Notes under the pieces: model-generated
The model's input: only the letters and a program-made list of their open reading frames with translations
Database searches by the model: none
What the model was told of the DNA's origin: nothing
Virus record (IMG/VR): IMGVR_UViG_3300043410_001242
From: a virus
Length of the DNA stretch: 64,000 bases
Strand: one strand, 5' to 3'
Shown: piece after piece, positions 1 through 64,000 of the stretch
How positions within the stretch are numbered: position 1 is the first letter of the stretch
Layout: each line of letters opens with the position of its first letter
Translations under genes and position numbers: made by a program

Positions 1-1
1 G

Positions 2-202
2 TCTGGTGGTCGTATTGATGTATGGGGTACTGATGAACCATATGGAGTGGAAATCGGTATTCCTATTATGAAATCAGAAGATTGGCATAGATTTGGAAAT
101 TGGTTATGGAATTTTGAAACTGATACCGTTTGGACTCTGGATGAATTAGTCAAAGAATATGAAAAGAATCACTATAATATAACATGGTGGAAGAATGAAT
201 AA
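2..202 (+). CDS. hypothetical protein, 5'-truncated by window edge
   Basis: Open frame from base 2 (SGGRIDVWGTDEPYG...) to TAA 200-202, overlapping the next start. Confidence 0.6.
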   Translation, partial: SGGRIDVWGTDEPYGVEIGIPIMKSEDWHRFGNWLWNFETDTVWTLDELVKEYEKNHYNITWWKNE

Positions 203-560
203 AGAAGATTTTGAATTACTGGGGTTTATAACAGAAATCCTTCCTTCTGGTTATATTAATATCAGCAATAAACAACCTTTCCGTTATAATGGTTCGACCA
301 CCATTATCTGTTATAAGGGTGGTCACTATATTAGGACCACCAACCACAAAACCTTGGACTCACTGTTTTCTGGTTTGTTCGAACTCAACACCATCGAACC
401 ATCCTCCGTAAATCCTGCCAAGCCGGTCAAGAAAAAGACCAAGGCCACCACTCCGGTGCAGGAGGACGCCTTTGAACCCCTTACAAATCAAGACCTTACG
501 GCATTCTTGGTGTCCTCATCCGAGGCACCAGTCAAACCCAAACGCCGGCGCAAAGCCTGA
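195..560 (+). CDS. hypothetical phage protein
   Basis: 121-aa ORF with basic C-terminus, in tight gene packing. Confidence 0.6.
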   Translation: MNKEDFELLGFITEILPSGYINISNKQPFRYNGSTTIICYKGGHYIRTTNHKTLDSLFSGLFELNTIEPSSVNPAKPVKKKTKATTPVQEDAFEPLTNQDLTAFLVSSSEAPVKPKRRRKA

Positions 561-629
561 TTGTTCACTTCCACGAAGCAGATTGTTTCATCTCCGCTGG
601 CTTGCAATCCTGGCCACTTGTGATAGAAT
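557..629 (+). promoter_or_regulatory. phage early-type promoter with upstream GATTGTT boxes (copy 1)
   Basis: TTGCAA 602-607, TAGAAT 624-629, GATTGTT at 559 and 581; colinear with 5797-5869. Confidence 0.65.
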
Positions 630-671
630 GTGTCCATAGTTTGAGAGATTGATACATTTTTTGGAGTTTAT

Positions 672-854
672 ATGGAAAAGTTTGTTTTTGTTGTTTCTAA
701 GTTTGACCGTCTGGATATGCGGATGGGTGTGGTCAGCGACCACTTCAATACTAAAGAAGAAGCTGAGAAATACTGGTGGGAAACTGTCCAGAAGAATCTG
801 GATTTAGTTCAGAAAGGTTATAATTATTATGTCGAATCCCTTCGGGTTGCTTAA
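672..854 (+). CDS. small hypothetical protein
   Basis: GGAG RBS, 60 aa. Confidence 0.65.
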   Translation: MEKFVFVVSKFDRLDMRMGVVSDHFNTKEEAEKYWWETVQKNLDLVQKGYNYYVESLRVA

Positions 855-866
855 TTAGGAGTTATT

Positions 867-1076
867 ATGTGGAATCTTGAAGGTTTGTATATTTCTGGTA
901 AATACTACGATAAACCCTTTACTGGTAAAGTGACTTCCTCTCGCGTTAAACTGGGTGGTACTGTCGTGCATTATGTTACTTTCCCCGAACCACAACCCAT
1001 TGGTTTTCGTGGTGAAATGCGTGATGGTATCATGGTAGAACACGCATGGGTTGAAAAAGTAATGAGTAACATTTAA
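867..1076 (+). CDS. small hypothetical protein
   Basis: AGGAG RBS, 69 aa. Confidence 0.65.
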   Translation: MWNLEGLYISGKYYDKPFTGKVTSSRVKLGGTVVHYVTFPEPQPIGFRGEMRDGIMVEHAWVEKVMSNI

Positions 1077-1090
1077 TTAGGAGATATATT

Positions 1091-1288
1091 ATGTCTAAGT
1101 TTGATATTAATGGTTTGGCTGAGGCCCTTGCAGAAAAGTCTGTTGATGAAATGGATGTTGGTACACTAATGCAAATTGTATATGAAATGCAATTGGATGT
1201 ATTTAATGATATGTCTGAAGCTGAACTATTGAATGAAGCCGATTGGGTCGGTATTGATATTAACCAGTTTCAAATTGAAGGAGAATAA
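1091..1288 (+). CDS. small acidic hypothetical protein
   Basis: AGGAG RBS, 65 aa. Confidence 0.65.
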   Translation: MSKFDINGLAEALAEKSVDEMDVGTLMQIVYEMQLDVFNDMSEAELLNEADWVGIDINQFQIEGE

Positions 1289-1290
1289 TT

Positions 1291-1785
1291 ATGGGTCTTG
1301 ATATGTATTTTAATGCAAAGCGTTATATTTCTGAATGGAATGACGCAGATAAGGAATTGCAGACTAAGGTAAAGGATGTTGTTGCACCTTTTATTGATGA
1401 TTGGAAAGTGCAAGAGGTTACTTATAAGGTAGGATATTGGCGCAAGGCCAATGCAATCCATAACTGGTTTGTGCAGAATGTCCAAGATGGTGAAGATGAT
1501 TGTAAGGAGTATTACGTTTCCGGTGAATCTATTCGTGATCTATATGATACCGTTGTTGAATGTCTTGATGGTGGTGTAGAGGTGGCGAAAGAGAAACTTG
1601 CTCCCCAAGAAGGTTTCTTCTTTGGTTCTACCATTATTGATGATTATTATTGGCAAGATTTGGAAGATACCAAGAGGATGCTTCAACCCATTATTGATGC
1701 TTATAATGAAGCAAAGGAATTGGGTAATGAATCATATAAACACCCGATTTATCAGTATGAGTTCTATTATCAGAGTTCTTGGTGA
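1291..1785 (+). CDS. conserved phage hypothetical protein
   Basis: MGLDMY...YWRKANAIHNWF...GFFFGST...YQSSW motifs, common in large phages. Confidence 0.75.
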   Translation: MGLDMYFNAKRYISEWNDADKELQTKVKDVVAPFIDDWKVQEVTYKVGYWRKANAIHNWFVQNVQDGEDDCKEYYVSGESIRDLYDTVVECLDGGVEVAKEKLAPQEGFFFGSTIIDDYYWQDLEDTKRMLQPIIDAYNEAKELGNESYKHPIYQYEFYYQSSW

Positions 1786-1788
1786 GTT

Positions 1789-2031
1789 ATGAGTGGTTCT
1801 AAATCTTTTATTTCGAGTCTTGCAGGTAATTGGGCTTCAGAACAACCATATGGTCTATATGAAAAATGGTTTGAATTGGAGAGGTGGGATTTATGGGCAT
1901 TTGGTCCATTTAAATGGTATGCAAGAAACCATTATCGCAAGATGAAACAAAGGGCTTTGGCCAGTAGGTGTCGTGCGGTAATTATTCGGGATCGTGCAGA
2001 AAGAACTATTTTTGAAGGTGAAGAGGATTAA
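1789..2031 (+). CDS. hypothetical protein
   Basis: 80-aa ORF in operon. Confidence 0.55.
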   Translation: MSGSKSFISSLAGNWASEQPYGLYEKWFELERWDLWAFGPFKWYARNHYRKMKQRALASRCRAVIIRDRAERTIFEGEED

Positions 2032-2032
2032 T

Positions 2033-2527
2033 ATGTTTGTTCGTAATGTAATTGGTGGTCTGGTAATGTCTCTGGTATCTGGTGTGGTAATGGCTGACAA
2101 GGCACCAGAGGTAAACAAGTATAAGTCGCTCGAGTTATACAATGCACATAAGGGTATTGTATTCAATCAGGTAGAAGAATTCAAGTGTCTTGCAGAAAAT
2201 ATCTATTATGAATCAAGAGGTGAACCTTATATTGGCAAGATTGCAGTAGCTCAGATTACATTCAATCGTGCAGAAAAGGTTGGTTCTTTCTGTGAAGTGG
2301 TACACAAACCGAAGCAGTTCTCTTGGACTCTTAATAAGGATATCAAGAAACCTCACGGTAAAGAGTGGGAGGCCTCTGTCCATGCTGCCAGTATGTTCGC
2401 TCATGGTGTTCGTGTGAGAAACCTGGAAAAAGTGGAACACTACCACACGGGTTATGTGAATCCAGTCTGGGATAATAACATGGTCAAGGTAGCAACCATT
2501 GGTGGCCATGATTTTTATGGAGAATAG
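2033..2527 (+). CDS. cell wall hydrolase, SleB/Hydrolase_2 family
   Basis: CLAENIYYESRGE, AVAQITFNR, QFSW, HYH..YVNPVW, IGGHDFY; start moved to ATG 2033 behind GAGG. Confidence 0.9.
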   Translation: MFVRNVIGGLVMSLVSGVVMADKAPEVNKYKSLELYNAHKGIVFNQVEEFKCLAENIYYESRGEPYIGKIAVAQITFNRAEKVGSFCEVVHKPKQFSWTLNKDIKKPHGKEWEASVHAASMFAHGVRVRNLEKVEHYHTGYVNPVWDNNMVKVATIGGHDFYGE

Positions 2528-2529
2528 TA

Positions 2530-2775
2530 ATGAAAGTCAAAGAATTGATTGAAAACCTTTCTGAATTGGATCAAGAATCTTACCTTTTTGTTCATGGTTA
2601 TGAAGGTGGATATAATGATGTTGGTTTTTGTAGTGATGAAATCCAAATGGTAAGGGATGTTAATGATGCATGGTATTATGGTAAACATGAACTTTTGGAA
2701 GACAAATGGCAAATTAGACATATTAATCTTGATACCAAAGTAGTTGATAAAGGTTACATTATTGGAGCAGATTAG
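2530..2775 (+). CDS. hypothetical protein (MKVKELIE-type)
   Basis: 81 aa, GYEGG motif. Confidence 0.6.
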   Translation: MKVKELIENLSELDQESYLFVHGYEGGYNDVGFCSDEIQMVRDVNDAWYYGKHELLEDKWQIRHINLDTKVVDKGYIIGAD

Positions 2776-2960
2776 TGGAACCCAGTAAAGAATGGATAGA
2801 GGATTGTATGCATTTTCATGGAAAGGTATTAACAGGGAAGTATTCCCATTGGTGTCCTGATTGGGATTATTTGCCAATAGACGAAACCTGTGAACCGGAG
2901 TTTGGATGTTGTCTTTGTGGATATAGGAGAATTACAGATAATGATTGTAACACGAAATAA
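2775..2960 (+). CDS. small Cys-rich hypothetical protein
   Basis: HWCPDWD...CCLC; coupled to the upstream stop. Confidence 0.55.
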   Translation: MEPSKEWIEDCMHFHGKVLTGKYSHWCPDWDYLPIDETCEPEFGCCLCGYRRITDNDCNTK

Positions 2961-3186
2961 TATTAAAGAATGTCATGTCAATACTCTTGATGCAGTATAT
3001 CAGTCCGACTATTATATCAGTCTATTACCCGATTGGGAACCAGAAACTACACAAGAGATTATAACCTATTGGAATAAATTCTGGATGAATCTGCCTGATA
3101 ATAAGAGTATTCACCGCGATCCTTTCTATCAGGTTTGTGATATTGCAGAATGTGTATTTGATGAACAATTTTATGAGGATGAATAA
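2941..3186 (+). CDS. hypothetical protein
   Basis: ATG 2941 after AGGAG. Confidence 0.55.
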   Translation: MIVTRNNIKECHVNTLDAVYQSDYYISLLPDWEPETTQEIITYWNKFWMNLPDNKSIHRDPFYQVCDIAECVFDEQFYEDE

Positions 3187-3383
3187 TGGAAATTCTTGAT
3201 TGTATGTGGTTTTCTGGTAGAACTAGTGTTGGTATTGTAAAAGTTAAGGATGAATATGAAGGAGTGAAATACTATATTGGTTCTGCAATGGGTATTAAAG
3301 AAAAAGATGATATGCAACATATTGCAGATTGGGGTGCGACATTCCCTAAATCTGCCGGTGATGTTTTGTTTGGAGTAAATTAA
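3186..3383 (+). CDS. hypothetical protein
   Basis: TAATG coupling at both ends. Confidence 0.65.
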   Translation: MEILDCMWFSGRTSVGIVKVKDEYEGVKYYIGSAMGIKEKDDMQHIADWGATFPKSAGDVLFGVN

Positions 3384-3568
3384 TGAATAGTAATACTAAA
3401 ATGACTTTGGTTATCTTCTTGTCTTTGGTTTTTGTTGTATTTGGACCAATTTTAGTTATTTGGTCTCTGAATACTCTATTCAAACTGAATATTGAATATA
3501 ATTTTAATACATGGGCAGCTACTGCATTTCTAAGTAGTGTTATTGCTGGTGCACCTAGGAAATCTTAA
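3383..3568 (+). CDS. small membrane protein
   Basis: Hydrophobic; GPILVIWSLNTLF...TWAA. Confidence 0.65.
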   Translation: MNSNTKMTLVIFLSLVFVVFGPILVIWSLNTLFKLNIEYNFNTWAATAFLSSVIAGAPRKS

Positions 3569-3581
3569 TAAGGAGATAATT

Positions 3582-3767
3582 ATGACATATCGTGATCTTT
3601 TGGACAATCTTCAGCTCATGTCTGAACTGGAACCATCTATGCTTAATCGTACTGTAATGGCTTCTTATGAAGATGCTGAATTCTTCTCTGTGGACAATAT
3701 CATGGTAGAACCTCTTGGTAATGATTTCCATGATAATAAGCAACCACTATTGGTTCTTGGTAATTAA
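3582..3767 (+). CDS. hypothetical protein
   Basis: AAGGAG RBS, ATG 3582. Confidence 0.6.
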   Translation: MTYRDLLDNLQLMSELEPSMLNRTVMASYEDAEFFSVDNIMVEPLGNDFHDNKQPLLVLGN

Positions 3768-3792
3768 TTCATCATTAACGGAGGACATACCT

Positions 3793-3978
3793 ATGGTAAC
3801 TAAAAATGAAACTTTTGTCAATACTCTGAGTCAAATTAATTTGCTGGTTTTTTATATTGTGGGTCTAATGTCATTGTCCAGTTTTGTTCTGGGACATTAT
3901 GAAAAGTTCGGGTTTCAATTAATCATTGCACTTTTGAATCTGTATACCTATTTTGATTTAACGGAGGATAAAGAATGA
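3793..3978 (+). CDS. small membrane protein
   Basis: GGAGG RBS, two hydrophobic segments. Confidence 0.55.
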   Translation: MVTKNETFVNTLSQINLLVFYIVGLMSLSSFVLGHYEKFGFQLIIALLNLYTYFDLTEDKE

Positions 3979-4154
3979 ATGTATGGATGTTGGTCATTCT
4001 GTTCAATTCAACGACAGATTCCAAAATGGCAATTTATACAACCGAACAGGAGTGCAGAAAAGTTTTGCCTATTGTGAAAGAAATGAACAAAGATGATACT
4101 GATATTAGTTTAATTGATTGTATGAAAGGAAGAATTGTAAAGGAGAAAAAGTAA
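3975..4154 (+). CDS. 59-aa hypothetical protein (not in ORF track)
   Basis: MNVWMLVILFNS...QECRK...DCMKGRIVKEKK; GGAGG RBS; ATGA and TAATG couplings. Confidence 0.6.
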   Translation: MNVWMLVILFNSTTDSKMAIYTTEQECRKVLPIVKEMNKDDTDISLIDCMKGRIVKEKK

Positions 4155-4372
4155 TGTTATTTGACTTTCTGTTTAAGAACAGAAGTGGAGACACTTCTAT
4201 TAATGAACGTATTGATAATCAGGAGTTTACTGATAGTGAAATTGAGAATCTAGTAAAGGATGAATTGAAAGTCCTCACCCTTGGTGAATTGGTTGACTAT
4301 TATTTTGAAACCAGGTGTAGAGAACTTGATAAGATTAAACCTAAGACACGAAAGAAAAAGGTTGCCAAGTGA
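4154..4372 (+). CDS. hypothetical protein
   Basis: AGGAG RBS, TAATG coupling. Confidence 0.55.
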   Translation: MLFDFLFKNRSGDTSINERIDNQEFTDSEIENLVKDELKVLTLGELVDYYFETRCRELDKIKPKTRKKKVAK

Positions 4373-4551
4373 GTGGTACTGTGTTAGGATTACGTTTCTT
4401 GACCAGTAGTGATACTAGGGGACGACCTATTACAGTCCTACAATACAAGAATGATCTTGGTGAGTGGGTGGACGTTCCCTATGCATATACTGAAGAGGTT
4501 ATGAATGACCACCACACCGACTGGTCAAAACATTTTTCAAACAACCAGTAA
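4369..4551 (+). CDS. hypothetical protein
   Basis: GTGA coupling; LQY...WVDVP. Confidence 0.55.
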   Translation: MSGTVLGLRFLTSSDTRGRPITVLQYKNDLGEWVDVPYAYTEEVMNDHHTDWSKHFSNNQ

Positions 4552-4556
4552 TTATT

Positions 4557-4742
4557 ATGATTTATCTTCTTGAAACCACAAACTGGACAGACAATACTCC
4601 CAATCACATATATATTTTCGATAATAAAAAATCATCTAAATGCATTGGTTATATCAAAGACGGAACTCTTGATATTGAATTTTTCAAAAAACCTATGCCT
4701 TTTGATAAGAAGAAAAGAACATTTAAAGAAATAAAGGTGTAG
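4557..4742 (+). CDS. conserved small phage protein
   Basis: ETTNW...PNHIY...GYIK...FDKKKRTF. Confidence 0.65.
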   Translation: MIYLLETTNWTDNTPNHIYIFDNKKSSKCIGYIKDGTLDIEFFKKPMPFDKKKRTFKEIKV

Positions 4743-4743
4743 T

Positions 4744-4935
4744 ATGTTTATAGCCGTCAAACTTATAATCTATATTATTGCGGCCCATACATTGTATACT
4801 CATGGAATTGACCCAACAAAGAAACTTATGGATTTTATAGTTTTGATGAGCTGCGTTTTGTTTATGGACGTTATTTCTTATTTTTCTGCTAAATATACTT
4901 TTGAAAAGGAACAAATGAATGACAGAAAAGACTGA
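4744..4935 (+). CDS. small membrane protein
   Basis: Two hydrophobic segments. Confidence 0.5.
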   Translation: MFIAVKLIIYIIAAHTLYTHGIDPTKKLMDFIVLMSCVLFMDVISYFSAKYTFEKEQMNDRKD

Positions 4936-5356
4936 AATAGATGATGATTGTGGTTGTAATTCACAATCATCACAAGAACATAACGAAAGAGAATTTGAAA
5001 AGATTAAGGATTCAATGGAATCCACTAGAGAGAATCTAAATTCAATGTTCGACAAAATAAAAGATATGAATTTGGATTTTTCAAGATTCTCCAACCTTGA
5101 AAAGGATGTCAGAGAAATGACCCAGTATATGCGATCTGGTGACTTTCTAAAATCTATGGAAGGAGTATTGGAAAAAGCAAATGTTGACACATCAGTTCTA
5201 TCAAAGATGAATACTATAAACCCACAGGTTTATAGTCCATTTAAACAAAAAGAAAAACAACCCATCGGATACGTTTGGATTGATGAGAGTGGAGAACAGA
5301 AGTTTTCTCCTGAAAAACCAGACGATATTGTATCAATGCCAGTATATGGTGAATAA
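4919..5356 (+). CDS. hypothetical protein
   Basis: 145 aa, coiled-coil-like middle. Confidence 0.6.
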   Translation: MTEKTEIDDDCGCNSQSSQEHNEREFEKIKDSMESTRENLNSMFDKIKDMNLDFSRFSNLEKDVREMTQYMRSGDFLKSMEGVLEKANVDTSVLSKMNTINPQVYSPFKQKEKQPIGYVWIDESGEQKFSPEKPDDIVSMPVYGE

Positions 5357-5655
5357 TGAATATTCTAGAATTTATTAGACAAGGCGGAAAATGTAAATCC
5401 GCAGCAGGACATTGGTTTCATCTGACAGATATTGTTGAGGGTGAACAATACCCTATTAAAGGTACACTCATTCACAATAATGAACCATTCAAATATGAAT
5501 GGGCAGAAGATGGAACTCCAAGCAATTTGCCATATACCCATTGCCTGGATTTGGTGCCTGTTATTGAAGTTATCAAATACAAAATGGTCGATAAAAAAGA
5601 ATTGGCCAAATATGATAATATCGAGGACTTTAAAAGTGCTTGCAAAACTGATTGA
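5356..5655 (+). CDS. hypothetical protein
   Basis: TAATG coupling, 99 aa. Confidence 0.6.
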   Translation: MNILEFIRQGGKCKSAAGHWFHLTDIVEGEQYPIKGTLIHNNEPFKYEWAEDGTPSNLPYTHCLDLVPVIEVIKYKMVDKKELAKYDNIEDFKSACKTD

Positions 5656-5796
5656 TGAAGTTCTGGCCAGGATCGTCCTGGTCGCTCTTGGTGTTCTTGT
5701 CATTGTCCTTGCGTTGGTGTCTCCTACCCGTTGCCTGTTCGCTCTCCGATACGCCTTCCTTCAAGACTCAGCCTTGAGTCGAATCTGTAACGACTG

Positions 5797-5869
5797 CTGA
5801 TTGTTTCTTCCTAGTCAGCAGACTGTTTCACGGCCAGCGGCTTGCAATACTGGCCCTCTCCTGTATAAT
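5797..5869 (+). promoter_or_regulatory. phage early-type promoter with upstream GA(T/C)TGTT boxes (copy 2)
   Basis: TTGCAA 5842-5847, TATAAT 5864-5869; ungapped match to 557-629 at offset 5240. Confidence 0.65.
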
Positions 5870-5927
5870 GACTCCATAAATTGAGTGAACGAACTATTTT
5901 TTGTTATTTTTATTTGGAGATTATATT

Positions 5928-6740
5928 ATGCCTCGTGGTATTCCTAAGTCTGGTTTTCGTATGACCAAGAATCGTGCTGCTTCTATTGTTGCAGAAGTAC
6001 CAGTATCCCGTTTTTCAATCAACCAGCGTTTCGGTTTCGTATCTGACATGGTGTCCATGCTCGCTAACGGTGAGCAGGCCTCTGTTGTTGTTACTGGTCC
6101 TGGCGGTCTTGGTAAGTCACACACCGTATACCAGTCTCTTGTCAAGTCTGGTTTCAAAGATGTTACCACCCTTGACGGTTTCGATGCTGGCACCGTTCTT
6201 GGTAAGAAAACCTTTGTTGTAGTCAAGGGTTACTCTACTGCTAAGGGTTTGTATCGTACTTTGTTCGAGAACCGTAACGGGGTTATCGTATTCGATGACT
6301 GTGATTCGGTACTCAAGGATCCAGTATCTCTTAACATTCTCAAGGGTGCTCTTGATTCTTATTCAAAGCGTATTATCTCTTACAAGGCTGATATTCGTGA
6401 TGATGACCTGCCTAATGTATTCGAGTTCAAAGGTCGCGTAGTATTCATCTCAAATCTTGGTTCTAATCAGCTGGATCAGGCCATTATCTCACGTTCAATG
6501 GCTGTTGATTTGACTATGACTCCCGATCAGAAAGTTGATCGTATGCGTTACCTTATCGAACAGTCTGACTTTATGCCAGAGTTTAATAAGTCTCTCAAGG
6601 TAGATGCTCTTGATCTTATTTCTTCTCTTGCTGGTACCGTCAAAGACTTGTCGCTTCGCACTCTTATTCAGGTAACTAAGATTCGCAAGTCAGCAGGTGC
6701 CAATTGGCGTGATCTTGCAGAGTATGCAATCTGTGGTTAA
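5928..6740 (+). CDS. P-loop AAA-type ATPase
   Basis: Walker A GPGGLGKS, Walker B VIVFDDCD, VFISN; ATG 5928 after GGAG. Confidence 0.85.
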   Translation: MPRGIPKSGFRMTKNRAASIVAEVPVSRFSINQRFGFVSDMVSMLANGEQASVVVTGPGGLGKSHTVYQSLVKSGFKDVTTLDGFDAGTVLGKKTFVVVKGYSTAKGLYRTLFENRNGVIVFDDCDSVLKDPVSLNILKGALDSYSKRIISYKADIRDDDLPNVFEFKGRVVFISNLGSNQLDQAIISRSMAVDLTMTPDQKVDRMRYLIEQSDFMPEFNKSLKVDALDLISSLAGTVKDLSLRTLIQVTKIRKSAGANWRDLAEYAICG

Positions 6741-6741
6741 C

Positions 6742-6770
6742 TTGACAAAGTTATAAAAATGTATTATAAT
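6742..6770 (+). promoter_or_regulatory. sigma70-type promoter
   Basis: TTGACA-N17-TATAAT. Confidence 0.8.
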
Positions 6771-6800
6771 GTATTCTCAAATCGAAAATTGGTGATGTAG

Positions 6801-7949
6801 ATGACTAAAAATCAAAGTGAATTTCTTGATGCTGTTAAACAGGTTCTTGGTGATAAAATGGTTCTGACCCGATCTGAAATTGATCAGGTCGTGTCAGAGA
6901 AAGGTGTTAAGTTTCCATATTGGTTAACCACCAAGTCGAAGTTTCGTATTGGTCGAGGTGAGTATTCTCTACCTGGTAATGAAACAACCAAGGTAGCAGT
7001 AAAAATGGAAATGCCTGAACCTGTCGAGGCAATGGCTCAGGTGTCGTATCTACGTCAACCTAAACTGGTCGATGAGTCTGATACTGCCATTCCAGAAATT
7101 TGGCCTGATTATGTACCATTTGGTTTTTATAAAGATTTACTTAATATTGTAAAATCTAAGATGTTTTATCCAGTATTTGTTACTGGTCTGTCAGGTAATG
7201 GTAAAACTCTGATGATCGAACAAGTGTGCGCTAAACTGAAAAGGGAGTGTATCCGTGTTAATGTATCTATCGAAACTGATGAATCTGACCTATTGGGTGG
7301 TCCTACTCTCGTTAATGGTAATGTTGTTAATCGAGATGGGCCGGTTCTTATAGCAATGAAACGTGGTGCGGTACTTTTGATTGATGAGGTGGATCGTGGA
7401 TCGAATAAGCTTATGTGCTTGCAAGGTATTCTTGAAGGAAAGCCATATTATAACAAGAAAACCGGCGAGGTCGTATACCCAACCGACGGTTTCAATGTCA
7501 TTGCGACCGCAAACACCAAAGGTCGTGGTTCAGAAGAAGGTCGGTATCTTTCACAAGTTCTTGATGATGCCTTCCTGGAACGGTTTCCTATCACGGTAGA
7601 ACAGGAATACCCGGATGTCAAGACTGAGAGAAAAATTCTCGCACCGTTGATCTCCGACCAGGAATTCATCGACAATCTGGTCAAGTGGGCGGATGTGGTG
7701 CGCCAATCATTCGACCAAGGTGCCATTGATGAGATTATTTCTACTCGCCGACTGGTGCATATCGCGAAAGCATTCCAAATCTTCGGTGATCGTAAAAAGG
7801 CAATTGAACTTTGTGTAAATCGTTTTGATACTGACACTAAGAATGCTTTTGTTGATCTATATACTAAAGTCGATGAAAAGGTTGAAGAAGACCAGACCAA
7901 GGTTTGGGTGAATGAAACATTAACTATAAATGAAGAAGTGCCGTTTTAA
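6801..7949 (+). CDS. CobS/MoxR-like AAA+ ATPase of T4-like phages
   Basis: GLSGNGKT, LLIDEVD, ATANTKGRGS, LDDAFLERF, IISTRRLVHI. Confidence 0.9.
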   Translation: MTKNQSEFLDAVKQVLGDKMVLTRSEIDQVVSEKGVKFPYWLTTKSKFRIGRGEYSLPGNETTKVAVKMEMPEPVEAMAQVSYLRQPKLVDESDTAIPEIWPDYVPFGFYKDLLNIVKSKMFYPVFVTGLSGNGKTLMIEQVCAKLKRECIRVNVSIETDESDLLGGPTLVNGNVVNRDGPVLIAMKRGAVLLIDEVDRGSNKLMCLQGILEGKPYYNKKTGEVVYPTDGFNVIATANTKGRGSEEGRYLSQVLDDAFLERFPITVEQEYPDVKTERKILAPLISDQEFIDNLVKWADVVRQSFDQGAIDEIISTRRLVHIAKAFQIFGDRKKAIELCVNRFDTDTKNAFVDLYTKVDEKVEEDQTKVWVNETLTINEEVPF

Positions 7950-7960
7950 AGGAGAATTGG

Positions 7961-8713
7961 ATGTTTTTCTTTTTTAAGAAAAAGCCAGTATATCTGGATT
8001 GTTTTACTACACACACAGGAGCCTTTCACGCTCCTGTGGATTATTCATATAGGTTTTATCCTGATTGGTGGAAACTACTGGAAAAAACTGTTACAGATGA
8101 GGAATATGGAGATTTAGGTGTAGAAAATCCCACAATGAAGAATTGTGTGGGTTTTATAGATTTTTTCAAAAATTCTATAACTGTACCGATGTGGAGTGAC
8201 TTCTCATTACGTTTAGGAACAAAATACAGGCCTGGATATAACTGGAAATTTGCAGATGACTTTTCACGAATAGAAGTGCATAAACCTATGCAATGGGGTT
8301 CATTTTTTCCAGAAAACAAATATCTTCATGGAAAATTTGTTAGTCCATGGAAATTCAAATGTAAAGAAAACATATACTTTCAAAAATGTGGACCTTTTTA
8401 TAACATTCTCAATCCACACCTTATTATGTTTCCCCCAGGTTTACTTGAGTTCAAGTATCAAGCCGCAGTTAATGTTAATTTTCTTTTAGTGCCACAAAAC
8501 GAAGAATGTAATATGTTTATGAAGTATTATGATCCTTTGGTGCATTTTACTCCTCTTACAGAAAGGCCAGTTAAACTGAAAATACATCTTGTTTCACATG
8601 AAGAATACGAGAAGATTGGACTAACATTTGTTTCGTTTAATAGAAATTATTATAAAATGAAAAGGGCATCAAAGAATAGTAGTGTTTGCCCGTTTACACA
8701 CCCTAATAGGTAA
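7961..8713 (+). CDS. conserved phage hypothetical protein
   Basis: PDWWK...TMKNCVGFID...SPW; C-terminal CPF. Confidence 0.65.
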   Translation: MFFFFKKKPVYLDCFTTHTGAFHAPVDYSYRFYPDWWKLLEKTVTDEEYGDLGVENPTMKNCVGFIDFFKNSITVPMWSDFSLRLGTKYRPGYNWKFADDFSRIEVHKPMQWGSFFPENKYLHGKFVSPWKFKCKENIYFQKCGPFYNILNPHLIMFPPGLLEFKYQAAVNVNFLLVPQNEECNMFMKYYDPLVHFTPLTERPVKLKIHLVSHEEYEKIGLTFVSFNRNYYKMKRASKNSSVCPFTHPNR

Positions 8714-8717
8714 TATT

Positions 8718-8960
8718 ATGACAGAAGATGAAAAGTTGAATTTTAAGGAATTACTCAAGAGTAATGTTGTAGAAGTTGAATTCACCAAGTTAAATGGTGA
8801 ACAAAGAGTAATGAATTGCACTTTGATGGAATCATATCTACCACAGACGGATTCAACAAAAAGCAAGAACCAAGACAATTCTTTGGCCGTTTGGGACATT
8901 GATAAGAATGGTTGGAGGAGTTTTAGATATGAAAACATTACGTCCTTTGGTCTAAAATAA
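8718..8960 (+). CDS. Sm-like/WYL_2-type small protein
   Basis: VEFTKLNGEQRVMNCTL...VWDIDKNGWRSFR. Confidence 0.75.
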   Translation: MTEDEKLNFKELLKSNVVEVEFTKLNGEQRVMNCTLMESYLPQTDSTKSKNQDNSLAVWDIDKNGWRSFRYENITSFGLK

Positions 8961-8963
8961 ATC

Positions 8964-9004
8964 TTGACAAAATTACTCAAGAATAGTATAATCCAGTATA
9001 AATA
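8964..9004 (+). promoter_or_regulatory. tandem sigma70 promoter and T4-type late promoter upstream of pmoC
   Basis: TTGACA 8964-8969, N17, TATAAT 8987-8992; TATAAATA 8997-9004. Confidence 0.8.
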
Positions 9005-9091
9005 GTTTTGATGATGTGGAGAGTGTGACAGGATGTCGCACCTAACTCACAAGGACGTATTTTGTAACTTTAAGATGTAAAGAGGTATAAT

Positions 9092-9868
9092 ATGTCAGCT
9101 ATTAGTGCAAATGCTGTTAGAGAGGAAGCACCAGTCTTGAATAAGGCTTGGTTGTCTTTCGCGTTTGGTTTGTATTTCGTATTCTATCTATGGGTACGTT
9201 GGTATGAAGGTGTATATGGTTGGTCCGCAGGACTTGATTCATTCGCACCTGAGTTTGAAACCTATTGGATGAATTTCTTATATACAGAAATTGTCCTAGA
9301 AGTCACAACCGCAAGTATTCTTTGGGGTTATCTTTGGAAGTCAAGAGATCGTGATCTTGCCAATATTACACCAAGAGAAGAACTTCGCCGTAATATGACA
9401 CACCTTGTATGGTTATTTGCTTATGCAAATGCAATCTACTGGGGTGCATCATACTTTACTGAACAAGATGGTACTTGGCATCAGACTATCGTAAGAGATA
9501 CTGATTTTACTCCAAGTCATATCATTGAGTTCTATCTTACATACCCAATCTACATTATTACTGGGTTTGCTGCATTCCTTTATGCAAAGACAAGACTTCC
9601 TTACTTCGCACAAGGACTTAGCCTTCCATACTTGGTAACTGTTGTAGGACCATTTATGATCCTTCCAAATGTTGGTCTTAATGAATGGGGACACACCTTC
9701 TGGTTTATGGAGGAACTTTTTGTCGCCCCTTTACATTATGGTTTCGTGTTCTTTGGTTGGCTTGCTTTGGCTATTGCGGGTGTATTGCTACAGGTCTTCT
9801 CATCTTTTGCTGGTTTAATCGGCGATCAGATTGTTGAGTCTGTTGATAAGGGTTTGATTGCAAAGTAA
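9092..9868 (+). CDS. pmoC: particulate methane monooxygenase subunit C (auxiliary metabolic gene)
   Basis: VRWYEGVYGWSAGLDSFAPEFETYWMNFLYTE, EQDGTWHQTIVRDTDFTPSH, NVGLNEWGHTFWFMEELFVAPLHYGF; C-terminus VDKGLIAK resembles Methylococcus PmoC. Confidence 0.97.
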   Translation: MSAISANAVREEAPVLNKAWLSFAFGLYFVFYLWVRWYEGVYGWSAGLDSFAPEFETYWMNFLYTEIVLEVTTASILWGYLWKSRDRDLANITPREELRRNMTHLVWLFAYANAIYWGASYFTEQDGTWHQTIVRDTDFTPSHIIEFYLTYPIYIITGFAAFLYAKTRLPYFAQGLSLPYLVTVVGPFMILPNVGLNEWGHTFWFMEELFVAPLHYGFVFFGWLALAIAGVLLQVFSSFAGLIGDQIVESVDKGLIAK

Positions 9869-9888
9869 TCTAACTCACATAACCAAAC

Positions 9889-9916
9889 AAAGGGGAACTT
9901 CGGTTCCCCTTTTTTA
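9889..9916 (+). terminator. intrinsic terminator after pmoC
   Basis: AAAGGGGAAC-TTCG-GTTCCCCTTTTTT. Confidence 0.9.
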
Positions 9917-9922
9917 TTGCAA

Positions 9923-9978
9923 TTTTAATGGAATCTTAATATAACTGTAATACTCCGGTAACATTCCTGTGATAAAAT
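9923..9978 (+). promoter_or_regulatory. array of Pho-box-like 11-bp direct repeats plus extended -10
   Basis: TTTTAAT-4-TCTTAAT-4-CTGTAAT-4-CGGTAAC-4-CTGTGAT, then TGaTAAAAT. Confidence 0.5.
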
Positions 9979-10009
9979 ACCTTCGTATTTTTAAACAACG
10001 GAGACATAA

Positions 10010-10726
10010 ATGAAGAAATGGTTACTTTTAGTTCTTATTCTTATATCACATTCTGTATTCGCGAATGGAGAAGGTTCTGAACAATTATTTGGACAATGGA
10101 CACAGTTTGCAGCTTACGGTAATTTTGGTAACAAAAGTCCTTGGATTTGGTGGACTGATGTTGCAGTAAGAAGTTCTCAGAATCATAAAGCAAAAGACGG
10201 AACACAAGGTTATGACGTTGGTTCTATTCCAACTCATAGCGCAGTAGGATACCAATTTGATCCATCCAATTCTTTGATGTTGGGTTATACATATCAGTAT
10301 AGTCAACCACCATACGCAAAGAAATCAACCAATGAAAATCGTATCTATCAACAATTTCAAAACTCTTTAGATTGGAAAGAAAACGGTAAACTAACAAACA
10401 GAACTAGATATGAACAGAGATGGGTTACATATTCCAGTGAAATGGCTCAAAGGTTGAGACACCAAGTTAAGTTTCAATATCCTATCAATAAAGACTGGGG
10501 ATTCGTAATTAGTGATGAATTGTTTCTAAATATTAATAGTGTAAACTGGGGACCAAAGGCTGGATTTGACCAGAATAGAGTGTTTATTGGACCCGTTTAC
10601 AATATAGATGACAGACAGAGAGTAGAGTTTGGTTACATGAATAACTATGTAAACAAAGACTTAAAATCAGATCTAGATAATGATGTGTTAGTTATTAACT
10701 ATTATTACAATTTTACAGATTATTAG
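10010..10726 (+). CDS. DUF2490-like outer-membrane beta-barrel protein
   Basis: Signal peptide; ENRIYQQ, RTRYEQRW, RLRHQ, ELFLN, GFDQNRVFIG, EFGYMN; aromatic C-terminus. Confidence 0.8.
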   Translation: MKKWLLLVLILISHSVFANGEGSEQLFGQWTQFAAYGNFGNKSPWIWWTDVAVRSSQNHKAKDGTQGYDVGSIPTHSAVGYQFDPSNSLMLGYTYQYSQPPYAKKSTNENRIYQQFQNSLDWKENGKLTNRTRYEQRWVTYSSEMAQRLRHQVKFQYPINKDWGFVISDELFLNINSVNWGPKAGFDQNRVFIGPVYNIDDRQRVEFGYMNNYVNKDLKSDLDNDVLVINYYYNFTDY

Positions 10727-10734
10727 GAGGAATT

Positions 10735-10806
10735 ATGTGGGAAAAACCTTCATTTAAAGACATTCGTTTGGGATTTGAAGTAACTACCTATATCTACAAT
10801 AGATAA
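10735..10806 (+). CDS. pqqA: PQQ precursor peptide PqqA (23 aa, missed by ORF track)
   Basis: MWEKPSFKDIRLGFEVTTYIYNR matches the W-x-K-P...R-x-G-F-E-V-T-x-Y pattern with the ExxxY core; AGGAGG RBS at 10725-10730. Confidence 0.92.
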   Translation: MWEKPSFKDIRLGFEVTTYIYNR

Positions 10807-10807
10807 C

Positions 10808-10836
10808 TTGACAAAACATTCTTATTGTGATACAAT
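10808..10836 (+). promoter_or_regulatory. sigma70-type promoter
   Basis: TTGACA-N17-TACAAT. Confidence 0.7.
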
Positions 10837-10861
10837 ATATACTAAATTATGGAGAGTGAAA

Positions 10862-11182
10862 ATGGCAAAGCATAAGTTTGTTGTAATTAAAGGCAGAAAC
10901 CTTTTTGTAGGAATTCATGGGTTACAGTATGAGATTTTTGATACTGTAACCTTTGAATGCAAGGAAGAACAAGTCACAGACTTACAACGGAAGTACGTCT
11001 ATCGTAAACTACATACAGTAGACAACAAAAGTAATCCACTTTCTTTTCGCAGAAAAGTGTATTGTCGTAGGCGTCATATTCTAAAACATGACGGGTCTAT
11101 CTTTGCAGATAGAATCAAATTATTTGACCATGAAGATGGAACATATTACGGGTTTATTCCTGTAGAGTGTTTTAAATTCTAA
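10862..11182 (+). CDS. hypothetical protein
   Basis: ATG 10862 after GGAG; the track's TTG start lies in the -35 box. Confidence 0.6.
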   Translation: MAKHKFVVIKGRNLFVGIHGLQYEIFDTVTFECKEEQVTDLQRKYVYRKLHTVDNKSNPLSFRRKVYCRRRHILKHDGSIFADRIKLFDHEDGTYYGFIPVECFKF

Positions 11183-11216
11183 TCAAATCTTTCTGTTAAC
11201 AACTAGAGGTAATTAA

Positions 11217-11609
11217 ATGAAGAAGCTTTTTGTATTTGTACTTTCTGCATTTCTTTTTGGATGTGCGGGCACCACTAAGTGGGAACCTACTCTGAATAGT
11301 ATGCCACACAAGAATCAGGCGGCCGAGTCGAAGGATCTTGCAGAGTGTAAGGATCTCGCGTTCCAGGCGGCAGGGTACGTCAAGGAAGGTGCAGAATGGG
11401 CATTTGTGAGTGCCGCAGGTGGTGCTGCTGAAGGCGCCGTGATCGGTGCCTTGGTGTCTGGTGCTGGTGGCGCAGGTATGGCCGCTGCAGCTGGTGCACC
11501 AATTGGTGCAATCGCCGGTCTCTGGTATGCTGAATATGAAGCAGATATTAATTATAAGAGAGCATACTCAAATTGCCTATTCCAGAGAGGTCATTATCCT
11601 ATTAACTAA
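11217..11609 (+). CDS. glycine-zipper lipoprotein
   Basis: Lipobox LFGC; DLAEC...GGAAEGAVIGA...CLFQRGH. Confidence 0.75.
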   Translation: MKKLFVFVLSAFLFGCAGTTKWEPTLNSMPHKNQAAESKDLAECKDLAFQAAGYVKEGAEWAFVSAAGGAAEGAVIGALVSGAGGAGMAAAAGAPIGAIAGLWYAEYEADINYKRAYSNCLFQRGHYPIN

Positions 11610-11628
11610 TAGTTTCTTGGATGTTGAC

Positions 11629-11654
11629 AAAGGGACCTTCGGGTCCCTTTTTTT
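11629..11654 (+). terminator. intrinsic terminator
   Basis: AAAGGGACC-TTCG-GGTCCCTTTTTTT. Confidence 0.9.
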
Positions 11655-11659
11655 ATGGA

Positions 11660-11688
11660 TTGACAACACCACCAAAGTGTGTTATAAT
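11660..11688 (+). promoter_or_regulatory. sigma70-type promoter
   Basis: TTGACA-N17-TATAAT. Confidence 0.8.
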
Positions 11689-11718
11689 GTGTCATACATT
11701 ATGAGTTAAGTGATTGTT

Positions 11719-12090
11719 ATGAATCTTGAATCGTTTTTTGAAACTTCCACTCCACAGGACCTTGGTCAGTTCCTGACTCAATCGAAACAGGAATTAAAGG
11801 CCAAGGTCCAATCTAAAATTCGCCAGCGCAGATCACAAATGTTGGTGCATTCATATATCTATTATGTTCTAGACGATAATATCGTTTCTGATGACAAATG
11901 GCAACAATGGGCTAATGAATTGCGTGATATACAAAAGGAATATCCGGAGTATTGCAAAATCAATTTCTTTGATAGAGAATTCTCAACATGGAACGGTGAT
12001 TCCGGTGCCTTTCTGCCGTTAAAAGATCCATACGTTATTCGCAAAGCGAATTACATTTATAATCTGGTGAAAAATGAAGAAAACAAATAA
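11719..12090 (+). CDS. protein resembling the N-terminal (Ia) domain of NAD-dependent DNA ligase
   Basis: HSYIYYVLDDNIVSDDKWQQWANEL...EYPE. Confidence 0.6.
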   Translation: MNLESFFETSTPQDLGQFLTQSKQELKAKVQSKIRQRRSQMLVHSYIYYVLDDNIVSDDKWQQWANELRDIQKEYPEYCKINFFDREFSTWNGDSGAFLPLKDPYVIRKANYIYNLVKNEENK

Positions 12091-12334
12091 AAGAGACACT
12101 TTCGATTCACAAGAACTGGCATATTTCTTTGCCAACCTTGAAGATAAACCAGTATATGCATATTGTGCGTATAACTATTATCGTCTTTTGAAGGTTGTTG
12201 ATTTGGGTCATGCATATGTCCTGCTTTCACCTGAAGAAGAAGGTTGCTGGATGCCTTCATCTAGTATTAGAGAAAATGAAAACAAACCAGAACATATAGT
12301 AAAGGAGGAAGACAATGGACCAGAAATCGCATAA
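12074..12334 (+). CDS. hypothetical protein
   Basis: 86 aa, overlapping neighbours. Confidence 0.55.
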   Translation: MKKTNKRDTFDSQELAYFFANLEDKPVYAYCAYNYYRLLKVVDLGHAYVLLSPEEEGCWMPSSSIRENENKPEHIVKEEDNGPEIA

Positions 12335-12512
12335 TGTTTTAATATCATACGACCATAACTTATATGATATACCTTCAGACTTAGAAGAAAGATTTGAATT
12401 TCTGACTAAGAAAATTGATTATGCCAAATCTGATCCTGATTATTATGAACTATTGGCTGGAACTAAGATAATTTTTAATTGTGAGTTTGATAAGTATGAA
12501 TGTAAATCTTGA
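12315..12512 (+). CDS. hypothetical protein
   Basis: GGAGG RBS. Confidence 0.55.
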   Translation: MDQKSHNVLISYDHNLYDIPSDLEERFEFLTKKIDYAKSDPDYYELLAGTKIIFNCEFDKYECKS

Positions 12513-12948
12513 TCTGTCAGATTTTTGGCGGGGGTATATTGATATTTCAAAAGTAGAAAAGAAATATAATGTAAAATTTGTCTGTGAAACTCCAATCAAA
12601 GATAAATTTGGATGGAGAGTGACACCCTCACTTATCTTCTATGGAGAGAAACATCCACAAGGTTCAAATTACATGGCCCTTTCAGTAATACTTAATTCTG
12701 ATGGTAAAGCTGATATGGTAGTCTCCGATGGTATCTCTGCAACAGGGTGTGATATCATTGGTATTATTGATGGAGACGAGGTAATTTATTCTAGATATCG
12801 GCATGATTATCGTGTAGGTAAAACTGGGGTATTTATTGATGGTGGCCGCGATTATGTAAGGTCTGGTACTCCTGATCCAGATCAATATGTAACAATGAAA
12901 ATCATTGAAGGTAAATTAGAGGTAATTGAAAATGAAGAATCGATTTGA
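12496..12948 (+). CDS. conserved phage hypothetical protein
   Basis: IYSRYRHDY...FIDGGRDYVR motif. Confidence 0.7.
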   Translation: MNVNLDLSDFWRGYIDISKVEKKYNVKFVCETPIKDKFGWRVTPSLIFYGEKHPQGSNYMALSVILNSDGKADMVVSDGISATGCDIIGIIDGDEVIYSRYRHDYRVGKTGVFIDGGRDYVRSGTPDPDQYVTMKIIEGKLEVIENEESI

Positions 12949-13141
12949 TTTTGAACAAGAAATTATGGGTTGTTGGAATGTCGTGGAAGATCTAAAACTA
13001 TTGAATGAAGGTGTTTTAGAAAGGGATATTTCGCGGGATCAGGTTTCTAATATCCTGTTGGGTATGCAAGAGGTATATCAATTGAAATTTGAAATTCTAT
13101 TTGATACATTTGAAACTCTAATTAGAGATAAGGAAATCTAA
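12932..13141 (+). CDS. conserved small phage protein
   Basis: RFDFEQEIMGCWNVVEDL...LLGMQEVYQLKFE. Confidence 0.7.
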   Translation: MKNRFDFEQEIMGCWNVVEDLKLLNEGVLERDISRDQVSNILLGMQEVYQLKFEILFDTFETLIRDKEI

Positions 13142-13956
13142 TGAAAATCTTAGTAACGGGTTCGGAAGGATATATTGGTAAACATCTAATTAAAATGTTG
13201 GGTGATGAACATGAAGTAACCAGACTTGATATAAAAGCTGATGACTTTATGATGGCAACAGATATTACTAAACTTCCATCTGAAATACCCAATGTTCTTG
13301 CTGAGTTGGATGTTGTTATTCATCTTGCGGCTAGAGTAAAAGTTAACGAATCAGTTACTAACCCTTGGTTATATTATAACACAAATGTTAATGGAACCAA
13401 GAACATTCTAAATCATGTAAAATGTCGCCATTTTATCTTTGCATCCACAGGAGTGGCATCAAAACCTGCAAACCCTTATGCATTATCTAAGAGAATTGCA
13501 GAAGATATTGTAAAGGAACATTGTCAGGAAAATGGATTTGACTTTACCATCTTTAGATTCTATAATGTTATTGGTTCTGATGGATTTGAACCTACCAACC
13601 CTGATGGGTTATTCTTCAACCTGAATAAGGCAGTAGAAACAGGTACATTCAACCTTTGTGGAACTGATTATAACACTATTGATGGAACTTGTCTTAGAGA
13701 TTATATCCATGTGAATGAGGTCTGTAATGCTATCATTAAGTCATTGGAAACTCCATCAGGTCAGGTAGAAAATTTAGGTACTGGTGAAGGTAAAACTGTA
13801 TTGGAAATTATCAATCAATATAAAGATACCAATCAGGTAGATTTTGAGGTAATCGATGTAGGTAGAAGAGAAGGTGATCTTGAGGTAAGTGTGTTGGATA
13901 ACCCTTCCAAATACTTCGATAAATTGTATACATTTGAAGAATTGTTGAGGAAGTAA
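13141..13956 (+). CDS. NAD-dependent epimerase/dehydratase (GalE-like)
   Basis: ILVTGSEGYIG, VIHLAA, PYALSK, FRFYNV, DGTCLRDYIHV, RREGD. Confidence 0.92.
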   Translation: MKILVTGSEGYIGKHLIKMLGDEHEVTRLDIKADDFMMATDITKLPSEIPNVLAELDVVIHLAARVKVNESVTNPWLYYNTNVNGTKNILNHVKCRHFIFASTGVASKPANPYALSKRIAEDIVKEHCQENGFDFTIFRFYNVIGSDGFEPTNPDGLFFNLNKAVETGTFNLCGTDYNTIDGTCLRDYIHVNEVCNAIIKSLETPSGQVENLGTGEGKTVLEIINQYKDTNQVDFEVIDVGRREGDLEVSVLDNPSKYFDKLYTFEELLRK

Positions 13957-13957
13957 A

Positions 13958-14599
13958 ATGAAAGTCTATTTGTCCAATTATCGTAACCATTGGTTATCAC
14001 CTTATCACATTCTGGAAAAGGTATTGTTCTGGAAAGATTGGGAAAATATTGATTACGATGAACCTTGGGTTGATAAATGGTCAGATAGACTTGAACCATC
14101 ATGTATTAAATTACAGAAGGTATTGGATTTTATTCATCCTCGCATCACTTATGTGAAGATTGATAAGTATGATACATGGGACATGGATAAAACTCTGTCT
14201 CCTATTATTCTTCCTATGTTGAAACAATTGAAGGCAACCAAACATGGTGCGCCTATGGTATCTGATGATGATGTACCAGAAGAATTAAAAAGCACTTCTG
14301 CACTACCTAAAGAAAATGAATGGGATACTGATAGCAATCATTTCAGACGATGGGATTATGTCATAGGTGAAATGATTTGGGCTTTTGAACAATTAGTTGA
14401 TGAGAATTGGGAAGACCAATATTACACAGGAGAAAGTGATTATATTTTCGTCAAATCGGATGAATATGGTTTGATGGTTATGGAGAAAGGTCCAAAACAC
14501 ACTCAAGAATGGGATCGTGAAGGTTGGACAAATCACCATAAACGCATAGATAATGGATTGAGGTTGTTTGGTACTTACTATAGAGGACTATGGTCGTAA
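13958..14599 (+). CDS. conserved T4-like hypothetical protein; 3' end is the insertion target
   Basis: KIDKYDTWDMDKTL, WDYVIGEMIWAF, GLRLFGTYYRGLW. Confidence 0.75.
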   Translation: MKVYLSNYRNHWLSPYHILEKVLFWKDWENIDYDEPWVDKWSDRLEPSCIKLQKVLDFIHPRITYVKIDKYDTWDMDKTLSPIILPMLKQLKATKHGAPMVSDDDVPEELKSTSALPKENEWDTDSNHFRRWDYVIGEMIWAFEQLVDENWEDQYYTGESDYIFVKSDEYGLMVMEKGPKHTQEWDREGWTNHHKRIDNGLRLFGTYYRGLWS

Positions 14600-15220
14600 T
14601 TTACATTTATCAAAGTGCCATCTTTTCATATTTGTTAATTGACCAACTTTACCACAATGAGGACAATCAACTTTAGTTGTATTATTTTGATGACATTTCA
14701 GATTTTTCTTATGATTTTCACTCATTGGTTTTGATACACCTCTAGTTGTTAATGATATTTTTCTTTTGGTTTCCTCTGAAAGTTTTGGTATTGGTGTTAT
14801 GCCTGATTTAAAATTTATTACCCTAGATTCGGTTCTTTTTCTTATATGTTCTTTAGTTTGGGGTTTTGGTTTTCCTTTAGTTTTTATTGATTGTTTAAGT
14901 CTTTCTTCTGATGTTCTTACTCTACCAAAACAACCATCACCACCAAAAGTTGAATTATAACCATTATGGAATGAATCATATTCATTAATGAAATAATTTT
15001 CCATTTCTTTTAATGTGTGATCCTTATCTGTTGATTGATATATGATTTCCCAAATAAAATTATCCCAACCATATTTCCTTATGGCACGATAAAATTTACA
15101 ATCTTGATTTTTGGATGCGGATTTATGAATTCTTTGACGATTGGGATAATTGGAATCAAATCCAATATACACTTTATTGTTTATGGTATTTCTGGCACTA
15201 TAGATGGTATAAATATTCAT
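14588..15220 (-). CDS. GIY-YIG homing endonuclease with NUMOD3-like repeats and C-terminal Zn finger
   Basis: TIY...NNKVYIG, FYRAIRKYGWDNF, GYNSTFGGDG, SEETKRKIS, CPHCGK...WHFDKC. Confidence 0.9.
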   Translation of the reverse strand: MNIYTIYSARNTINNKVYIGFDSNYPNRQRIHKSASKNQDCKFYRAIRKYGWDNFIWEIIYQSTDKDHTLKEMENYFINEYDSFHNGYNSTFGGDGCFGRVRTSEERLKQSIKTKGKPKPQTKEHIRKRTESRVINFKSGITPIPKLSEETKRKISLTTRGVSKPMSENHKKNLKCHQNNTTKVDCPHCGKVGQLTNMKRWHFDKCKLRP

Positions 15221-15282
15221 GCTGATACTCCGTTATAGTATTAGAGTCTGTGGGAACGCCAATTCCGTGACAGACTTTTTTA

Positions 15283-15311
15283 TTGACTTATTTTACTATT
15301 TATGTTATAAT
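15283..15311 (+). promoter_or_regulatory. outward-reading sigma70 promoter inside the insertion
   Basis: TTGACT-N17-TATAAT with TG extension. Confidence 0.7.
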
Positions 15312-15350
15312 TTATGAAAATTACTTACTATAGAGGACTATGGGATTAAT

Positions 15351-15503
15351 ATGAAACATCTATATGATTTCTTCAGATCAGTATTTCATAACGTAGTAAT
15401 TCACCCCATTCTCCCATTTCTACCTAGAAAGTGGGCAAAATGGTTACATGAAAAGAATGGTAAATGGGCTTATCCTGATGGACCTTTTAGTGGACTAGAT
15501 TAA
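15351..15503 (+). CDS. 50-aa hypothetical protein (not in ORF track)
   Basis: MKHLYDFFRSVFHNVVIHPILPFL...WLHEKNGKWA fills the gap exactly. Confidence 0.55.
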   Translation: MKHLYDFFRSVFHNVVIHPILPFLPRKWAKWLHEKNGKWAYPDGPFSGLD

Positions 15504-15504
15504 T

Positions 15505-15771
15505 ATGTCACATGAACAAGACAAACTAAAACATTCTAAACGCAGACATAATACCGATTCAGTTATTCAAAAAAGAAGAAAACTTCTTAAAGAATATAAT
15601 ATGGATCAGAATAATAGTGTTTATATCAGACAATATCACAGACTATCTAAAATGAATGGTATCAACTGTGGTAATCCTGGTTGTATGTTGTGTATTAACC
15701 CTAGAAAGTATGGTGAAAAGACCATTCAAGAATTAAGTTTTGAACAAACAGAAAAATGGAGTGAAGAATGA
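15505..15771 (+). CDS. small basic Cys-containing protein
   Basis: NCGNPGCMLCINPRK...TIQE. Confidence 0.7.
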   Translation: MSHEQDKLKHSKRRHNTDSVIQKRRKLLKEYNMDQNNSVYIRQYHRLSKMNGINCGNPGCMLCINPRKYGEKTIQELSFEQTEKWSEE

Positions 15772-16295
15772 TTGAATTAAATCAAAAGGTTTGGAATGAG
15801 TTGGTATTTGATTTTGGTAAAAGGTTGGGTCAAGGTCGAACTATTGATCAATCATTGCAATGTTTTCTTGAAGATTATTGGACAGAACTAGATAATATGG
15901 CAAGTCAAGCTTCTGTTGCAAAGTATAAACCTGATTATGAACCAGAGAAGGATTTTGTAACCAAGAAGTACCTAGAAGAAAAGAATAATATTCTTTGGAA
16001 TTATGTTTATAATCTGAATAGAGAAATTGGTGAGTTAAGGAAGAAAGTTAACCTTATAGACAATATGAAGGTTAATGGTCCAACACCAAAGTATCCCAAT
16101 AATATTCCTCCGACACATGAGTATCCACTGGATTGGTATAAGATTACTGCACATTCAAATGCACAAGATAATCAACCAATTAAAGGTTTGACTCCAGGAC
16201 GGGTTGCAACCACTGGTTATATGCAAGTAACTGATGCACAGTATACCCCAGAACAAATTGAAGAATGGTCTAAAGTTAGATTTACTCCGAAATGA
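15768..16295 (+). CDS. hypothetical protein
   Basis: ATGA coupling, 175 aa. Confidence 0.65.
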   Translation: MIELNQKVWNELVFDFGKRLGQGRTIDQSLQCFLEDYWTELDNMASQASVAKYKPDYEPEKDFVTKKYLEEKNNILWNYVYNLNREIGELRKKVNLIDNMKVNGPTPKYPNNIPPTHEYPLDWYKITAHSNAQDNQPIKGLTPGRVATTGYMQVTDAQYTPEQIEEWSKVRFTPK

Positions 16296-16477
16296 TAAGT
16301 AAAGAGGTGGTGTCTGAGTTATATTCCAAAGCATATTCGGATATATTAGAACCATATCGTGTGTTTAAAAATGGTACACCATATTTTGATTATCTTGTTA
16401 CAGATCAAATTGAAAGTAAAATACGATATCGTTTTGCAGAATTGTTAGAGGAATATATAAGAAATAAAGAGGATTGA
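16292..16477 (+). CDS. hypothetical protein
   Basis: ATGA coupling. Confidence 0.55.
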   Translation: MISKEVVSELYSKAYSDILEPYRVFKNGTPYFDYLVTDQIESKIRYRFAELLEEYIRNKED

Positions 16478-16478
16478 T

Positions 16479-16703
16479 ATGAATTTGTTCAAGTATATAT
16501 CTGCAAGAAGCAGACTTGTGGAGATTAATAAGACGGTCGAGGCCATGGGTGGTGAAGAAGCACCATCAATGTTGTTAGCTCAACAGGAGATGACCTCAGA
16601 CGAAGTAACTTATTTCTTTTACAAGACCATATCAGATATCATATATACTCTTTTATTCTTGATAATTTTGATTGGTGGTTATGGAGTAACAGATGCCATT
16701 TGA
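16479..16703 (+). CDS. small protein with C-terminal TM helix
   Basis: GAGG RBS, hydrophobic C-terminus. Confidence 0.6.
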   Translation: MNLFKYISARSRLVEINKTVEAMGGEEAPSMLLAQQEMTSDEVTYFFYKTISDIIYTLLFLIILIGGYGVTDAI

Positions 16704-17088
16704 TAATGAAACTAAACGCGAATGTCCACATTGCGGTAAAGAAATTGGTGGAGGTAGAGGTAACCTTAAAACTCACATAAACAAATGCAAAACCAAACTT
16801 GGTATTGTAGATGAACCTGAAACCCTTAATGTAATTGAAGGAGATAATATGTCACTTTTTGTTGAAGTAAATTCTGTTGATAAACAATGTCAAGTTATTA
16901 TTAATTTGGATCATGTATTCGAAATCACCCCACTTGTAGCTGGTGGTTGTATTCTGATGTTTAATGATGGTGCAGGTAAGTATGATATGAAGGTATCAGA
17001 TTCTTATGAATTGTTCCGTCAGTTTGCTATGCAGACTGTATCATCTGAAGACATTCAAAAGAAGATTGAATCTATTAAGAAGTCGTAA
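16693..17088 (+). CDS. Zn-finger protein with probable internal start at 16849
   Basis: CPHCGK...HINKC; AAGGAG RBS before in-frame ATG 16849. Confidence 0.6.
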   Translation: MPFDNETKRECPHCGKEIGGGRGNLKTHINKCKTKLGIVDEPETLNVIEGDNMSLFVEVNSVDKQCQVIINLDHVFEITPLVAGGCILMFNDGAGKYDMKVSDSYELFRQFAMQTVSSEDIQKKIESIKKS

Positions 17089-17128
17089 TGGTTGACTTCT
17101 AATTGTCTTTTGTGATATACTATACATT

Positions 17129-17683
17129 ATGAATATTTTTTATCTTGACAAAGATGTTAGTCGTTGTGCCGAAATGCATAACGACAAGCATTGTATTAAA
17201 ATGATTCTTGAATATGCTCAACTTCTTTCTACTTCTCATAGGGTCATCGACGGTACTTTGTCTGTTGAATTATCTAATAACGGACGTAAACGAAAGGTCT
17301 TTCGGTTACCTGATGGTAGGGATAATGTTCTGTATTCTGCTACTCACATCAACCACCCTTCGGCTATTTGGGTAAGACAATCTCTTGATAATTATTTTTG
17401 GTTGTTTGACTTGTGGATCGAACTCATGAAGGAATACACTTATCGTTATGGCAAAAATCATAAGTGTGAATTTCTTATTGATACACTATCATTTGCACCT
17501 GATAATATTTCTAGTGGTCTATTCACTGAACCAACACCAGCTATGCCTGATGATATAAAAGTACCAGGTGACTCTATTGCATCTTACAGAAATTACTATA
17601 TAAAGAATAAGACACATCTGGCTTCATGGTCAGGTAAAGTAAATTCACGTCCAATTCCACAGTGGTATCAAAATGCAGGATAA
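17129..17683 (+). CDS. pyrimidine-dimer DNA glycosylase-like protein (DenV-related)
   Basis: MNIFYLD, DKHCIKMILEYAQLLST, THINHPS, EYTYRYGKNH, PAMPD, YRNYY. Confidence 0.8.
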   Translation: MNIFYLDKDVSRCAEMHNDKHCIKMILEYAQLLSTSHRVIDGTLSVELSNNGRKRKVFRLPDGRDNVLYSATHINHPSAIWVRQSLDNYFWLFDLWIELMKEYTYRYGKNHKCEFLIDTLSFAPDNISSGLFTEPTPAMPDDIKVPGDSIASYRNYYIKNKTHLASWSGKVNSRPIPQWYQNAG

Positions 17684-18260
17684 TTTAGATGAATACTATT
17701 ACTTCTCTACACCTATCTTTAGAGAAGAGAATTTAGACTTTTTGGAAGATTTAAATAATCTTTGTGATGAAAAATTGTCTGAATGCCAAGACGATGAAAT
17801 CTGTAATCATGTCCTTCTTGAACCAGACTCAAGGTTGGATGGATTTTGCACACACTTAAATCAGACTGGTTGGGATCTGTTAGTACTCCAGGGTTATGAC
17901 CTTGACAATTTTGAGACCTATACTGGTGATTTATGGTTACATGAACACAAGAAGAATTCATATGTGGATACTCATTCACATGGTTTTGGCGCACAGATAT
18001 CCGGTTTCTATGTATTAAATTGTGGGGATGATTCACCTAAGATGGTTATTCATGATCCTAGACCAACTAAGGTACATTCACAACCACCAGAAAAAGATTG
18101 TTGTGACTTGACATATGCATCAACAAAGGTCAATTTTACTTTGAGTAAAGGACATATGTTCTTTATGAATTCTTGGTTGCAACATTCATTTAATATGAAT
18201 TTTTCTGATACAAGTCTAAGATTCATACACTTTAACTTATACCTACAACCAAAGTCGTAA
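17673..18260 (+). CDS. putative 2OG-Fe(II) oxygenase (TIGR02466-like)
   Basis: FSTPI, HSH...ISGFY, HDPRP, SWLQH, terminal R.IHFN. Confidence 0.75.
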   Translation: MQDNLDEYYYFSTPIFREENLDFLEDLNNLCDEKLSECQDDEICNHVLLEPDSRLDGFCTHLNQTGWDLLVLQGYDLDNFETYTGDLWLHEHKKNSYVDTHSHGFGAQISGFYVLNCGDDSPKMVIHDPRPTKVHSQPPEKDCCDLTYASTKVNFTLSKGHMFFMNSWLQHSFNMNFSDTSLRFIHFNLYLQPKS

Positions 18261-18264
18261 AAAT

Positions 18265-18546
18265 ATGCCAACTTATCAATTCTTAAATAAAGAAACAAAT
18301 GAGGTTGAAGAATATCTCATGTCTTATACCAAACTTGAGGAGTTTAAGGAACAAAATCCTCATTTGGAACGATACTTTACACCAGAAAATCTACCAGTTT
18401 TCGGTGATGGTATGCGTATGAATGTTCCTGGTATTAGTGGAGGCGATCCTGCGTTTGAGCATGGTGTTATTGAAAGGATTAAACAAACTGTTCCGGGTAA
18501 CAACCTAGGCAACACCCACAAAACAAGAGGTTCAAAGTGGGTATAA
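18265..18546 (+). CDS. FmdB-like small protein of T4-like phages
   Basis: MPTYQF.NKET.EVEE...NPHL; typical position upstream of phoH. Confidence 0.65.
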   Translation: MPTYQFLNKETNEVEEYLMSYTKLEEFKEQNPHLERYFTPENLPVFGDGMRMNVPGISGGDPAFEHGVIERIKQTVPGNNLGNTHKTRGSKWV

Positions 18547-18567
18547 TAACAACCATAAAGGAACAAT

Positions 18568-19269
18568 ATGGCAACAAAGAAAAGGACCGCGGCCGAAGAA
18601 GCACAAAAACAACACTTTTCAATTAGAAACATACAACCATTAACAGAGAATCAAGAGAGAGCGTTTCAAGCATATTTTAACGGTAAACACATAGCCTTAA
18701 CTGGTTCAGCAGGAACTGGTAAATCATTTCTTGCAATGTATTTGGCATTAAAGGAAATTATTAAAGAAAATGGTCAAGGTTATAATAGGTTAATTATCGT
18801 AAGGTCGGCAGTTCCGACAAGAGACTTGGGTTTTGTGCCTGGTACACTAGAAGAAAAGTCTAAGATATATCAAGATCCTTATAAAAATATAGCTAATGAA
18901 TTAATTGGGAGAGGCGATGCGTGGCATTTTCTTATTAACAAAGAGATTATCGAATTTCAGACAACTTCTTTCTTACGTGGTCTTACTTTCAATGATTGTA
19001 TCATTATCTTTGATGAGTTTCAGTCTGCTACATTTCATGAAATAGATACTGTACTAACTCGTATAGGTGAGAATTGCAGATTCATTCTTTGCGGTGACTT
19101 TAACCAGAATGATTTGAGTATTAAGAGAGAGAAATCTGGATTTGAAACTGCTTTAAATATATTGAAAAATATGGAAGATGTTGAAGAAATCAGATTTACT
19201 ATATCTGATGTTGTTAGGTCTGGTTTCGTTAAAAATTATTTACATGAAAAAGAGAGACAAGGATTATAA
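18568..19269 (+). CDS. phoH: PhoH-like ATPase
   Basis: PLTENQ, GSAGTGKS, RSAVPTRDLGFVPG, FLRGLTF, DEFQ, TRIGE, GDFNQ, DVVRSG. Confidence 0.95.
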   Translation: MATKKRTAAEEAQKQHFSIRNIQPLTENQERAFQAYFNGKHIALTGSAGTGKSFLAMYLALKEIIKENGQGYNRLIIVRSAVPTRDLGFVPGTLEEKSKIYQDPYKNIANELIGRGDAWHFLINKEIIEFQTTSFLRGLTFNDCIIIFDEFQSATFHEIDTVLTRIGENCRFILCGDFNQNDLSIKREKSGFETALNILKNMEDVEEIRFTISDVVRSGFVKNYLHEKERQGL

Positions 19270-19270
19270 T

Positions 19271-19453
19271 ATGGAAGAAAAAATGATTAATTTGGAGATT
19301 CCGATCTCTGAATTGAATAGACTTTTTGCTGTGCTGGCTGAACAGAAGTCAGTTTATGAACAAAAATACACACATGTTAATTCTTTGATTACATTACTTC
19401 AAAAACAATCTGTTGCTCAGATTAGTGATATTGCAAACGGCGAAAATGTTTAA
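19271..19453 (+). CDS. hypothetical protein
   Basis: ATG 19271 directly after the phoH stop. Confidence 0.5.
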   Translation: MEEKMINLEIPISELNRLFAVLAEQKSVYEQKYTHVNSLITLLQKQSVAQISDIANGENV

Positions 19454-20120
19454 TTATTGTCCTCCTATGATTTTGCCTGACCTGGTGTCTGAAACCAGGT
19501 CAGATGGCAGCAGAGTCTATGTCACACCTGAAGGAGAAAGTTTCTCCTCCGTCACCACCGTGGTAGGACACCACAAGAAAAAAGTGATCGCAGAGTGGAG
19601 AAACAAGGTAGGTCACGAAACTGCCAACAAAATCTCAGCACAATCATCTAAACGCGGTACAGGGGTGCATACACTTTGTGAACGGTATTTAATGAATGAG
19701 AAGACCATTGGAAAGGGTGTCATGCCGGATGCCCTTGAAATGTTTAGGTCTATTCAACCACATCTCAACAAGATCAATAATATTCACTACCTTGAACAGG
19801 CATTATGGTCCAAACAATTACAATTAGCTGGAAGAGTGGATTGTATTGCAGAATATGAAGGTCTTCTGTCTATTATCGACTTCAAAACTTCTAGAAAAAT
19901 TAAAACACTAGAACAAATTACAGATTATTTCTGGCAAACTACAGCCTATGCCTTAATGTATGAAGAACTGGTAGGTCAACCGATTGATAATCTAGTTATT
20001 ATCATGGCTGTAGAACACGAACAACCGTTAATCTTTCAACAAAAAACGGAAAAACATATTGAAGGTTTGGTAAAAGTAATACATGACTACAGAACAGAGA
20101 CTAACAGAGTTCAAAGATAG
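19446..20120 (+). CDS. PD-(D/E)XK (Cas4-like) exonuclease
   Basis: SVTT, RGTGVH, E..LWS, AGRVDCIAEY, IIDFKTS, QTTAYALM. Confidence 0.88.
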   Translation: MFNYCPPMILPDLVSETRSDGSRVYVTPEGESFSSVTTVVGHHKKKVIAEWRNKVGHETANKISAQSSKRGTGVHTLCERYLMNEKTIGKGVMPDALEMFRSIQPHLNKINNIHYLEQALWSKQLQLAGRVDCIAEYEGLLSIIDFKTSRKIKTLEQITDYFWQTTAYALMYEELVGQPIDNLVIIMAVEHEQPLIFQQKTEKHIEGLVKVIHDYRTETNRVQR

Positions 20121-20265
20121 AATTGAAATCTGTAGAAAATGTGAACATTTAAATACAGTTCTTGTTCAATGTAAAGTATGTGGATGTTTTCTCCACGCAA
20201 AAGCAAGAATGGAAGGTCAAGACTGTCCCAAAGGAAAATGGGTCTTGACAAAAGGAGAGGAATGA
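20083..20265 (+). CDS. small Cys-rich (DUF6171-like) protein
   Basis: R.EICRKC...CKVCGC...KA...CPKGKW. Confidence 0.7.
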   Translation: MTTEQRLTEFKDRIEICRKCEHLNTVLVQCKVCGCFLHAKARMEGQDCPKGKWVLTKGEE

Positions 20266-20273
20266 TATATAAT
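20245..20273 (+). promoter_or_regulatory. sigma70 promoter of tmRNA
   Basis: Perfect TTGACA-N17-TATAAT. Confidence 0.85.
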
Positions 20274-20279
20274 ACAAGG

Positions 20280-20601
20280 ATTCGTTGATGTTGACAAAAT
20301 AGGTCACCTTGGACGGGAGTTCGACTCTCCCCACCTCCACCAAAAGCACATTGGGCACCCTGGTTAACGATAACACCTGAACCCAATCTTAATCATTGTA
20401 ACAGTGTGCTTCTGATGGGGGTGTATTGGTTTTCGACAGGGGATAGTAAAGGTCAACGGAGAATCGGCAAAGCTAAAGTCGTTAGGATTGGGAGTTCCCG
20501 GTCAAAGAGGCAAATTAAATTAAACGCAAACGATGACGTTTATTCTTACGCACTAGCTGCTTAAGCGGGGTTTGGGGGTTCCTTGTCAAATAATACCCCC
20601 T
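20280..20601 (+). ncRNA. ssrA: circularly permuted (two-piece) tmRNA; tag (A)ANDDVYSYALAA
   Basis: T-arm GGGAG-TTCGACT-CTCCC, then CACCTCC-A-CCA (to 20342), precede the 5' strand GGGGGTG (20417). 7-bp acceptor stem with G3:U70; tag frame 20526-20564. Ends are approximate. Confidence 0.92.
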
Positions 20602-20618
20602 CTAATTTTGAGGGTGAC

Positions 20619-21236
20619 ATGAGTTTTTCTGAAGATGGTTTTGAAGTAGTAAGATCCTTCATAAATCCACAAACAATGAATCTATTGAAGCACGAATATC
20701 ATACACTACTGGACTTATTGTTTGAAAATCAAACATATAGTGAACAATCTATCAAGTTTCCAACAGGAGAAGTACTGACCTGTTTCAATTGGTATTCTCC
20801 AGTATTCACTGAATCTCTGTCCAAGTTATTGCAAAATAAAGTAGAAGAAATTGTAGAAAAGAAATTAGTTCCAACATACAGTATGGTGAGAACCTATAAA
20901 ACTGGAGATGAATTATATAAACACAGAGACAGGCCGAGTTGTCAATACTCTGTTACTATGCCAATATTGACATCTATTAATTGGCCTATATACATAACTG
21001 ATAGAAAAAATGTTAACAGAAAAGTATACCTAAACGAAGGTGATATGCTTGTTTATGATGGTTTTCTGGAACATTGGAGAGAAAAATATGAAGGTGAAAA
21101 ACACACACAATGCTTCCTACATTGGGTTGACGTTAATGGAAAATATAAATACCTAAAATATGACGGAAGAGCCAATTTAGCTCTACCAATGGTGAAAATA
21201 ACAGAAGAAAATGAAGCTTTCTTCAACAAACACTAA
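20619..21236 (+). CDS. putative 2OG-Fe(II) oxygenase
   Basis: LVPTYSMVRTY, HRDRPSC, WPIY, GDMLVY, HWRE, QCFLHWV. Confidence 0.75.
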   Translation: MSFSEDGFEVVRSFINPQTMNLLKHEYHTLLDLLFENQTYSEQSIKFPTGEVLTCFNWYSPVFTESLSKLLQNKVEEIVEKKLVPTYSMVRTYKTGDELYKHRDRPSCQYSVTMPILTSINWPIYITDRKNVNRKVYLNEGDMLVYDGFLEHWREKYEGEKHTQCFLHWVDVNGKYKYLKYDGRANLALPMVKITEENEAFFNKH

Positions 21237-21409
21237 TCAGCAGGTAACAAATCACATTAGATTATGCAATTTTGATTCAAACGGGATCTTACAAATCCCA
21301 TTCCTAAAACACTCCAAAATATAAAAAGCGAAAAAGTCTATTCGTAACTGGAGACCAAGAGGCTTCAGGGATTGATCCCTTTGCCTCGTAATCGAGAGGT
21401 AAGAAAACG

Positions 21410-21766
21410 ATGTATTCGAAACATCTAAAATCTAAACTTTTGTCATTTCTTTTTATGACATTGTTATCAAGTAACTTATTAGCAGACCAGATAGGTATTG
21501 CATCCTGGTATGGAATTCCACATCACGGAAAAAAGACCGCATCAGGTGAACGGTATAATATGCATGGACTGTCGGCTGCACATAGAAAAATCAAATTAGG
21601 TACAAAGGTAAAAGTAACTAATCTTGAAAATAACAAATCAGTAATTGTCAAGATCAATGATCGGGGACCTTTTGTTCGTGGTAGAATACTTGATTTATCA
21701 CTAGGTGCCAAAAAAGTATTAGACATGGATGGAACCACCAAAGTGTCAATTAAAATTTTAGATTGA
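21410..21766 (+). CDS. RlpA-like lytic transglycosylase (DPBB domain)
   Basis: GIASWYG, TASGERY, AAHR, VTNLEN, INDRGPF, RILDLS. Confidence 0.9.
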   Translation: MYSKHLKSKLLSFLFMTLLSSNLLADQIGIASWYGIPHHGKKTASGERYNMHGLSAAHRKIKLGTKVKVTNLENNKSVIVKINDRGPFVRGRILDLSLGAKKVLDMDGTTKVSIKILD

Positions 21767-21791
21767 CATTGATTCTCCTTTGTGATATAAT
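21763..21791 (+). promoter_or_regulatory. sigma70-type promoter
   Basis: TTGACA-N17-TATAAT. Confidence 0.75.
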
Positions 21792-21815
21792 TACATTTTT
21801 AGAAGTGATATTACT

Positions 21816-22046
21816 ATGGCCTCCAAACCAAACATAGAAGAAATAAAAAAGTTTAGTCTGATGATAGACGAACTGGCATCCGAATTGGGTTGTACCCGAT
21901 TGGATGCCATATTGTTTCATTGTGATAAGACTGGATTAGAAGTTGAGGTTGCAAGTACCTTGATTTCTAATGCTCTTAAATCCAGAATACGCGAAGAATC
22001 TGAACGTGAAAACCTAGTTAAGAGGAGTTCAAGACTGCCTATATGA
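21816..22046 (+). CDS. gp33: late transcription coactivator (T4 gp33-like)
   Basis: LDAILFHC...EVEVASTLISNALKSRI...RLPI; synteny with gp59-gp32. Confidence 0.85.
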   Translation: MASKPNIEEIKKFSLMIDELASELGCTRLDAILFHCDKTGLEVEVASTLISNALKSRIREESERENLVKRSSRLPI

Positions 22047-22663
22047 ATCTAGAAGAAAATACGGGGTTTGCAGCCTATGCAATATACAACGCTATTCATC
22101 TACACTTCACCAGCAGTTCTTATAATTTTCAAAAATATAATGGTAAGACTAACGTATCAAAAGATTCCTTTCTAAAACGAAAGGACAAATACCACTTCTA
22201 TAAACTGTCTAGAAAGTATTCAATTGAAGAATTAAAAGACTTCTTTATTGCAAATTTCTTAGACACTAGTGTGAAGTGGGTAGGTGATATTTCGGGTGAA
22301 GAAGGTGAAAAGTCCTACTTAAAATGGAAGAAACGCAAAGAGAGTTTGTCTTATATTTTCCAGAATGATATTGATTTCTTATTGGATCAGGTAAAGAAAC
22401 CAGATCATCTTCTGGTTGTTAAGTCAGGTAACTATCCTAAACTACTTGAGGTAACAATGCAAGGTAGAGTTGAGGTAGAAACCACCTGCATTCTTAATGA
22501 CATGATGAACTTCTTACCTATGTGGAACAAAAAGATAACGGATGATATTATCTGGCCAGACTGGAGAATGAAAATAGATAAGTATACACCATTCATCGAA
22601 TATAACAAAACTAAATATAAATTATTGTTGACAAAGAAGATTAAAGACCATGAAGAAACCTGA
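22043..22663 (+). CDS. gp59: helicase loader (T4 gp59-like)
   Basis: AIHLHFT..YNFQKYNGK, RKDKYHFYKLSRK, KYTPF. Confidence 0.9.
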   Translation: MNLEENTGFAAYAIYNAIHLHFTSSSYNFQKYNGKTNVSKDSFLKRKDKYHFYKLSRKYSIEELKDFFIANFLDTSVKWVGDISGEEGEKSYLKWKKRKESLSYIFQNDIDFLLDQVKKPDHLLVVKSGNYPKLLEVTMQGRVEVETTCILNDMMNFLPMWNKKITDDIIWPDWRMKIDKYTPFIEYNKTKYKLLLTKKIKDHEET

Positions 22664-23144
22664 TGTTAGTGTTATTTACGTTGATATGGATGGAGTCATT
22701 GCAGACTTCAGAAAGGCATATCTTGAGATGTTTAATGTCGATCCTATGGATTCTCACTTACACAAGTCCATGAGAAAGAATTGGGATAAGTTTGTTGATG
22801 AAGGTGGCTTCACCGAATTGGACCTTATGCCAGATGCAATGATTGGCCTTAACTATCTTAAAACAATAAAGAATATTCCTATTGAGATTCTATCATCCAC
22901 TGCAAATGAGAAGCAGTATGATATGATCTCATCTCAAAAGAAAAAGTGGTTGGAAAACCACAAAATCAACTATCCTGCAAATTTTGTTCCTGGTAAAAGG
23001 TACAAGAGAGATTATGCAGAGAAAGGTGCCATTCTCATTGATGATACTTTAGAAACAATCGAGCAATGGAACGAATCTGGTGGTGTTGGTATCTATCACA
23101 CCGACTGGATAACGACTACAACCATTTTGAACATGTATATATAA
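22650..23144 (+). CDS. HAD-family 5'(3')-nucleotidase-like protein
   Basis: YVDMDGVIADF, ILIDD, WNESGGVGI. Confidence 0.85.
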   Translation: MKKPDVSVIYVDMDGVIADFRKAYLEMFNVDPMDSHLHKSMRKNWDKFVDEGGFTELDLMPDAMIGLNYLKTIKNIPIEILSSTANEKQYDMISSQKKKWLENHKINYPANFVPGKRYKRDYAEKGAILIDDTLETIEQWNESGGVGIYHTDWITTTTILNMYI

Positions 23145-23148
23145 TTGG

Positions 23149-23177
23149 TTGACAGTTGTTTTTTGTTATGTTATAAT
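23149..23177 (+). promoter_or_regulatory. sigma70-type promoter of gp32
   Basis: TTGACA-N17-TATAAT. Confidence 0.75.
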
Positions 23178-23237
23178 ACGTTTTTTATTATGATTAAGTG
23201 GACAATCCGATAATACACCGTTATATAGAGGTATAAA

Positions 23238-24140
23238 ATGTCATTTGCAAATCTTAAGCGTCAATCAGGCAATTTGGATAAGTTAGCTAAGGCGCTTGAA
23301 CAAATCAGTTCTTCAAACGAAGGTGCAGGTAATCAGGACAATTTCTGGAAACCTGAAGTTGATAAGGCAGGCAATGGTCTTGCAACAATTCGTTTTCTCC
23401 CAGCACCAGAAGTCGATGGTGATGATTCTCTGCCTTGGGTAAAGATCTTCACACATGGTTTCCAAGGTCCAGGCGGATGGTTTATTGATAACTGTCTGAC
23501 CACCAAGAATCAGCAATGCCCTGTTTGTGAATCAAACTCTGCATTGTGGAACTCTGGCATCGAAGCAAACAAGCAGATTGCTCGTGATCGTAAACGTAGA
23601 CTTTCATATATTGCTAATGTCTACATCGTTTCTGATCCTAAACACCCAGAAAACGAAGGTCAAGTAAAACTGTTTAAGTTTGGTAAGAAGATCTTCGATA
23701 AGATCACCGAAGCAATGAATCCTCCTTTTGAGGATGAAACTCCTATCAATCCCTTTGATATGTGGGCAGGTGCAAACTTTAAGTTGAAGATTCGTAAGGT
23801 GGCTGGTTATCAGAACTATGATTCATCTGAATTTGAAGATTCATCCGTTCTTGGTAACTTTGATGATGCCAAGTTGGAATCAATCTGGAAGATGGAACAC
23901 TCACTGCAAGAACTGGTTTCTGATAAGGAATTCAAGTCTTATGATGATCTCAAGAAGAGGTTGGATCGAGTCCTAGGTCAGGCGGTAGAACGTCCTAAGA
24001 CCACAGTGGAAACCATCAAGGAACAAACTCGTTCACAACCAGTTAAGGATGAACGTGATGACACTCCTTGGGAAGACACTTCAACAGTAGAGGAAGATGA
24101 CGATATGGCATACTTCAGAAACTTGGCTGAAGAAGATTAA
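23238..24140 (+). CDS. gp32: single-stranded DNA-binding protein (T4 gp32-like)
   Basis: FWKPEVDKAGNG, IRFLPAP, HGFQGPGGW, CLTT..CPVC, FGKKIFDKI, acidic tail. Confidence 0.97.
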   Translation: MSFANLKRQSGNLDKLAKALEQISSSNEGAGNQDNFWKPEVDKAGNGLATIRFLPAPEVDGDDSLPWVKIFTHGFQGPGGWFIDNCLTTKNQQCPVCESNSALWNSGIEANKQIARDRKRRLSYIANVYIVSDPKHPENEGQVKLFKFGKKIFDKITEAMNPPFEDETPINPFDMWAGANFKLKIRKVAGYQNYDSSEFEDSSVLGNFDDAKLESIWKMEHSLQELVSDKEFKSYDDLKKRLDRVLGQAVERPKTTVETIKEQTRSQPVKDERDDTPWEDTSTVEEDDDMAYFRNLAEED

Positions 24141-24149
24141 TCTCCTAAT

Positions 24150-24178
24150 AAAAACCCCGCTTCGGCGGGGTTTCTTTT
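24150..24178. terminator. bidirectional intrinsic terminator between convergent blocks
   Basis: AAAAACCCCGC-TTCG-GCGGGGTTTCTTTT. Confidence 0.9.
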
Positions 24179-25839
24179 TATCTATAACTTACCAATTGGT
24201 CATTTCGGACCTTTTTTTCTCCATTAAGTTGATATGAGGTACTACCTCTCACATTTGTACTGATGTTATTGTTTGTGTTAAATATAGGTTGATCAGTTAT
24301 TGATCCTATAGTCAATCTTTCATTCTGGGACATAACATCATTATATCTTGTTCCTGTTGGTGATGCCAATGTCATTTGTTCGGCCACAGATTTGTCAATA
24401 TATTTTTTTATACTGGTTATCTGTTCCAAAGACCAATCACCCCATGACATATCAACACCCCATTGGCCACCTTGTTCTTGCACATAGTCTCTGGCTCTTT
24501 GTGTGGTGTTTCTTTCAAACCATTGTCCTATAGATTCATCTGTTCCCCATTGACCGCCATGTTTTTTATTATATTCAATTGATTGTTGTCGTAGTTCTTC
24601 AAATGATGTTGGTATTTCAATATCATTCCTTTCAATATAGTCAATTGCTTTCTCCACAGCAAAAGAACCACCTATACCACCAACAATAGCACCTACCGCT
24701 GTTCCAAACACTGGTACAATTGAACCTATCATTGCACCTAAGGCCGCACCTCCTGCACCTCCAAGACCTGTAGCCACTATCTTTGACAGTTCCTTTTTGG
24801 CTTCTGTGTCTGAAATTTCACCTTTACTATGTTTATAGTATAGAGTACCAACTTCATAAGCAAGAGTCGCAAGGCCTACGGCACCTAAAATCTTTCCAAA
24901 TTTACTTATAGTTTTGGCCACTTTCGAAGAAGTCTTTTCAACTTTTTCAGCAGTTGGTTTTGGTTCTTCAACCGTTGGTTCAACCGGTTTTGGTTGGGAT
25001 CTCTGTTCTTGTGATTTCTTAAATCTTTCACTGCCTCTAGTTGGTTTTTTTGTTTGTTTGGTTGCTTTTCCAGTACCCTTTTCACCTTTCGTCTTTTCTT
25101 TGGGTTTCTCCGGTTCTTCAACCTTTGGTTGATCAATCTTAGTGCCTTTTGGTGGTTTAGGACCTTTTGGTGGTTTTTTCGGTTTTCTCATTAATGCTTT
25201 TCTGGTAGCCCAAGCCCCGGCACCAGCTGCAAGTAATCCTCCGCCAGCGGCCAGAAGACCACCACCAATACCTTTAACCGTATTAAGAATTGATTCAAAT
25301 GGATTAACTCCATCAGCGGAATCAGCACCTTTACCATCTACTTTAGGAATCAATCCAGCAATCATTGCTTTAAGATTATCGTCAGATTGCTTTCGTATCT
25401 TTTTCTCTTGTTTCAGTAAAGCAAGTTCTTCTTTTTTCTTTCTGTCATGTGATTTCTTTAACAACACATATATTTTGGTGACGATATCTGTGACACCATC
25501 ATCACGTTTTAAAGGAACTACACTACTTGAATTGAAGTGTGCATAAAGTGGATCTTTCGTTCTAGTTCTCTTTTTACCACCAGCAAAATGTTGAATATCT
25601 TCATTTGTTCTGCCCATCATTTTTCCGAGCAAAACGGTTGGAAGCGCGGAGCCTCCCGAAAAAAATTTCACGACATTTAAAGGGTCAAATTTCTCTTTGA
25701 TCCTAGTGCGTTTCGCAGTTATCTTTTGAGAGACAGAAGATCCTATTGATTTACCAATACTTTCATCAGACAACAACTTCTCAACTATCAAATCAGATAG
25801 TGATCTACTACCAACGTTTCTTGCTTCTGAATAATTCAT
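24178..25839 (-). CDS. tape-measure/baseplate-hub-like virion protein, paralog B (Gly-zipper TM region)
   Basis: Located after gp26/gp51; N-terminus shared with 25850-27454; GAAIG-type repeats. Confidence 0.55.
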   Translation of the reverse strand: MNYSEARNVGSRSLSDLIVEKLLSDESIGKSIGSSVSQKITAKRTRIKEKFDPLNVVKFFSGGSALPTVLLGKMMGRTNEDIQHFAGGKKRTRTKDPLYAHFNSSSVVPLKRDDGVTDIVTKIYVLLKKSHDRKKKEELALLKQEKKIRKQSDDNLKAMIAGLIPKVDGKGADSADGVNPFESILNTVKGIGGGLLAAGGGLLAAGAGAWATRKALMRKPKKPPKGPKPPKGTKIDQPKVEEPEKPKEKTKGEKGTGKATKQTKKPTRGSERFKKSQEQRSQPKPVEPTVEEPKPTAEKVEKTSSKVAKTISKFGKILGAVGLATLAYEVGTLYYKHSKGEISDTEAKKELSKIVATGLGGAGGAALGAMIGSIVPVFGTAVGAIVGGIGGSFAVEKAIDYIERNDIEIPTSFEELRQQSIEYNKKHGGQWGTDESIGQWFERNTTQRARDYVQEQGGQWGVDMSWGDWSLEQITSIKKYIDKSVAEQMTLASPTGTRYNDVMSQNERLTIGSITDQPIFNTNNNISTNVRGSTSYQLNGEKKVRNDQLVSYR

Positions 25840-25849
25840 CTAGAATCTC

Positions 25850-27454
25850 TTAATTTCTTAGTATTGCCGGCAAATCGGAATTATCTTCTTCCATAGTATA
25901 AACAACTTTATCACCAGGCTGATATGTGAAGTTGACATTGTTTCCAACACTAAACAAAGAAACACTTTGTTTCAGAGTTTCTTTTATTTCTTTGTTTTCG
26001 GTTGAAATGTTTGACATATAAGTTCCAACTTCTTTCTTAGGGGTTTGTGCAGTAGTCTTGCTCATCAATTTAGCTGAAAACTCTTCTGAACTCACCTTAG
26101 TGGCCAACTGGGTAGGTTCGGTTCTGGTCTTAGTTGTTTGTGCGGATTTATTTGCATTATTCTTTGTGGAACTGGATACAGATTGAACTTCAGATGTTTT
26201 GTTTGCCGATTTATCCTGCATTTCAGATGAATCCTTTGGTTGACTGTATTCATCGGATACTAATTTGTTCTGTATATTTGCACCCTGTATTTGTTCAACT
26301 GTTCCTTCTTTAAATCCTTCAACCTTCTGCATAGCGTTCATGATAGATGTTCTTTCTGAGGGTGTATACTCACTCATAATTTTGTCTGATCCACCCACAG
26401 CAGATAAAACAGAATTTCTATACATACCAGTATCGTTTTCGGATGGTGGTGCATATCTCGCAATTGCTTCAGACAATTTGAGGTTCCTGTATGATTTTCC
26501 GGAAAAAATCAATTCCTCTTTAGCTTTTCTTCCGACTTCATATGACGGAAAAATAGCAAAACGTCCATCCGTTCCTATAGCACCTTGACTTTTGGCAAAG
26601 GGACCATATTCTATGTTGCCAGGATTATTATTTCTCCAATTTCTCCTACCTTTTTGTTTTTCCACAGAACCATCTGGCCTTTTAACAATATTGTATCCTT
26701 CTCCAGTTTCAACAACTGAAGCAATAACATTACTTCCATAAATCACAGCCGCAGCTCCGGCAGCAACGGTTGCTGCTCGTCTTACACCAGAAGATATTGC
26801 TGAAAAAACTCTCTCTGAAGTTCCAGTTCCACCCTTGGTTTTATCGTCAGGTTTTGTATCACTTTCTTTTCTTTTTTTGTCTTCATCTTTCTTCTGTTCT
26901 TGTTGCTTTCTGGCTTTTTCATTGATTTTCTTTGCCTTCAGTGCAACCTTTTTAATTTGACGAATGACTTCTTCATTACGTCTTTGTTCTTCTTCAATGC
27001 GTTCTTGTTGAAAGTCCTTTCTCAATTGTGCTGCAAGTTTTTCATCATCATCAATTGTTTTGAACAACGTATATAACTTGCCTAAGGCATCAGCAAAACT
27101 ATCATTAACTCTAATATTATCTTGAGTCCTTTTGACCATACCCAGTAATAGCGGATCTTTCTTTTGTTTTGCCTTGCCTGTGCCTGCAAAATGTTCTATG
27201 TCTTGAGAACTTCTTCCCATCATTCGACCTAGAAGTGCAGGACCAAGTGCAGATCCACCCATCATCATCTTCGCAATATTTAATGGATCAAATTTCTCTT
27301 TAATACCAGTAACATTGGCCAAAAGTGATTCAGATATAGACTGGGAAAAAGAAGAAGAGATGCCTTCTCCCGAAAGCAATCTCTCTGTGATTTGATTTGA
27401 TAGTCCAGACTGTCTTATTTGTCTAGCACTAGAATAAGATAATTTATTGGCCAT
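25850..27454 (-). CDS. tape-measure/hub-like virion protein, paralog A, with lysozyme-like domain
   Basis: RNWRNNNPGNI, RFAIF, IARYAPPSENDT..Y, EGF. Confidence 0.65.
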   Translation of the reverse strand: MANKLSYSSARQIRQSGLSNQITERLLSGEGISSSFSQSISESLLANVTGIKEKFDPLNIAKMMMGGSALGPALLGRMMGRSSQDIEHFAGTGKAKQKKDPLLLGMVKRTQDNIRVNDSFADALGKLYTLFKTIDDDEKLAAQLRKDFQQERIEEEQRRNEEVIRQIKKVALKAKKINEKARKQQEQKKDEDKKRKESDTKPDDKTKGGTGTSERVFSAISSGVRRAATVAAGAAAVIYGSNVIASVVETGEGYNIVKRPDGSVEKQKGRRNWRNNNPGNIEYGPFAKSQGAIGTDGRFAIFPSYEVGRKAKEELIFSGKSYRNLKLSEAIARYAPPSENDTGMYRNSVLSAVGGSDKIMSEYTPSERTSIMNAMQKVEGFKEGTVEQIQGANIQNKLVSDEYSQPKDSSEMQDKSANKTSEVQSVSSSTKNNANKSAQTTKTRTEPTQLATKVSSEEFSAKLMSKTTAQTPKKEVGTYMSNISTENKEIKETLKQSVSLFSVGNNVNFTYQPGDKVVYTMEEDNSDLPAILRN

Positions 27455-27649
27455 TTATCGTTTTGAATTATTCTTTTGTTTTATCTTCTCATTCTCTTCT
27501 TCCACATGTCTAATCAATAATGTAATATAAATTTCTCTTTCCCACGGTAACATATTTTCCAATTCTGTCAAACTATACTTGTGGTGTTGCATTAACGAAA
27601 AATTCGTAGTATAATAGTTCTTCAGATTATCATGACGAAAAGTTAGACG
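27455..27649 (-). CDS. gp51: gp51-like baseplate hub assembly reading frame, probably reached by -1 frameshift from gp26
   Basis: RLTFRHDNLKNYYTTNFSLMQHHKYSLTELENMLPWEREIY...; the first in-frame ATG is only at 27592. Confidence 0.75.
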   Translation of the reverse strand, partial: RLTFRHDNLKNYYTTNFSLMQHHKYSLTELENMLPWEREIYITLLIRHVEEENEKIKQKNNSKR

Positions 27650-28365
27650 AAAAAATCCTCAAGTCCCTCCACATGTATTACATGGTCGAAACCACATCTA
27701 CTGCACTTAACATCCAAAGTCTTATTCAATTTAGGAAGATTATCAAAGAAACTTTCTATCTTACTGAATTGATTATGACTTAGTGATTCAATAAAAGAAA
27801 TCAATTCTTTCTTTGGTGTTTCACTTGCATAGTAATACTGTTCACCATCAAAAACATAATCAATACTATCAACAATCATATTGATAGCCAGTTCTGTTAT
27901 GTCTTTAACTTCAGCAAACTGTTTTATTGATCCAAATTTTGGATAATTCAACTTTATAAAGATCTGTTCCGTCAATTGTATAAGACTGTCTTCAGAAGTT
28001 TTATCTGCTTTAATTTCAAGAATGTCAACACTTGTTTCCATAATGTTTCCACATTCTCTACCTTCGACCTCATTGTTGCATCTATATTTCAAATCTACTA
28101 CTTCACCAATCGATCTGGCTCTCAGATTTAAAAAGTAATATTCAATATCAACAACAGGTAAAGAATCAAAATCGATATCTTCGTTAATTGTACAATTAAT
28201 TAAAACTTGTTTTATGTTCTTCTCGATGGTATCCGAATCATCTGCTTCTAATGCCATCATCAAATTTTTCTGTTCTTTGACCAAAAATGGTCTAAATTTT
28301 ATAATGGTTCCCGATAACGGTAATGTTATATCATAAACCGGTGTGTCAATTTTTGGCAAAGCCAT
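27643..28365 (-). CDS. gp26: baseplate hub protein (gp26-like)
   Basis: MALPKIDTPVY, FRPFLVKEQK, DIEYYFLNLRARSIGE, CxxC, EGLEDFF. Confidence 0.9.
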   Translation of the reverse strand: MALPKIDTPVYDITLPLSGTIIKFRPFLVKEQKNLMMALEADDSDTIEKNIKQVLINCTINEDIDFDSLPVVDIEYYFLNLRARSIGEVVDLKYRCNNEVEGRECGNIMETSVDILEIKADKTSEDSLIQLTEQIFIKLNYPKFGSIKQFAEVKDITELAINMIVDSIDYVFDGEQYYYASETPKKELISFIESLSHNQFSKIESFFDNLPKLNKTLDVKCSRCGFDHVIHVEGLEDFFV

Positions 28366-28387
28366 AGTTTAAAAACCTCCAAATCAA

Positions 28388-28972
28388 TTATAGTCCAAAA
28401 ATACCTGATATTCCTTGAACTCCCAAGTTATTTGCAATAGAATTAACAGTACCTTCTTGCCAATTAGTGTAAGCAAAGACCACAGTTAATCTATGATAGT
28501 TGTCAGCCGTCCAATCCAAATCTAATTGATTCACCACTAAAGGATACGCATCAATCAAAACCGATTTATATGTGACCTTGTTTTGCATATCATATTGTGT
28601 GATAGCAATGTCAGTCGAATAATTGTTTTTATACTTGAAGTTATACGTTGAAGAAGGATTGATATATTCCATCCATTGATCAAAAAACAACCTTTCTTGC
28701 ATATCACCACCAACAATAAATGTCATTTGAACATCGTTGTACATGGTTTGATATGGATACTTTTGTAGTGGTGCAGAACCAATCTTTCTTTCTGTTGTAG
28801 CAAAAGTTCTTCCAGGCAACTCAGTAACTTCACATCTAAAGTTTAACTGTTGTGCAACATCTTTATAGAATGGAGCTAAAGCAACAGGTATAGGAATTTG
28901 CACATCAAAACGTGATGGTCTAGCTAAATCTTTTTTGAAAGTGGATACAAAGTCTCTGACATTGGATCTCAT
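28388..28972 (-). CDS. baseplate-tail tube initiator (gp54/gp19-like)
   Basis: LARPSRF, RCEVTELPGR, FFDQWME, DAYP...LDW, LTVVFAY. Confidence 0.8.
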   Translation of the reverse strand: MRSNVRDFVSTFKKDLARPSRFDVQIPIPVALAPFYKDVAQQLNFRCEVTELPGRTFATTERKIGSAPLQKYPYQTMYNDVQMTFIVGGDMQERLFFDQWMEYINPSSTYNFKYKNNYSTDIAITQYDMQNKVTYKSVLIDAYPLVVNQLDLDWTADNYHRLTVVFAYTNWQEGTVNSIANNLGVQGISGIFGL

Positions 28973-28973
28973 T

Positions 28974-29594
28974 TTAATTTTCTCTTATTTCTTGTAGTGA
29001 ATCTTGCCAAACTGTTGATACTGGTGCCTTTCTGAACGCTTGTACAGGTAACATACACGCCACATCCCACTCATCAGGCATTACAGCCAAAACTCTGGAC
29101 TTTATATGACTGTTCAGGTATCTCTTTACACAGGGCCTAAACTCTTTATAACGTCTTGTGGTTTGAAGTATATCATAAGTAATCTTGACTCGTTTTATCT
29201 CGTCATTATCATCATAAATTGCCCTGCCCATGAGTTTGTTTAGAAATACAGCACGATAAGCTGGCGGCAAATAATGAAAATTCAGTCCAAGAAAACCATC
29301 TGAATATTTTTCAAGAGGCATGACCAAAGGAAACATATCATAATAAGGCAGATCGGCTTTAGTCTTAGGATTATAGTAATAAAAATACAGACCACCTAAA
29401 AGGAACTTAGTGTTGGTGCCCAGTAAAAATTTATTTCTATATCTTTCCTTCTCTGAATTGATATCTCTTCGTATCAATCCTGGATTTTTAATTTGTGTTA
29501 CCTTATTATTGAGCCAACGAATCGACTCGCGACTCATCATTTGAAGTTGAGCCGCTGATTTATTTTGTGTAAGTTCTGTTAGTTTGGATGCCAT
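28974..29594 (-). CDS. gp2: DNA end protector (T4 gp2-like)
   Basis: YNPKTK..LPYYDMFPLV, GFLGLNFHYL, PCVKRYL. Confidence 0.9.
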   Translation of the reverse strand: MASKLTELTQNKSAAQLQMMSRESIRWLNNKVTQIKNPGLIRRDINSEKERYRNKFLLGTNTKFLLGGLYFYYYNPKTKADLPYYDMFPLVMPLEKYSDGFLGLNFHYLPPAYRAVFLNKLMGRAIYDDNDEIKRVKITYDILQTTRRYKEFRPCVKRYLNSHIKSRVLAVMPDEWDVACMLPVQAFRKAPVSTVWQDSLQEIREN

Positions 29595-29602
29595 GACAGT
29601 AT

Positions 29603-30073
29603 TTAGTTGAGCATTAATTCGTTTTCGGTCAAGTATTTAAATTCAATACCATCAGTGGAACACATAACCACAAACGTCCATTTCCTATCTTTGCAGTAAT
29701 CAATTGCTGCCTTCCATTTGGCTTGATTGACACCCCATGTGACAACTTCTTGAATATATTGTTTAGTCACTCGACTCTTCTTTGTTGGTGGTTTGGACTG
29801 TTTCTCTGGTTTGACCTCGACCATCATGGTCTTTATGTTGCCATCTTTAGTTCTCACCTTCACGATGAAGTCTGGAAAGTACCTGTGTCTTCTTCCATCG
29901 ACAGGAGAGATATATGGAATGGCCATTTCTTCCGATGACCAAGAGAGAATGTCTGGTCTTTTGTCGAATGTGTCCATCACCTTGCATTCCCAAGATGACC
30001 TATAGATTATGTTTGTTGGATCACCATTATACTTTTGTGGATTTCGTGGTGAAAATTTGCCTTTATACGCCAT
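29603..30073 (-). CDS. gp4: head completion nuclease (T4 gp4-like)
   Basis: YKGKF.P.NP.KY, YRSSWE, W.SEE, HRYFPDF, EVKP, NQAKW.AA. Confidence 0.92.
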   Translation of the reverse strand: MAYKGKFSPRNPQKYNGDPTNIIYRSSWECKVMDTFDKRPDILSWSSEEMAIPYISPVDGRRHRYFPDFIVKVRTKDGNIKTMMVEVKPEKQSKPPTKKSRVTKQYIQEVVTWGVNQAKWKAAIDYCKDRKWTFVVMCSTDGIEFKYLTENELMLN

Positions 30074-30078
30074 AAATA
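30071..30078 (+). promoter_or_regulatory. T4-type late promoter variant at the divergent junction
   Basis: CATAAATA ~30 nt upstream of gp48. Confidence 0.55.
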
Positions 30079-30106
30079 CTATATATAAAAATTTCTAGGT
30101 ACCTAA

Positions 30107-31288
30107 ATGGCAACAATCGACATACTACCTCTCAGCATAGACGGTGTGAGACCACCACTAAATCTGCTGTATGAGTTATTCTCTGGTAAAATAAACACAC
30201 AGAACTTGATGTATCCATTGGACTTAGCGACAAATCCAAATTATGGTCACGCAGTACAATTCACTGCTTTTGATTATGAATATCCTTTAGCGTCTGCTGT
30301 TGGTAATGTATTCAATGCAGATAATTTGACTGATGCATTAGGCAGATTAGGAAACTTGGCTGCGGATCCTCAAACATTTAATCCTATGGGGTTGAGACCC
30401 AGAAAGACAGCACCTCTGGCAACAATATCGTTATACATGCCAGACACTTTAGCATTTGATTATAACCACAATTACGGTGAAATAAGTTTAACTGAGACTT
30501 TAGGTGGAGCCGCGTTATTGGGTTCTGCAATTGCTGATGTTGGCGCCAAAATGCAGGGCAAAGATGACAGTAACGGAAATTACACACAATTATTAGCCAA
30601 AGGTGCATCACTGTATGGAGTATCCAAGTTTGCGGGACAAGACATAGCTGGAGTTCTTGGTAATGCCATGAAGACAGTTCCAAACCCGCAGTTGCAATTG
30701 TTATATAAGGGTATTGGTCTTAGAGAGTTTCAATTTGAATTTAGATTCACACCAAATTCCAAAAAAGAAGCACAGTCGGTCGAAGAGATTATCAAATCTT
30801 TCACCTACTATTCCGTACCTAGACTCCTGGGCGCTCAGAGTCACCAATATCTAGAACCACCACAGATATTTCAAATTAAATTCGCATTCACTGGTGGAAC
30901 AGGTTTATCTGGTGCTGTGTCCGACTTCTTTAGAAATATAGGAACAAACATTCTAACAAGTCAAATATCAGGTAGTTTGTTTGGTTCGAACCCACTAAAC
31001 TCAAACACAGCACCAACAGCCAAAATATTTGAAATATATAGTGATTGTGTTTTGACCAACATGAACATTGACTATGCACCTAATGGTTGGGCTGCACACG
31101 ATGATGGTTATCCAGTTGAAATCAGATTGACCTTACAGTTTAAAGAATTGGACATTGTAACGAAAGACAATATACGTCCTCCAAACACAGCTGGTTTTTT
31201 TGGGGGCAACTTAGGACCGACTAATTTACAGGACGCGGTCAGACAATCATTCCCTTCATTCGATCAAATGTTTCCAAATTTAAAGTAA
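30107..31288 (+). CDS. gp48: baseplate tail-tube cap (gp48-like)
   Basis: LMYPLD, ISLYMPD, NPQLQLLY, REFQFEFRFTP, CVLTNMNIDYAP, LQFKE. Confidence 0.85.
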   Translation: MATIDILPLSIDGVRPPLNLLYELFSGKINTQNLMYPLDLATNPNYGHAVQFTAFDYEYPLASAVGNVFNADNLTDALGRLGNLAADPQTFNPMGLRPRKTAPLATISLYMPDTLAFDYNHNYGEISLTETLGGAALLGSAIADVGAKMQGKDDSNGNYTQLLAKGASLYGVSKFAGQDIAGVLGNAMKTVPNPQLQLLYKGIGLREFQFEFRFTPNSKKEAQSVEEIIKSFTYYSVPRLLGAQSHQYLEPPQIFQIKFAFTGGTGLSGAVSDFFRNIGTNILTSQISGSLFGSNPLNSNTAPTAKIFEIYSDCVLTNMNIDYAPNGWAAHDDGYPVEIRLTLQFKELDIVTKDNIRPPNTAGFFGGNLGPTNLQDAVRQSFPSFDQMFPNLK

Positions 31289-31294
31289 TAAGCG

Positions 31295-31915
31295 ATGAAG
31301 TATTTTCAATCATTACCACTGTTGTCAATGAAAGACCCCAATAATAACACTATTGTGGTCAACAATCTACTATCAAGAAATTATTTTCTTCCTAAGTTAA
31401 TAAAAAACTTTTCTCTATTCTATGAATATGAAATAAAAGAAGGTGACACACCAGAGAACATTGCATATAGATATTATGATGACATATATCGTTATTGGAT
31501 TGTTCTGTACTCAAATAACATTTTAGACTTTCAAGCTCAATGGCCATTAACAACATCTGAGTTTGAATCGTATTTAAAAGATAAGTATAAAGATGTTGGT
31601 GGTCAGAGCATTATTGCTTATACACTGTCCACTGTACATCATTATGAGAAGTTAATATACACCTCAGAGAACACATCAAGCAAAGAAAAACTGACAAGAA
31701 TTAATATTGATGAAGGCACATATAATTCATTGATGGAATCCAGCGTAGAAAAGACAAAATCTGGTGTCACATATAGAATGAGAATTACCAAAAATGCAGT
31801 CTCAATTTACAATTATGAATTTGAATTGAATGAGAGTAAGAGAAAAATAAATCTACTGAAGAAAGAATACTCCACAGACGCAGAAAAACAATTTCAAGAT
31901 TTGATGGTACAATAG
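31295..31915 (+). CDS. gp53: baseplate wedge protein (gp53-like)
   Basis: MKYF, YEIKEGDTPENIAYRYY, WIVLYSN, WPL, VHHYE, NESKRKI. Confidence 0.9.
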   Translation: MKYFQSLPLLSMKDPNNNTIVVNNLLSRNYFLPKLIKNFSLFYEYEIKEGDTPENIAYRYYDDIYRYWIVLYSNNILDFQAQWPLTTSEFESYLKDKYKDVGGQSIIAYTLSTVHHYEKLIYTSENTSSKEKLTRINIDEGTYNSLMESSVEKTKSGVTYRMRITKNAVSIYNYEFELNESKRKINLLKKEYSTDAEKQFQDLMVQ

Positions 31916-31916
31916 T

Positions 31917-33335
31917 ATGGATATTCTGAATACTATTACAGAGTTAGGTGAAATAACTGTAACAACTTCAAGATATGATTCGATTAACGAACCAACAAGA
32001 AGTTCTACTGTTTCGCAGATTAAAAACTTATCTTACCCAACCGACTATAATCTAAGAGAGGTAAGATTAACAAGCGCCACAATAGGTGATCTTGACCTTA
32101 AAGAGTATTTGGTTGAGTTAAATTACTTTGAAGACATATACAGTAATTTTGTATCAGGTAAAATTGTACTCTCTGACTCAGTGGGTGTTATTTTTCTTGG
32201 TGGTTTAAATGGTAGTGAATCACTATCATTAGAGTTTGCTAAAGGTCAAGGTGGAAAAACAATAAAACAAACTTTCAGAATATTCTCATTGTCTGATAGG
32301 CATCATGATATTAGTCACAGTTATGAGAACTTCACATTGAATTTTTGTTCAGAAGAATTATTGATGTCTGAAAAGTATAGAATCAGTAAGTCATACAAAA
32401 ACAAAACAATATCAAATATCATTGAAGACTTACTAAAAAACGCTCTAAAAACAAATAAAGACCTGAACATAGAACAATCTTCTGGCAATTATGACTTTGT
32501 GTTGCCCAACAAAAAAATTTTTGAAACCATCAACTGGTTGTCGTCATACGCTTTGCCGTATTCTAAGCCAGGCGCGGATATGATATTGTTTGAGAATGCA
32601 AAAGGTTATCATTTTAAGTCATTGCAATCATTGTACGAACAAACTCCTATTTTTGAGTTTGAATATAATCCTAAAAATGTCAAGTTGAATTATCAACAGA
32701 ATTTTTTCCACACCCAAACACACAACATATTCAATTTGGAAGTTATGAATAACTTCAACACATTGGATGCAACAAATAAGGGTGTTTTTAATAATCGTCT
32801 AATAACTATTGATACAATCAATAGAACTAAAAAAATTACAGATTTTAAGTATGATGAATACTTCAGTAAGAGCAAGAAACTGAATAGAAATGATGTTACT
32901 ACAAATAATAAGAATCAGGTATATGTAGATAGGTTCAATAAAGCCTTGTATGATAGTCCTCCCGACGATAAGGACGCAGGTAAATTGCAGGTGTGCATTG
33001 GAAACTCAGAACAATATAACACCAGATACCTAAAAGAAAATTCTGATTATATACCAAAAGATTTCTTTATTGAAAAAAGTTTCTCACACAGAAACGCACA
33101 ATTGTTATTATCAAATTATATAAGAATAAAGATTGTAGTTCCAGGAAACTCCGACATACTGGTTGGTTCTGTAGTAACAGTTAAGGTGTTCGAAACAAAA
33201 CAGATAACAAAAAATGATGTTAAAAAAGAAGACACATATCTATCTGGAAAATATCTGGTGACCGCGATCAGACACATAATAAATTCAACAAGATACACCT
33301 CAGTTATTGAACTTGCAAAAGAAAGCAACATATGA
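31917..33335 (+). CDS. baseplate hub protein (gp27-like)
   Basis: FEDIY...SGKIVLSD, LFENAKGYHFKSL, VPGN, LSGKYLVTAIRH; located between gp53 and gp5. Confidence 0.75.
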   Translation: MDILNTITELGEITVTTSRYDSINEPTRSSTVSQIKNLSYPTDYNLREVRLTSATIGDLDLKEYLVELNYFEDIYSNFVSGKIVLSDSVGVIFLGGLNGSESLSLEFAKGQGGKTIKQTFRIFSLSDRHHDISHSYENFTLNFCSEELLMSEKYRISKSYKNKTISNIIEDLLKNALKTNKDLNIEQSSGNYDFVLPNKKIFETINWLSSYALPYSKPGADMILFENAKGYHFKSLQSLYEQTPIFEFEYNPKNVKLNYQQNFFHTQTHNIFNLEVMNNFNTLDATNKGVFNNRLITIDTINRTKKITDFKYDEYFSKSKKLNRNDVTTNNKNQVYVDRFNKALYDSPPDDKDAGKLQVCIGNSEQYNTRYLKENSDYIPKDFFIEKSFSHRNAQLLLSNYIRIKIVVPGNSDILVGSVVTVKVFETKQITKNDVKKEDTYLSGKYLVTAIRHIINSTRYTSVIELAKESNI

Positions 33336-33649
33336 TAAACAAGAACACTTTTCTAGGCAGAGATGATTTTATTTGGTGGATTGGTGAGATTGAGAATAGA
33401 AAAGATCCACTCAAGTTGGGTAGATGCCAAGTCAGAATATCGGGATGGCACACAGACAGTAAGGAACAATTACCCACCATAGACTTGCCTTGGGCTCAGG
33501 TTATACTACCAGTCAACAACTCAAGAGTAATCAATCCACCAAACCTTGGTGATTGGGTTGTGGGATTCTTCATGGACGGAGAGAATGCACAGTTTCCATT
33601 GATAATGGGTGTTATACCTGGCATCAAACAAGATCAACAAAATACATAA
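33332..33649 (+). CDS. gp5 N-terminal OB-fold as a stand-alone protein
   Basis: WWIGEIENRKDPLKLGRCQVRI.GWH, LPWA, GDWVVGFFMDG..AQFP.IMG. Confidence 0.85.
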   Translation: MINKNTFLGRDDFIWWIGEIENRKDPLKLGRCQVRISGWHTDSKEQLPTIDLPWAQVILPVNNSRVINPPNLGDWVVGFFMDGENAQFPLIMGVIPGIKQDQQNT

Positions 33650-33663
33650 GACAGGTGATATAA

Positions 33664-34551
33664 ATGGCAGAGCAACCACCTAAACCTAGTGTTTCGCCGC
33701 AACCAACATCAACTTCGTTTACAACAGTAACAAACAACATAAAGTTCACAGATAACTCGGCGAACCTGCAAAAAAAGGTTGATAGCACAAAAATACAGGA
33801 ACAAAATCCTTGTCCAAAATCGGATAGTGGTATTCAGTGGGGAAAAAGTAAAACCACCGGCGTTAAATGGTCTGGTGGTGGTTTCTCATTAACAGAATAT
33901 AATCCACCAAAACTAACAAAGAAAGCCGGACCCAACGGTGGCCCGGCCGTTGGAACTCCAACAACAAATACTCCATATCAAGATATTAGATGTGGAAATC
34001 TTCTAGATAAACCCATTGAATTCAAATGTAGTTTGGTATCAAACATTAAATTGAAATCTTGTTTGTTCCAATTCGAAGCACAAATTGAAAACTACATTGA
34101 TGAACAATTGAAGATTGCTTGGTCATACATACAATCATTATTTCCAGGTGTTGACTATTTCATCAAGTTGGCAAACACAATATGTAGAGTTCTAAATGAA
34201 TTTCAACGTGTTATGTGTATCATACAACAGATTATGGAATGTATATTGAGTACAATACAATTCGTAACACAATTAGTTTCATGGGCACTATCATTACCAA
34301 TGCAGTTCTTAGCCAATCTTATGCAATGTATAACTGGGTTTTTAGGAGGAATAACTGGTGGTATGACTAGTTTGCTTCGTGCTTTAGGCATGGCATTCTC
34401 TTCCATATTCAAGTGTAAAGGTTTTGAATGTGCCTCTATCACCAGTGCATACGACATTGGTGATACTGCTGCCGGTGTAGGAACAGATTTCACACAAATT
34501 GACGATGAGTGGGCAAAAGATTATTCAAACTCAACCGTGAAAACACAATAG
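33664..34551 (+). CDS. Cys-rich amphipathic protein between the gp5 halves
   Basis: Pro/Thr-rich N-terminus, about 10 Cys, hydrophobic helical C-half. Confidence 0.7.
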   Translation: MAEQPPKPSVSPQPTSTSFTTVTNNIKFTDNSANLQKKVDSTKIQEQNPCPKSDSGIQWGKSKTTGVKWSGGGFSLTEYNPPKLTKKAGPNGGPAVGTPTTNTPYQDIRCGNLLDKPIEFKCSLVSNIKLKSCLFQFEAQIENYIDEQLKIAWSYIQSLFPGVDYFIKLANTICRVLNEFQRVMCIIQQIMECILSTIQFVTQLVSWALSLPMQFLANLMQCITGFLGGITGGMTSLLRALGMAFSSIFKCKGFECASITSAYDIGDTAAGVGTDFTQIDDEWAKDYSNSTVKTQ

Positions 34552-34560
34552 GTCTTTATA

Positions 34561-35598
34561 ATGGCTACAGAAAATACAAATTCACATATTGATGACCGTT
34601 GGGATGCATTCACTACAGAGCCTGTTCCTGATTTTGATGGTGATTATTGCCACACACATCAGACGGAATGTGGTCACATAAAAATGATGAGTGATACTCC
34701 AGACCAAGAGTTCATTCTAACACAACATGCTGATGGTTCTTACAGAATGTATCTACCGGGTGGAAAGATACAAGAAAAGGTCGAAGGTGATTTTGTACAA
34801 TTAGTGGTAAAGAATAATAAAATTTGGATAAAAGGTAGTTCATTAATACATGTAGATGGTCATGCAAACATTAACGTGGGTAAAAACGCATATGTTGGTG
34901 TCGATGGTGATTTGGACGTGTATGCAGAAGGAAATGCAAGATTCACAAGCAAAAAGACATTGACACTACAAGGTGAAAGTATCAACATTGTGGGTAAGAA
35001 TGAGATATCTTCGTCAACTAAAGAGTACACTTTCCCCAACACCACAATTCGTGGTGATCTTCATGTAAATGGTACCATACATGCTTTAGGTGAGGTGTAT
35101 ACAACTTCATCTATGTTCTCACAGTTAGGTTATTTAACACCAGGTTCTTTGGTTGTTGGTCCATTAGCATATGCAATGGAAAAACATATGATGATACTCA
35201 ACTTTGTGACAATAACCGCGGTTGGTATAAACCCCATGTTGCCTTTCAGTGTAATGGTATCAGCAACAGGACCCACTTTCATCGAATCAATGAGTTACAT
35301 GAACATCAGTGTTCTTGGTGCATTAAGTATTGATGCTGGTGGTATAATCGACATATTGGCTGGAGGTGCCACTACCATTGAATCTGGTGGTGCTGCAACC
35401 ATTGATGCTGGTGGTGCTGTTGAAATTGCCGCAGGTGGTCTTATTGACATTGCGGCTGGTGGTGCTGTAGGCATTCAAGGTTCATTTGTATCCATTGAAC
35501 CAGACCTTTCTGTTGGATGGTTACTTTCTATTCTTGGTCACATTCACGGAAACGGAAATATGGGTACTCCGACAACTCCGCCTATTCCGGGAACCTAA
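34561..35598 (+). CDS. gp5 C-terminal beta-helix spike with HxH apex
   Basis: TECGHI...DTPDQE...H..G; VxG-type repeats; terminal GHIHGNGN..TPTTPP. Confidence 0.75.
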   Translation: MATENTNSHIDDRWDAFTTEPVPDFDGDYCHTHQTECGHIKMMSDTPDQEFILTQHADGSYRMYLPGGKIQEKVEGDFVQLVVKNNKIWIKGSSLIHVDGHANINVGKNAYVGVDGDLDVYAEGNARFTSKKTLTLQGESINIVGKNEISSSTKEYTFPNTTIRGDLHVNGTIHALGEVYTTSSMFSQLGYLTPGSLVVGPLAYAMEKHMMILNFVTITAVGINPMLPFSVMVSATGPTFIESMSYMNISVLGALSIDAGGIIDILAGGATTIESGGAATIDAGGAVEIAAGGLIDIAAGGAVGIQGSFVSIEPDLSVGWLLSILGHIHGNGNMGTPTTPPIPGT

Positions 35599-35616
35599 AC
35601 GTAACATAAATAAAAG

Positions 35617-36012
35617 ATGGCAACAACACTACAAAAATTATATTCGGATATAGACCTTAGGTTTATTCCACAGCCAGGAACAAAAGACATAGCTTTAAGT
35701 TATGATGAACAGGCTGTCATAAGGTCTATAAAAAATCTTTTATTAACAAAACCATATGAAAGGTTGTTTCAGCCCACACTGGGGTCAAACATTGACAACT
35801 TACTTTTTGAACCAGTTACTCCACTAACTGCAAGTTTGTTGAGAGATGAAATAACAAGAACCATAAACAACTTTGAACCTAGAGCCACAATCGCAAGTAT
35901 TGATATTGTTGATTATGCTGAACAAAATGGTTACAAAGTCTCTCTGTTTTTCTATATCTTGAATAGAACAGAACCAACGGGTGTTAGTTTGGTATTAAAA
36001 CGTTCACGATAA
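35617..36012 (+). CDS. gp25: baseplate wedge subunit (gp25-like)
   Basis: YSDIDL, AVIRSIKNLLLT..YERLFQP.LGS, LFEP, FEPRA. Confidence 0.93.
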   Translation: MATTLQKLYSDIDLRFIPQPGTKDIALSYDEQAVIRSIKNLLLTKPYERLFQPTLGSNIDNLLFEPVTPLTASLLRDEITRTINNFEPRATIASIDIVDYAEQNGYKVSLFFYILNRTEPTGVSLVLKRSR

Positions 36013-36062
36013 TACCCAGGCATCATAATAAATATAAAAAAATAAACAAAAAGGTTCAATAA

Positions 36063-38150
36063 ATGGCCGGAGCTAATTCACAAACATCCCTTGTCGGGTT
36101 AGATTTTGATACAATAAAATCAAATCTAAAAACATTCTTGAAATCTCAGGACACCTTTAAGGATTATAATTTTGAAGGTTCTGGCCTATCAGTATTGCTT
36201 GATGTACTAGCATATAATACACAATACAATTCATTCTATCTTAATATGGTAGCAAATGAAATGTTTTTGGATACTGCACTACAGAGATCTTCTGTGGTAT
36301 CTCATGCTAAATTATTGAATTATACACCAAGATCATCAACATCACCATCTGCTTTTGTTGATGTTATAGTCAACAATGTTACATCAGGAAGTTTAACTCT
36401 TCCTGCATATACCAATTTTATGTCAGAGTCTATTGATGGTGTAAATTATAATTTTGTTACAGCAAACAGTATAACCATTAATGCTAATACCACAAGCAAC
36501 ACGGTTACATTCACTAACGTAGAATTAAAACAGGGTATTCCTTCTACATTCTCTTATGTTGTAAACTCAACCAGCAACCCTAATTATATTTTTGAAATAC
36601 CAGACAACAATGTAGATACAAATACAATACGTGTTACTGTAGGTGAATCATCTTCAAACACTTATTATGAAACATATGTAAAGTCCTCTTCTTTCTTGTC
36701 TCTAAATTCAGACAGTAAGATATACTTTATACAAGAAGCTATAAATGGAAACTATGAGATATATTTTGGAAATGGAGTTCTTGGTAAGAAACTCAAAGAC
36801 GGGAACATAGTAAGTATATCATATATTACAACACAAGGCAATATGTCCTCAGGAGCAAATAACTTTGTACTGATGGATAATATCAGTGGTTTTTCTTCCG
36901 TTACGGTAAATGGAAAAATTGCCGCATATCAAGGTTCAGAGAAAGAATCAATTGATTCAATTAAGTTGCAGGCACCAAAGTCTTTCGCAGCACAGAATCG
37001 TGGAGTCACCAAGAACGACTACATCACGCTGTTGCAACAAAACAGTGTTGGTGTAACCTTCGATGCGGTTAACGTCTGGGGTGGTGAGGAGAACGATCCT
37101 CCTGTCTATGGTCAGGTGTTCGTATGTTTCAAACCATCAGGCGCATACACACTGACAGAAACACAGAAGCAGAAACTAATCAATGACGTTATCAAGCCAA
37201 TCTCGGTTGTTACTGTTGAACCAAAGATCGTTGATCCTGATTACACATTCATTAAAATAAATGCAAATGTTGTATACGATCCGTCTAAAACCAATCTGTT
37301 GCCTAGTCAAATAGAAGAACTTGTAAAGGAAACTATTACAAATTTCGGTTCTTTCACGTTGAATAGTTTCAATTCAACCTTCATGTCAAGTGAATTGACA
37401 ACCGAAATAAAACTATCACACCCATCCATTGTGACAAGTGAGTTGTCTATACAATTGCAGAAGAAATTCTATCCCAATCTGACAACACCAACAACATATA
37501 ACTTCTATTTTGGTACAGAGTTGGATAGAGGTATGTTCCAGAGTTCGATTGGAAGTTATCCATCAGCTCAATTCAGAGATCCATTAAACTTTAACACAAT
37601 CGTTAATGGTGTATACATTGAAGAATTACCTTCATCTACTGGTGGTGTCGAATCAATATCAATTCTGAACCCAGGGTTTGGTTATCAATATCCACCAACA
37701 GTGACAATTTTGGGTGACGGTCAAGGTGCAACGGCGAATGCTGTTATCAATACAAGTGGACAGATTAGAAGAATTGACGTTACAAATTCAGGCAATAACT
37801 ATACAAGTGCTATACTGTCGATAACACCTTCAACATATGACACCACAGGAAGAAATGCAGCTGGTGTTGTTAATCTGGAAGGAAGATACGGTACACTCAG
37901 AAGTTTCTATAACAACTCTCGTTTTGTGAAAACTGTATTCAAGAATAATGTTGGAACAATAGATTACAATCAAGGTATTATCACTCTCAATTCTTTTGAT
38001 CCAATACAGATTGATAATCCATTGGGTCAATTAACATTATCAGTTAAACCTAAATCAACCATATTATCCTCTTCATATAATAGAATACTATCTTTAGATC
38101 CTTTCGATCCAAATGCAATAACTGTTAATATCATTGCTAAGACTCAATAA
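36063..38150 (+). CDS. gp6: baseplate wedge subunit (gp6-like)
   Basis: LDFDTIKSNLK, DYNFEGSGLSVLLDVLAYNT, AQNRGVTKNDY, WGGEENDPP.YG. Confidence 0.95.
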   Translation: MAGANSQTSLVGLDFDTIKSNLKTFLKSQDTFKDYNFEGSGLSVLLDVLAYNTQYNSFYLNMVANEMFLDTALQRSSVVSHAKLLNYTPRSSTSPSAFVDVIVNNVTSGSLTLPAYTNFMSESIDGVNYNFVTANSITINANTTSNTVTFTNVELKQGIPSTFSYVVNSTSNPNYIFEIPDNNVDTNTIRVTVGESSSNTYYETYVKSSSFLSLNSDSKIYFIQEAINGNYEIYFGNGVLGKKLKDGNIVSISYITTQGNMSSGANNFVLMDNISGFSSVTVNGKIAAYQGSEKESIDSIKLQAPKSFAAQNRGVTKNDYITLLQQNSVGVTFDAVNVWGGEENDPPVYGQVFVCFKPSGAYTLTETQKQKLINDVIKPISVVTVEPKIVDPDYTFIKINANVVYDPSKTNLLPSQIEELVKETITNFGSFTLNSFNSTFMSSELTTEIKLSHPSIVTSELSIQLQKKFYPNLTTPTTYNFYFGTELDRGMFQSSIGSYPSAQFRDPLNFNTIVNGVYIEELPSSTGGVESISILNPGFGYQYPPTVTILGDGQGATANAVINTSGQIRRIDVTNSGNNYTSAILSITPSTYDTTGRNAAGVVNLEGRYGTLRSFYNNSRFVKTVFKNNVGTIDYNQGIITLNSFDPIQIDNPLGQLTLSVKPKSTILSSSYNRILSLDPFDPNAITVNIIAKTQ

Positions 38151-41100
38151 TGGATATTGTAAAAACTTCACTCTTAGTACCTTCACAGTTACCTGAGTTT
38201 ATCAGGGACGATGAAAATTATTCCAATTTTGAACTGTTCCTCAAATCATATTATGAGTGGATGGAACAGGCCAATAATGTTCTGGGGTACTCAAAGAATT
38301 TATTATCTTATCAAGATATTGATGAATCATCAAACACATTTTTAAATTACTATGTTGGTGATTTTCTTCAGTACTTTCCTAAAGACTCTCTGATTTCACA
38401 AGAAACTGCATTAAAGGCTGGGAGAGAATTATACCAATCAAAAGGAACTCCAGCAGCATATCAATTCTTGTTTAAGGTCCTTTTTGATTCTGAGTTTGAT
38501 ATATTCTATACCAAAGAAGCTGTACTGAAAGCATCAGCAGGAAATTGGTATGTTGCTAAGAGTCTAAAGTTATCAACAAATGACTATCGATTCTTAAACA
38601 TAAACAATTATAGAATCTTTGGCGAGTCTTCAAAATCTATTGCTACCATTGAAAGTTCTGTTATTGTTGGTAACAAAATTGAAGTATTCATTTCCAACAT
38701 CGAAAGATTGTTTGAGTCGGGTGAATTTGTTAGAGTTCTTGACAATAGAAATCAAGATGTAACAATAGACGGACAATTATTAAGAGCTAAGATCGTAGGC
38801 CAGGTAAGTCAGGTCAATATTGATCCTAAAAACAGAGGTTTACAATACGTTGTAGGTGACCCTGTAATCGTCTATGGTGGTCTGAATGATGCGAATGGTG
38901 TTGGTGCTATAGCAAGAGTTAAAGAAACCACAACGGGTTCTATTGAAAGAATTAACGTAATTAGTGGTGGGTTTGGTTACAGATTAAACCCAAACACAAA
39001 GATCAATATCACACCAACTAATGGTGCAGCGGCACATGTATTCTCTTATGATCCTGATCCTAAGAATACAGCTAACGTAAACTTTGCATGTAATAATAGT
39101 ATAACTTTCTCAAGATATACCACCATAGGCAATACAGTATATTCTTTTTTTGATCTGAAACCAGGCGCAAATGCAAACACAAGATTGGTTGATGCTCTAA
39201 CCTTTGAATCATTCATAACATACCCAATATCATCAGTAAGATTGGATAATGGTGGTGGTGGATTTGCACAGACTCCACAAATTACAGCAACCTCTATATA
39301 CAAAACCAATAATGATGCTGATATTGATATCAGTTCTTTGGGTATCCTTGGACCTATACAGATAATAAACCCAGGTTTAGGTTATGTTGCAAACGATAAG
39401 ATTAGATTCTCGGGTGGTTATGGTTATGGTGCATACGGAAATGTAAAGACGGTCTCAGCAAACGGTCAGATATTGTCAGTAGAATATATTCAATCTACAG
39501 ACGGAATATATCCACTGGGTGGAATGGGATATAAACTCAGTTCATTACCAACATTAAACGTGGAGTCTTCCAACGTTCTTGCATCAAATGCATCTCTTGT
39601 TGTCACCTCAATCTTAGGTGATGGTGCCGTGATGGTTCCAATCGTAAACAGAGTTGGTTCCATCAGCACAATAGAACTTGTTGAAAATGGCGAAGACTAT
39701 TCAAGTACACCTAATGTATCATTGAAGGTTCAAGATATTGTTGTGTCGAATGTATTCATCTCCAATCTTCCTAAGAAAGATGATATCATATACCAGGGTG
39801 ACAGTTTATCTCTGTCAACTTATCAAGCAACAGTTAACTCCATTTCTCTGTTGACACCATATTCTGATCCACAACAGTCACTTTATAATCTGAGAGTGTT
39901 TAATTACAACACCAATCCAGATACAAATAAAGAATTGAAGATTGATAGTAGAGGTATCGGCCTGGTTATGGCTAATACCAAATATAGTTCTGACTATAAT
40001 ACTTTTGGTGTAAGAAACTACGGTGACGGATCAGCAAAGGCAACAGCATCATTCTTGAACGGTCTTGTTATCGGTCAAGGAACATACTTAAGTAAACGTG
40101 GCCACCTGAGTTCATTCAACGTACTACAGGATGAAAACTATAACAATTACACCTATCAGATAACTGTTAAAAAGGAAATTGCAAAGTATAGAGAAGTATT
40201 ACTGAATCTTCTGCACCCAGCAGGAACAAAAGTTATTGGTAGATACTCATCCAAATCAAATTCAAGTTTCAATCTAGAAAGTTCAACAAGTTACTTTGAT
40301 GGATTACCATTGAAGGCATACACAAATTATCCAGCATCGTCATTATCAATGACAGTGCCTATCATTGACAGAACAAATATTCTATTGTACTCTGAACAAA
40401 TTGATAATGCAGTTTGGACAAAAGAAGGATCTATCACAGTATCTGCAAACAGCAGCATCTCTCCTGATGGAAGAACTACAGCCGACTTGGTGACTTCTGG
40501 TTATAATGAAAGTGTATCTCAAACGATTAGTGTTGACAGTGGAAACACATACACTGTTTCTGTATACGTCAAAGCACCGGAATTTACCTTAACTGTTGCA
40601 ACACTTGATCTACAATTCTCAGACACATCAAACGGTTCTATTGCTTATATTGATTCAAATACGCAATCAGGAAATGTAATAAGTACCTCTAATGTATTAA
40701 GTTCGGGTACGATTAGTTCTGGTGATGGATGGTATAGAATGTGGATGACTTATATACCCACATCAAACACAATAACATTAAATACAAAATCATTAACTCT
40801 CGGAGTATCCGAATATAATGTTTGGGGATTCCAAGTAGAGAAATCTAATGTATTGACCAGTTATATTCCAACAACTGCAAATTCAGTAACATATGGACCT
40901 GATATTTGGCAAGTTGTCAAGAGTAATAACACAATTGTTTTCGATAATCTGGCTGGTGCAAATATTGCAAACATTGTTTTTGCAAATAACACAATAGTAG
41001 AAGCACAACCAACAAACGGACCTTACATAAGTTCTGTTGTGGACTCGGTTGACTATACCACAAATACTGCTATATTGAAAACCAACACTTGGTTGTTCTT

Positions 41101-41485
41101 TGCAAATGTAGCAACAGTTAGTGGTAATGTAGGTTCAAACGTAATAAATATTAAAACAGTAACCAACTCATATAATATTATCAACAATGGTGTATACTCT
41201 AACCCATTGTATCCGGTAACTGATATTGTGTTTGTTGGAGATACAGTTGTTATAGCCAATAACTCACAGAGAACTGTAAATCATGTAGATTATATTAACA
41301 ACATGATTTACCTGGATTCAAATTTAACAAGCAATGTTTCTTCTTACCTATCAGTTAGAAGAACCTTAAACACAACAAACGTAAACATTTGGGGTCCTGT
41401 AGGAACAATTTACTATCCAGAATTGACTACAGAAGATGGCCGCAACCTAGTAACAGAAGACGATAGAATTATTATCCTGGGGTAA
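38150..41485 (+). CDS. baseplate wedge initiator (gp7-like) with inserted carbohydrate-binding-like module
   Basis: QLPEFIR, FLKSYYEWME, YQSKGT, QDENYNNYTY, LLHPAGTK; located between gp6 and gp8. Confidence 0.75.
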   Translation: MDIVKTSLLVPSQLPEFIRDDENYSNFELFLKSYYEWMEQANNVLGYSKNLLSYQDIDESSNTFLNYYVGDFLQYFPKDSLISQETALKAGRELYQSKGTPAAYQFLFKVLFDSEFDIFYTKEAVLKASAGNWYVAKSLKLSTNDYRFLNINNYRIFGESSKSIATIESSVIVGNKIEVFISNIERLFESGEFVRVLDNRNQDVTIDGQLLRAKIVGQVSQVNIDPKNRGLQYVVGDPVIVYGGLNDANGVGAIARVKETTTGSIERINVISGGFGYRLNPNTKINITPTNGAAAHVFSYDPDPKNTANVNFACNNSITFSRYTTIGNTVYSFFDLKPGANANTRLVDALTFESFITYPISSVRLDNGGGGFAQTPQITATSIYKTNNDADIDISSLGILGPIQIINPGLGYVANDKIRFSGGYGYGAYGNVKTVSANGQILSVEYIQSTDGIYPLGGMGYKLSSLPTLNVESSNVLASNASLVVTSILGDGAVMVPIVNRVGSISTIELVENGEDYSSTPNVSLKVQDIVVSNVFISNLPKKDDIIYQGDSLSLSTYQATVNSISLLTPYSDPQQSLYNLRVFNYNTNPDTNKELKIDSRGIGLVMANTKYSSDYNTFGVRNYGDGSAKATASFLNGLVIGQGTYLSKRGHLSSFNVLQDENYNNYTYQITVKKEIAKYREVLLNLLHPAGTKVIGRYSSKSNSSFNLESSTSYFDGLPLKAYTNYPASSLSMTVPIIDRTNILLYSEQIDNAVWTKEGSITVSANSSISPDGRTTADLVTSGYNESVSQTISVDSGNTYTVSVYVKAPEFTLTVATLDLQFSDTSNGSIAYIDSNTQSGNVISTSNVLSSGTISSGDGWYRMWMTYIPTSNTITLNTKSLTLGVSEYNVWGFQVEKSNVLTSYIPTTANSVTYGPDIWQVVKSNNTIVFDNLAGANIANIVFANNTIVEAQPTNGPYISSVVDSVDYTTNTAILKTNTWLFFANVATVSGNVGSNVINIKTVTNSYNIINNGVYSNPLYPVTDIVFVGDTVVIANNSQRTVNHVDYINNMIYLDSNLTSNVSSYLSVRRTLNTTNVNIWGPVGTIYYPELTTEDGRNLVTEDDRIIILG

Positions 41486-41488
41486 TCA

Positions 41489-43087
41489 ATGTCAACAGTT
41501 AAAATTTCACAGTTATCAGAGATAACTCATTTAAACACAAACACAGCCAACACACTAATTGTTGGTGTTGACATTCCATCAGGTGTCACTGGTAAAATAA
41601 CAGCCACAACACTAGCACATGGACTGTACTCACACAATCCATTAAATGTGGGAAATAATGAAATTCTATTTCCAGACACAGTAGGTCAATTTTCAGGTAA
41701 TAGTTCAAATTACCTACAAGTTAATTTGCAAAACTTTGATGCAAACGGAACTGCTGACTATATTGTTACTGCTGACTTGGGTAATGATGTAACAAGTTAC
41801 ATTGATATGGGTATAACCAATTCAGAATACTCAAATACAAATCCCTTTAACAGTCTAGGAACAGCAATAGAACAGCTCAGTGGTTACCTTTATGTTAAAG
41901 GAAATACTGCGGGTGGAAACCTAGTTATTGGTGTTACTGATCCTAACAGAGAAATACGTTTTATTTCTGGTGGTATAGATAAAGAGAATGTAATATACAC
42001 AATCTCAAACACTGGAATTATATTAAATAACAACAGCAATATCAAGTTTAAAGATTCATCACAACAAGATACGGCTGCGGCACCAGCAAATTATACACAA
42101 TCTGCATTTGACAAGGCAAACACAGTAAACACATATGCTTACTCAGCCAATACCTGGTTGCAAGCAAACACTGGTTCTGCCTTGGCCGCAGCAAAAGTAT
42201 ACACAGATACCGCAAACACTTATATTCAATCAAAATACCTTGCAAACAATTCAGGCGCTTTGTTCAATGGTGTATTAAACATTGGCGACAAACTAAATGT
42301 TAATGGTTCTGTGATTCTTGCAAATACTAATTTCTCTGCAACTCAAGCAGCATTCACCATAGCAGCATGTCCTATTGGTGATATTCAAACACCATCAAAT
42401 GATGGTTATATGATACATATATCTGGTAAACAGAATGTTGCATCTAGATTAGTTATCGATTCATTTGGTGCAAACACTTATGGTCTACTTGCGGGAAGAA
42501 CTGCAAGAGGTACTCCTACTGCACCACAAGCTGTTGCAAATAATGATATTCTATTAAGAATGTCTGGTAATGGTTACGGTTCTACTCAGTTTGCACCACT
42601 AGGTATTGCAAGAATTGATATTGTCGCATCAGAAACTTATACTGATGCGACAAGGGGTTCTAGAATTGAGTTCTGGAACATTCCAAATGGTTCCAATACA
42701 CTCAACAGAATAGCAACATTCAATGGTGAATCTGTAGAATTTACTGGTCATGTAGAGCCTAAGAAAGGTTTTGTATTAACACCAAATGTTATCTCTGGTT
42801 CTACAACAACTCTTAATATAGATATTGCAAACAACTCACTATATAAATGCAGTAGTACTGGTGGTTTGACCGTTAATTTAAGTGGGTTCCAGTTTGGTAA
42901 AGTTGTTGAATTGTGGTTTGTTAATACTGCTGGTTCAACACAGACGGTAACTCATGGTTGTTATTCTAATAACTCTACCATTAACTCAACATCATTCTCA
43001 ATGCCTGCATCAAGTTCTGCATATCTAAGATACTTCAGTATTAATGGTGACTTAGCTAACACTTATGTATCAATTCAACACGCATAA
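41489..43087 (+). CDS. baseplate-attached fibre/structural protein
   Basis: N-terminal VKISQL motif; Asn/Thr/Ser-rich beta-structure. Confidence 0.65.
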   Translation: MSTVKISQLSEITHLNTNTANTLIVGVDIPSGVTGKITATTLAHGLYSHNPLNVGNNEILFPDTVGQFSGNSSNYLQVNLQNFDANGTADYIVTADLGNDVTSYIDMGITNSEYSNTNPFNSLGTAIEQLSGYLYVKGNTAGGNLVIGVTDPNREIRFISGGIDKENVIYTISNTGIILNNNSNIKFKDSSQQDTAAAPANYTQSAFDKANTVNTYAYSANTWLQANTGSALAAAKVYTDTANTYIQSKYLANNSGALFNGVLNIGDKLNVNGSVILANTNFSATQAAFTIAACPIGDIQTPSNDGYMIHISGKQNVASRLVIDSFGANTYGLLAGRTARGTPTAPQAVANNDILLRMSGNGYGSTQFAPLGIARIDIVASETYTDATRGSRIEFWNIPNGSNTLNRIATFNGESVEFTGHVEPKKGFVLTPNVISGSTTTLNIDIANNSLYKCSSTGGLTVNLSGFQFGKVVELWFVNTAGSTQTVTHGCYSNNSTINSTSFSMPASSSAYLRYFSINGDLANTYVSIQHA

Positions 43088-43095
43088 TAAAAACT

Positions 43096-44460
43096 ATGGC
43101 AAATAAACAACTCTTGACATACGGATCAAAATTATTTTCTGTAGAAAGTGTGTACTTCTCACCGGTTGTTACCATTCCTCCAGAATATAAAATTATTTCA
43201 TCTCTGTACTTTTTCCTATCAAAAGTACAACCATGGGATGATGATAATGATCCTGAAGCACCAAGACAAGATCAAAAATATTTAAAACAAGTTGCAAAAA
43301 ATATTTTTATTGTTAAGCACATCACATCAGGTGATATTTCTCCTGTAATCAAAAGAATAGATTGGGAATCAGGATCAATTTATGATTATTATCGTGATGA
43401 CATTGATATGTTTCAAGAAGACGAGAATGGTTATCCTGTATTGAGTTATTATGTCAGAAACAGATACGATCAGATTTTTAAATGTCTTTGGAACAACAAC
43501 AATTCTGCATCAACAGTAGAACCATACTTTGAACCAGGCACATATGGAACAAACAACATATTCTCCGGTGCCGACAATTACAAGTGGAAATATATCTACA
43601 CGATTGATACTGCACTTAAAAATAGGTTCATGGATACCACCTGGATTCCTGTTCCTGCTACAAAAGGAACTGTTAATCCACTTGCATCTGCTGCAGGTTA
43701 CGGTAATATTGATGTAATCAATGTGACAAATGGTGGTTCTGGGTACGATCCCGCAAATGCAATCATAACCGTAGCGGTCACTGGAGACGGTTTAGGTGCA
43801 ACCGGTACTGCATATTCATCAAACGGATCTATAACCAAGATTGAAGTCAATACTACTGGTGCAAACTATACCTATGCAAACGTTTCGATAAGTTCTTCTA
43901 GAGGTACAGGTGCAGTAGCTATCGCGCCAGTATCACCTATCGGTGGCCACGGTTTTGAAATTGAATCTGAATTAGGATGTTCCCATGTTATGATTACTTC
44001 ACAATTCAATGGTTCAGAATCGGGGCAACTACCAACTGATATGAGTTTCCACCAGGTTGGAATAATAAACAGTCCGGTAACCATCAGTTCTCCAAATAGT
44101 ATTGCAAATGGAGCAATATACAAAACAACAACAGACTTAATTGTTTCTTCCGGTTTCGGTCTCTATCAAAGTAATGAATATGTCTATCAGGGAAATAGTA
44201 TAACAGACTACAGTTTTATTGGAAAAATTTTAAGTTTTGATCCAGCATCCAATGTTATTAAGTTAATAAATACACAAGGAACATTAATTATCAATGCTCC
44301 TGTTTTTGGTGAATCTTCCAAAACTACAAGAACATTGTTGTCATATAACACTCCCGAATTTGTAACATTGTCTGGAAACATTTTCTATCTAGAAAATAGA
44401 TCCGCAGTTCAAAGAAGTAGTGATGGCATAGAACAATTTAAAGTCGTACTAAGATACTAA
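43096..44460 (+). CDS. gp8: baseplate wedge subunit (gp8-like)
   Basis: RIDWESG.IYDYY, FKCLWN, YKWKYIY, GGHG...ELG, ENRSAVQRS. Confidence 0.88.
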   Translation: MANKQLLTYGSKLFSVESVYFSPVVTIPPEYKIISSLYFFLSKVQPWDDDNDPEAPRQDQKYLKQVAKNIFIVKHITSGDISPVIKRIDWESGSIYDYYRDDIDMFQEDENGYPVLSYYVRNRYDQIFKCLWNNNNSASTVEPYFEPGTYGTNNIFSGADNYKWKYIYTIDTALKNRFMDTTWIPVPATKGTVNPLASAAGYGNIDVINVTNGGSGYDPANAIITVAVTGDGLGATGTAYSSNGSITKIEVNTTGANYTYANVSISSSRGTGAVAIAPVSPIGGHGFEIESELGCSHVMITSQFNGSESGQLPTDMSFHQVGIINSPVTISSPNSIANGAIYKTTTDLIVSSGFGLYQSNEYVYQGNSITDYSFIGKILSFDPASNVIKLINTQGTLIINAPVFGESSKTTRTLLSYNTPEFVTLSGNIFYLENRSAVQRSSDGIEQFKVVLRY

Positions 44461-44469
44461 GGTAAAGAA

Positions 44470-47400
44470 ATGGCACTGAATTTTAACGTTGATCCGTATT
44501 ACGATGATTTCGACGCATCTAAAAACTTTCACAGAATATTGTTTAAGCCTGGTGTCGCAGTTCAAGCCAGAGAATTAACACAATCACAGTCTATTCTGCA
44601 AGATCAGATAACAAAATTTGCAGATAACATATTCAAACAAAATTCTCCAGTAACTGGTGGACAAGTTACAACAAACTTCAGTTGTTACTATATTAAACTG
44701 AAGTCAACATATAATGAAATTTCGTTTGACGTTACTGACTTTGATGGTCTTTTAGTACAAAATAGTACTGGTTCTGTAAGGGCCCGAGTTCTCGCAACTT
44801 CACCTTCAACAGGTGATGGTGGTGACCCACCAACACTGGTAGTATCTTACCTAACGCAAGGTCGTTTCGTTGATAATGATATCATCTATGATACAAATTC
44901 AAATCTTGCAGCACAAGCAGTAGAAACTGAATCTACTGGCCTTAGTTCAACTGCATCTATTTCAAGAGGCGTTTTCTATACCTTAGGAAATTTTGTACAA
45001 GTAAACGAATCTACTGTTATTCTATCGAAGTATGATAACACACCAACACTTAGAGTTGGTTTAACAATCACAGAAAGCAATGTAGATTACATTGACGATC
45101 CATCACTTCTTGATCCTGCAATCGGTGAATCCAACTATCAGGCACCAGGTGCAGACCGTTACCTAATCTCACTGAAACTTGATTCCAGACCTATCCAGTT
45201 TGGTGATGATGCGGACTTCATCGAACTTGTCCGTATCGAGGAGGGTTCTGTATACAAAATGGTCGATGGTTCCGTTTATGCAACCATTGACGATTACTTT
45301 GCAAAAAGAGACTATGAAACCAATGGTGATTATGTAGTAAATGACTTCAAGTTAACACCAAAAACGGATACTGCTAACAGTCAGAACTACATCATGAGTG
45401 TTGGTAAAGGTCTGGCATATGTGCATGGTTATCGTGTTGAGAATCCTGCTCCTATTGATATCACATCACCAAGAGCAAGAACACAGGAATCACAGAACAA
45501 CAATCCAGTTTACATCAATTACGGAAATTATCTGTATGTAAATAACGTTAGAGGCAATACCTCATTCTATGATGTAACTACTTCAGAATCTGTAGATATT
45601 CACTGTGTACCATACGAACACATTTCAACAAGCACACAGACTGCATATAACTCAACAGTAATTGGGGTAGCTAGAATAAGAAATTTTGAGTTTGACACCT
45701 CACTTGGTTCATATTCAAACACTGCATCTTACATATACAAGGCGTATATACATGATGTACAAACATATTCACTATCAGCTAACGTAGTATCTGCCACATC
45801 CAACTCAGTTGTATTGGCGACAAATTCTTCTTCTGCAAACGGTGCATATGTTGGTGTCAACATAACCATTTCAAAAGGAACAAATGCTGGCGACTATCGT
45901 TACATAACCAGTTATGATGCTGTTACCAGAACTGCAACCCTTAACCAAAACTGGACTGTTGTACCAGATTCAACATCAGTATATATTCTAGACTTTGATA
46001 TTAAAGATGCAGAATCTGTTGTAACTGCAACCAAAACATCAACACCTTATCTGTTACAGTCAAGATCAAATATTGCAACAAGTGGTAAGACTGGAAATGT
46101 GGCCAGTGGAGACACCATATTAGAGAATCCACTTGTACCAGAATTGATCTTCAATGTTGGAAATCAATATGTATCATCAATAACAGATACATCATACACC
46201 ACAACACAAGAATTTAGAAACATTGCTTTCACAAGTACTGGTGTTGGTTCAATTTCAGCACAATTAAACTATGAAGGTGAATATCTAAATATCATTAGAC
46301 ACCTTGGAACACCAGGAACAACTCTATCAAATGACCTGGTAAGACAAAACTATACCATTGTCTGTGTCAACAAGGGTTCTAATTCAACAATCAATGTTGG
46401 TGATGTCATTCCTTGGACCACACCAAATAGATCAGTAACACTTGATGATGATGCATCTATTGCAACATTCACTTCAAATGATCTTTCACCATTCACTGCA
46501 ACCGTGATCGCAAAGGTGTTTGTGGAAAATGGTAATGACACCTCACACATTCTGAAGATTAAAAACTACATTAAGGCAAACGGTGCAACCATCGTCACCA
46601 ACGGAACTCAAGTAAATGTAAACACATATGTTGATGATACTCCATTAACATCTTCAGGTCAAGTTTACATTAAACAAGCAGGCCTTGTTGATCCTGGCAG
46701 AAAACAATCATTGTATCTATCTGACGTTAAAGAAGTTGTTAGAATCATAGACACACTGAGTGTTGATAATTTGCCAACTGTAGAGATGGTAAACAGTCCA
46801 CTATATGACATTACCAACAATTACATATTCAATAACGGCCAAACCGATACGTTCTATGACCATGCATATCTGACTTTAAGACCGGGCGCAAGTCAACCAA
46901 AAGGTAACATACTGGTGTTCGTGAATTACTACCAACATTCTGGTGGTGATGGTTACTTCAGTAAGTTATCTTATATTGATAATGCGACTCTAAATGATGA
47001 TTACAAGAATCTTCCTGTTTACAGAAGTACTAGTGGTAAGGCATACAATCTGAGAGACTGTATTGATTTCAGACCAAGCAGAACAAATGCAACTACAGAT
47101 TTTGTATTGAGAACATCAAATCCAGGTGACACCACAAAGAAAGGAACATACATTCCTTCTGACACAACAGTATTCACTTGTGATTATGCATATTATCTGG
47201 GAAGAAAGGATAAATTGATTTTAACTAAAGACCGTTCGATACAGATTATCGAAGGTTCTCCTTCTTTAACTCCTGTTCCACCAGCAGAACCTGATGCATC
47301 TCTTGTAATTGCAATTCTGACACACAATCCATACACTGGGTATCTACCTTCTGAAACCAGTCCTAGAGGTCTTCCAGACCTATCTGTTGACAAGGTTCAA

Positions 47401-50400
47401 CATAAGAGATATACGATGAGAGACATTGCTGGATTAGAATACAGAATAAGCAATGTCGAATACTACACATCACTGTCTCTGTTAGAAAAGAATGCAGAAT
47501 CATTACAGATTTCGGACTCTTATGGACTGAACAGATTCAAGAATGGTATTCTTGTTGATGACTTCTCTGGATATTCCACATCTGATACCTATAGTGAAGA
47601 CTTCTTCTCTTCTATCAATAGAAGAACTAGACAGATGACTTGTGCTCAATTGGTAAACAATTATCCTCTGAGAAACTACAACCTGTTGCAGAATCTGGGT
47701 AACCTGTCACCATCAATTGCAGCTGCACTGAACTACACTATCAATAGAGATAATGAGGTTAATTACTACACATTACCATATACCTCTGCGAATCTGACTT
47801 CACAGAAAATTGCAAGTAGATCAGTAAATATTAACCCATTCTCATTCTCTTTGAGTGAAGGTGTGGCCTCATTGTCACCAAACATCGACAACTGGGTTGA
47901 CAATACAGCAGCACCATCATTATTAATTGTTGATCCTAATCTACAGGTATTCAGACAATCCAACACTGTAAACGTCTTGCAAGTAGGTGACTGGCAGACC
48001 ATTTCTTCTGTGACAGTACAAACAGGATCAACAACTTCTTCTTGGGGTGGACAGACTGTGGAAGAAAACCACAGAGGTGAGGACTGGGGATTCGGCATGA
48101 ACGTTGGTCGTGTTACCAACTGGGGAGGTTCATCAACCACATCATTCTTCCAAACGACCACACAGCAGTTACAAAACAACATTATGGGTTTCTACAACAA
48201 TATTGGAAACACATATTCGTTGAACAACGGTTACCTAACTGATATCAGTATTCTGCCATGGATGAGAGCTCAACAAATTGCTGTTAGAGTGAACAACCTG
48301 TTGCAAAATGCAACTCTGCATACATTCTTCGATGGCACCAATGTTGATGGTTATGTTAGAAAGGCCAACATTATCGAACTGACAAACGTATCAGGAACAT
48401 TTGTTGATAATGATGTTGTTGGATATATGAGTGCTTCCAATTTCGTTCCTACTGCTAGAATTCTTGGTGTCAAGAACTATGCAAACACCAACAGTGTTAG
48501 ATTGTATGTGGCGGGTGATCCTTTCACAACACAATATTCTAACACTGCAACTCTGGTTAGTGCTGTATTCAACACAAGTGGTTCTTACCAAAGTTCACCT
48601 GCAAGTGGTACAATATCTTCAACCAGTCACTACGGTGGTCGTGTACAGAGAGCAAACTCTTCAACACAATTACAACTTAGCAACCTAGCACCGGCAATAA
48701 GTGGTTACTATAATGGTAATACCATTTCATTCATGACTGGTTCAAGTGCAGGTAGAAGTGCAATAGTATCAGGATATGACGGCGCAACAAAAACAATTAC
48801 ACTGAACTCTGCATTGACTTTTGCCAACAATGATATTTACTCGATAGGTGACTTCCATAGTGACACCGACGGTAACTTCTATTGCATCTTTAACTTGCCA
48901 GCAAATGTCTTCCATTCAGGTGAAAGAGTATTCCGTGTTGACAATAGAATAGGAACAAACGCAAGCAGTTCCACAACCCATGCACAAGCAAGTTTCTATG
49001 CACAAGGTTTGGCATCAACTTCACAAGCATTAGACTTTGGTGCTTCTCCATCAGGTGCAAAGAACACATTCACACAAACAAACAACAGAACCCTTGTTTC
49101 AAACTTCTCACAAACATCAGAATCATCTTGGGCTGCATCAAACCCTTGGGATCCAGTTGCACAAACATTCATTATTGACGCTGTTAACTATCCTAACGGT
49201 GTATTCTTGAAGAGTTTGAAAATATTCTTTGCAACCAAACCATCTATTGATAACTCACCAATTACACTTTCAATAGTGGGAACTTTAAATGGTTATCCAA
49301 ATGGTGAAACACTGGACCACAGTATTGTAACTGTACCAAAAGATAAAGTGAAAACTTCTTCATCACCACACTATCTGGATCCAAATTCTTATACTGAATT
49401 TACATTTAATTCACCAGTTTATATTCAACCAAATACATTATATGCATTCATATTAAAGTCTGCATCAAATGAGTATACACTTTGGTCTGCATTTAATGGT
49501 GATAGTGCATTGGCATCTTCTGTTAGAAACCTTCCAACAGATCCTCTACCATCATCAATCACTAAGATCAATTCAGCACCATATGTTGGAAGTTTGTTCA
49601 AGTCACAAAATGCACAGACATGGACAACAGACCAGAATGAAAGTTTGATGTTCACGATTGAAAGATGTGTATTCGATATCACGAAGACGCCATCAATTAG
49701 ATTCGTTGTTCCCAAGATGCTTCCACAAAGAGCATTGATCGAACAGAGTATCGAATATGTACTGAACGCAAACAATGTTGTGGCTAACAACTCATCAACT
49801 TCAAATACAACAATGTATGTTGATGCATTTAATGTTACTACAACTGATTTCTTGCCTACTTCAACAACTATTCAGTATTCTTATTCATCTACATTGCCTA
49901 ACGGTACATCACCAGGTACAATCAGTATCAATCCTGGTAAACTTGCAGCGTCAATGCCAGAGAACATACATCTGGATGATGGAAATGGTAGAAGAATATT
50001 GGATGCAAACACTGATTCATCATTCTCTGTGTATGCACAACTTCTTTCTGTAAGTAACACAGTAAGTCCTGTACTTTCTGACGCTGGTCTTACAGTATAT
50101 GCAATTGAACATAAGATCAATAACTGTGAATTGTCCAATACTCTAATCACTGTTGCTAATACAGGTTCAGGTTACAATGCAAACACAACACTTGTAACAG
50201 TATCTGCACCAACAGGTAAGAATGGTGTACAAGCATATGCTGTTGCTAATGTTGCAAATGGTACAATTCAATCAGTATACATCACATACCCAGGTTCTGG
50301 TTATATTGAGACACCAAGTATAACAATTCTTGACGCAAATACAACTCCAGGAACAGGCGCTAATGTAATCATTTCAGGTGAAACATCCACCTCTGGTGGT

Positions 50401-50829
50401 CCTGCACTATCTAAGTATGTTACAAAGAGAGTAACACTTGATGCGGGATATGATTCAGGTGACTTGAATGTATACATGACCGCATACAGACCAGTCGGAA
50501 CAGATATTCAAGTATATTACAAGATACTGAATAGAAATGACACAACCAACTTCTCTGATGTTAATTGGAATCTGATGACTAAGATCAGAAACAGTGATGG
50601 TCTATACGCACAAGCTAGAGGCGACTTCTATGAATATGTGTTTGCACCTGGTATAAATGGTTCTGCAAACGGATATGTTTCATACACAACAACATCTGGG
50701 TTGTCATATACATCATTTAGTCAGTTTGCAATAAAGGTCGTGTTGACAACTAGTGACAAGACCAATATTCCTATTGTACAAGACATTAGATGTATAGCAC
50801 TTCCACAAAACGCAACTACAATATTCTAA
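44470..50829 (+). CDS. large virion structural protein (DUF4815/VrlC-like)
   Basis: NVDPYYDDFD, ILFKPG..VQARELTQ.Q, APGADR, KRYTMRDI, RFKNG..VDDF, DPVAQTF. Confidence 0.85.
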   Translation: MALNFNVDPYYDDFDASKNFHRILFKPGVAVQARELTQSQSILQDQITKFADNIFKQNSPVTGGQVTTNFSCYYIKLKSTYNEISFDVTDFDGLLVQNSTGSVRARVLATSPSTGDGGDPPTLVVSYLTQGRFVDNDIIYDTNSNLAAQAVETESTGLSSTASISRGVFYTLGNFVQVNESTVILSKYDNTPTLRVGLTITESNVDYIDDPSLLDPAIGESNYQAPGADRYLISLKLDSRPIQFGDDADFIELVRIEEGSVYKMVDGSVYATIDDYFAKRDYETNGDYVVNDFKLTPKTDTANSQNYIMSVGKGLAYVHGYRVENPAPIDITSPRARTQESQNNNPVYINYGNYLYVNNVRGNTSFYDVTTSESVDIHCVPYEHISTSTQTAYNSTVIGVARIRNFEFDTSLGSYSNTASYIYKAYIHDVQTYSLSANVVSATSNSVVLATNSSSANGAYVGVNITISKGTNAGDYRYITSYDAVTRTATLNQNWTVVPDSTSVYILDFDIKDAESVVTATKTSTPYLLQSRSNIATSGKTGNVASGDTILENPLVPELIFNVGNQYVSSITDTSYTTTQEFRNIAFTSTGVGSISAQLNYEGEYLNIIRHLGTPGTTLSNDLVRQNYTIVCVNKGSNSTINVGDVIPWTTPNRSVTLDDDASIATFTSNDLSPFTATVIAKVFVENGNDTSHILKIKNYIKANGATIVTNGTQVNVNTYVDDTPLTSSGQVYIKQAGLVDPGRKQSLYLSDVKEVVRIIDTLSVDNLPTVEMVNSPLYDITNNYIFNNGQTDTFYDHAYLTLRPGASQPKGNILVFVNYYQHSGGDGYFSKLSYIDNATLNDDYKNLPVYRSTSGKAYNLRDCIDFRPSRTNATTDFVLRTSNPGDTTKKGTYIPSDTTVFTCDYAYYLGRKDKLILTKDRSIQIIEGSPSLTPVPPAEPDASLVIAILTHNPYTGYLPSETSPRGLPDLSVDKVQHKRYTMRDIAGLEYRISNVEYYTSLSLLEKNAESLQISDSYGLNRFKNGILVDDFSGYSTSDTYSEDFFSSINRRTRQMTCAQLVNNYPLRNYNLLQNLGNLSPSIAAALNYTINRDNEVNYYTLPYTSANLTSQKIASRSVNINPFSFSLSEGVASLSPNIDNWVDNTAAPSLLIVDPNLQVFRQSNTVNVLQVGDWQTISSVTVQTGSTTSSWGGQTVEENHRGEDWGFGMNVGRVTNWGGSSTTSFFQTTTQQLQNNIMGFYNNIGNTYSLNNGYLTDISILPWMRAQQIAVRVNNLLQNATLHTFFDGTNVDGYVRKANIIELTNVSGTFVDNDVVGYMSASNFVPTARILGVKNYANTNSVRLYVAGDPFTTQYSNTATLVSAVFNTSGSYQSSPASGTISSTSHYGGRVQRANSSTQLQLSNLAPAISGYYNGNTISFMTGSSAGRSAIVSGYDGATKTITLNSALTFANNDIYSIGDFHSDTDGNFYCIFNLPANVFHSGERVFRVDNRIGTNASSSTTHAQASFYAQGLASTSQALDFGASPSGAKNTFTQTNNRTLVSNFSQTSESSWAASNPWDPVAQTFIIDAVNYPNGVFLKSLKIFFATKPSIDNSPITLSIVGTLNGYPNGETLDHSIVTVPKDKVKTSSSPHYLDPNSYTEFTFNSPVYIQPNTLYAFILKSASNEYTLWSAFNGDSALASSVRNLPTDPLPSSITKINSAPYVGSLFKSQNAQTWTTDQNESLMFTIERCVFDITKTPSIRFVVPKMLPQRALIEQSIEYVLNANNVVANNSSTSNTTMYVDAFNVTTTDFLPTSTTIQYSYSSTLPNGTSPGTISINPGKLAASMPENIHLDDGNGRRILDANTDSSFSVYAQLLSVSNTVSPVLSDAGLTVYAIEHKINNCELSNTLITVANTGSGYNANTTLVTVSAPTGKNGVQAYAVANVANGTIQSVYITYPGSGYIETPSITILDANTTPGTGANVIISGETSTSGGPALSKYVTKRVTLDAGYDSGDLNVYMTAYRPVGTDIQVYYKILNRNDTTNFSDVNWNLMTKIRNSDGLYAQARGDFYEYVFAPGINGSANGYVSYTTTSGLSYTSFSQFAIKVVLTTSDKTNIPIVQDIRCIALPQNATTIF

Positions 50830-50832
50830 AAC

Positions 50833-51066
50833 ATGGCATTATTGAAAGTAAGAGACAATATACACCTAGTAAGAGATTCTGAAACAGGGGCACTGATTAA
50901 CAAAAATCATAGTGCCCTACAGGAATATATTGAGAAAAGGAAGTTCCTTGAATCTCAGAAACACGAACTAAATAAAGTAAAGTCTGATATAGAAGATTTA
51001 AAAGATGATCTAGGTGAAATTAAAGCTTTAATGTACAAACTACTGGATAAGAATTCTCATGGCTAA
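50833..51066 (+). CDS. small coiled-coil virion-associated protein
   Basis: LVRDSETGALIN...EIKALM; typical neighbour of the preceding gene. Confidence 0.7.
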   Translation: MALLKVRDNIHLVRDSETGALINKNHSALQEYIEKRKFLESQKHELNKVKSDIEDLKDDLGEIKALMYKLLDKNSHG

Positions 51067-53422
51067 TACAGTTTCCCAAATCAGTTATAATAATACTTTC
51101 GGCGACTGGGTAGTTGCAACAAATTCATTGATACGAGAAAACAATGATTTTGCCGCAAACAACTTTGTTAAACCTACGGGAACTCTTTTTCTAAATGAAC
51201 CCACTCTCGGTTTACAGGTAGCAAACAATGCAATCGTTGCAGGTCAATTACAGGTAACAGGTGTAGGTTCTTCTGCTCTAGTACAAAACAACCTTCGCGT
51301 TGACAGACAAGTATATTTCACAAATACCACATTAGGTTTGGTCAACTCAGGCCAAGCAAATATTGGTGGTATATTGATGGCACTTGGTTCAGGTACAAGT
51401 CTTTACGCCGCAAACTCGGTGCATATCAGTGGCACCACCAGAATGAACAGTACTGTGATTATCACAGGTAATACAAACATATCAAATACTGTTTACATCT
51501 CAGGTACAACAAATATTTCCAATACTGTCTATGTAACAGGAAGTGGAAGTATGACTGGTTCACTTGTAATCGGTGGTTCAGCAGCCGCTATTGGTGCTAT
51601 ACAGGCCAACTTCCTAAAAGGAAATACTGGTGTAGATACTACCACCATGACATCCAATATCATTAGAAATACTGGTATTGCATACACAGACACATTACAA
51701 GCAAACAACCTTGTAACAACAGCCAACTTAATTGTTACTGGCGCAAGTTACTTTGACGTTATCAACGCAAATACTGCATTTGTTGGTCCTAAAATATCCA
51801 TTTCAAGTCTGTTTGATGCCAATTCTGCGGCAGCATTCTTCGGTTCTGTAAAGACAAACAGTGATTTGGTTGTTGGCGGCAACTTTGTAATTAACGGAAC
51901 AACCGTATACAACTCCAATACTCTGATTATCAGTTCAAATCTTCCAAATCAAAACTGTTTGTTTGGAACATTCAGAACAGCACAAACCGGAAATTCATAC
52001 ATCAAATGGAATGAAACCAACAAGTATTGGGAAACAAATGACGTTTTCACTGGTACATACTATAGGTTGTTAACAGACCAGTATGCCAATAACTCACTAA
52101 CAAATTCAAGTTCTTCGAATGTTGCCACATCTTTCGTGGCCAATACAATATACACCTATTCACAAGCAGCATTTGCTCTAGCTAACACAACAGCATCAAC
52201 ACTGTCTGCTAATACTTCTACACTAAGCAACTCAATAAGTGTAATTCAAGGTGTTGATCTTACACAGAACACCAATATAACCAATCTAACAAATTGGTTG
52301 AGTTCTAATGTGTCTTATACACAAGCAATCAACAATGCACAGAACTCAGCAATAACAATTATACAGGGTGTTGATAACACACAGAATACAGTCATCAACA
52401 ACCTATCAAACTCTCTGACATCAAATGTTACATATCTGAATGGTATTGCAAATACACAAAATAGTACAATAACGTCTGTAAACAATTATGCACAGTCCGC
52501 GTTCGACAGAGCAAATAATGCGTCAGCCGCATTAACATTTAATGGTTCTACTGGTTCTGCAAATGCAAATGCCGCAGGTTACCTGGTTATAACTGGCAAT
52601 ACTGGTGTATCTGTAGTAGGTTCTTCAAATATATTGACGATTAACCTGCCACAAGACCTTAGACAATCAGCAAATCCTTCGTTCACCACTATAACATCAT
52701 CTGTTGCTAATGGTACTGCACCATTCTCCGTAACTTCGTCTACGATGGTTAATAACCTAAACGCACAGTATATTGGTGGTCAACCATTATCATACTTCGG
52801 TGATGCTGCAAACCTATCAGGAACCATACCTTCAGCAGTTCTAGGAAATTCAGCACTGTTTGTTGGTACTTCATCAATATCATTAAACAGAACTAGTGGC
52901 ACACAGACACTAACGGGAGTTAGTATTGATGGTTCTGCCGGTTCAGTTATGGCAAATACCATAACAGGAACAACATTATCAAGTAGTGTTGCAAACTCAT
53001 CCATAACTTCACTGGGCACATTAACAGCATTAAATGTTAATGGTGCAATGTCACTTACTGGTAACCCAGCAATAACAGGACAAGCTAGTGCGACAAAGGG
53101 ATATAGAGAAGGTGTGGTTGCAGTAGGTACTGTTTCAAGTCCAACAAACTTAGACTTGTCTCTAGGTAATGTATTCACTCTAACTCTGGCTGCAAGCACA
53201 ACACTTACATTCACTAATGTTCCTTCTTCTGGTTCAGTGTGTTATGTAACTCTTGTTATTACACAAGACGGAACAGGAAGTAGAAATCCATCATTCTCAC
53301 CAACACCCAGATGGACAGACAGTTCTGCACCTACGTTATCCGGCGCAAATAAAATAGATGTATTGACTTTCTTGTGTGTTGCAGGAAGTTTCTACGGTTC
53401 TTATGCAATGGCAAATATGTAA
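51059..53422 (+). CDS. tail fibre protein
   Basis: NTFGDW...TN N-terminus, QNT coiled-coil repeats, C-terminal LDLSLGNVF...TQDGTGSR domain. Confidence 0.75.
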   Translation: MANTVSQISYNNTFGDWVVATNSLIRENNDFAANNFVKPTGTLFLNEPTLGLQVANNAIVAGQLQVTGVGSSALVQNNLRVDRQVYFTNTTLGLVNSGQANIGGILMALGSGTSLYAANSVHISGTTRMNSTVIITGNTNISNTVYISGTTNISNTVYVTGSGSMTGSLVIGGSAAAIGAIQANFLKGNTGVDTTTMTSNIIRNTGIAYTDTLQANNLVTTANLIVTGASYFDVINANTAFVGPKISISSLFDANSAAAFFGSVKTNSDLVVGGNFVINGTTVYNSNTLIISSNLPNQNCLFGTFRTAQTGNSYIKWNETNKYWETNDVFTGTYYRLLTDQYANNSLTNSSSSNVATSFVANTIYTYSQAAFALANTTASTLSANTSTLSNSISVIQGVDLTQNTNITNLTNWLSSNVSYTQAINNAQNSAITIIQGVDNTQNTVINNLSNSLTSNVTYLNGIANTQNSTITSVNNYAQSAFDRANNASAALTFNGSTGSANANAAGYLVITGNTGVSVVGSSNILTINLPQDLRQSANPSFTTITSSVANGTAPFSVTSSTMVNNLNAQYIGGQPLSYFGDAANLSGTIPSAVLGNSALFVGTSSISLNRTSGTQTLTGVSIDGSAGSVMANTITGTTLSSSVANSSITSLGTLTALNVNGAMSLTGNPAITGQASATKGYREGVVAVGTVSSPTNLDLSLGNVFTLTLAASTTLTFTNVPSSGSVCYVTLVITQDGTGSRNPSFSPTPRWTDSSAPTLSGANKIDVLTFLCVAGSFYGSYAMANM

Positions 53423-53439
53423 TTAAACTTATAGTAATT

Positions 53440-55047
53440 ATGAAAAATGAAATTGAGTCTATTATCATCGTTGGAGGTGGCAGTTCTGGTTGGATGACCG
53501 CAGCTGCCATTATCAAAAACCTACCAAATATAAAGTTAACCCTAATAGAATCTCCAAACATACCAATCATCGGTGTGGGTGAAAGTACCTTAGGACACAT
53601 TAATGAATATATGCATTTTATCGGTCTCAAAGACGAAGACTGGATGAAACACTGTAATGCAACATATAAAACATCGATAAAGTTCACCGACTTTGCTAAC
53701 AACCCACAAGAAAAACCCACATCATTTCATTATCCATTTGGTTGTTTTGATTTCACAGATAAACCCACTGGAATAATGGATTGGTTTATATACAAAGCCA
53801 AGAATCCAGACACACCCAACAGCAACTTTGCTGAATTCTATCATGACGCTGTTTTTATGATAGATGAAAACAAATTGACAAAAAATGAAAATGGTTGTAT
53901 AAGAAATTTCATTTTCAATAGGGATACCGCATACCATATGGATGCCTCACTCTTTGGAAATTATCTAAGAGATCATATCTGTAAACCAAATAATATCAGA
54001 CACATACTATCTAATGTGAAGGACATCAAACTGGACAAAGAGGGTGCAGTGACATCCGTTGTTACTGACTCGGGTGAATATGATGCGGACCTGTATATTG
54101 ATTGTACTGGATTTAAATCTCTGATATTAGATCAGAAAATGAAAGTGCCTTTCATGTCGTTCCATGATACACTAATGAATGACAGAGCAATTGCAACTAT
54201 TATTGACTATGTTGATAAAGAAAAGGAAATGGAATCAGTTACAAACTGCACTGCTATTGAGTGTGGTTGGGTGTGGAACATTCCATTATGGAACAGAATA
54301 GGAACTGGTTACGTTTATTCAAGTGAATTCGCAACCGAAGAACAAGCATTAGAACAATTTAAGAGACACCTAAAGTCAAACAGAATGATATGTCAAGATG
54401 ATGATAGGGTTGAAAAGGCCGAATACAGACATATCAAGATAAGGCATGGTGTACATGAACAATCTTGGGTAAAAAATGTTGTTGGTATAGGACTGTCAAA
54501 TGGATTTATCGAACCATTAGAATCAACAGGCCTTATGTTGACACATGAAGCAATTTTAAAAATGGTGAACATACTTAAAACTCGGAATTGTGTAGTCACA
54601 AAATTTGATGTGGATGGTTACAACTTCAATCTTAGACAACAAATTCTAGGATTTAAAGAATTCATCTCTTTACATTATGCATTAAGTGCCAGAAGAGATA
54701 CTCCATATTGGAAAAAAGTATCTCAACAAATAACATATTGTCCTTCGATGTTGGATAAAGAGACTGGATCAAATCAGTATGCGAATGTGTCCAATTTCGG
54801 AATATCAAAAAGAGAATTCAATTCAGATATGGGTGGAATACCATATATTGCAGCAGGAATGGGTTTAAATCCAGTGGATGATCGTAGAGTAGATTTTATA
54901 AATAGGTTACAAGATTCCAATGCTGATGAATATTTTTGGGCAAGGACGAGAGATGTGTGGGAACTTCACGTTAGAGATTTGAAAAGGATATTAAAGAGGT
55001 TGCCAACACACTATAAATATCTTTTAGATAATATTTACAACAAGTAA
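53440..55047 (+). CDS. flavin-dependent (tryptophan-type) halogenase
   Basis: VGGGSSG, GVGEST, ATYK (catalytic Lys position), AYHMDA, IDCTGF, GWVWNIPL, GFIEPLESTG; ATG 53440 preferred. Confidence 0.9.
   Translation: MKNEIESIIIVGGGSSGWMTAAAIIKNLPNIKLTLIESPNIPIIGVGESTLGHINEYMHFIGLKDEDWMKHCNATYKTSIKFTDFANNPQEKPTSFHYPFGCFDFTDKPTGIMDWFIYKAKNPDTPNSNFAEFYHDAVFMIDENKLTKNENGCIRNFIFNRDTAYHMDASLFGNYLRDHICKPNNIRHILSNVKDIKLDKEGAVTSVVTDSGEYDADLYIDCTGFKSLILDQKMKVPFMSFHDTLMNDRAIATIIDYVDKEKEMESVTNCTAIECGWVWNIPLWNRIGTGYVYSSEFATEEQALEQFKRHLKSNRMICQDDDRVEKAEYRHIKIRHGVHEQSWVKNVVGIGLSNGFIEPLESTGLMLTHEAILKMVNILKTRNCVVTKFDVDGYNFNLRQQILGFKEFISLHYALSARRDTPYWKKVSQQITYCPSMLDKETGSNQYANVSNFGISKREFNSDMGGIPYIAAGMGLNPVDDRRVDFINRLQDSNADEYFWARTRDVWELHVRDLKRILKRLPTHYKYLLDNIYNK
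55012..55019 (+). promoter_or_regulatory. T4-type late promoter for the downstream cassette
   Basis: TATAAATA inside the halogenase 3' end. Confidence 0.5.
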
Positions 55048-55076
55048 TCTCTGTTATAAACAATAGGGCAATAAAA

Positions 55077-55379
55077 ATGTTAAGAAGAATAACTGTGTTT
55101 CACAGATGTGATAGAGATCCTAAGGGACTTTTCAGAATCAAAAATGCATGTATGAGAAAACTGGATGATCCAGTTGAACTACCTCAGTATAGAGGTGATG
55201 TTGCTTGGACCGAATTTCTCAGAGTTTTCTGTGAAGTACACAGAAAAACAATCATAGAAAGTGGACTAGTTATTACACCAGAAGATACTGATTTTGTGGC
55301 TTTATACAAAGATCCTTTAACAGGCAAAGATATCATTATTTCCGATCTTGAATCAATCATCAATCTTATCAAAGAGTAA
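55077..55379 (+). CDS. hypothetical protein
   Basis: 100-aa ORF between halogenase and Gly-rich gene. Confidence 0.6.
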   Translation: MLRRITVFHRCDRDPKGLFRIKNACMRKLDDPVELPQYRGDVAWTEFLRVFCEVHRKTIIESGLVITPEDTDFVALYKDPLTGKDIIISDLESIINLIKE

Positions 55380-55382
55380 AAC

Positions 55383-56489
55383 ATGCCAGGTTCAATACTT
55401 TTCAGACAATTATCTCCAGCTGGGTCAATTTCAGCATCATCGGGACAATCTGGAAATGTAACAATACCTTTTGGTGTTAGAAAGATCAATGTCTCTTTGG
55501 CCGGCGGTTCTGGAAATCCAGGAAATCCAGGAAATTCTGGAGGAAATGGTAGCGGCGGATCGGCCGGCAACTCAGGCAACCACTCAGGAACAGGAGGCCA
55601 AGGTGGCGGTGGTGGCGGAGGCGGTGGTGGTGGATCACAATCTCACGTTGGTGTTTGCCCAGGGTATTCTTGGCCAGGACCACTACCATTCGACTCAGGT
55701 TCGGGGTATAATGGAAGTCCGGGCCAATCAGGACATGCAATACAAGGCGCTGGTGGTGGTGCTGGTGGTGCTGGTGGCCACGGAGGCAGATATAATGGCA
55801 GTTGGGGTGGTGACGGACAATCAGGACAATCCGGCGCTCACGGACAAAACGGGTTTGGCGCTGGTTCAGGAAACTCTGGACATGGTGGAAACCCAGGAAA
55901 CCCAGGCAGTTCAGGTGGTTCATCCAGTTTTTACATACATTCCGCCTCAGCAGGAAATGGTGGCACAGGAGGATCAGGAGGATCCTCCGGTAATCCTGGA
56001 AATCCAGGAGTACATGGTTATGGAAATGCCGGAGGAAACTCTGGAAGGGGATTAGGCGGATCACACGGTTATAATGGTGATAATGGTGTATATTGGCCAC
56101 ACGGTCCATCAAACGGAAGAACATTCTTTTTAAGTGGAACACCAGGACATTCCGGACATTCCGGTTTAGGCAATCACGGAAATGTGGGTGGCGGTCCTGT
56201 TGGTCACGGTTATCCAACAGGAGTAGGTGGTTCTATTCCCGGATGGTATGCATCCTCTAGAGGAGGAAATGGTGGTGGCGGAGGTGGCGCAGGGTCAAAT
56301 AACGGATCAGGCGGAAATGGTGGCCACGGAGGAAATTCTGGACATGGGGCTTCAGGAGGAAACGCAGGAAACCCAGGAAACGCAGGTTCATCATCATCAC
56401 ACAATTCAGTAGTAGTACCAAGTCGATCATCCCAATCATATTCAGTTGGTTCGGGTGGTTCATTAACAATTAGTTGGAGCAGACAATAA
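55383..56489 (+). CDS. glycine-rich (polyglycine-II-type) fibre-tip/adhesin-like protein
   Basis: GNPGNPG/GGxGG repeats framed by TIPFGVRKINV and YSVGSGGSLTISW. Confidence 0.75.
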   Translation: MPGSILFRQLSPAGSISASSGQSGNVTIPFGVRKINVSLAGGSGNPGNPGNSGGNGSGGSAGNSGNHSGTGGQGGGGGGGGGGGSQSHVGVCPGYSWPGPLPFDSGSGYNGSPGQSGHAIQGAGGGAGGAGGHGGRYNGSWGGDGQSGQSGAHGQNGFGAGSGNSGHGGNPGNPGSSGGSSSFYIHSASAGNGGTGGSGGSSGNPGNPGVHGYGNAGGNSGRGLGGSHGYNGDNGVYWPHGPSNGRTFFLSGTPGHSGHSGLGNHGNVGGGPVGHGYPTGVGGSIPGWYASSRGGNGGGGGGAGSNNGSGGNGGHGGNSGHGASGGNAGNPGNAGSSSSHNSVVVPSRSSQSYSVGSGGSLTISWSRQ

Positions 56490-56827
56490 TGATCGAAACT
56501 TTCGATTTCACCTACAAAATAACAACTGTAGATATCATGCATGGAACTCTGGAAATACAATTTACTCCAGATGATGATGATTTATCGCCAATCATGTTAA
56601 ATCAACCACTGTTGATTAAACCATATTTTGAAATCCTGGATGCAGAAGGAAAAGAAATTTATACATCACAAGATCAAGTTCCTATCGAAGAACATTTGAA
56701 ATACTCTGTTATTATGGGTGCACCATTCACACAATGGAGAAGACAACAACTGATGATTGATAATTTCAACTCTTTGGTTGAAGCAACAGGGCACATACAA
56801 GCAAATACTCTGAATATTTCTTTTTAA
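56489..56827 (+). CDS. hypothetical protein (possible fibre chaperone)
   Basis: TAATG coupling to the Gly-rich gene. Confidence 0.6.
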   Translation: MIETFDFTYKITTVDIMHGTLEIQFTPDDDDLSPIMLNQPLLIKPYFEILDAEGKEIYTSQDQVPIEEHLKYSVIMGAPFTQWRRQQLMIDNFNSLVEATGHIQANTLNISF

Positions 56828-56845
56828 TTGACTTGAGTTTATATT

Positions 56846-57442
56846 ATGTTATTGACTTCTGTAAAGATAAAGACGGACTTTTGTTATTGGGATGATTTAT
56901 TCTGTAGTGAAGAACTTGATGAAATAACGGATTACTGTAATTCACTGGTTCTATCTGAAGGAAAAATTGGATTGGAAGCTGGTGTTCTTTTTGAAAAGAC
57001 CAGAAAATCAAAAATAGGTTGGGTTATAAGAAATGATGACAACCACTGGTTTTTTAGGAAGATGGACAGCGCCATCAACAAATTAAACAATGAGTATTTT
57101 GGATTTGATATCTACTCCTTAGATAAAATGCAATATACCGTATACGATGGTCATGGTGAACACTACACATGGCACCACGACATGTTGATGGATTCCGAAA
57201 ACATGAATGATTTTGTTTCAGAATCTCAGAGAAAGTTATCTTGTGTACTACAGTTGTCTGATCCAAAAGAATATAATGGTGGTGACTTGGAACTTTTTGT
57301 TAATGGACAAAATGTTAACATGAAAAAGAAGAGAGGTTATATGTCTGTATTTCCGTCATTCGTGAATCACAGAGTAACTCCACTACAAAGTGGTTTAAGG
57401 AAAACATTGGTGGCTTGGTTTACTGGTCCTGATTGGAGGTAA
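56846..57442 (+). CDS. 2OG-Fe(II) oxygenase (PKHD/prolyl-hydroxylase-like)
   Basis: QYTVY, YTWHHD, RKLSCVLQLS, YNGGDL, FPSF..HRVTP, RKTLVAWFTGP. Confidence 0.9.
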   Translation: MLLTSVKIKTDFCYWDDLFCSEELDEITDYCNSLVLSEGKIGLEAGVLFEKTRKSKIGWVIRNDDNHWFFRKMDSAINKLNNEYFGFDIYSLDKMQYTVYDGHGEHYTWHHDMLMDSENMNDFVSESQRKLSCVLQLSDPKEYNGGDLELFVNGQNVNMKKKRGYMSVFPSFVNHRVTPLQSGLRKTLVAWFTGPDWR

Positions 57443-57444
57443 TA

Positions 57445-58044
57445 ATGGATTGTAATGAAATGGAAGGTGAAGATTTTATCAGAGTATACGACAAAGTTGT
57501 TAGCAGACAATTTTGTAGAGGAATAATAGATTATTTTGATTGGTGCAAACAGAATCAAAAAACCTGGTGTAGAGATGATCCTGCCTTAATTAAAAAAGAT
57601 GAATCTGTTAAGGTGAATCCAAGTTGTTTTGATGAAATATCTTTTGCAGAAGAACACCTTTCTGGATATATTGAAGAATTTAATAATGTATTTTGGAATG
57701 AATGTTATCCATCATATGTAGAAGAATTTGATGTGATAAGGGATATGGGAAACCACAGCATTTTCACCTACAAAATACAAAAAACAAAACCATCAGAGGG
57801 ATATCATATATGGCATTGTGAAGGTGATAGTAGACTGAGATCAACAAGAATATTTGCTTATATACTATTTCTCAATGACGTTCCGTCTGGCGGAGAAACC
57901 GAATTTCTTTATCAAAGAAAACGTGTTGATCCCGCAGAAGGCAGATTGGTTATTTTTCCTGCAGCATACACACATACACATAGAGGCAATCCACCATTAA
58001 GGGGAACTAAATACATCATGACAGGTTGGGTAGAATTTGCATAA
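57445..58044 (+). CDS. 2OG-Fe(II) oxygenase (P4H-like)
   Basis: GYHIWHCE, LFLNDV..GGETEF, FPAAYTHTHRGNPP, KYIMTGW; GGAGG RBS. Confidence 0.9.
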   Translation: MDCNEMEGEDFIRVYDKVVSRQFCRGIIDYFDWCKQNQKTWCRDDPALIKKDESVKVNPSCFDEISFAEEHLSGYIEEFNNVFWNECYPSYVEEFDVIRDMGNHSIFTYKIQKTKPSEGYHIWHCEGDSRLRSTRIFAYILFLNDVPSGGETEFLYQRKRVDPAEGRLVIFPAAYTHTHRGNPPLRGTKYIMTGWVEFA

Positions 58045-58074
58045 TACTTCCGACACATACAAAGTTGTCTCTGT

Positions 58075-58082
58075 TATAAATA
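58075..58082 (+). promoter_or_regulatory. T4-type late promoter
   Basis: Intergenic TATAAATA. Confidence 0.75.
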
Positions 58083-58113
58083 GTATACGAACACATTATA
58101 AAGAGATACTAAA

Positions 58114-58458
58114 ATGGCCGCAGGTTATCAAGACTTATTCATAGAACAAGGAACAACATTTAGTACAGAAATAAATTTAGATGACTCATACGGAACTCCA
58201 TATGACTTAACCAATTTTTCTGTAAAGTCTCAAGCAAAGAAGTCATATTATACAAACACGATTTCTTTAGAATTCGACGCATCAATAATAAATCCCGCAG
58301 CAGGAACAATAAGTATTTCCGCCGATGCACACACAACAGCAAATATCGCACCGGGAAAAATGGTATATGATGTAATCATTACGGAATTGGACACAGGCAC
58401 AGTCACTCGGGTGTTGGAAGGACAAATTTTCTTATCACCATCAGTAACAAGTTATTAA
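58114..58458 (+). CDS. small virion structural/adaptor protein
   Basis: LFIEQGTTF, YDLT, YDV, RVLEGQI..SP.VT. Confidence 0.7.
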   Translation: MAAGYQDLFIEQGTTFSTEINLDDSYGTPYDLTNFSVKSQAKKSYYTNTISLEFDASIINPAAGTISISADAHTTANIAPGKMVYDVIITELDTGTVTRVLEGQIFLSPSVTSY

Positions 58459-58459
58459 A

Positions 58460-58768
58460 ATGTCTATTAATGTCAGAATAAATCGTCCTTCTCCGGTTAG
58501 AATACAAGGCACCACAACCTTTGTGGGTTCCGCTAGTGTGCAAGTAAGATTTGAAGAAATAAAAAGTATAGCAAACTCCGCAGTTATACTTGCTCAGGCC
58601 GCGTTCGATACAGCAAATACAAAATACAGTTCATCCGGAGGACACATTTATGGAGATGTTATTGTAGATAATGATTTAATTGTAGATAATGATATATTGG
58701 TTAGAAATGGCATTTACGCCAACACAGTATACTTGCCGGCGCAAACTATTGACGCAGGATCTTTTTAA
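58460..58768 (+). CDS. short fibre-like structural protein
   Basis: AQAAFDTAN, GG.I.GD, C-terminal IDAGSF. Confidence 0.65.
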   Translation: MSINVRINRPSPVRIQGTTTFVGSASVQVRFEEIKSIANSAVILAQAAFDTANTKYSSSGGHIYGDVIVDNDLIVDNDILVRNGIYANTVYLPAQTIDAGSF

Positions 58769-58806
58769 TAAATAATAAAATATAAATTATAACACAGGAC
58801 AAAAAA

Positions 58807-60714
58807 ATGGCAATTAGCAACACTAATATTTTAATCAAACGTTCCGGCACAACATCAAGTCCAACAAGTTTGAAATCGGGTGAACTTGCGTATTCATATG
58901 TTTCAAACACATTATTCTTTGGTACTACCGAAGGAAACGGCGTAGTTAATGTTGGCGGACAATACTACACATCTACAGTAGACAATGCAACAAGTGCAAA
59001 TACTGCATCAACTTTAGTTAAACGCAACACAAATGGTGCGTTCTACGGAAGATTATATGGACTTGCTAATTCTGCCATTATATTAAACACGGCAAGAGAC
59101 TTTAGTATTTCTGGTGGTGATATTACTGCCAGTGCTCAAAGTTTTGATGGTTCCGGAAATGTCGTATTAAATGCATCATTAAATAATATTTCCGGACTAA
59201 CATCCGGTCAATATGGTAGTGCAACCGCAGTTCCAGTAATTTCAGTCGCTGCTAATGGTAGAATAACCTCTATAAGCACTAGTGCAATTTCAACATCTAT
59301 TAATATTTTAGGAGATAGTGGTGGATCACAAACTGTAGCTGGCGGAAATACTATTACTTTTGATGGTACAACCGGTATAACAACTACTACTTCAGAAAAT
59401 AAAGTAACATTTGCCGTTGATAATACAATACTGAGATCAAATACCGCTGGTGGTACACAAGTAATTGATACTAATATATCAATATCAAAAGATTTAAGTG
59501 TTACTGGCAACTTAACCGTATTAGGTAATACCACAACAATTAACGTCAACGATTATGTCGTTGAAGATCCTATGATCTATCTGGCAGGTAATAATTATAC
59601 TTCAGATATTGTTAATATTGGTTTTGCAGGAAACTATTATGATGGTTCCGTAGAAAGACACACAGGTTTCTATAGAGCACATGATAATAAAAAATATTAT
59701 CTGTTCGATAATTATATTCCAGAACTGAGTGGAAATAACCAAGTAGATAGAGCAAACACCAGTTTTAGGGTTGCTACACTTACTGCAAATATCGATGGAA
59801 GTTATATCACCAACTCAACAATCAGTTCATCATCAATCGAGAACTCTAATTTTACTGGAGGAACGATTGGGCAACTTTTCAATGACCTCTCCGTAACAGA
59901 TGGTGGTACTGGTGCATCATCATTCAACGCTGGTCAAATCATCGTTGGTAATGGTTCAGGTGCATTACAACAAATTGCAAACGTAACTACTTCGGTTACA
60001 GGTTCTCTTGGTACTACAAAGACAATCACATCTTTAACTACAGATGCGTGGGGCAGACTAACTGCATATACTGCATCAGATATATCTGGTCTTACTGTTG
60101 CTCAGGGTGGTACAGGAGCATCCACATTCTCTTCTGGTCAATTGATTGTTGGTAACGGTACAGGTGCATTACAAGCACTTGCGAATACAGGAACATCAGG
60201 CACTTATGGTTCCACTTCCCAAGTTCCAGTTATTACCACAGATGCATACGGCAGAGTTTCTAGTGTTACTAACACATCTATTGCAATTAGTGCATCTGCA
60301 ATTACATCTGGAACTCTTGCGGTAGCTCGTGGTGGTACAAACAATAATACCTTCGACAACAATACACTAACATATTTCAATGGAAGTGCAATTGTTTCAT
60401 TGGCAAATGTATCATATTCGGTAACAGGAAGCGCAAGTGCCAACAGCACTTTAACTGGATTGACAGTAGACAATTTTGGCAGAACCAGCGCAGCAACATT
60501 TTCTGCAATTTCTGGTCTTACTGTTCCACAAGGCGGTACTGGAATAGCTTCAGCCACAACAAACGGCATCATCTTCGGAAACGGAACCGGTGCTTTTGGT
60601 GTTACTGCTCTGGCTGGTTCCGGATCAGACCAAACTTGGTCTAACCAAATTCTTACTGTTACCAATGCTGGTGTGCCTGTTTGGGCTTCTGCTATGGACG
60701 GGGGCACTTTCTAA
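58807..60714 (+). CDS. tail fibre protein (Mtd-N-like N-terminus)
   Basis: ILIKRS...L..GELAY; V..GGTG repeats; C-terminal MDGGTF. Confidence 0.75.
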   Translation: MAISNTNILIKRSGTTSSPTSLKSGELAYSYVSNTLFFGTTEGNGVVNVGGQYYTSTVDNATSANTASTLVKRNTNGAFYGRLYGLANSAIILNTARDFSISGGDITASAQSFDGSGNVVLNASLNNISGLTSGQYGSATAVPVISVAANGRITSISTSAISTSINILGDSGGSQTVAGGNTITFDGTTGITTTTSENKVTFAVDNTILRSNTAGGTQVIDTNISISKDLSVTGNLTVLGNTTTINVNDYVVEDPMIYLAGNNYTSDIVNIGFAGNYYDGSVERHTGFYRAHDNKKYYLFDNYIPELSGNNQVDRANTSFRVATLTANIDGSYITNSTISSSSIENSNFTGGTIGQLFNDLSVTDGGTGASSFNAGQIIVGNGSGALQQIANVTTSVTGSLGTTKTITSLTTDAWGRLTAYTASDISGLTVAQGGTGASTFSSGQLIVGNGTGALQALANTGTSGTYGSTSQVPVITTDAYGRVSSVTNTSIAISASAITSGTLAVARGGTNNNTFDNNTLTYFNGSAIVSLANVSYSVTGSASANSTLTGLTVDNFGRTSAATFSAISGLTVPQGGTGIASATTNGIIFGNGTGAFGVTALAGSGSDQTWSNQILTVTNAGVPVWASAMDGGTF

Positions 60715-60749
60715 CATCTGACTATATAATTGTTTAACAGGAGTTTGTT

Positions 60750-61457
60750 ATGAACAATGAAAACTATTTAAATTATTACATTGAAACAATGACCAGTACT
60801 TTGACTGATGTTATTGTTAGGAATGTCTCTCTTCAGGCAACCAATAAATTGCATGAGGACACAATCAAGGAATATGAAAAAACAGTTGAGGCACTTGACG
60901 CAGAGATTGGTAAAATAAACCAATCAGGTAGCAATCAAGTGCAACAACTGGAATCCGAAATTTCCAGCAAGGATGAAAAGTTAAATACTTTAGAATCTGA
61001 AATTTCTAGTAAGAATCAAAAGTTAAATACTTTAGAATCTGAAATTTCTAGTAAGAATCAAAAGTTAAATACTTTAGAATCCGAAATTTCCAGCAAGGAT
61101 GAAAAGTTAAATACTTTAGAATCTGAAATTTCTAACCTACACCATGAATTGAATAATTTAAGAAATATGAGACAACAGTATGAGAATTCAAAATCTCAAC
61201 TTGAACATATTGATACTTTTCGAAATGAACTGGACAAAGCTAGAAAAGAACTTGATGTATTGAAAGATGAAAATGAGAATTTAAAATCTCAACTTGAACA
61301 TATTGATACTTTTCGAAATGAACTGGACAAAGCTAGAAAAGAACTTGGTGTATTGAAAGAGGAAAATGATTATTTAAAATTAACTCCTGCCAAAAGAAAA
61401 AAATACGACGAAGAAAAATCAAAATTGTCAATTATCGAAGATGGTGGAAGTTTCTAA
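60750..61457 (+). CDS. coiled-coil protein with internal tandem repeats
   Basis: 14-aa and 31-aa repeats; C-terminal EDGGSF. Confidence 0.75.
   Translation: MNNENYLNYYIETMTSTLTDVIVRNVSLQATNKLHEDTIKEYEKTVEALDAEIGKINQSGSNQVQQLESEISSKDEKLNTLESEISSKNQKLNTLESEISSKNQKLNTLESEISSKDEKLNTLESEISNLHHELNNLRNMRQQYENSKSQLEHIDTFRNELDKARKELDVLKDENENLKSQLEHIDTFRNELDKARKELGVLKEENDYLKLTPAKRKKYDEEKSKLSIIEDGGSF
60948..61133 (+). repeat. 42-bp tandem repeat (about 4.4 copies)
   Basis: LESEISSK(DE/NQ)KLNT units, near-identical DNA. Confidence 0.85.
61191..61370 (+). repeat. 93-bp tandem duplication
   Basis: AAATCTCAACTTGAACATATTGATAC... at 61191 and 61284. Confidence 0.85.
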
Positions 61458-61460
61458 ACA

Positions 61461-64000
61461 ATGACTGTAGCAAATACCACAATACAAATAAAAAAATCAC
61501 TAGTCAGTGGTGTCACACCATCATCTTTGGCGAATGGTGAAATAGCCATTAACCAAGCAGATGGTAAATTATTTTATTCTAATCCAACTGGTGGTATTTC
61601 CTACATTAAAAATTCACAGTCATTTTCAACAATAAATGCAGATGGCTCACTAATTCTAGCGGGATCGCCATCTGATATACTATCTTTTGCGAATGGTCAA
61701 GGAATAGTTGTCAGTGGTAATACCTCATCAAAAGTTATATCCTATGCAATTGATTCATCTGTTGTAACTTTATCTGGATCACAAACTTTAACTGATAAAA
61801 CATTTGCAAGTAGTAGTTATGGAACATATCCTATAAGAGTAAAGGATATCATCGAAAATGATGTATTTAAAATTTATGATTCTGGTGGTGGTGTTGTTTC
61901 CACGTGGTTAACTGCAACATATCTCTACTTCAATAACCTGAAATGGCCAAATGTTGATGGAACAAACGGCCAAGTATTAACTACTAATGGTTCTGGAACT
62001 TTATCTTGGTCAACAATTGGGTCTGGTTCTGGATTCGTAACAACATCCGGCACAGAAACACTAACCAATAAGACTCTAACTGATTCTAGTACCTATTTCC
62101 AAGACGAATCAGACAATTCAAAGAAACTACAATTTCAGTTATCAGGTATCAGCACTGCAACAACTAGAACATTAACGATACCAAATGTTAATGGTACTAT
62201 CATAACAACAGGTGATAGTGGTACAGTTACTAATACTATGTTATCCGGATCAATTGCTAACGCTAAATTAGCCAATTCAACCATTTCCGGGGTATCATTA
62301 GGAAGTAACCTAAACACATTGACTATTGGTACTGGATTAAGTGGTACTAGTTATAATGGATCTAGTGCTGTAACAATAGCTATTGATTCATCTGTTGCAA
62401 CATTAACTGGTTCACAAACATTATCTAATAAGACGTTAAGTTCTCCAATTGTAACAGGTAATATAAATGGAGATGTTTCTTCAACGGGATTACTTAAAAG
62501 TTTAAACTCTGTAGGAGATGAAGGTGGTGAAATCGTACTGGCTATACCACAAACAAATACAACAATTGCCAATAATGTAGTTATCGATATTTATCAGAAT
62601 AAACTTCGATTCTTCGAACAAGGTGGGTCGGCCCGTGGTTTTTATGTTGATATAACATCCGGTTCGGGTGGTGCATCAACAAATTTAGCAGGCAGTAGTG
62701 GAGATGTTACCTTATCTGGAACACAAACATTAACCAATAAAACTCTAACTGATTCTAGTACCTATTTCCAAGACGAGACTGATAACACCAAAAAATTACA
62801 ATTTCAGTTATCAGGAATTAGTACTTCCACCACAAGAACATTAACAATACCAAATGTTAATGGTACTATCATAACAACAGGTGATAGTGGTACAGTTACT
62901 AGTACAATGATTAACAGAACAAATCTAGATGCAGATTTGTTAGATGGTCAACATGGAAGTTATTATTCTCCGTTAAGTTATACACAATCGGCATTCGATA
63001 AATCAAATACTGTTACTAATATAGCACAAGGTGCATACGATACAGCTAATGGAATTATAAGTTTACAATCTGGAATCAACAGTACTCAAAATACTAATAT
63101 CACTACTGCTACTAATCTAGCACAAGGTGCATACGATACAGCTAATGGAATTATAAGTTTACAATCTGGAATCAACAGTACTCAAAATACTAATATCACC
63201 AATGTAACTAGTTGGTTGAGTTCTAATGTATCATTACAATCTGGTATTAATTCTACACAGAATACCAATATTACCAATGTAACTAGTTGGTTAGATAGCA
63301 ATGTATCATTACAATCTGGTATTAATTCTACACAGAATACTAATATTACTACTGCTACTAATCTAGCACAAGGTGCATACGATACAGCTAATACAAAATT
63401 TAATTCTTCTGGTGGTAGTATTTCTGGAACAGTTACAATTAATTCAAATTTGATTGTAACTGGTAACACAACATTTTCTGGTAATGTAACAACTGTTAGC
63501 GCTAACAATTTATCCATTCAAGATAACATGTTTTATCTTAATAAAGATAATTATGTTACTAATCCAGATTTAGGATTTGCGGGAAACTATAATGATGGAA
63601 CTTATCATCATGCTGGATTTTTCAGAGATGCTTCAGATGGTTACTGGAAAGTATTCGACAATTATTTACCAGAACCAGATGCTTCTCCATATATTGATAC
63701 TAGTAATAACACTTTTAGGATTGCAGATTTCCAAGCAAATAATGTTACATTCGGTAAGATAACAACTTCTTCTAGCGTTTTGATATCAAATTTAAACGCA
63801 GATTTGTTAGATGGTCAACATGGAAGTTATTATTCTCCGTTAAGTTATACACAATCGGCATTCGATAAATCAAATACTGTTACTAATATAGCACAAGGTG
63901 CATACGATACAGCTAATGGAATTATAAGTTTACAATCTGGAATCAACAGTACTCAAAATACTAATATCACTACTGCTACTAATCTAGCACAAGGTGCATA
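61461..64000 (+). CDS. long tail fibre protein, 3'-truncated by window (absent from ORF track)
   Basis: MTVANTTIQIKKSLVSGVTPSSLANGEIAIN...; QTLTNKT repeats, ADLLDGQHGSYY motifs; frame appears open to window end. Confidence 0.8.
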   Translation, partial: MTVANTTIQIKKSLVSGVTPSSLANGEIAINQADGKLFYSNPTGGISYIKNSQSFSTINADGSLILAGSPSDILSFANGQGIVVSGNTSSKVISYAIDSSVVTLSGSQTLTDKTFASSSYGTYPIRVKDIIENDVFKIYDSGGGVVSTWLTATYLYFNNLKWPNVDGTNGQVLTTNGSGTLSWSTIGSGSGFVTTSGTETLTNKTLTDSSTYFQDESDNSKKLQFQLSGISTATTRTLTIPNVNGTIITTGDSGTVTNTMLSGSIANAKLANSTISGVSLGSNLNTLTIGTGLSGTSYNGSSAVTIAIDSSVATLTGSQTLSNKTLSSPIVTGNINGDVSSTGLLKSLNSVGDEGGEIVLAIPQTNTTIANNVVIDIYQNKLRFFEQGGSARGFYVDITSGSGGASTNLAGSSGDVTLSGTQTLTNKTLTDSSTYFQDETDNTKKLQFQLSGISTSTTRTLTIPNVNGTIITTGDSGTVTSTMINRTNLDADLLDGQHGSYYSPLSYTQSAFDKSNTVTNIAQGAYDTANGIISLQSGINSTQNTNITTATNLAQGAYDTANGIISLQSGINSTQNTNITNVTSWLSSNVSLQSGINSTQNTNITNVTSWLDSNVSLQSGINSTQNTNITTATNLAQGAYDTANTKFNSSGGSISGTVTINSNLIVTGNTTFSGNVTTVSANNLSIQDNMFYLNKDNYVTNPDLGFAGNYNDGTYHHAGFFRDASDGYWKVFDNYLPEPDASPYIDTSNNTFRIADFQANNVTFGKITTSSSVLISNLNADLLDGQHGSYYSPLSYTQSAFDKSNTVTNIAQGAYDTANGIISLQSGINSTQNTNITTATNLAQGA
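62062..62901 (+). repeat. dispersed ~170-bp repeat (62062-62232 / 62731-62901)
   Basis: Offset 669 bp, in frame. Confidence 0.8.
62931..64000 (+). repeat. exact duplication of at least 203 bp (62931-63133 / 63798-64000) plus 96- and 75-bp tandem units
   Basis: GCAGATTTGTTAGATGGTCAACATGG... repeated at offset 867. Confidence 0.85.

Follow-up and report, generated by a model that had tools for sequence, protein, structure and literature searches.

Why should a phage carry, one after another, a gene for a methane monooxygenase subunit, a gene for an outer-membrane barrel and a gene for the precursor peptide of a redox cofactor? This arrangement lies in the window, the 64,000-nucleotide stretch of IMG/VR virus record IMGVR_UViG_3300043410_001242 that we analyzed. 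A sequence-only reading of the window described three host-type genes amid phage genes and proposed that pmoC, the barrel gene and pqqA form one operon for C1 oxidation. We found all three open reading frames intact, with exactly the boundaries proposed, and the phage surroundings are borne out by T4-type structural and replication homologues around the cluster: gp59, gp32, gp6 and gp8 occur within the window, together with PhoH, a GIY-YIG endonuclease and tmRNA. The source is a large T4-like lake phage (window GC 36%) with Methylococcaceae methanotrophs as probable hosts; GenBank phages gave no DNA-level match to the window. Phages carrying pmoC are thought to affect lake methane consumption. 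Viral contigs compared with the window are designated below by L-numbers.

Results

A stand-alone pmoC with its own promoter and terminator

The first gene, pmoC (9092..9868, + strand), encodes pMMO subunit C, 258 aa long and of Methylococcaceae type according to profiles, metal ligands and tree. The protein scores 406.2 bits with the Pfam AmoC/PmoC profile PF04896, 380 bits with TIGR03078 and 401.5 bits with NF041641 (cut-offs 26.7, 280.6 and 319 bits, respectively). Against solved PDB chains it reaches 341–483 bits for PmoC, with the best score (483 bits) for M. capsulatus PmoC, versus 240–248 bits (∼245) for AmoC, and in the tree it falls in a virus-only clade that is sister to lake Methylococcaceae MAGs and nested among Methylococcales PmoC. 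Chain scores and tree thus uphold the identification as pmoC and reject amoC. Because the NCBIfam AmoC_BACT model also fires on this protein, annotation by name would mislead. Six copper-site ligands are those of M. capsulatus PmoC in the alignment: D126, H130 and H143, and N197, H201 and H215. In PmoC, the Asp/His/His set forms CuC and the Asn/His/His set forms CuD.

The MAGs of the sister clade carry pmoCAB-sized operons at 51–57% GC. Neither pmoA nor pmoB lies 3′ of pmoC in the window, where a terminator and then the barrel gene are found; the stand-alone form is typical of pmoC-phages. The window thus resembles the phages of Chen et al. (2020, Nat Microbiol, PMC7674155): a large lake phage, a stand-alone pmoC of gammaproteobacterial-methanotroph type with conserved metal ligands, and a PmoC in a virus-only clade beside Methylococcaceae.

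A sigma-70 (early) promoter 5′ of pmoC (TTGACA-17 nt-TATAAT, 8964..8992, + strand) matches the consensus at 12/12 positions and is conserved in L014, L010, L005, L011, L333 and L001. It is followed by a putative T4-type late-promoter box, TATAAATA (8997..9004, + strand), which occupies the equal position in L014, L010, L005, L011 and L001. Downstream of pmoC is an intrinsic terminator (9889..9918, + strand; hairpin 9889-9912) with a 10-bp GC stem, a TTCG loop and a T-run, and an equivalent hairpin occurs 3′ of pmoC in L008, L009, L010, L014, L333 and L346. With this strong terminator between pmoC and the two genes that follow, the trio constitutes two units, not one.

The barrel gene and pqqA as a coupled pair

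The last gene, pqqA (10735..10806, + strand), encodes a 23-aa PQQ precursor peptide that scores 42.4 bits with PF08042 and 42.2 bits with TIGR02107, above the cut-offs of 21.1 and 20 bits, and contains the W-x-K-P leader (as WEKP) and the E-x-x-x-Y core (as EVTTY). The signature WEKP...YIYNR is common to phage PqqA and Methylococcaceae host PqqA. Among the scanned ORFs of the window (64 kb of genome) there is no pqqB-E family, and pqqA is not the first gene of a pqqABCDE cluster: the gene after it is a phage hypothetical with its own sigma-70 promoter (TTGACA-17 nt-TACAAT with TG, 10808..10836, + strand, 11/12 match), which marks the end of the unit and is also present 3′ of pqqA in L014, L010, L346 and L347. 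Judged by motifs and surroundings, pqqA is a genuine precursor gene that stands alone, in agreement with the sequence-only reading.

IMG/VR viral contigs contain more than 120 pqqA hits. At 23 codons, pqqA regularly escapes gene callers, and several cultured Methylophilales phages carry it without annotation.

The ribosome-binding site of pqqA (AGGAGG, 10725..10730, + strand, 4 nt before the ATG) overlaps the barrel stop codon (TAG, 10724-10726), as had been noticed before, and the same TAGGAG overlap recurs in L333-335, L332, L346 and L347. These junctions support translational coupling of barrel and pqqA. The single operon originally proposed therefore holds for these two genes, whereas pmoC, set apart by the terminator, does not belong to it.

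Recurrence, variation and origin of the cluster

The order pmoC-barrel-pqqA is present in at least three populations (including L333/335, and L346 with a remnant of pmoC), and barrel-pqqA with the same stop/RBS overlap in five, with barrels down to 54% identity; L332 and L347 are among those with the barrel-pqqA pair. Four other viral contigs have pmoC and pqqA adjacent (L008, L009, L010 and L014): in L014 and L008/9 the barrel is missing, and in L010 the order is pmoC-phosphoesterase-GT4-pqqA. Only pmoC is found in L001-3, L005/11-13 and L006/7, and pqqA lies elsewhere in 4 of the 12 pmoC-phage records with a length of 100 kb or more. In L346 pmoC has decayed to its 3′ part and barrel-pqqA is kept, indicating that the two units are separately selectable. 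A synteny survey had been suggested as a check on the C1 proposal, which a lack of co-retention or relaxed selection would have undermined. Instead, related phages retain the genes together, and all three evolve under purifying selection: dN/dS is 0.06–0.12 for pmoC and 0.07–0.18 for the barrel, and pqqA copies have a pN of 0.21 versus a pS of 0.76. What fails is the notion of a fixed trio, since some sister phages do without pqqA, some without the barrel and some without either, and L346 lacks an intact pmoC; the module is polymorphic.

A single-sequence search of IMG/VR found no barrel relatives, and the possibility that the barrel is unique to the source phage was overturned by its recurrence in related phages (L332-335, L346, L347). 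The exact barrel/pqqA junction pattern was absent from the metagenome collection, which evidently does not hold the source sample.

PmoC and PqqA are of Methylococcaceae host type, but the gene order is not: neither pqqA nor DUF2490 lies within 10 kb of pmoC at any of 80 host loci, so the pmoC-pqqA pairing was not inherited from the host, and in five host genomes pqqA, DUF2490 and pmoC are each on different contigs. The genes have ameliorated to phage composition (40% GC for pmoC, 34% for the barrel and 31% for pqqA). Recent capture and assembly chimera are both rejected by this phage-like GC of all three genes, by saturated dS relative to the host and by recurrence in independent samples.

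Is the barrel part of a C1 module?

The barrel gene (10010..10726, + strand) encodes a 238-aa DUF2490 outer-membrane beta-barrel, a small porin of the 12-strand class according to Pfam and AlphaFold2. It scores 143.2 bits with DUF2490 (PF10677, cut-off 29.8) and has a signal peptide at approximately residues 1–18, with an N-terminal hydrophobic helix followed by an all-beta barrel. The AlphaFold2 model (pLDDT 91.9, pTM 0.84) has 11 strands by DSSP. VIA-align matched it best to 12-stranded porins (NanC, Z 15.9; PcoB, 15.4; VhGalP, 15.0; KdgM, 14.2) and to nothing function-specific, and a Foldseek search of the PDB returned weak generic barrel matches and no others. The predicted fold superposes on the KdgM/NanC acidic-sugar porins and PcoB (PDB 2wjr, 4pr7, 8xua, 7pge) with Z 14–16 and rmsd 2.6–3.6 Å over 161–183 residues. 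Like these proteins, the barrel is small and points basic residues toward the lumen; unlike them, it belongs to a separate Pfam family and shares only 9–12% sequence identity with them. The function of DUF2490 (TCDB 1.B.81) is not established (PMC4827864), and no member has been characterized (PMC4827864; bioRxiv 2026.07.29.741452).

One may ask whether all three genes still act as a single integrated C1-oxidation module, in which the barrel imports copper or passes the tri-anion PQQ. Despite barrel identities of 54–88%, at least three populations keep the trio order with its junctions and five keep barrel-pqqA; PcoB, a barrel that exports copper, is among the structural matches tied for first place; and the conserved, Arg-rich and Arg/Glu-lined lumen suits an anionic cargo such as PQQ. 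However, PcoB ties with NanC and KdgM, so that this match shows the 12-strand fold only, and in a test for the PcoB/CopB copper channel type, His, Met and Cys were missing from all 12 invariant and all 9 near-invariant columns across 79 DUF2490 sequences, which weakens the earlier idea that the barrel imports a metal. Gene linkage points the same way: DUF2490 is absent from 48/50 pmoC-phage records and lies more than 60 kb from pmoC in the remaining two, it is present at 0/80 other viral pqqA loci, and sister phages L014 and L008/9 do without it. Host DUF2490 neighborhoods, whose inspection had also been suggested, contain PLC-type and purple acid phosphatases and are never linked to pqq or pmo genes. 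We therefore regard an integrated module as doubtful.

The usual partners of the barrel are of another kind. It is a member of a phage-specific DUF2490 clade (SH-aLRT 100), generally associated in phages with an LpxH-like metallophosphoesterase and a GT4 glycosyltransferase rather than with C1 genes. The cassette DUF2490-Metallophos-GT4 occurs in four other phage contexts, and the orthologous Metallophos-GT4 pair is what fills the barrel slot in L010. The LpxH-like phosphoesterase bears a resemblance to PlcP.

The region 5′ of the barrel gene contains a candidate promoter of the type used by PhoB/OmpR-family activators (9945..9978, + strand): three heptamers in 11-bp phase (CTGTAAT 9945-9951, CGGTAAC 9956-9962, CTGTGAT 9967-9973) lead to a -10-like TAAAAT (9973-9978), and there is no -35. 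The layout is shared by L333, L332, L331, L010, L322, L181 and L084. Allowing at most one mismatch, TGTAAY-N5-TGTAAY is found no more than 180 nt 5′ of phage DUF2490 (in L010, of the phosphoesterase) in 9/11 contexts, with 11 hits in 1,980 nt upstream versus 7 in 291 kb elsewhere, as counted in the same data from which the motif was derived. In the window alone the motif is not significantly enriched (7 hits, 3.7 expected), so the signal comes from conservation across loci. The arrangement is that of a Pho box: at least two 7-bp direct repeats in 11-bp phase replace the -35 and lie ∼10 bp 5′ of a -10. The window half-sites are identical at 5–6 of 7 positions to the E. coli consensus CTGTCAT. 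None of 5 host genomes contains the exact repeat pattern, and upstream regions of host pstS-like genes gave no clear repeat match, so that a host Pho box is not definable there; heptamers CTGTAAC, CTGTCAC and TTGTCAT do occur 5′ of host LpxH-like phosphoesterase genes. The repeats may be a PhoB-dependent promoter, with OmpR-type sites as the alternative. Given the promoter type and the coupling of the clade to phosphoesterase and GT4, the barrel appears to be an anion porin under stress regulation rather than a component specific to C1 metabolism.

Might the pair then be a phosphate-stress operon altogether, driven by PhoB and joining an (organo)phosphate porin to PQQ for periplasmic phosphate-solubilising dehydrogenases, with pmoC adjacent only because of a shared insertion hot spot? 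The Pho-box-like promoter architecture and the phosphatases beside host DUF2490 are consistent with this, as are the phosphoesterase and GT4 of slot and cassette, which resemble the PlcP/Agt phosphate-sparing lipid pair and whose host counterparts lie 2 kb from a PstS-like gene; L346, moreover, retained barrel-pqqA after losing pmoC. Yet in L014 and L008/9 pqqA is directly 3′ of pmoC with neither barrel nor boxes. Outside this cluster context, pqqA is characteristic of phages that infect obligate methylotrophs, which use PQQ mainly in methanol dehydrogenase, and the exact motif of the proposed PhoB control is missing from the five host genomes. We consider such an operon unlikely. Less probable still is that the barrel serves envelope remodelling or superinfection exclusion (for example, by replacing or masking a receptor porin), with the pqqA coupling incidental: lytic and temperate phages often encode outer-membrane proteins for exclusion, and members of the barrel clade are common among T4-like lake phages, where their contexts are many and unrelated, but the invariant network of luminal charges, the strong purifying selection over 46–100% identity and the frequent enzyme partners in operons suit a conserved role in transport or biochemistry better than a surface protein caught in an arms race.

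Discussion

The reading that we prefer, with a probability of roughly 0.6, is that the cluster is an AMG islet of a T4-like freshwater methanotroph phage that supports C1 oxidation from two transcription units. The first is the stand-alone pmoC, which the perfect early promoter and the T4-type late box would express and which would end at the strong terminator. Its product, with all copper ligands in place, presumably enters pMMO to replace or top up a labile host subunit that bears an active site. The second unit would be the porin-pqqA bicistron behind the CTGTAAY repeats, transcribed also by read-through from pmoC. PqqA would be consumed one-for-one by host PqqB-E in making PQQ, which periplasmic methanol dehydrogenase uses as its cofactor, so that pmoC and pqqA together could keep methane flowing through methanol to formaldehyde, and hence the energy supply going, during infection. 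The porin would be a host outer-membrane channel adapted to the phage, its lumen lined with Arg and Glu; most likely it selects for anions and is linked to the phosphate or envelope-stress response of the host, and it is probably not C1-specific. Its place between pmoC and pqqA is a variable slot, from which it would lend pqqA a regulated promoter. We read the tight, conserved barrel-pqqA coupling as regulatory hitch-hiking, although it could reflect a direct functional link.

Are these the parts that run out after host shut-off, as first suggested? We infer that they may be. PQQ is a recycled cofactor, and a shortage within one latent period is not obvious. Since pqqA was lost from, or never present in, at least three sister lineages, any advantage must be conditional.

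Stand-alone phage pmoC has been known since 2020 (Chen et al. 2020, PMC7674155), as has phage pqqA, in Methylophilaceae phages (Coutinho et al. 2020, Microbiome, PMC7678222). What is new here is their physical linkage and its recurrence, undiscussed for either known gene. The main text of PMC7674155 does not mention PQQ, DUF2490, glycosyltransferase or phosphoesterase, and in its supplement a PqqA family appears in the family table for just one genome and without comment; in contrast to that account, pqqA is here physically and recurrently linked to pmoC. Viral pqqA as an AMG has its precedent in the phages of Lake Baikal, likewise T4-like, freshwater and with a stand-alone pqqA, which was proposed to boost PQQ for methanol dehydrogenase (PMC7678222). 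Those phages infect methylotrophs, whereas the window phage infects methanotrophs; their peptide reads WTKP...YVMNK versus WEKP...YIYNR here, and pqqA in them goes with methanol dehydrogenase in place of pmoC and is not accompanied by DUF2490.

A different parallel is offered by cyanophages, whose auxiliary genes pstS and phoA are under host PhoB via Pho boxes. There, as here, host-derived envelope or periplasmic nutrient genes of T4-like phages stand behind direct-repeat boxes. In this cluster, however, the genes are a DUF2490 porin and pqqA (phosphoesterase/GT4 in relatives), the half-site is CTGTAAY rather than CTGTCAT, and the regulator is only a candidate. Very tentatively, the phage may couple host PhoB/OmpR-type stress sensing to a porin-pqqA operon 3′ of pmoC, so that C1 support is switched by nutrient state and the barrel is a dedicated channel for an anion (PQQ, or phosphate from linked PlcP-like/GT4 lipid remodelling). 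If true, methanotroph phages would possess a new envelope module, regulated and made up of several genes, rather than a set of loose morons.

For the DUF2490 porins, the phosphoesterases, GT4 and response-regulator-type promoter provide the first consistent functional context of the family, and a possible phosphate-sparing lipid-remodelling pair adjoins pmoC in many pmoC-phages. The tiny pqqA, overlooked in annotation, is widespread in viral contigs. If phages also supply this consumable PQQ precursor, viral support reaches the second step of methane oxidation, and PQQ supply would be a likely, and testable, bottleneck in infected methanotrophs.

Results

The sequence-only reading had described pmoC, an outer-membrane barrel gene and pqqA in a row, and re-reading of the window confirms all three: pmoC (9092-9868; 258 aa; 406 bits with Pfam AmoC/PmoC, 380-401 bits with NCBIfam equivalogs), a gene for a secreted DUF2490 barrel (10010-10726; 238 aa; 143 bits with DUF2490) and pqqA (10735-10806; 23 aa; 42 bits with each of two PqqA models), which shows a WEKP leader and an E-V-T-T-Y core. 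The window comes from a T4-like myovirus (gp59, gp32, gp6 and gp8 homologues, PhoH, a GIY-YIG endonuclease and tmRNA) and a GC of 36%; no GenBank phage is related to it at the DNA level. ARAGORN predicts the phage-encoded tmRNA at 20249-20655, marks it as permuted and gives ANDDVYSYALAA as its tag peptide. Two genes 5' of pmoC lies an AAA_5 plus CbbQ_C (MoxR/CobS-like) ATPase (6801-7949), kept at 81-84% in the viral contigs L005, L010-12 and L014.

An amoC identity was rejected: the window protein scores ∼245 bits with solved AmoC chains versus 341-483 bits with solved PmoC chains, that of M. capsulatus Bath being highest, and its six metal-ligand positions are identical to those of M. capsulatus PmoC. 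A tree of 143 PmoC sequences places it in a virus-only clade of 15 members (support 96), whose sister (support 95) consists of four lake Methylococcaceae MAG copies in pmoCAB-sized operons (GC 51-57%). The nearest PmoC is that of L001-3 (95%), phages with a different backbone, whereas the pmoC flanks are syntenic with L014, L010 and L005, where PmoC is 87-88% identical; because closest protein and syntenic flanks belong to different phages, the comparison suggests that the pmoC cassette has been exchanged between backbones. Gapped tblastn matches show pmoC interrupted or split in several viral contigs (L015:6001-7030, L016, L025), in line with a 2020 report of fragmented pmoC.

Inherited host gene order as the source of the trio was rejected: the 80 best host pmoC loci all lack pqqA and DUF2490 within ±10 kb, and each of five host genomes has the trio's genes on separate contigs. 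Among phages the trio is polymorphic. The order pmoC-terminator-pqqA, without the barrel, occurs in L014, which shares the window's backbone, and again on another backbone in L008 and L009, while L010 reads pmoC-terminator-boxes-phosphoesterase-GT4-pqqA. Logan contigs L333 and L335 carry the complete trio again (barrel 78-80% identical to the window's); in L346 the barrel is 54% identical and pmoC is a 3' remnant. Elsewhere pmoC is followed by an unrelated gene (L001-3), stands alone (L005, L011-13) or, on the L008/L009 backbone, has a different mini-ORF in the pqqA slot (L006, L007); pqqA lies elsewhere in the genome in 4 of the 12 pmoC-phage records that are ≥100 kb long. The L006/L007 mini-ORF (26 codons, starting MKGFDQLGKH, ∼60-145 nt past pmoC) is unrelated to pqqA. 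At L346:1-300 the last ∼40 pmoC codons remain as the tail of an unrelated ORF, and the terminator, the repeat boxes, the barrel gene and pqqA have all stayed intact.

Every pqqA-positive lineage has a pqqA-negative sister on the PmoC tree, and phage PqqA copies share D-I-R-L-G-F-E-V, versus D-(L/M)-R-F-G-F-E-V in hosts; together these fit a single early linkage, after which loss or cassette exchange happened repeatedly. The signature WEKP...YIYNR is common to PqqA of the window and of the Methylococcaceae host genomes, unlike the type dominant in other viral contigs, WTKP...YVMNK. Viral pqqA is widespread (>120 IMG/VR stretches matched), with an intact 23-25-codon ORF in 80 of 80 stretches inspected (L185-L264). 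It is also present, mostly unannotated, in cultured Methylophilales/Methylophilaceae phages; GenBank phages carrying it are MT375522 (Venkman), MZ577095-98 (Melnitz), OP830906/7, MW452941 and KX815270.

Purifying selection acts on each of the three genes, as judged by dN/dS (pmoC 0.06-0.12, barrel 0.07-0.18) and, for pqqA, by pN 0.21 vs pS 0.76, and their base composition is fully ameliorated (GC 40%, 34% and 31% for pmoC, barrel and pqqA; hosts 51-57%). The proposed co-retention under selection thus holds for the recurring trio, pmoC-pqqA and barrel-pqqA, but not for a fixed trio, since sister phages lack members.

Upstream of pmoC are a predicted promoter (8964-8992, perfect TTGACA-17-TATAAT) and a late box (8997-9004, TATAAATA), both kept in relatives; a strong terminator on its 3' side (9889-9912) is conserved too. 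Within the pmoC leader (9005-9091), the window shares with L014, L010, L005, L011 and L333 a small hairpin (GTGTGACAGGATGTCGCAC) as well as an ACAAGGAYG box, and these may form a regulatory or stabilising RNA element. Between terminator and barrel, three heptamers in 11-bp phase (9945-9973; CTGTAAT, CGGTAAC, CTGTGAT) precede a -10-like TAAAAT, with no -35. This layout, 2-3 (C/T)TGTAAY repeats, ∼10 nt and a TATATA-like hexamer, also precedes the phage DUF2490 gene in most other contexts, and in L010 it precedes the phosphoesterase gene that takes the barrel's slot. The motif has 11 matches in 1,980 upstream nt (9 of 11 contexts) and 7 in the remaining 291 kb of the loci, an enrichment that is indicative only, because the motif was derived from these very sequences and several contexts are homologous to one another. 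By its layout, this is a predicted PhoB/OmpR-family activator promoter. Five host genomes lack the exact pattern, and regions upstream of host pstS-like genes show no clear repeats; host homologues of the linked phosphoesterase do have the heptamers CTGTAAC, CTGTCAC and TTGTCAT in their upstream regions. In a second barrel sub-clade, a tiny hydrophobic ORF (∼23-27 codons) lies between boxes and barrel gene (L346:∼450-520; L084:∼5930-6000).

The overlap claimed between barrel stop and pqqA ribosome-binding site is real: the TAG (10724-10726) falls within the AGGAGG serving pqqA, so that the two genes are translationally coupled, and L332 and L347 have barrel-pqqA with the identical TAGGAG overlap as well. 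Because this bicistron is conserved, a direct functional link between barrel and pqqA is kept as a real rival; DUF2490 was found at 0 of 80 other viral pqqA loci.

The barrel model is a high-confidence, small all-beta barrel (pLDDT 91.9), closest to the 12-stranded porins NanC, PcoB, VhGalP and KdgM (Z 14-16, effectively tied). PMC4827864 lists DUF2490 as a putative porin without an assigned function, and a recent preprint points out its buried charge network. Almost every invariant residue is an Arg, Glu, Asp or Asn that faces the lumen; His, Met and Cys are absent from the set. All phage copies form one clade (support 100), whose nearest relatives include Methylococcaceae copies. Just 2 of 50 pmoC-phage records have DUF2490, far from pmoC in both. 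In phages it is most often partnered by an LpxH-like metallophosphoesterase gene, coupled to it in translation, and then a GT4 glycosyltransferase gene (L084, L181, L322 and the phage contig P0013), and an orthologous pair (70-77% identity) stands between pmoC and pqqA in L010. Host DUF2490 neighbours are a PLC-type phosphoesterase, a purple acid phosphatase and a sulfatase-family enzyme; a PstS-like gene lies 2 kb from the host phosphoesterase-GT4 pair. With these partners and neighbours, and its absence from most pmoC-phages and pqqA loci, we read the barrel as a stress-regulated, probably anion-selective porin, encoded at a site between pmoC and pqqA whose content varies, and not as a C1-specific part. 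Of the rival readings, a single module of all three genes, with the barrel as an importer of Cu or PQQ, is unlikely; that a phosphate-stress operon is merely parked beside pmoC, as such partners might suggest, is quite improbable, and an exclusion or envelope role of the barrel is very improbable.

The phosphoesterase-GT4 pair adjoins pmoC in ∼15 of 80 IMG/VR pmoC loci. It lies at L010:6885-8819, L084:6702-8475, L181:4443-7945 and L322:3184-4936, and ∼1-2.5 kb 5' of pmoC in L036, L038, L039, L041-45, L050-52, L056 and L061; the DUF2490-phosphoesterase-GT4 cassette occurs in four phage contexts. Host counterparts share 45-47% and 36-37% identity. The pair resembles, as a likeness only, the PhoB-regulated PlcP/Agt pair of phosphate-sparing lipid remodelling, a pathway that is the subject of PMC4796936 and, for a methanotroph, of PMC9239053.

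Discussion

The PqqA peptide is consumed stoichiometrically in PQQ synthesis by the host PqqB-E machinery. The most likely mechanism, with a probability of roughly 0.6, is that phage PmoC and PqqA jointly sustain pMMO and methanol dehydrogenase in infection. PmoC would supplement pMMO's active-site subunit from the early to the late phase of infection, and PqqA would feed host PqqB-E; the PQQ supply would sustain methanol dehydrogenase, which, kept active, would provide reductant and energy for pMMO and phage replication. Transcripts that read through the pmoC terminator would cover pqqA, and phages with the barrel would also transcribe it from the barrel's regulator-dependent promoter. The original observation stands; its interpretation, parts for two consecutive C1 steps plus a possibly importing barrel, is supported in part only.

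The pmoC-phages were described in 2020 (PMC7674155), in a text that mentions neither PQQ, DUF2490, lipid or phosphoesterase genes nor the phosphoesterase-GT4 pair; its supplement holds one PqqA family, in one genome, uncommented. Also in 2020, the pqqA of Lake Baikal Methylophilaceae phages was put forward as an AMG (PMC7678222), and a 2026 preprint on amoC-phages leaves viral pqqA unmentioned. Our literature search found no paper joining pmoC-phages with pyrroloquinoline. The trio is phage auxiliary metabolism, a general kind already known; what is new is that pmoC and pqqA are recurrently and physically linked in phages of methanotrophs, that a DUF2490-pqqA bicistron is conserved and that this bicistron has a predicted response-regulator-type promoter.

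Follow-up and report, generated by a model that had tools for sequence, protein, structure and literature searches.

An orphan pqqA gene downstream of pmoC in a T4-like phage predicted to infect methanotrophs

A 23-codon gene of the PqqA family, encoding the precursor peptide of PQQ, lies within a phage genome downstream of a stand-alone pmoC gene. It is unaccompanied by pqqB-E, varies between related phages in the manner of a gene under purifying selection, and has counterparts in phages of other C1-oxidising hosts. Probably this stand-alone pqqA is functional and serves a T4-like phage of the Methylococcales as an auxiliary metabolic gene, supplying precursor to the PqqB-E enzymes of the host. 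Three elements of this reading are inferred, namely translation of the peptide, its processing by host enzymes, and a benefit to the phage.

The pqqA reading frame and its genome

The gene occupies positions 10735-10806 on the + strand, stop codon included, of a 64,000-nucleotide stretch of viral DNA (IMG/VR record IMGVR_UViG_3300043410_001242), which is referred to here as the window. The frame opens with ATG, comprises 23 codons, closes with TAA and encodes the peptide MWEKPSFKDIRLGFEVTTYIYNR; it is present in a single copy in the window. The original prediction had singled out a 23-codon reading frame at this place, and its exact coordinates, start and stop were reproduced. Both curated hidden Markov models for the family match the peptide over their full length. 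The Pfam model PqqA (PF08042) scores 42.4 bits (E=6e-11) against a cut-off of 21.1 bits, and the NCBIfam equivalog TIGR02107 scores 42.2 bits (E=5e-11) against a cut-off of 20 bits, about twice the cut-off in each case. With 23 residues the peptide falls within the range of ~20-30 that is typical of PqqA peptides with a Glu-x-x-x-Tyr pair, the two residues from which PQQ is formed. The predicted W-x-x-P leader and E-x-x-x-Y core are both present, as W2-x-x-P5 and E15-x-x-x-Y19, the core reading E15-V-T-T-Y19. Within the N-terminal leader, by which PqqD would recognise the peptide, W2, K4, P5 and the block D-I-R-L-G-F are conserved and agree, at the level of sequence, with the family models. 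By the verdict of both models the frame is assigned to pqqA, and the proposed identification is correct.

The signals expected of a translated gene accompany the frame in the window and in its relatives. A Shine-Dalgarno sequence, AGGAGG, is found at 10725-10730 (+), 4 nt 5' of the ATG, just as had been described. In the relatives this spot is taken by GGAG or AGGA, so that a ribosome-binding site is present in five of five copies. A PqqA model search of small six-frame reading frames, which had been put forward as a check, was carried out on the window and 80 related loci, divided into 30,387 stop-to-stop segments; it returned five segments above noise, all of them true PqqA copies, and a runner-up at 8.8 bits. 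The frame is very short, as a chance ORF or an untranslated stretch might be, and such an origin is nevertheless scarcely credible. The model E-values are ~5e-11, only true copies rise above noise among all the segments scanned, the ribosome-binding site is conserved and variation tracks codon positions (described below); the sequence evidence has effectively refuted this reading already.

The window encodes a set of T4-like structural proteins, including baseplate wedge subunits (521 and 276 bits), a baseplate hub, a tail tube cap, a tail protein and gp32. Phage-type genes flank pqqA on both sides, and the GC content of the window is uniformly low (0.32-0.41). To judge by this gene content and composition, the window belongs to a T4-like tailed phage and is neither a bacterial contig nor a host flank. 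Within the 64 kb examined it combines a stand-alone pmoC with myovirus-type structural genes, the features by which pmoC-phages are recognised. A blastn search with positions 9000-11300 of the window returned no match among GenBank phages, and an exact-match search of IMG/VR with its pqqA likewise returned none. PmoC of the phage shares 86-87% identity with its Methylococcales counterparts, and this order also supplies all of the nearest bacterial PqqA peptides, which agree at 16-18 of 22 residues (Methylohalobius, Methylomicrobium, Methylobacter, and Methylothermaceae). On the similarity of PmoC and PqqA, the host is predicted to be a gammaproteobacterial methanotroph of the Methylococcales, and PQQ-dependent. 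Clusters of pqqABCDE are found in Methylococcales loci L152, L153, L160, L170, and L181, the PqqB, C, D and E proteins of L170 having been verified with NCBIfam equivalogs. Members of the order also have orphan pqqA genes located away from pqqBCDE, as in Methylomicrobium lacus (L154) and Methylobacter (L165).

Several further features were recorded in the window. A phage-encoded permuted tmRNA is located at 20279-20564 (+), with a match to RF04321 of 109.6 bits (gathering score 47); ARAGORN calls the tmRNA at 20249-20655, with the tag peptide ANDDVYSYALAA. A gene of the flavin-dependent tryptophan-halogenase family (53374-55047, +; PF04820, 352 bits) lies among tail and baseplate genes. The ORF at 11710-12090 (+; PF22745, 95.6 bits) consists of the N-terminal Ia domain of NAD+-dependent DNA ligase alone and is conserved in loci L005 and L011-L014. 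About 1 kb upstream of pmoC, a MoxR/CbbQ-type AAA+ ATPase is encoded at 6801-7949 (+), with an AAA_5 domain and a CbbQ/NirQ/NorQ C-terminal domain. Proteins of the CbbQ/NorQ type are enzyme activases in bacteria.

Gene order and transcription signals around pqqA

The pmoC gene, for subunit C of particulate methane monooxygenase, is located at 9092-9868 (+) and matches PF04896 (AmoC) with 406 bits and TIGR03078 with 380 bits. The predicted location of pqqA beside pmoC is thus borne out, by an AmoC-family gene in a genuine tailed-phage genome. Its immediate neighbours are a WYL_2 gene on the 5' side (8682-8960) and a DUF2490 gene, and neither pmoA nor pmoB is adjacent in the 64-kb window examined. 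A sigma-70-type promoter-like site precedes pmoC at 8964-8992 (+), with TTGACA, a 17-nt spacer and TATAAT, a 12/12 score that reflects consensus match only; an equivalent 12/12 site is found upstream of pmoC in the related viral contig L014. On the 3' side of pmoC there is a terminator-like hairpin with a 10-bp stem and a T-run (9889-9912, +). Hairpins also occur at the equivalent place between pmoC and pqqA in L014, as a terminator-like stem at 4269-4294, and in a second relative, L008, at 2673-2692. The latter contig has in addition a strong terminator after pqqA, at 2814-2837. By bracketing pqqA, such hairpins could govern the balance between transcripts of pmoC and pqqA, or lend stability to the short pqqA RNA.

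Between the pmoC hairpin and pqqA, the DUF2490 gene (10010-10726, +; PF10677, 143 bits) encodes a predicted secreted outer-membrane beta-barrel protein with a signal-peptide-like N-terminus. Homologues are found in 43/61 Methylococcales genomes, with a top identity of 45%. Given the intergenic gap of 8 nt and the overlap of its TAG stop (10724-10726) with the AGGAGG of pqqA, the DUF2490 gene probably shares a transcript with pqqA and is probably coupled to it in translation. A promoter-like site was looked for between the pmoC hairpin and the DUF2490-pqqA pair and none was found, so that transcription of the pair may rely on read-through. The space between pmoC and pqqA is a cargo slot, which is empty in L014, holds a metallophosphoesterase and a GT4 glycosyltransferase in a third relative, L010, and holds DUF2490 in the window. 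In L014 and L008 only 74-77 nt separate pmoC from pqqA, against ~2 kb in L010. On this comparison of relatives the DUF2490 gene is a cargo insertion between the two genes, and it may represent a further piece of cargo that came from a host and is expressed together with pqqA. DUF2490 was also considered as a conserved partner of pqqA and rejected in that role, as it is present in the window only, among all loci fetched.

A promoter directly after the pqqA stop had likewise been predicted, and a promoter-like site for the next gene is found at 10808-10836 (+), with TTGACA, a 17-nt spacer, TACAAT and a TG extension (11/12). The site is kept in L014 (4372-4401, 12/12) and in L010. Downstream of it lies a conserved ORF of 106 aa (10862-11182, +), with 59-72% tblastn identity in relatives and no Pfam family. 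The possibility that this ORF is specific to pqqA was rejected: it follows pqqA in L010 and L014, yet occurs without pqqA in L005 and L011-L013. It is followed by a candidate glycine-zipper-like lipoprotein of 130 aa (11217-11609, +), for which the glycine-zipper matches are weak and below cut-off. This candidate has 82-87% identity in L010 and L014 and forms part of the same variable island as pqqA; a terminator-like hairpin lies beyond it at 11629-11650.

Distribution, constraint and orphan status of the phage gene

Among 80 IMG/VR pmoC loci, four other viral contigs (L008, L009, L010, and L014) have pqqA downstream of pmoC on the same strand. The five pmoC-linked copies all agree at 14 of the 23 residues, among them W2, K4, P5, the block D9-T17, and Y19. 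Variable columns number 7, 7, and 17 at codon positions 1, 2, and 3, respectively, which places 17 of 31 at the third position. For these copies pS is 0.45-0.96, near saturation, pN is 0.09-0.29, and pN/pS is 0.19-0.35, as estimated from a small sample of 22 codons. The pattern is consistent with pqqA being a translated gene under constraint, maintained by purifying selection, within the limits of a 22-codon sample. The GC content of the gene is 0.32, a phage-like value, as against ~0.40 for pqqA of Methylococcales; this phage-like base composition argues for long residence in phage genomes.

The gene is also found in four of ten large pmoC-phage contigs (G001-G004), at varied positions 45-72 kb from pmoC, and one of these contigs (G003) is a complete genome of 372 kb with terminal repeats. 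It was not found in the other six large contigs, four of which are at least 98% complete, nor in smaller fragments of several close pmoC relatives. Within the pmoC-phage group pqqA is recurrent and, since its distribution is patchy, dispensable. The many pmoC phages that lack the gene, and its position in a cargo island that varies in content from one relative to the next, are what might be seen if pqqA were a neutral passenger, captured with host DNA and kept without benefit to the phage. That reading is quite unlikely in view of the near-saturated synonymous change at a low pN/pS and of a core that is invariant across diverged phages, to which are added the phage-like composition of the gene and its varied genomic positions in G001-G004. 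Further evidence against it comes from the host genomes checked, in which pqqA is not beside pmoC (the two are ~16 kb apart in G012), and from phages of other C1 hosts, where pqqA turns up again in lineages unrelated to these.

The biosynthetic partners of PqqA do not travel with the viral gene. The window had been predicted to lack pqqB-E, and tblastn with verified Methylococcales probes confirmed this for the full 64 kb; within the fetched flanks, PqqB-E were found in 0 of 152 viral sources (the window and 151 loci). As a positive control, the same probes matched 63 of 79 bacterial pqqA loci, 53 of the 63 with full BCDE, and most bacterial copies of pqqA are directly upstream of pqqB. Five large pmoC-phage contigs, including the complete pqqA-bearing 372-kb genome, gave no match above cut-off to PqqB, C, D or E. 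The related contig G002 encodes a generic radical-SAM-like ORF that scores 26 bits against the PqqE model, for which the cut-off is 381. This ORF could be taken to favour a role for the peptide in a phage-specific pathway, in which unrecognised enzymes of the phage would make a different modified peptide from it. Such a role is most improbable, as the encoded peptide is a canonical PqqA and neither a PqqD-like chaperone nor a PqqE-like enzyme is found in the complete genome G003 or in any viral locus.

The phage peptide departs from its bacterial counterparts within the core. At the position of the second Thr of E-V-T-T-Y in the window, bacterial copies have Met in 75/88 and Thr in 0/88, in a scan whose pattern permitted Thr at that position. 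Other viral copies carry E-V-T-C-Y. A Thr or Cys in the Glu-Tyr spacer, rare or absent in the sampled bacteria, might be expected of a decoy or inhibitor that binds host PqqD or PqqE, serves as a poor substrate, and throttles or redirects PQQ synthesis. A decoy is nonetheless very unlikely: every position conserved in the PqqA models is retained, including E15 and Y19, the bacterial Met is kept in 51 of 76 viral copies, and the accompanying pmoC suggests boosting of C1 oxidation, not blocking. The sole 'bacterial' PqqA with an E-V-T-C-Y core comes from a MAG labelled 'uncultured Luteolibacter sp.' (L206, CAYWLC010000001.1). This locus has no adjacent pqqB-E and a flank GC of 0.34, and on these grounds may be a phage contig binned into the MAG.

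Precursor supply and comparison with known systems

PqqA is the only component of PQQ biosynthesis that is consumed stoichiometrically, one peptide being destroyed for each cofactor made. With pqqA present and pqqB-E absent in both the window and related phages, feeding of the host enzymes is the best-supported mechanism, and we infer it on that basis. The phage would encode the consumable precursor only and leave the enzymes to the host. As catalysts, the pqq enzymes should outlast the onset of infection, and the short peptide and its mRNA would be exhausted first if host transcription falls. Host PqqD would bind the phage peptide and host PqqE would cross-link E15 to Y19, after which host PqqB, PqqC, and a protease would complete PQQ. 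The supply of PQQ for methanol dehydrogenase would in this way be sustained during infection, at a step directly following the pMMO reaction, which the phage pmoC presumably supports. The influence of the phage on methane oxidation would cover the methanol step besides pMMO, provided that infected cells process the peptide. PQQ-dependent bacteria follow the same logic of precursor supply. Methylophilaceae have 3-12 copies of pqqA and a single pqqB-G set (PMC4109929), and according to work cited in a passage of PMC9851590, purified PqqA added to a cell extract gave rise to PQQ.

A broader proposal, judged slightly less likely than not, is that selection has kept pmoC and pqqA together in one lineage of Methylococcales phages, as a module of two genes that supports two successive steps of methane oxidation. 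Adaptation to fast processing by the host would then account for the phage-specific E-V-T-T-Y and E-V-T-C-Y cores. In a module of this kind PmoC would serve pMMO and PqqA would serve the PQQ of methanol dehydrogenase, an enzyme that would also return electrons towards pMMO.

The original prediction further implied that a phage-encoded pqqA would be novel, and here it does not stand. PqqA was reported in a methylotroph phage population of Lake Baikal, VP_266 (Coutinho et al., 2020, Microbiome 8:163, PMC7678222), and stand-alone pqqA is common in methylotroph phages; as a kind, viral pqqA is already known. VP_266 was assigned to Methylophilaceae and encodes methanol dehydrogenase, for which a boost in PQQ was proposed (PMC7678222). 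Like VP_266, the window shows a freshwater phage that is uncultured, has a C1-oxidising host and carries PqqA as a stand-alone gene, but here that host is predicted to be a methanotroph of the Methylococcales and pqqA is partnered by pmoC. None of the ORFs annotated in the window was seen to encode methanol dehydrogenase.

In its affinity to large freshwater phages of myovirus type with a stand-alone, Methylococcales-like pmoC, the window resembles the pmoC-phages (Chen et al., 2020, Nat Microbiol 5:1504, PMC7674155). The supplementary family table of that study includes one singleton PqqA family, of 36 aa and from one genome, without comment, and neither the adjacency of pmoC and pqqA nor the occurrence of pqqA in four of ten large pmoC contigs is described there (PMC7674155). 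Besides pmoC, some pmoC-phages carry another gene directed at the pathway of methane oxidation; it was missed in the original description because gene callers skip ORFs of 23 codons.

Cultured phages of methanol-oxidising Methylophilales provide a further comparison. A tblastn search of GenBank phages returned 12 records with pqqA, 10 of which are phages: Venkman, four Melnitz isolates, MEP301, MEP401, MEP402, LD28 phage P19250A, and Manatee Spring podovirus. The two records named 'Acinetobacter phage MD-2021a' were rejected, as they are bacterial contigs with full pqqABCDE next to ppk. The contig L236 (CAKLQF020000010.1), which carries this label, is 144 kb in length with ppk and full pqqABCDE, and looks like a bacterial chromosome mislabelled as phage. 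Every cultured OM43/LD28 phage that the GenBank search returned has pqqA, and six of six peptides tested pass TIGR02107 (34-41 bits). In the phage records that were opened, the gene is either unannotated or hidden by a 'hypothetical protein' called over an ORF on the opposite strand. The former is seen in Venkman (L231, MT375522.1), where an intact pqqA at 9977-10045 lies in an unannotated gap of 211 bp, antisense to its neighbours, and the latter in Melnitz (L232, MZ577097.1), where an intact pqqA at 76140-76205 lies under an opposite-strand 'hypothetical protein'. There is a lesson here for annotation, pqqA being absent from that of every cultured OM43/LD28 phage record inspected. A search of the open-access literature found no paper joining OM43, phage and pqqA. 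A pattern-based scan of IMG/VR yielded 71 viral contigs with a PqqA ORF, and stand-alone pqqA recurs independently across phages of C1-oxidising hosts.

The OM43/LD28 phages of Methylophilales share with the window an orphan pqqA of 23-24 codons in genomes without pqqB-E. Unlike the window, they infect another host order and have no pmoC, and their peptides read T-E-M-R-F-G-F-E-V-T-M-Y where that of the window reads K-D-I-R-L-G-F-E-V-T-T-Y (identity 48-57%). The PqqA peptides of bacterial Methylococcales, some of them orphan copies as well, belong to the same family and have the same length as the phage peptide, to which they are identical at the 16-18 of 22 residues given above; they differ in having D-L-R-F and E-V-T-M-Y in place of D-I-R-L and E-V-T-T-Y, and the GC content of their genes is higher. 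Set beside these systems, what is new is modest, and consists of the occurrence of pqqA in pmoC-phages of Methylococcales, its close linkage to pmoC in one lineage, and the phage-specific variant of the core. With these, a little-noticed viral strategy of supplying the precursor only would extend from the methanol-oxidising Methylophilales to the methane-oxidising Methylococcales.
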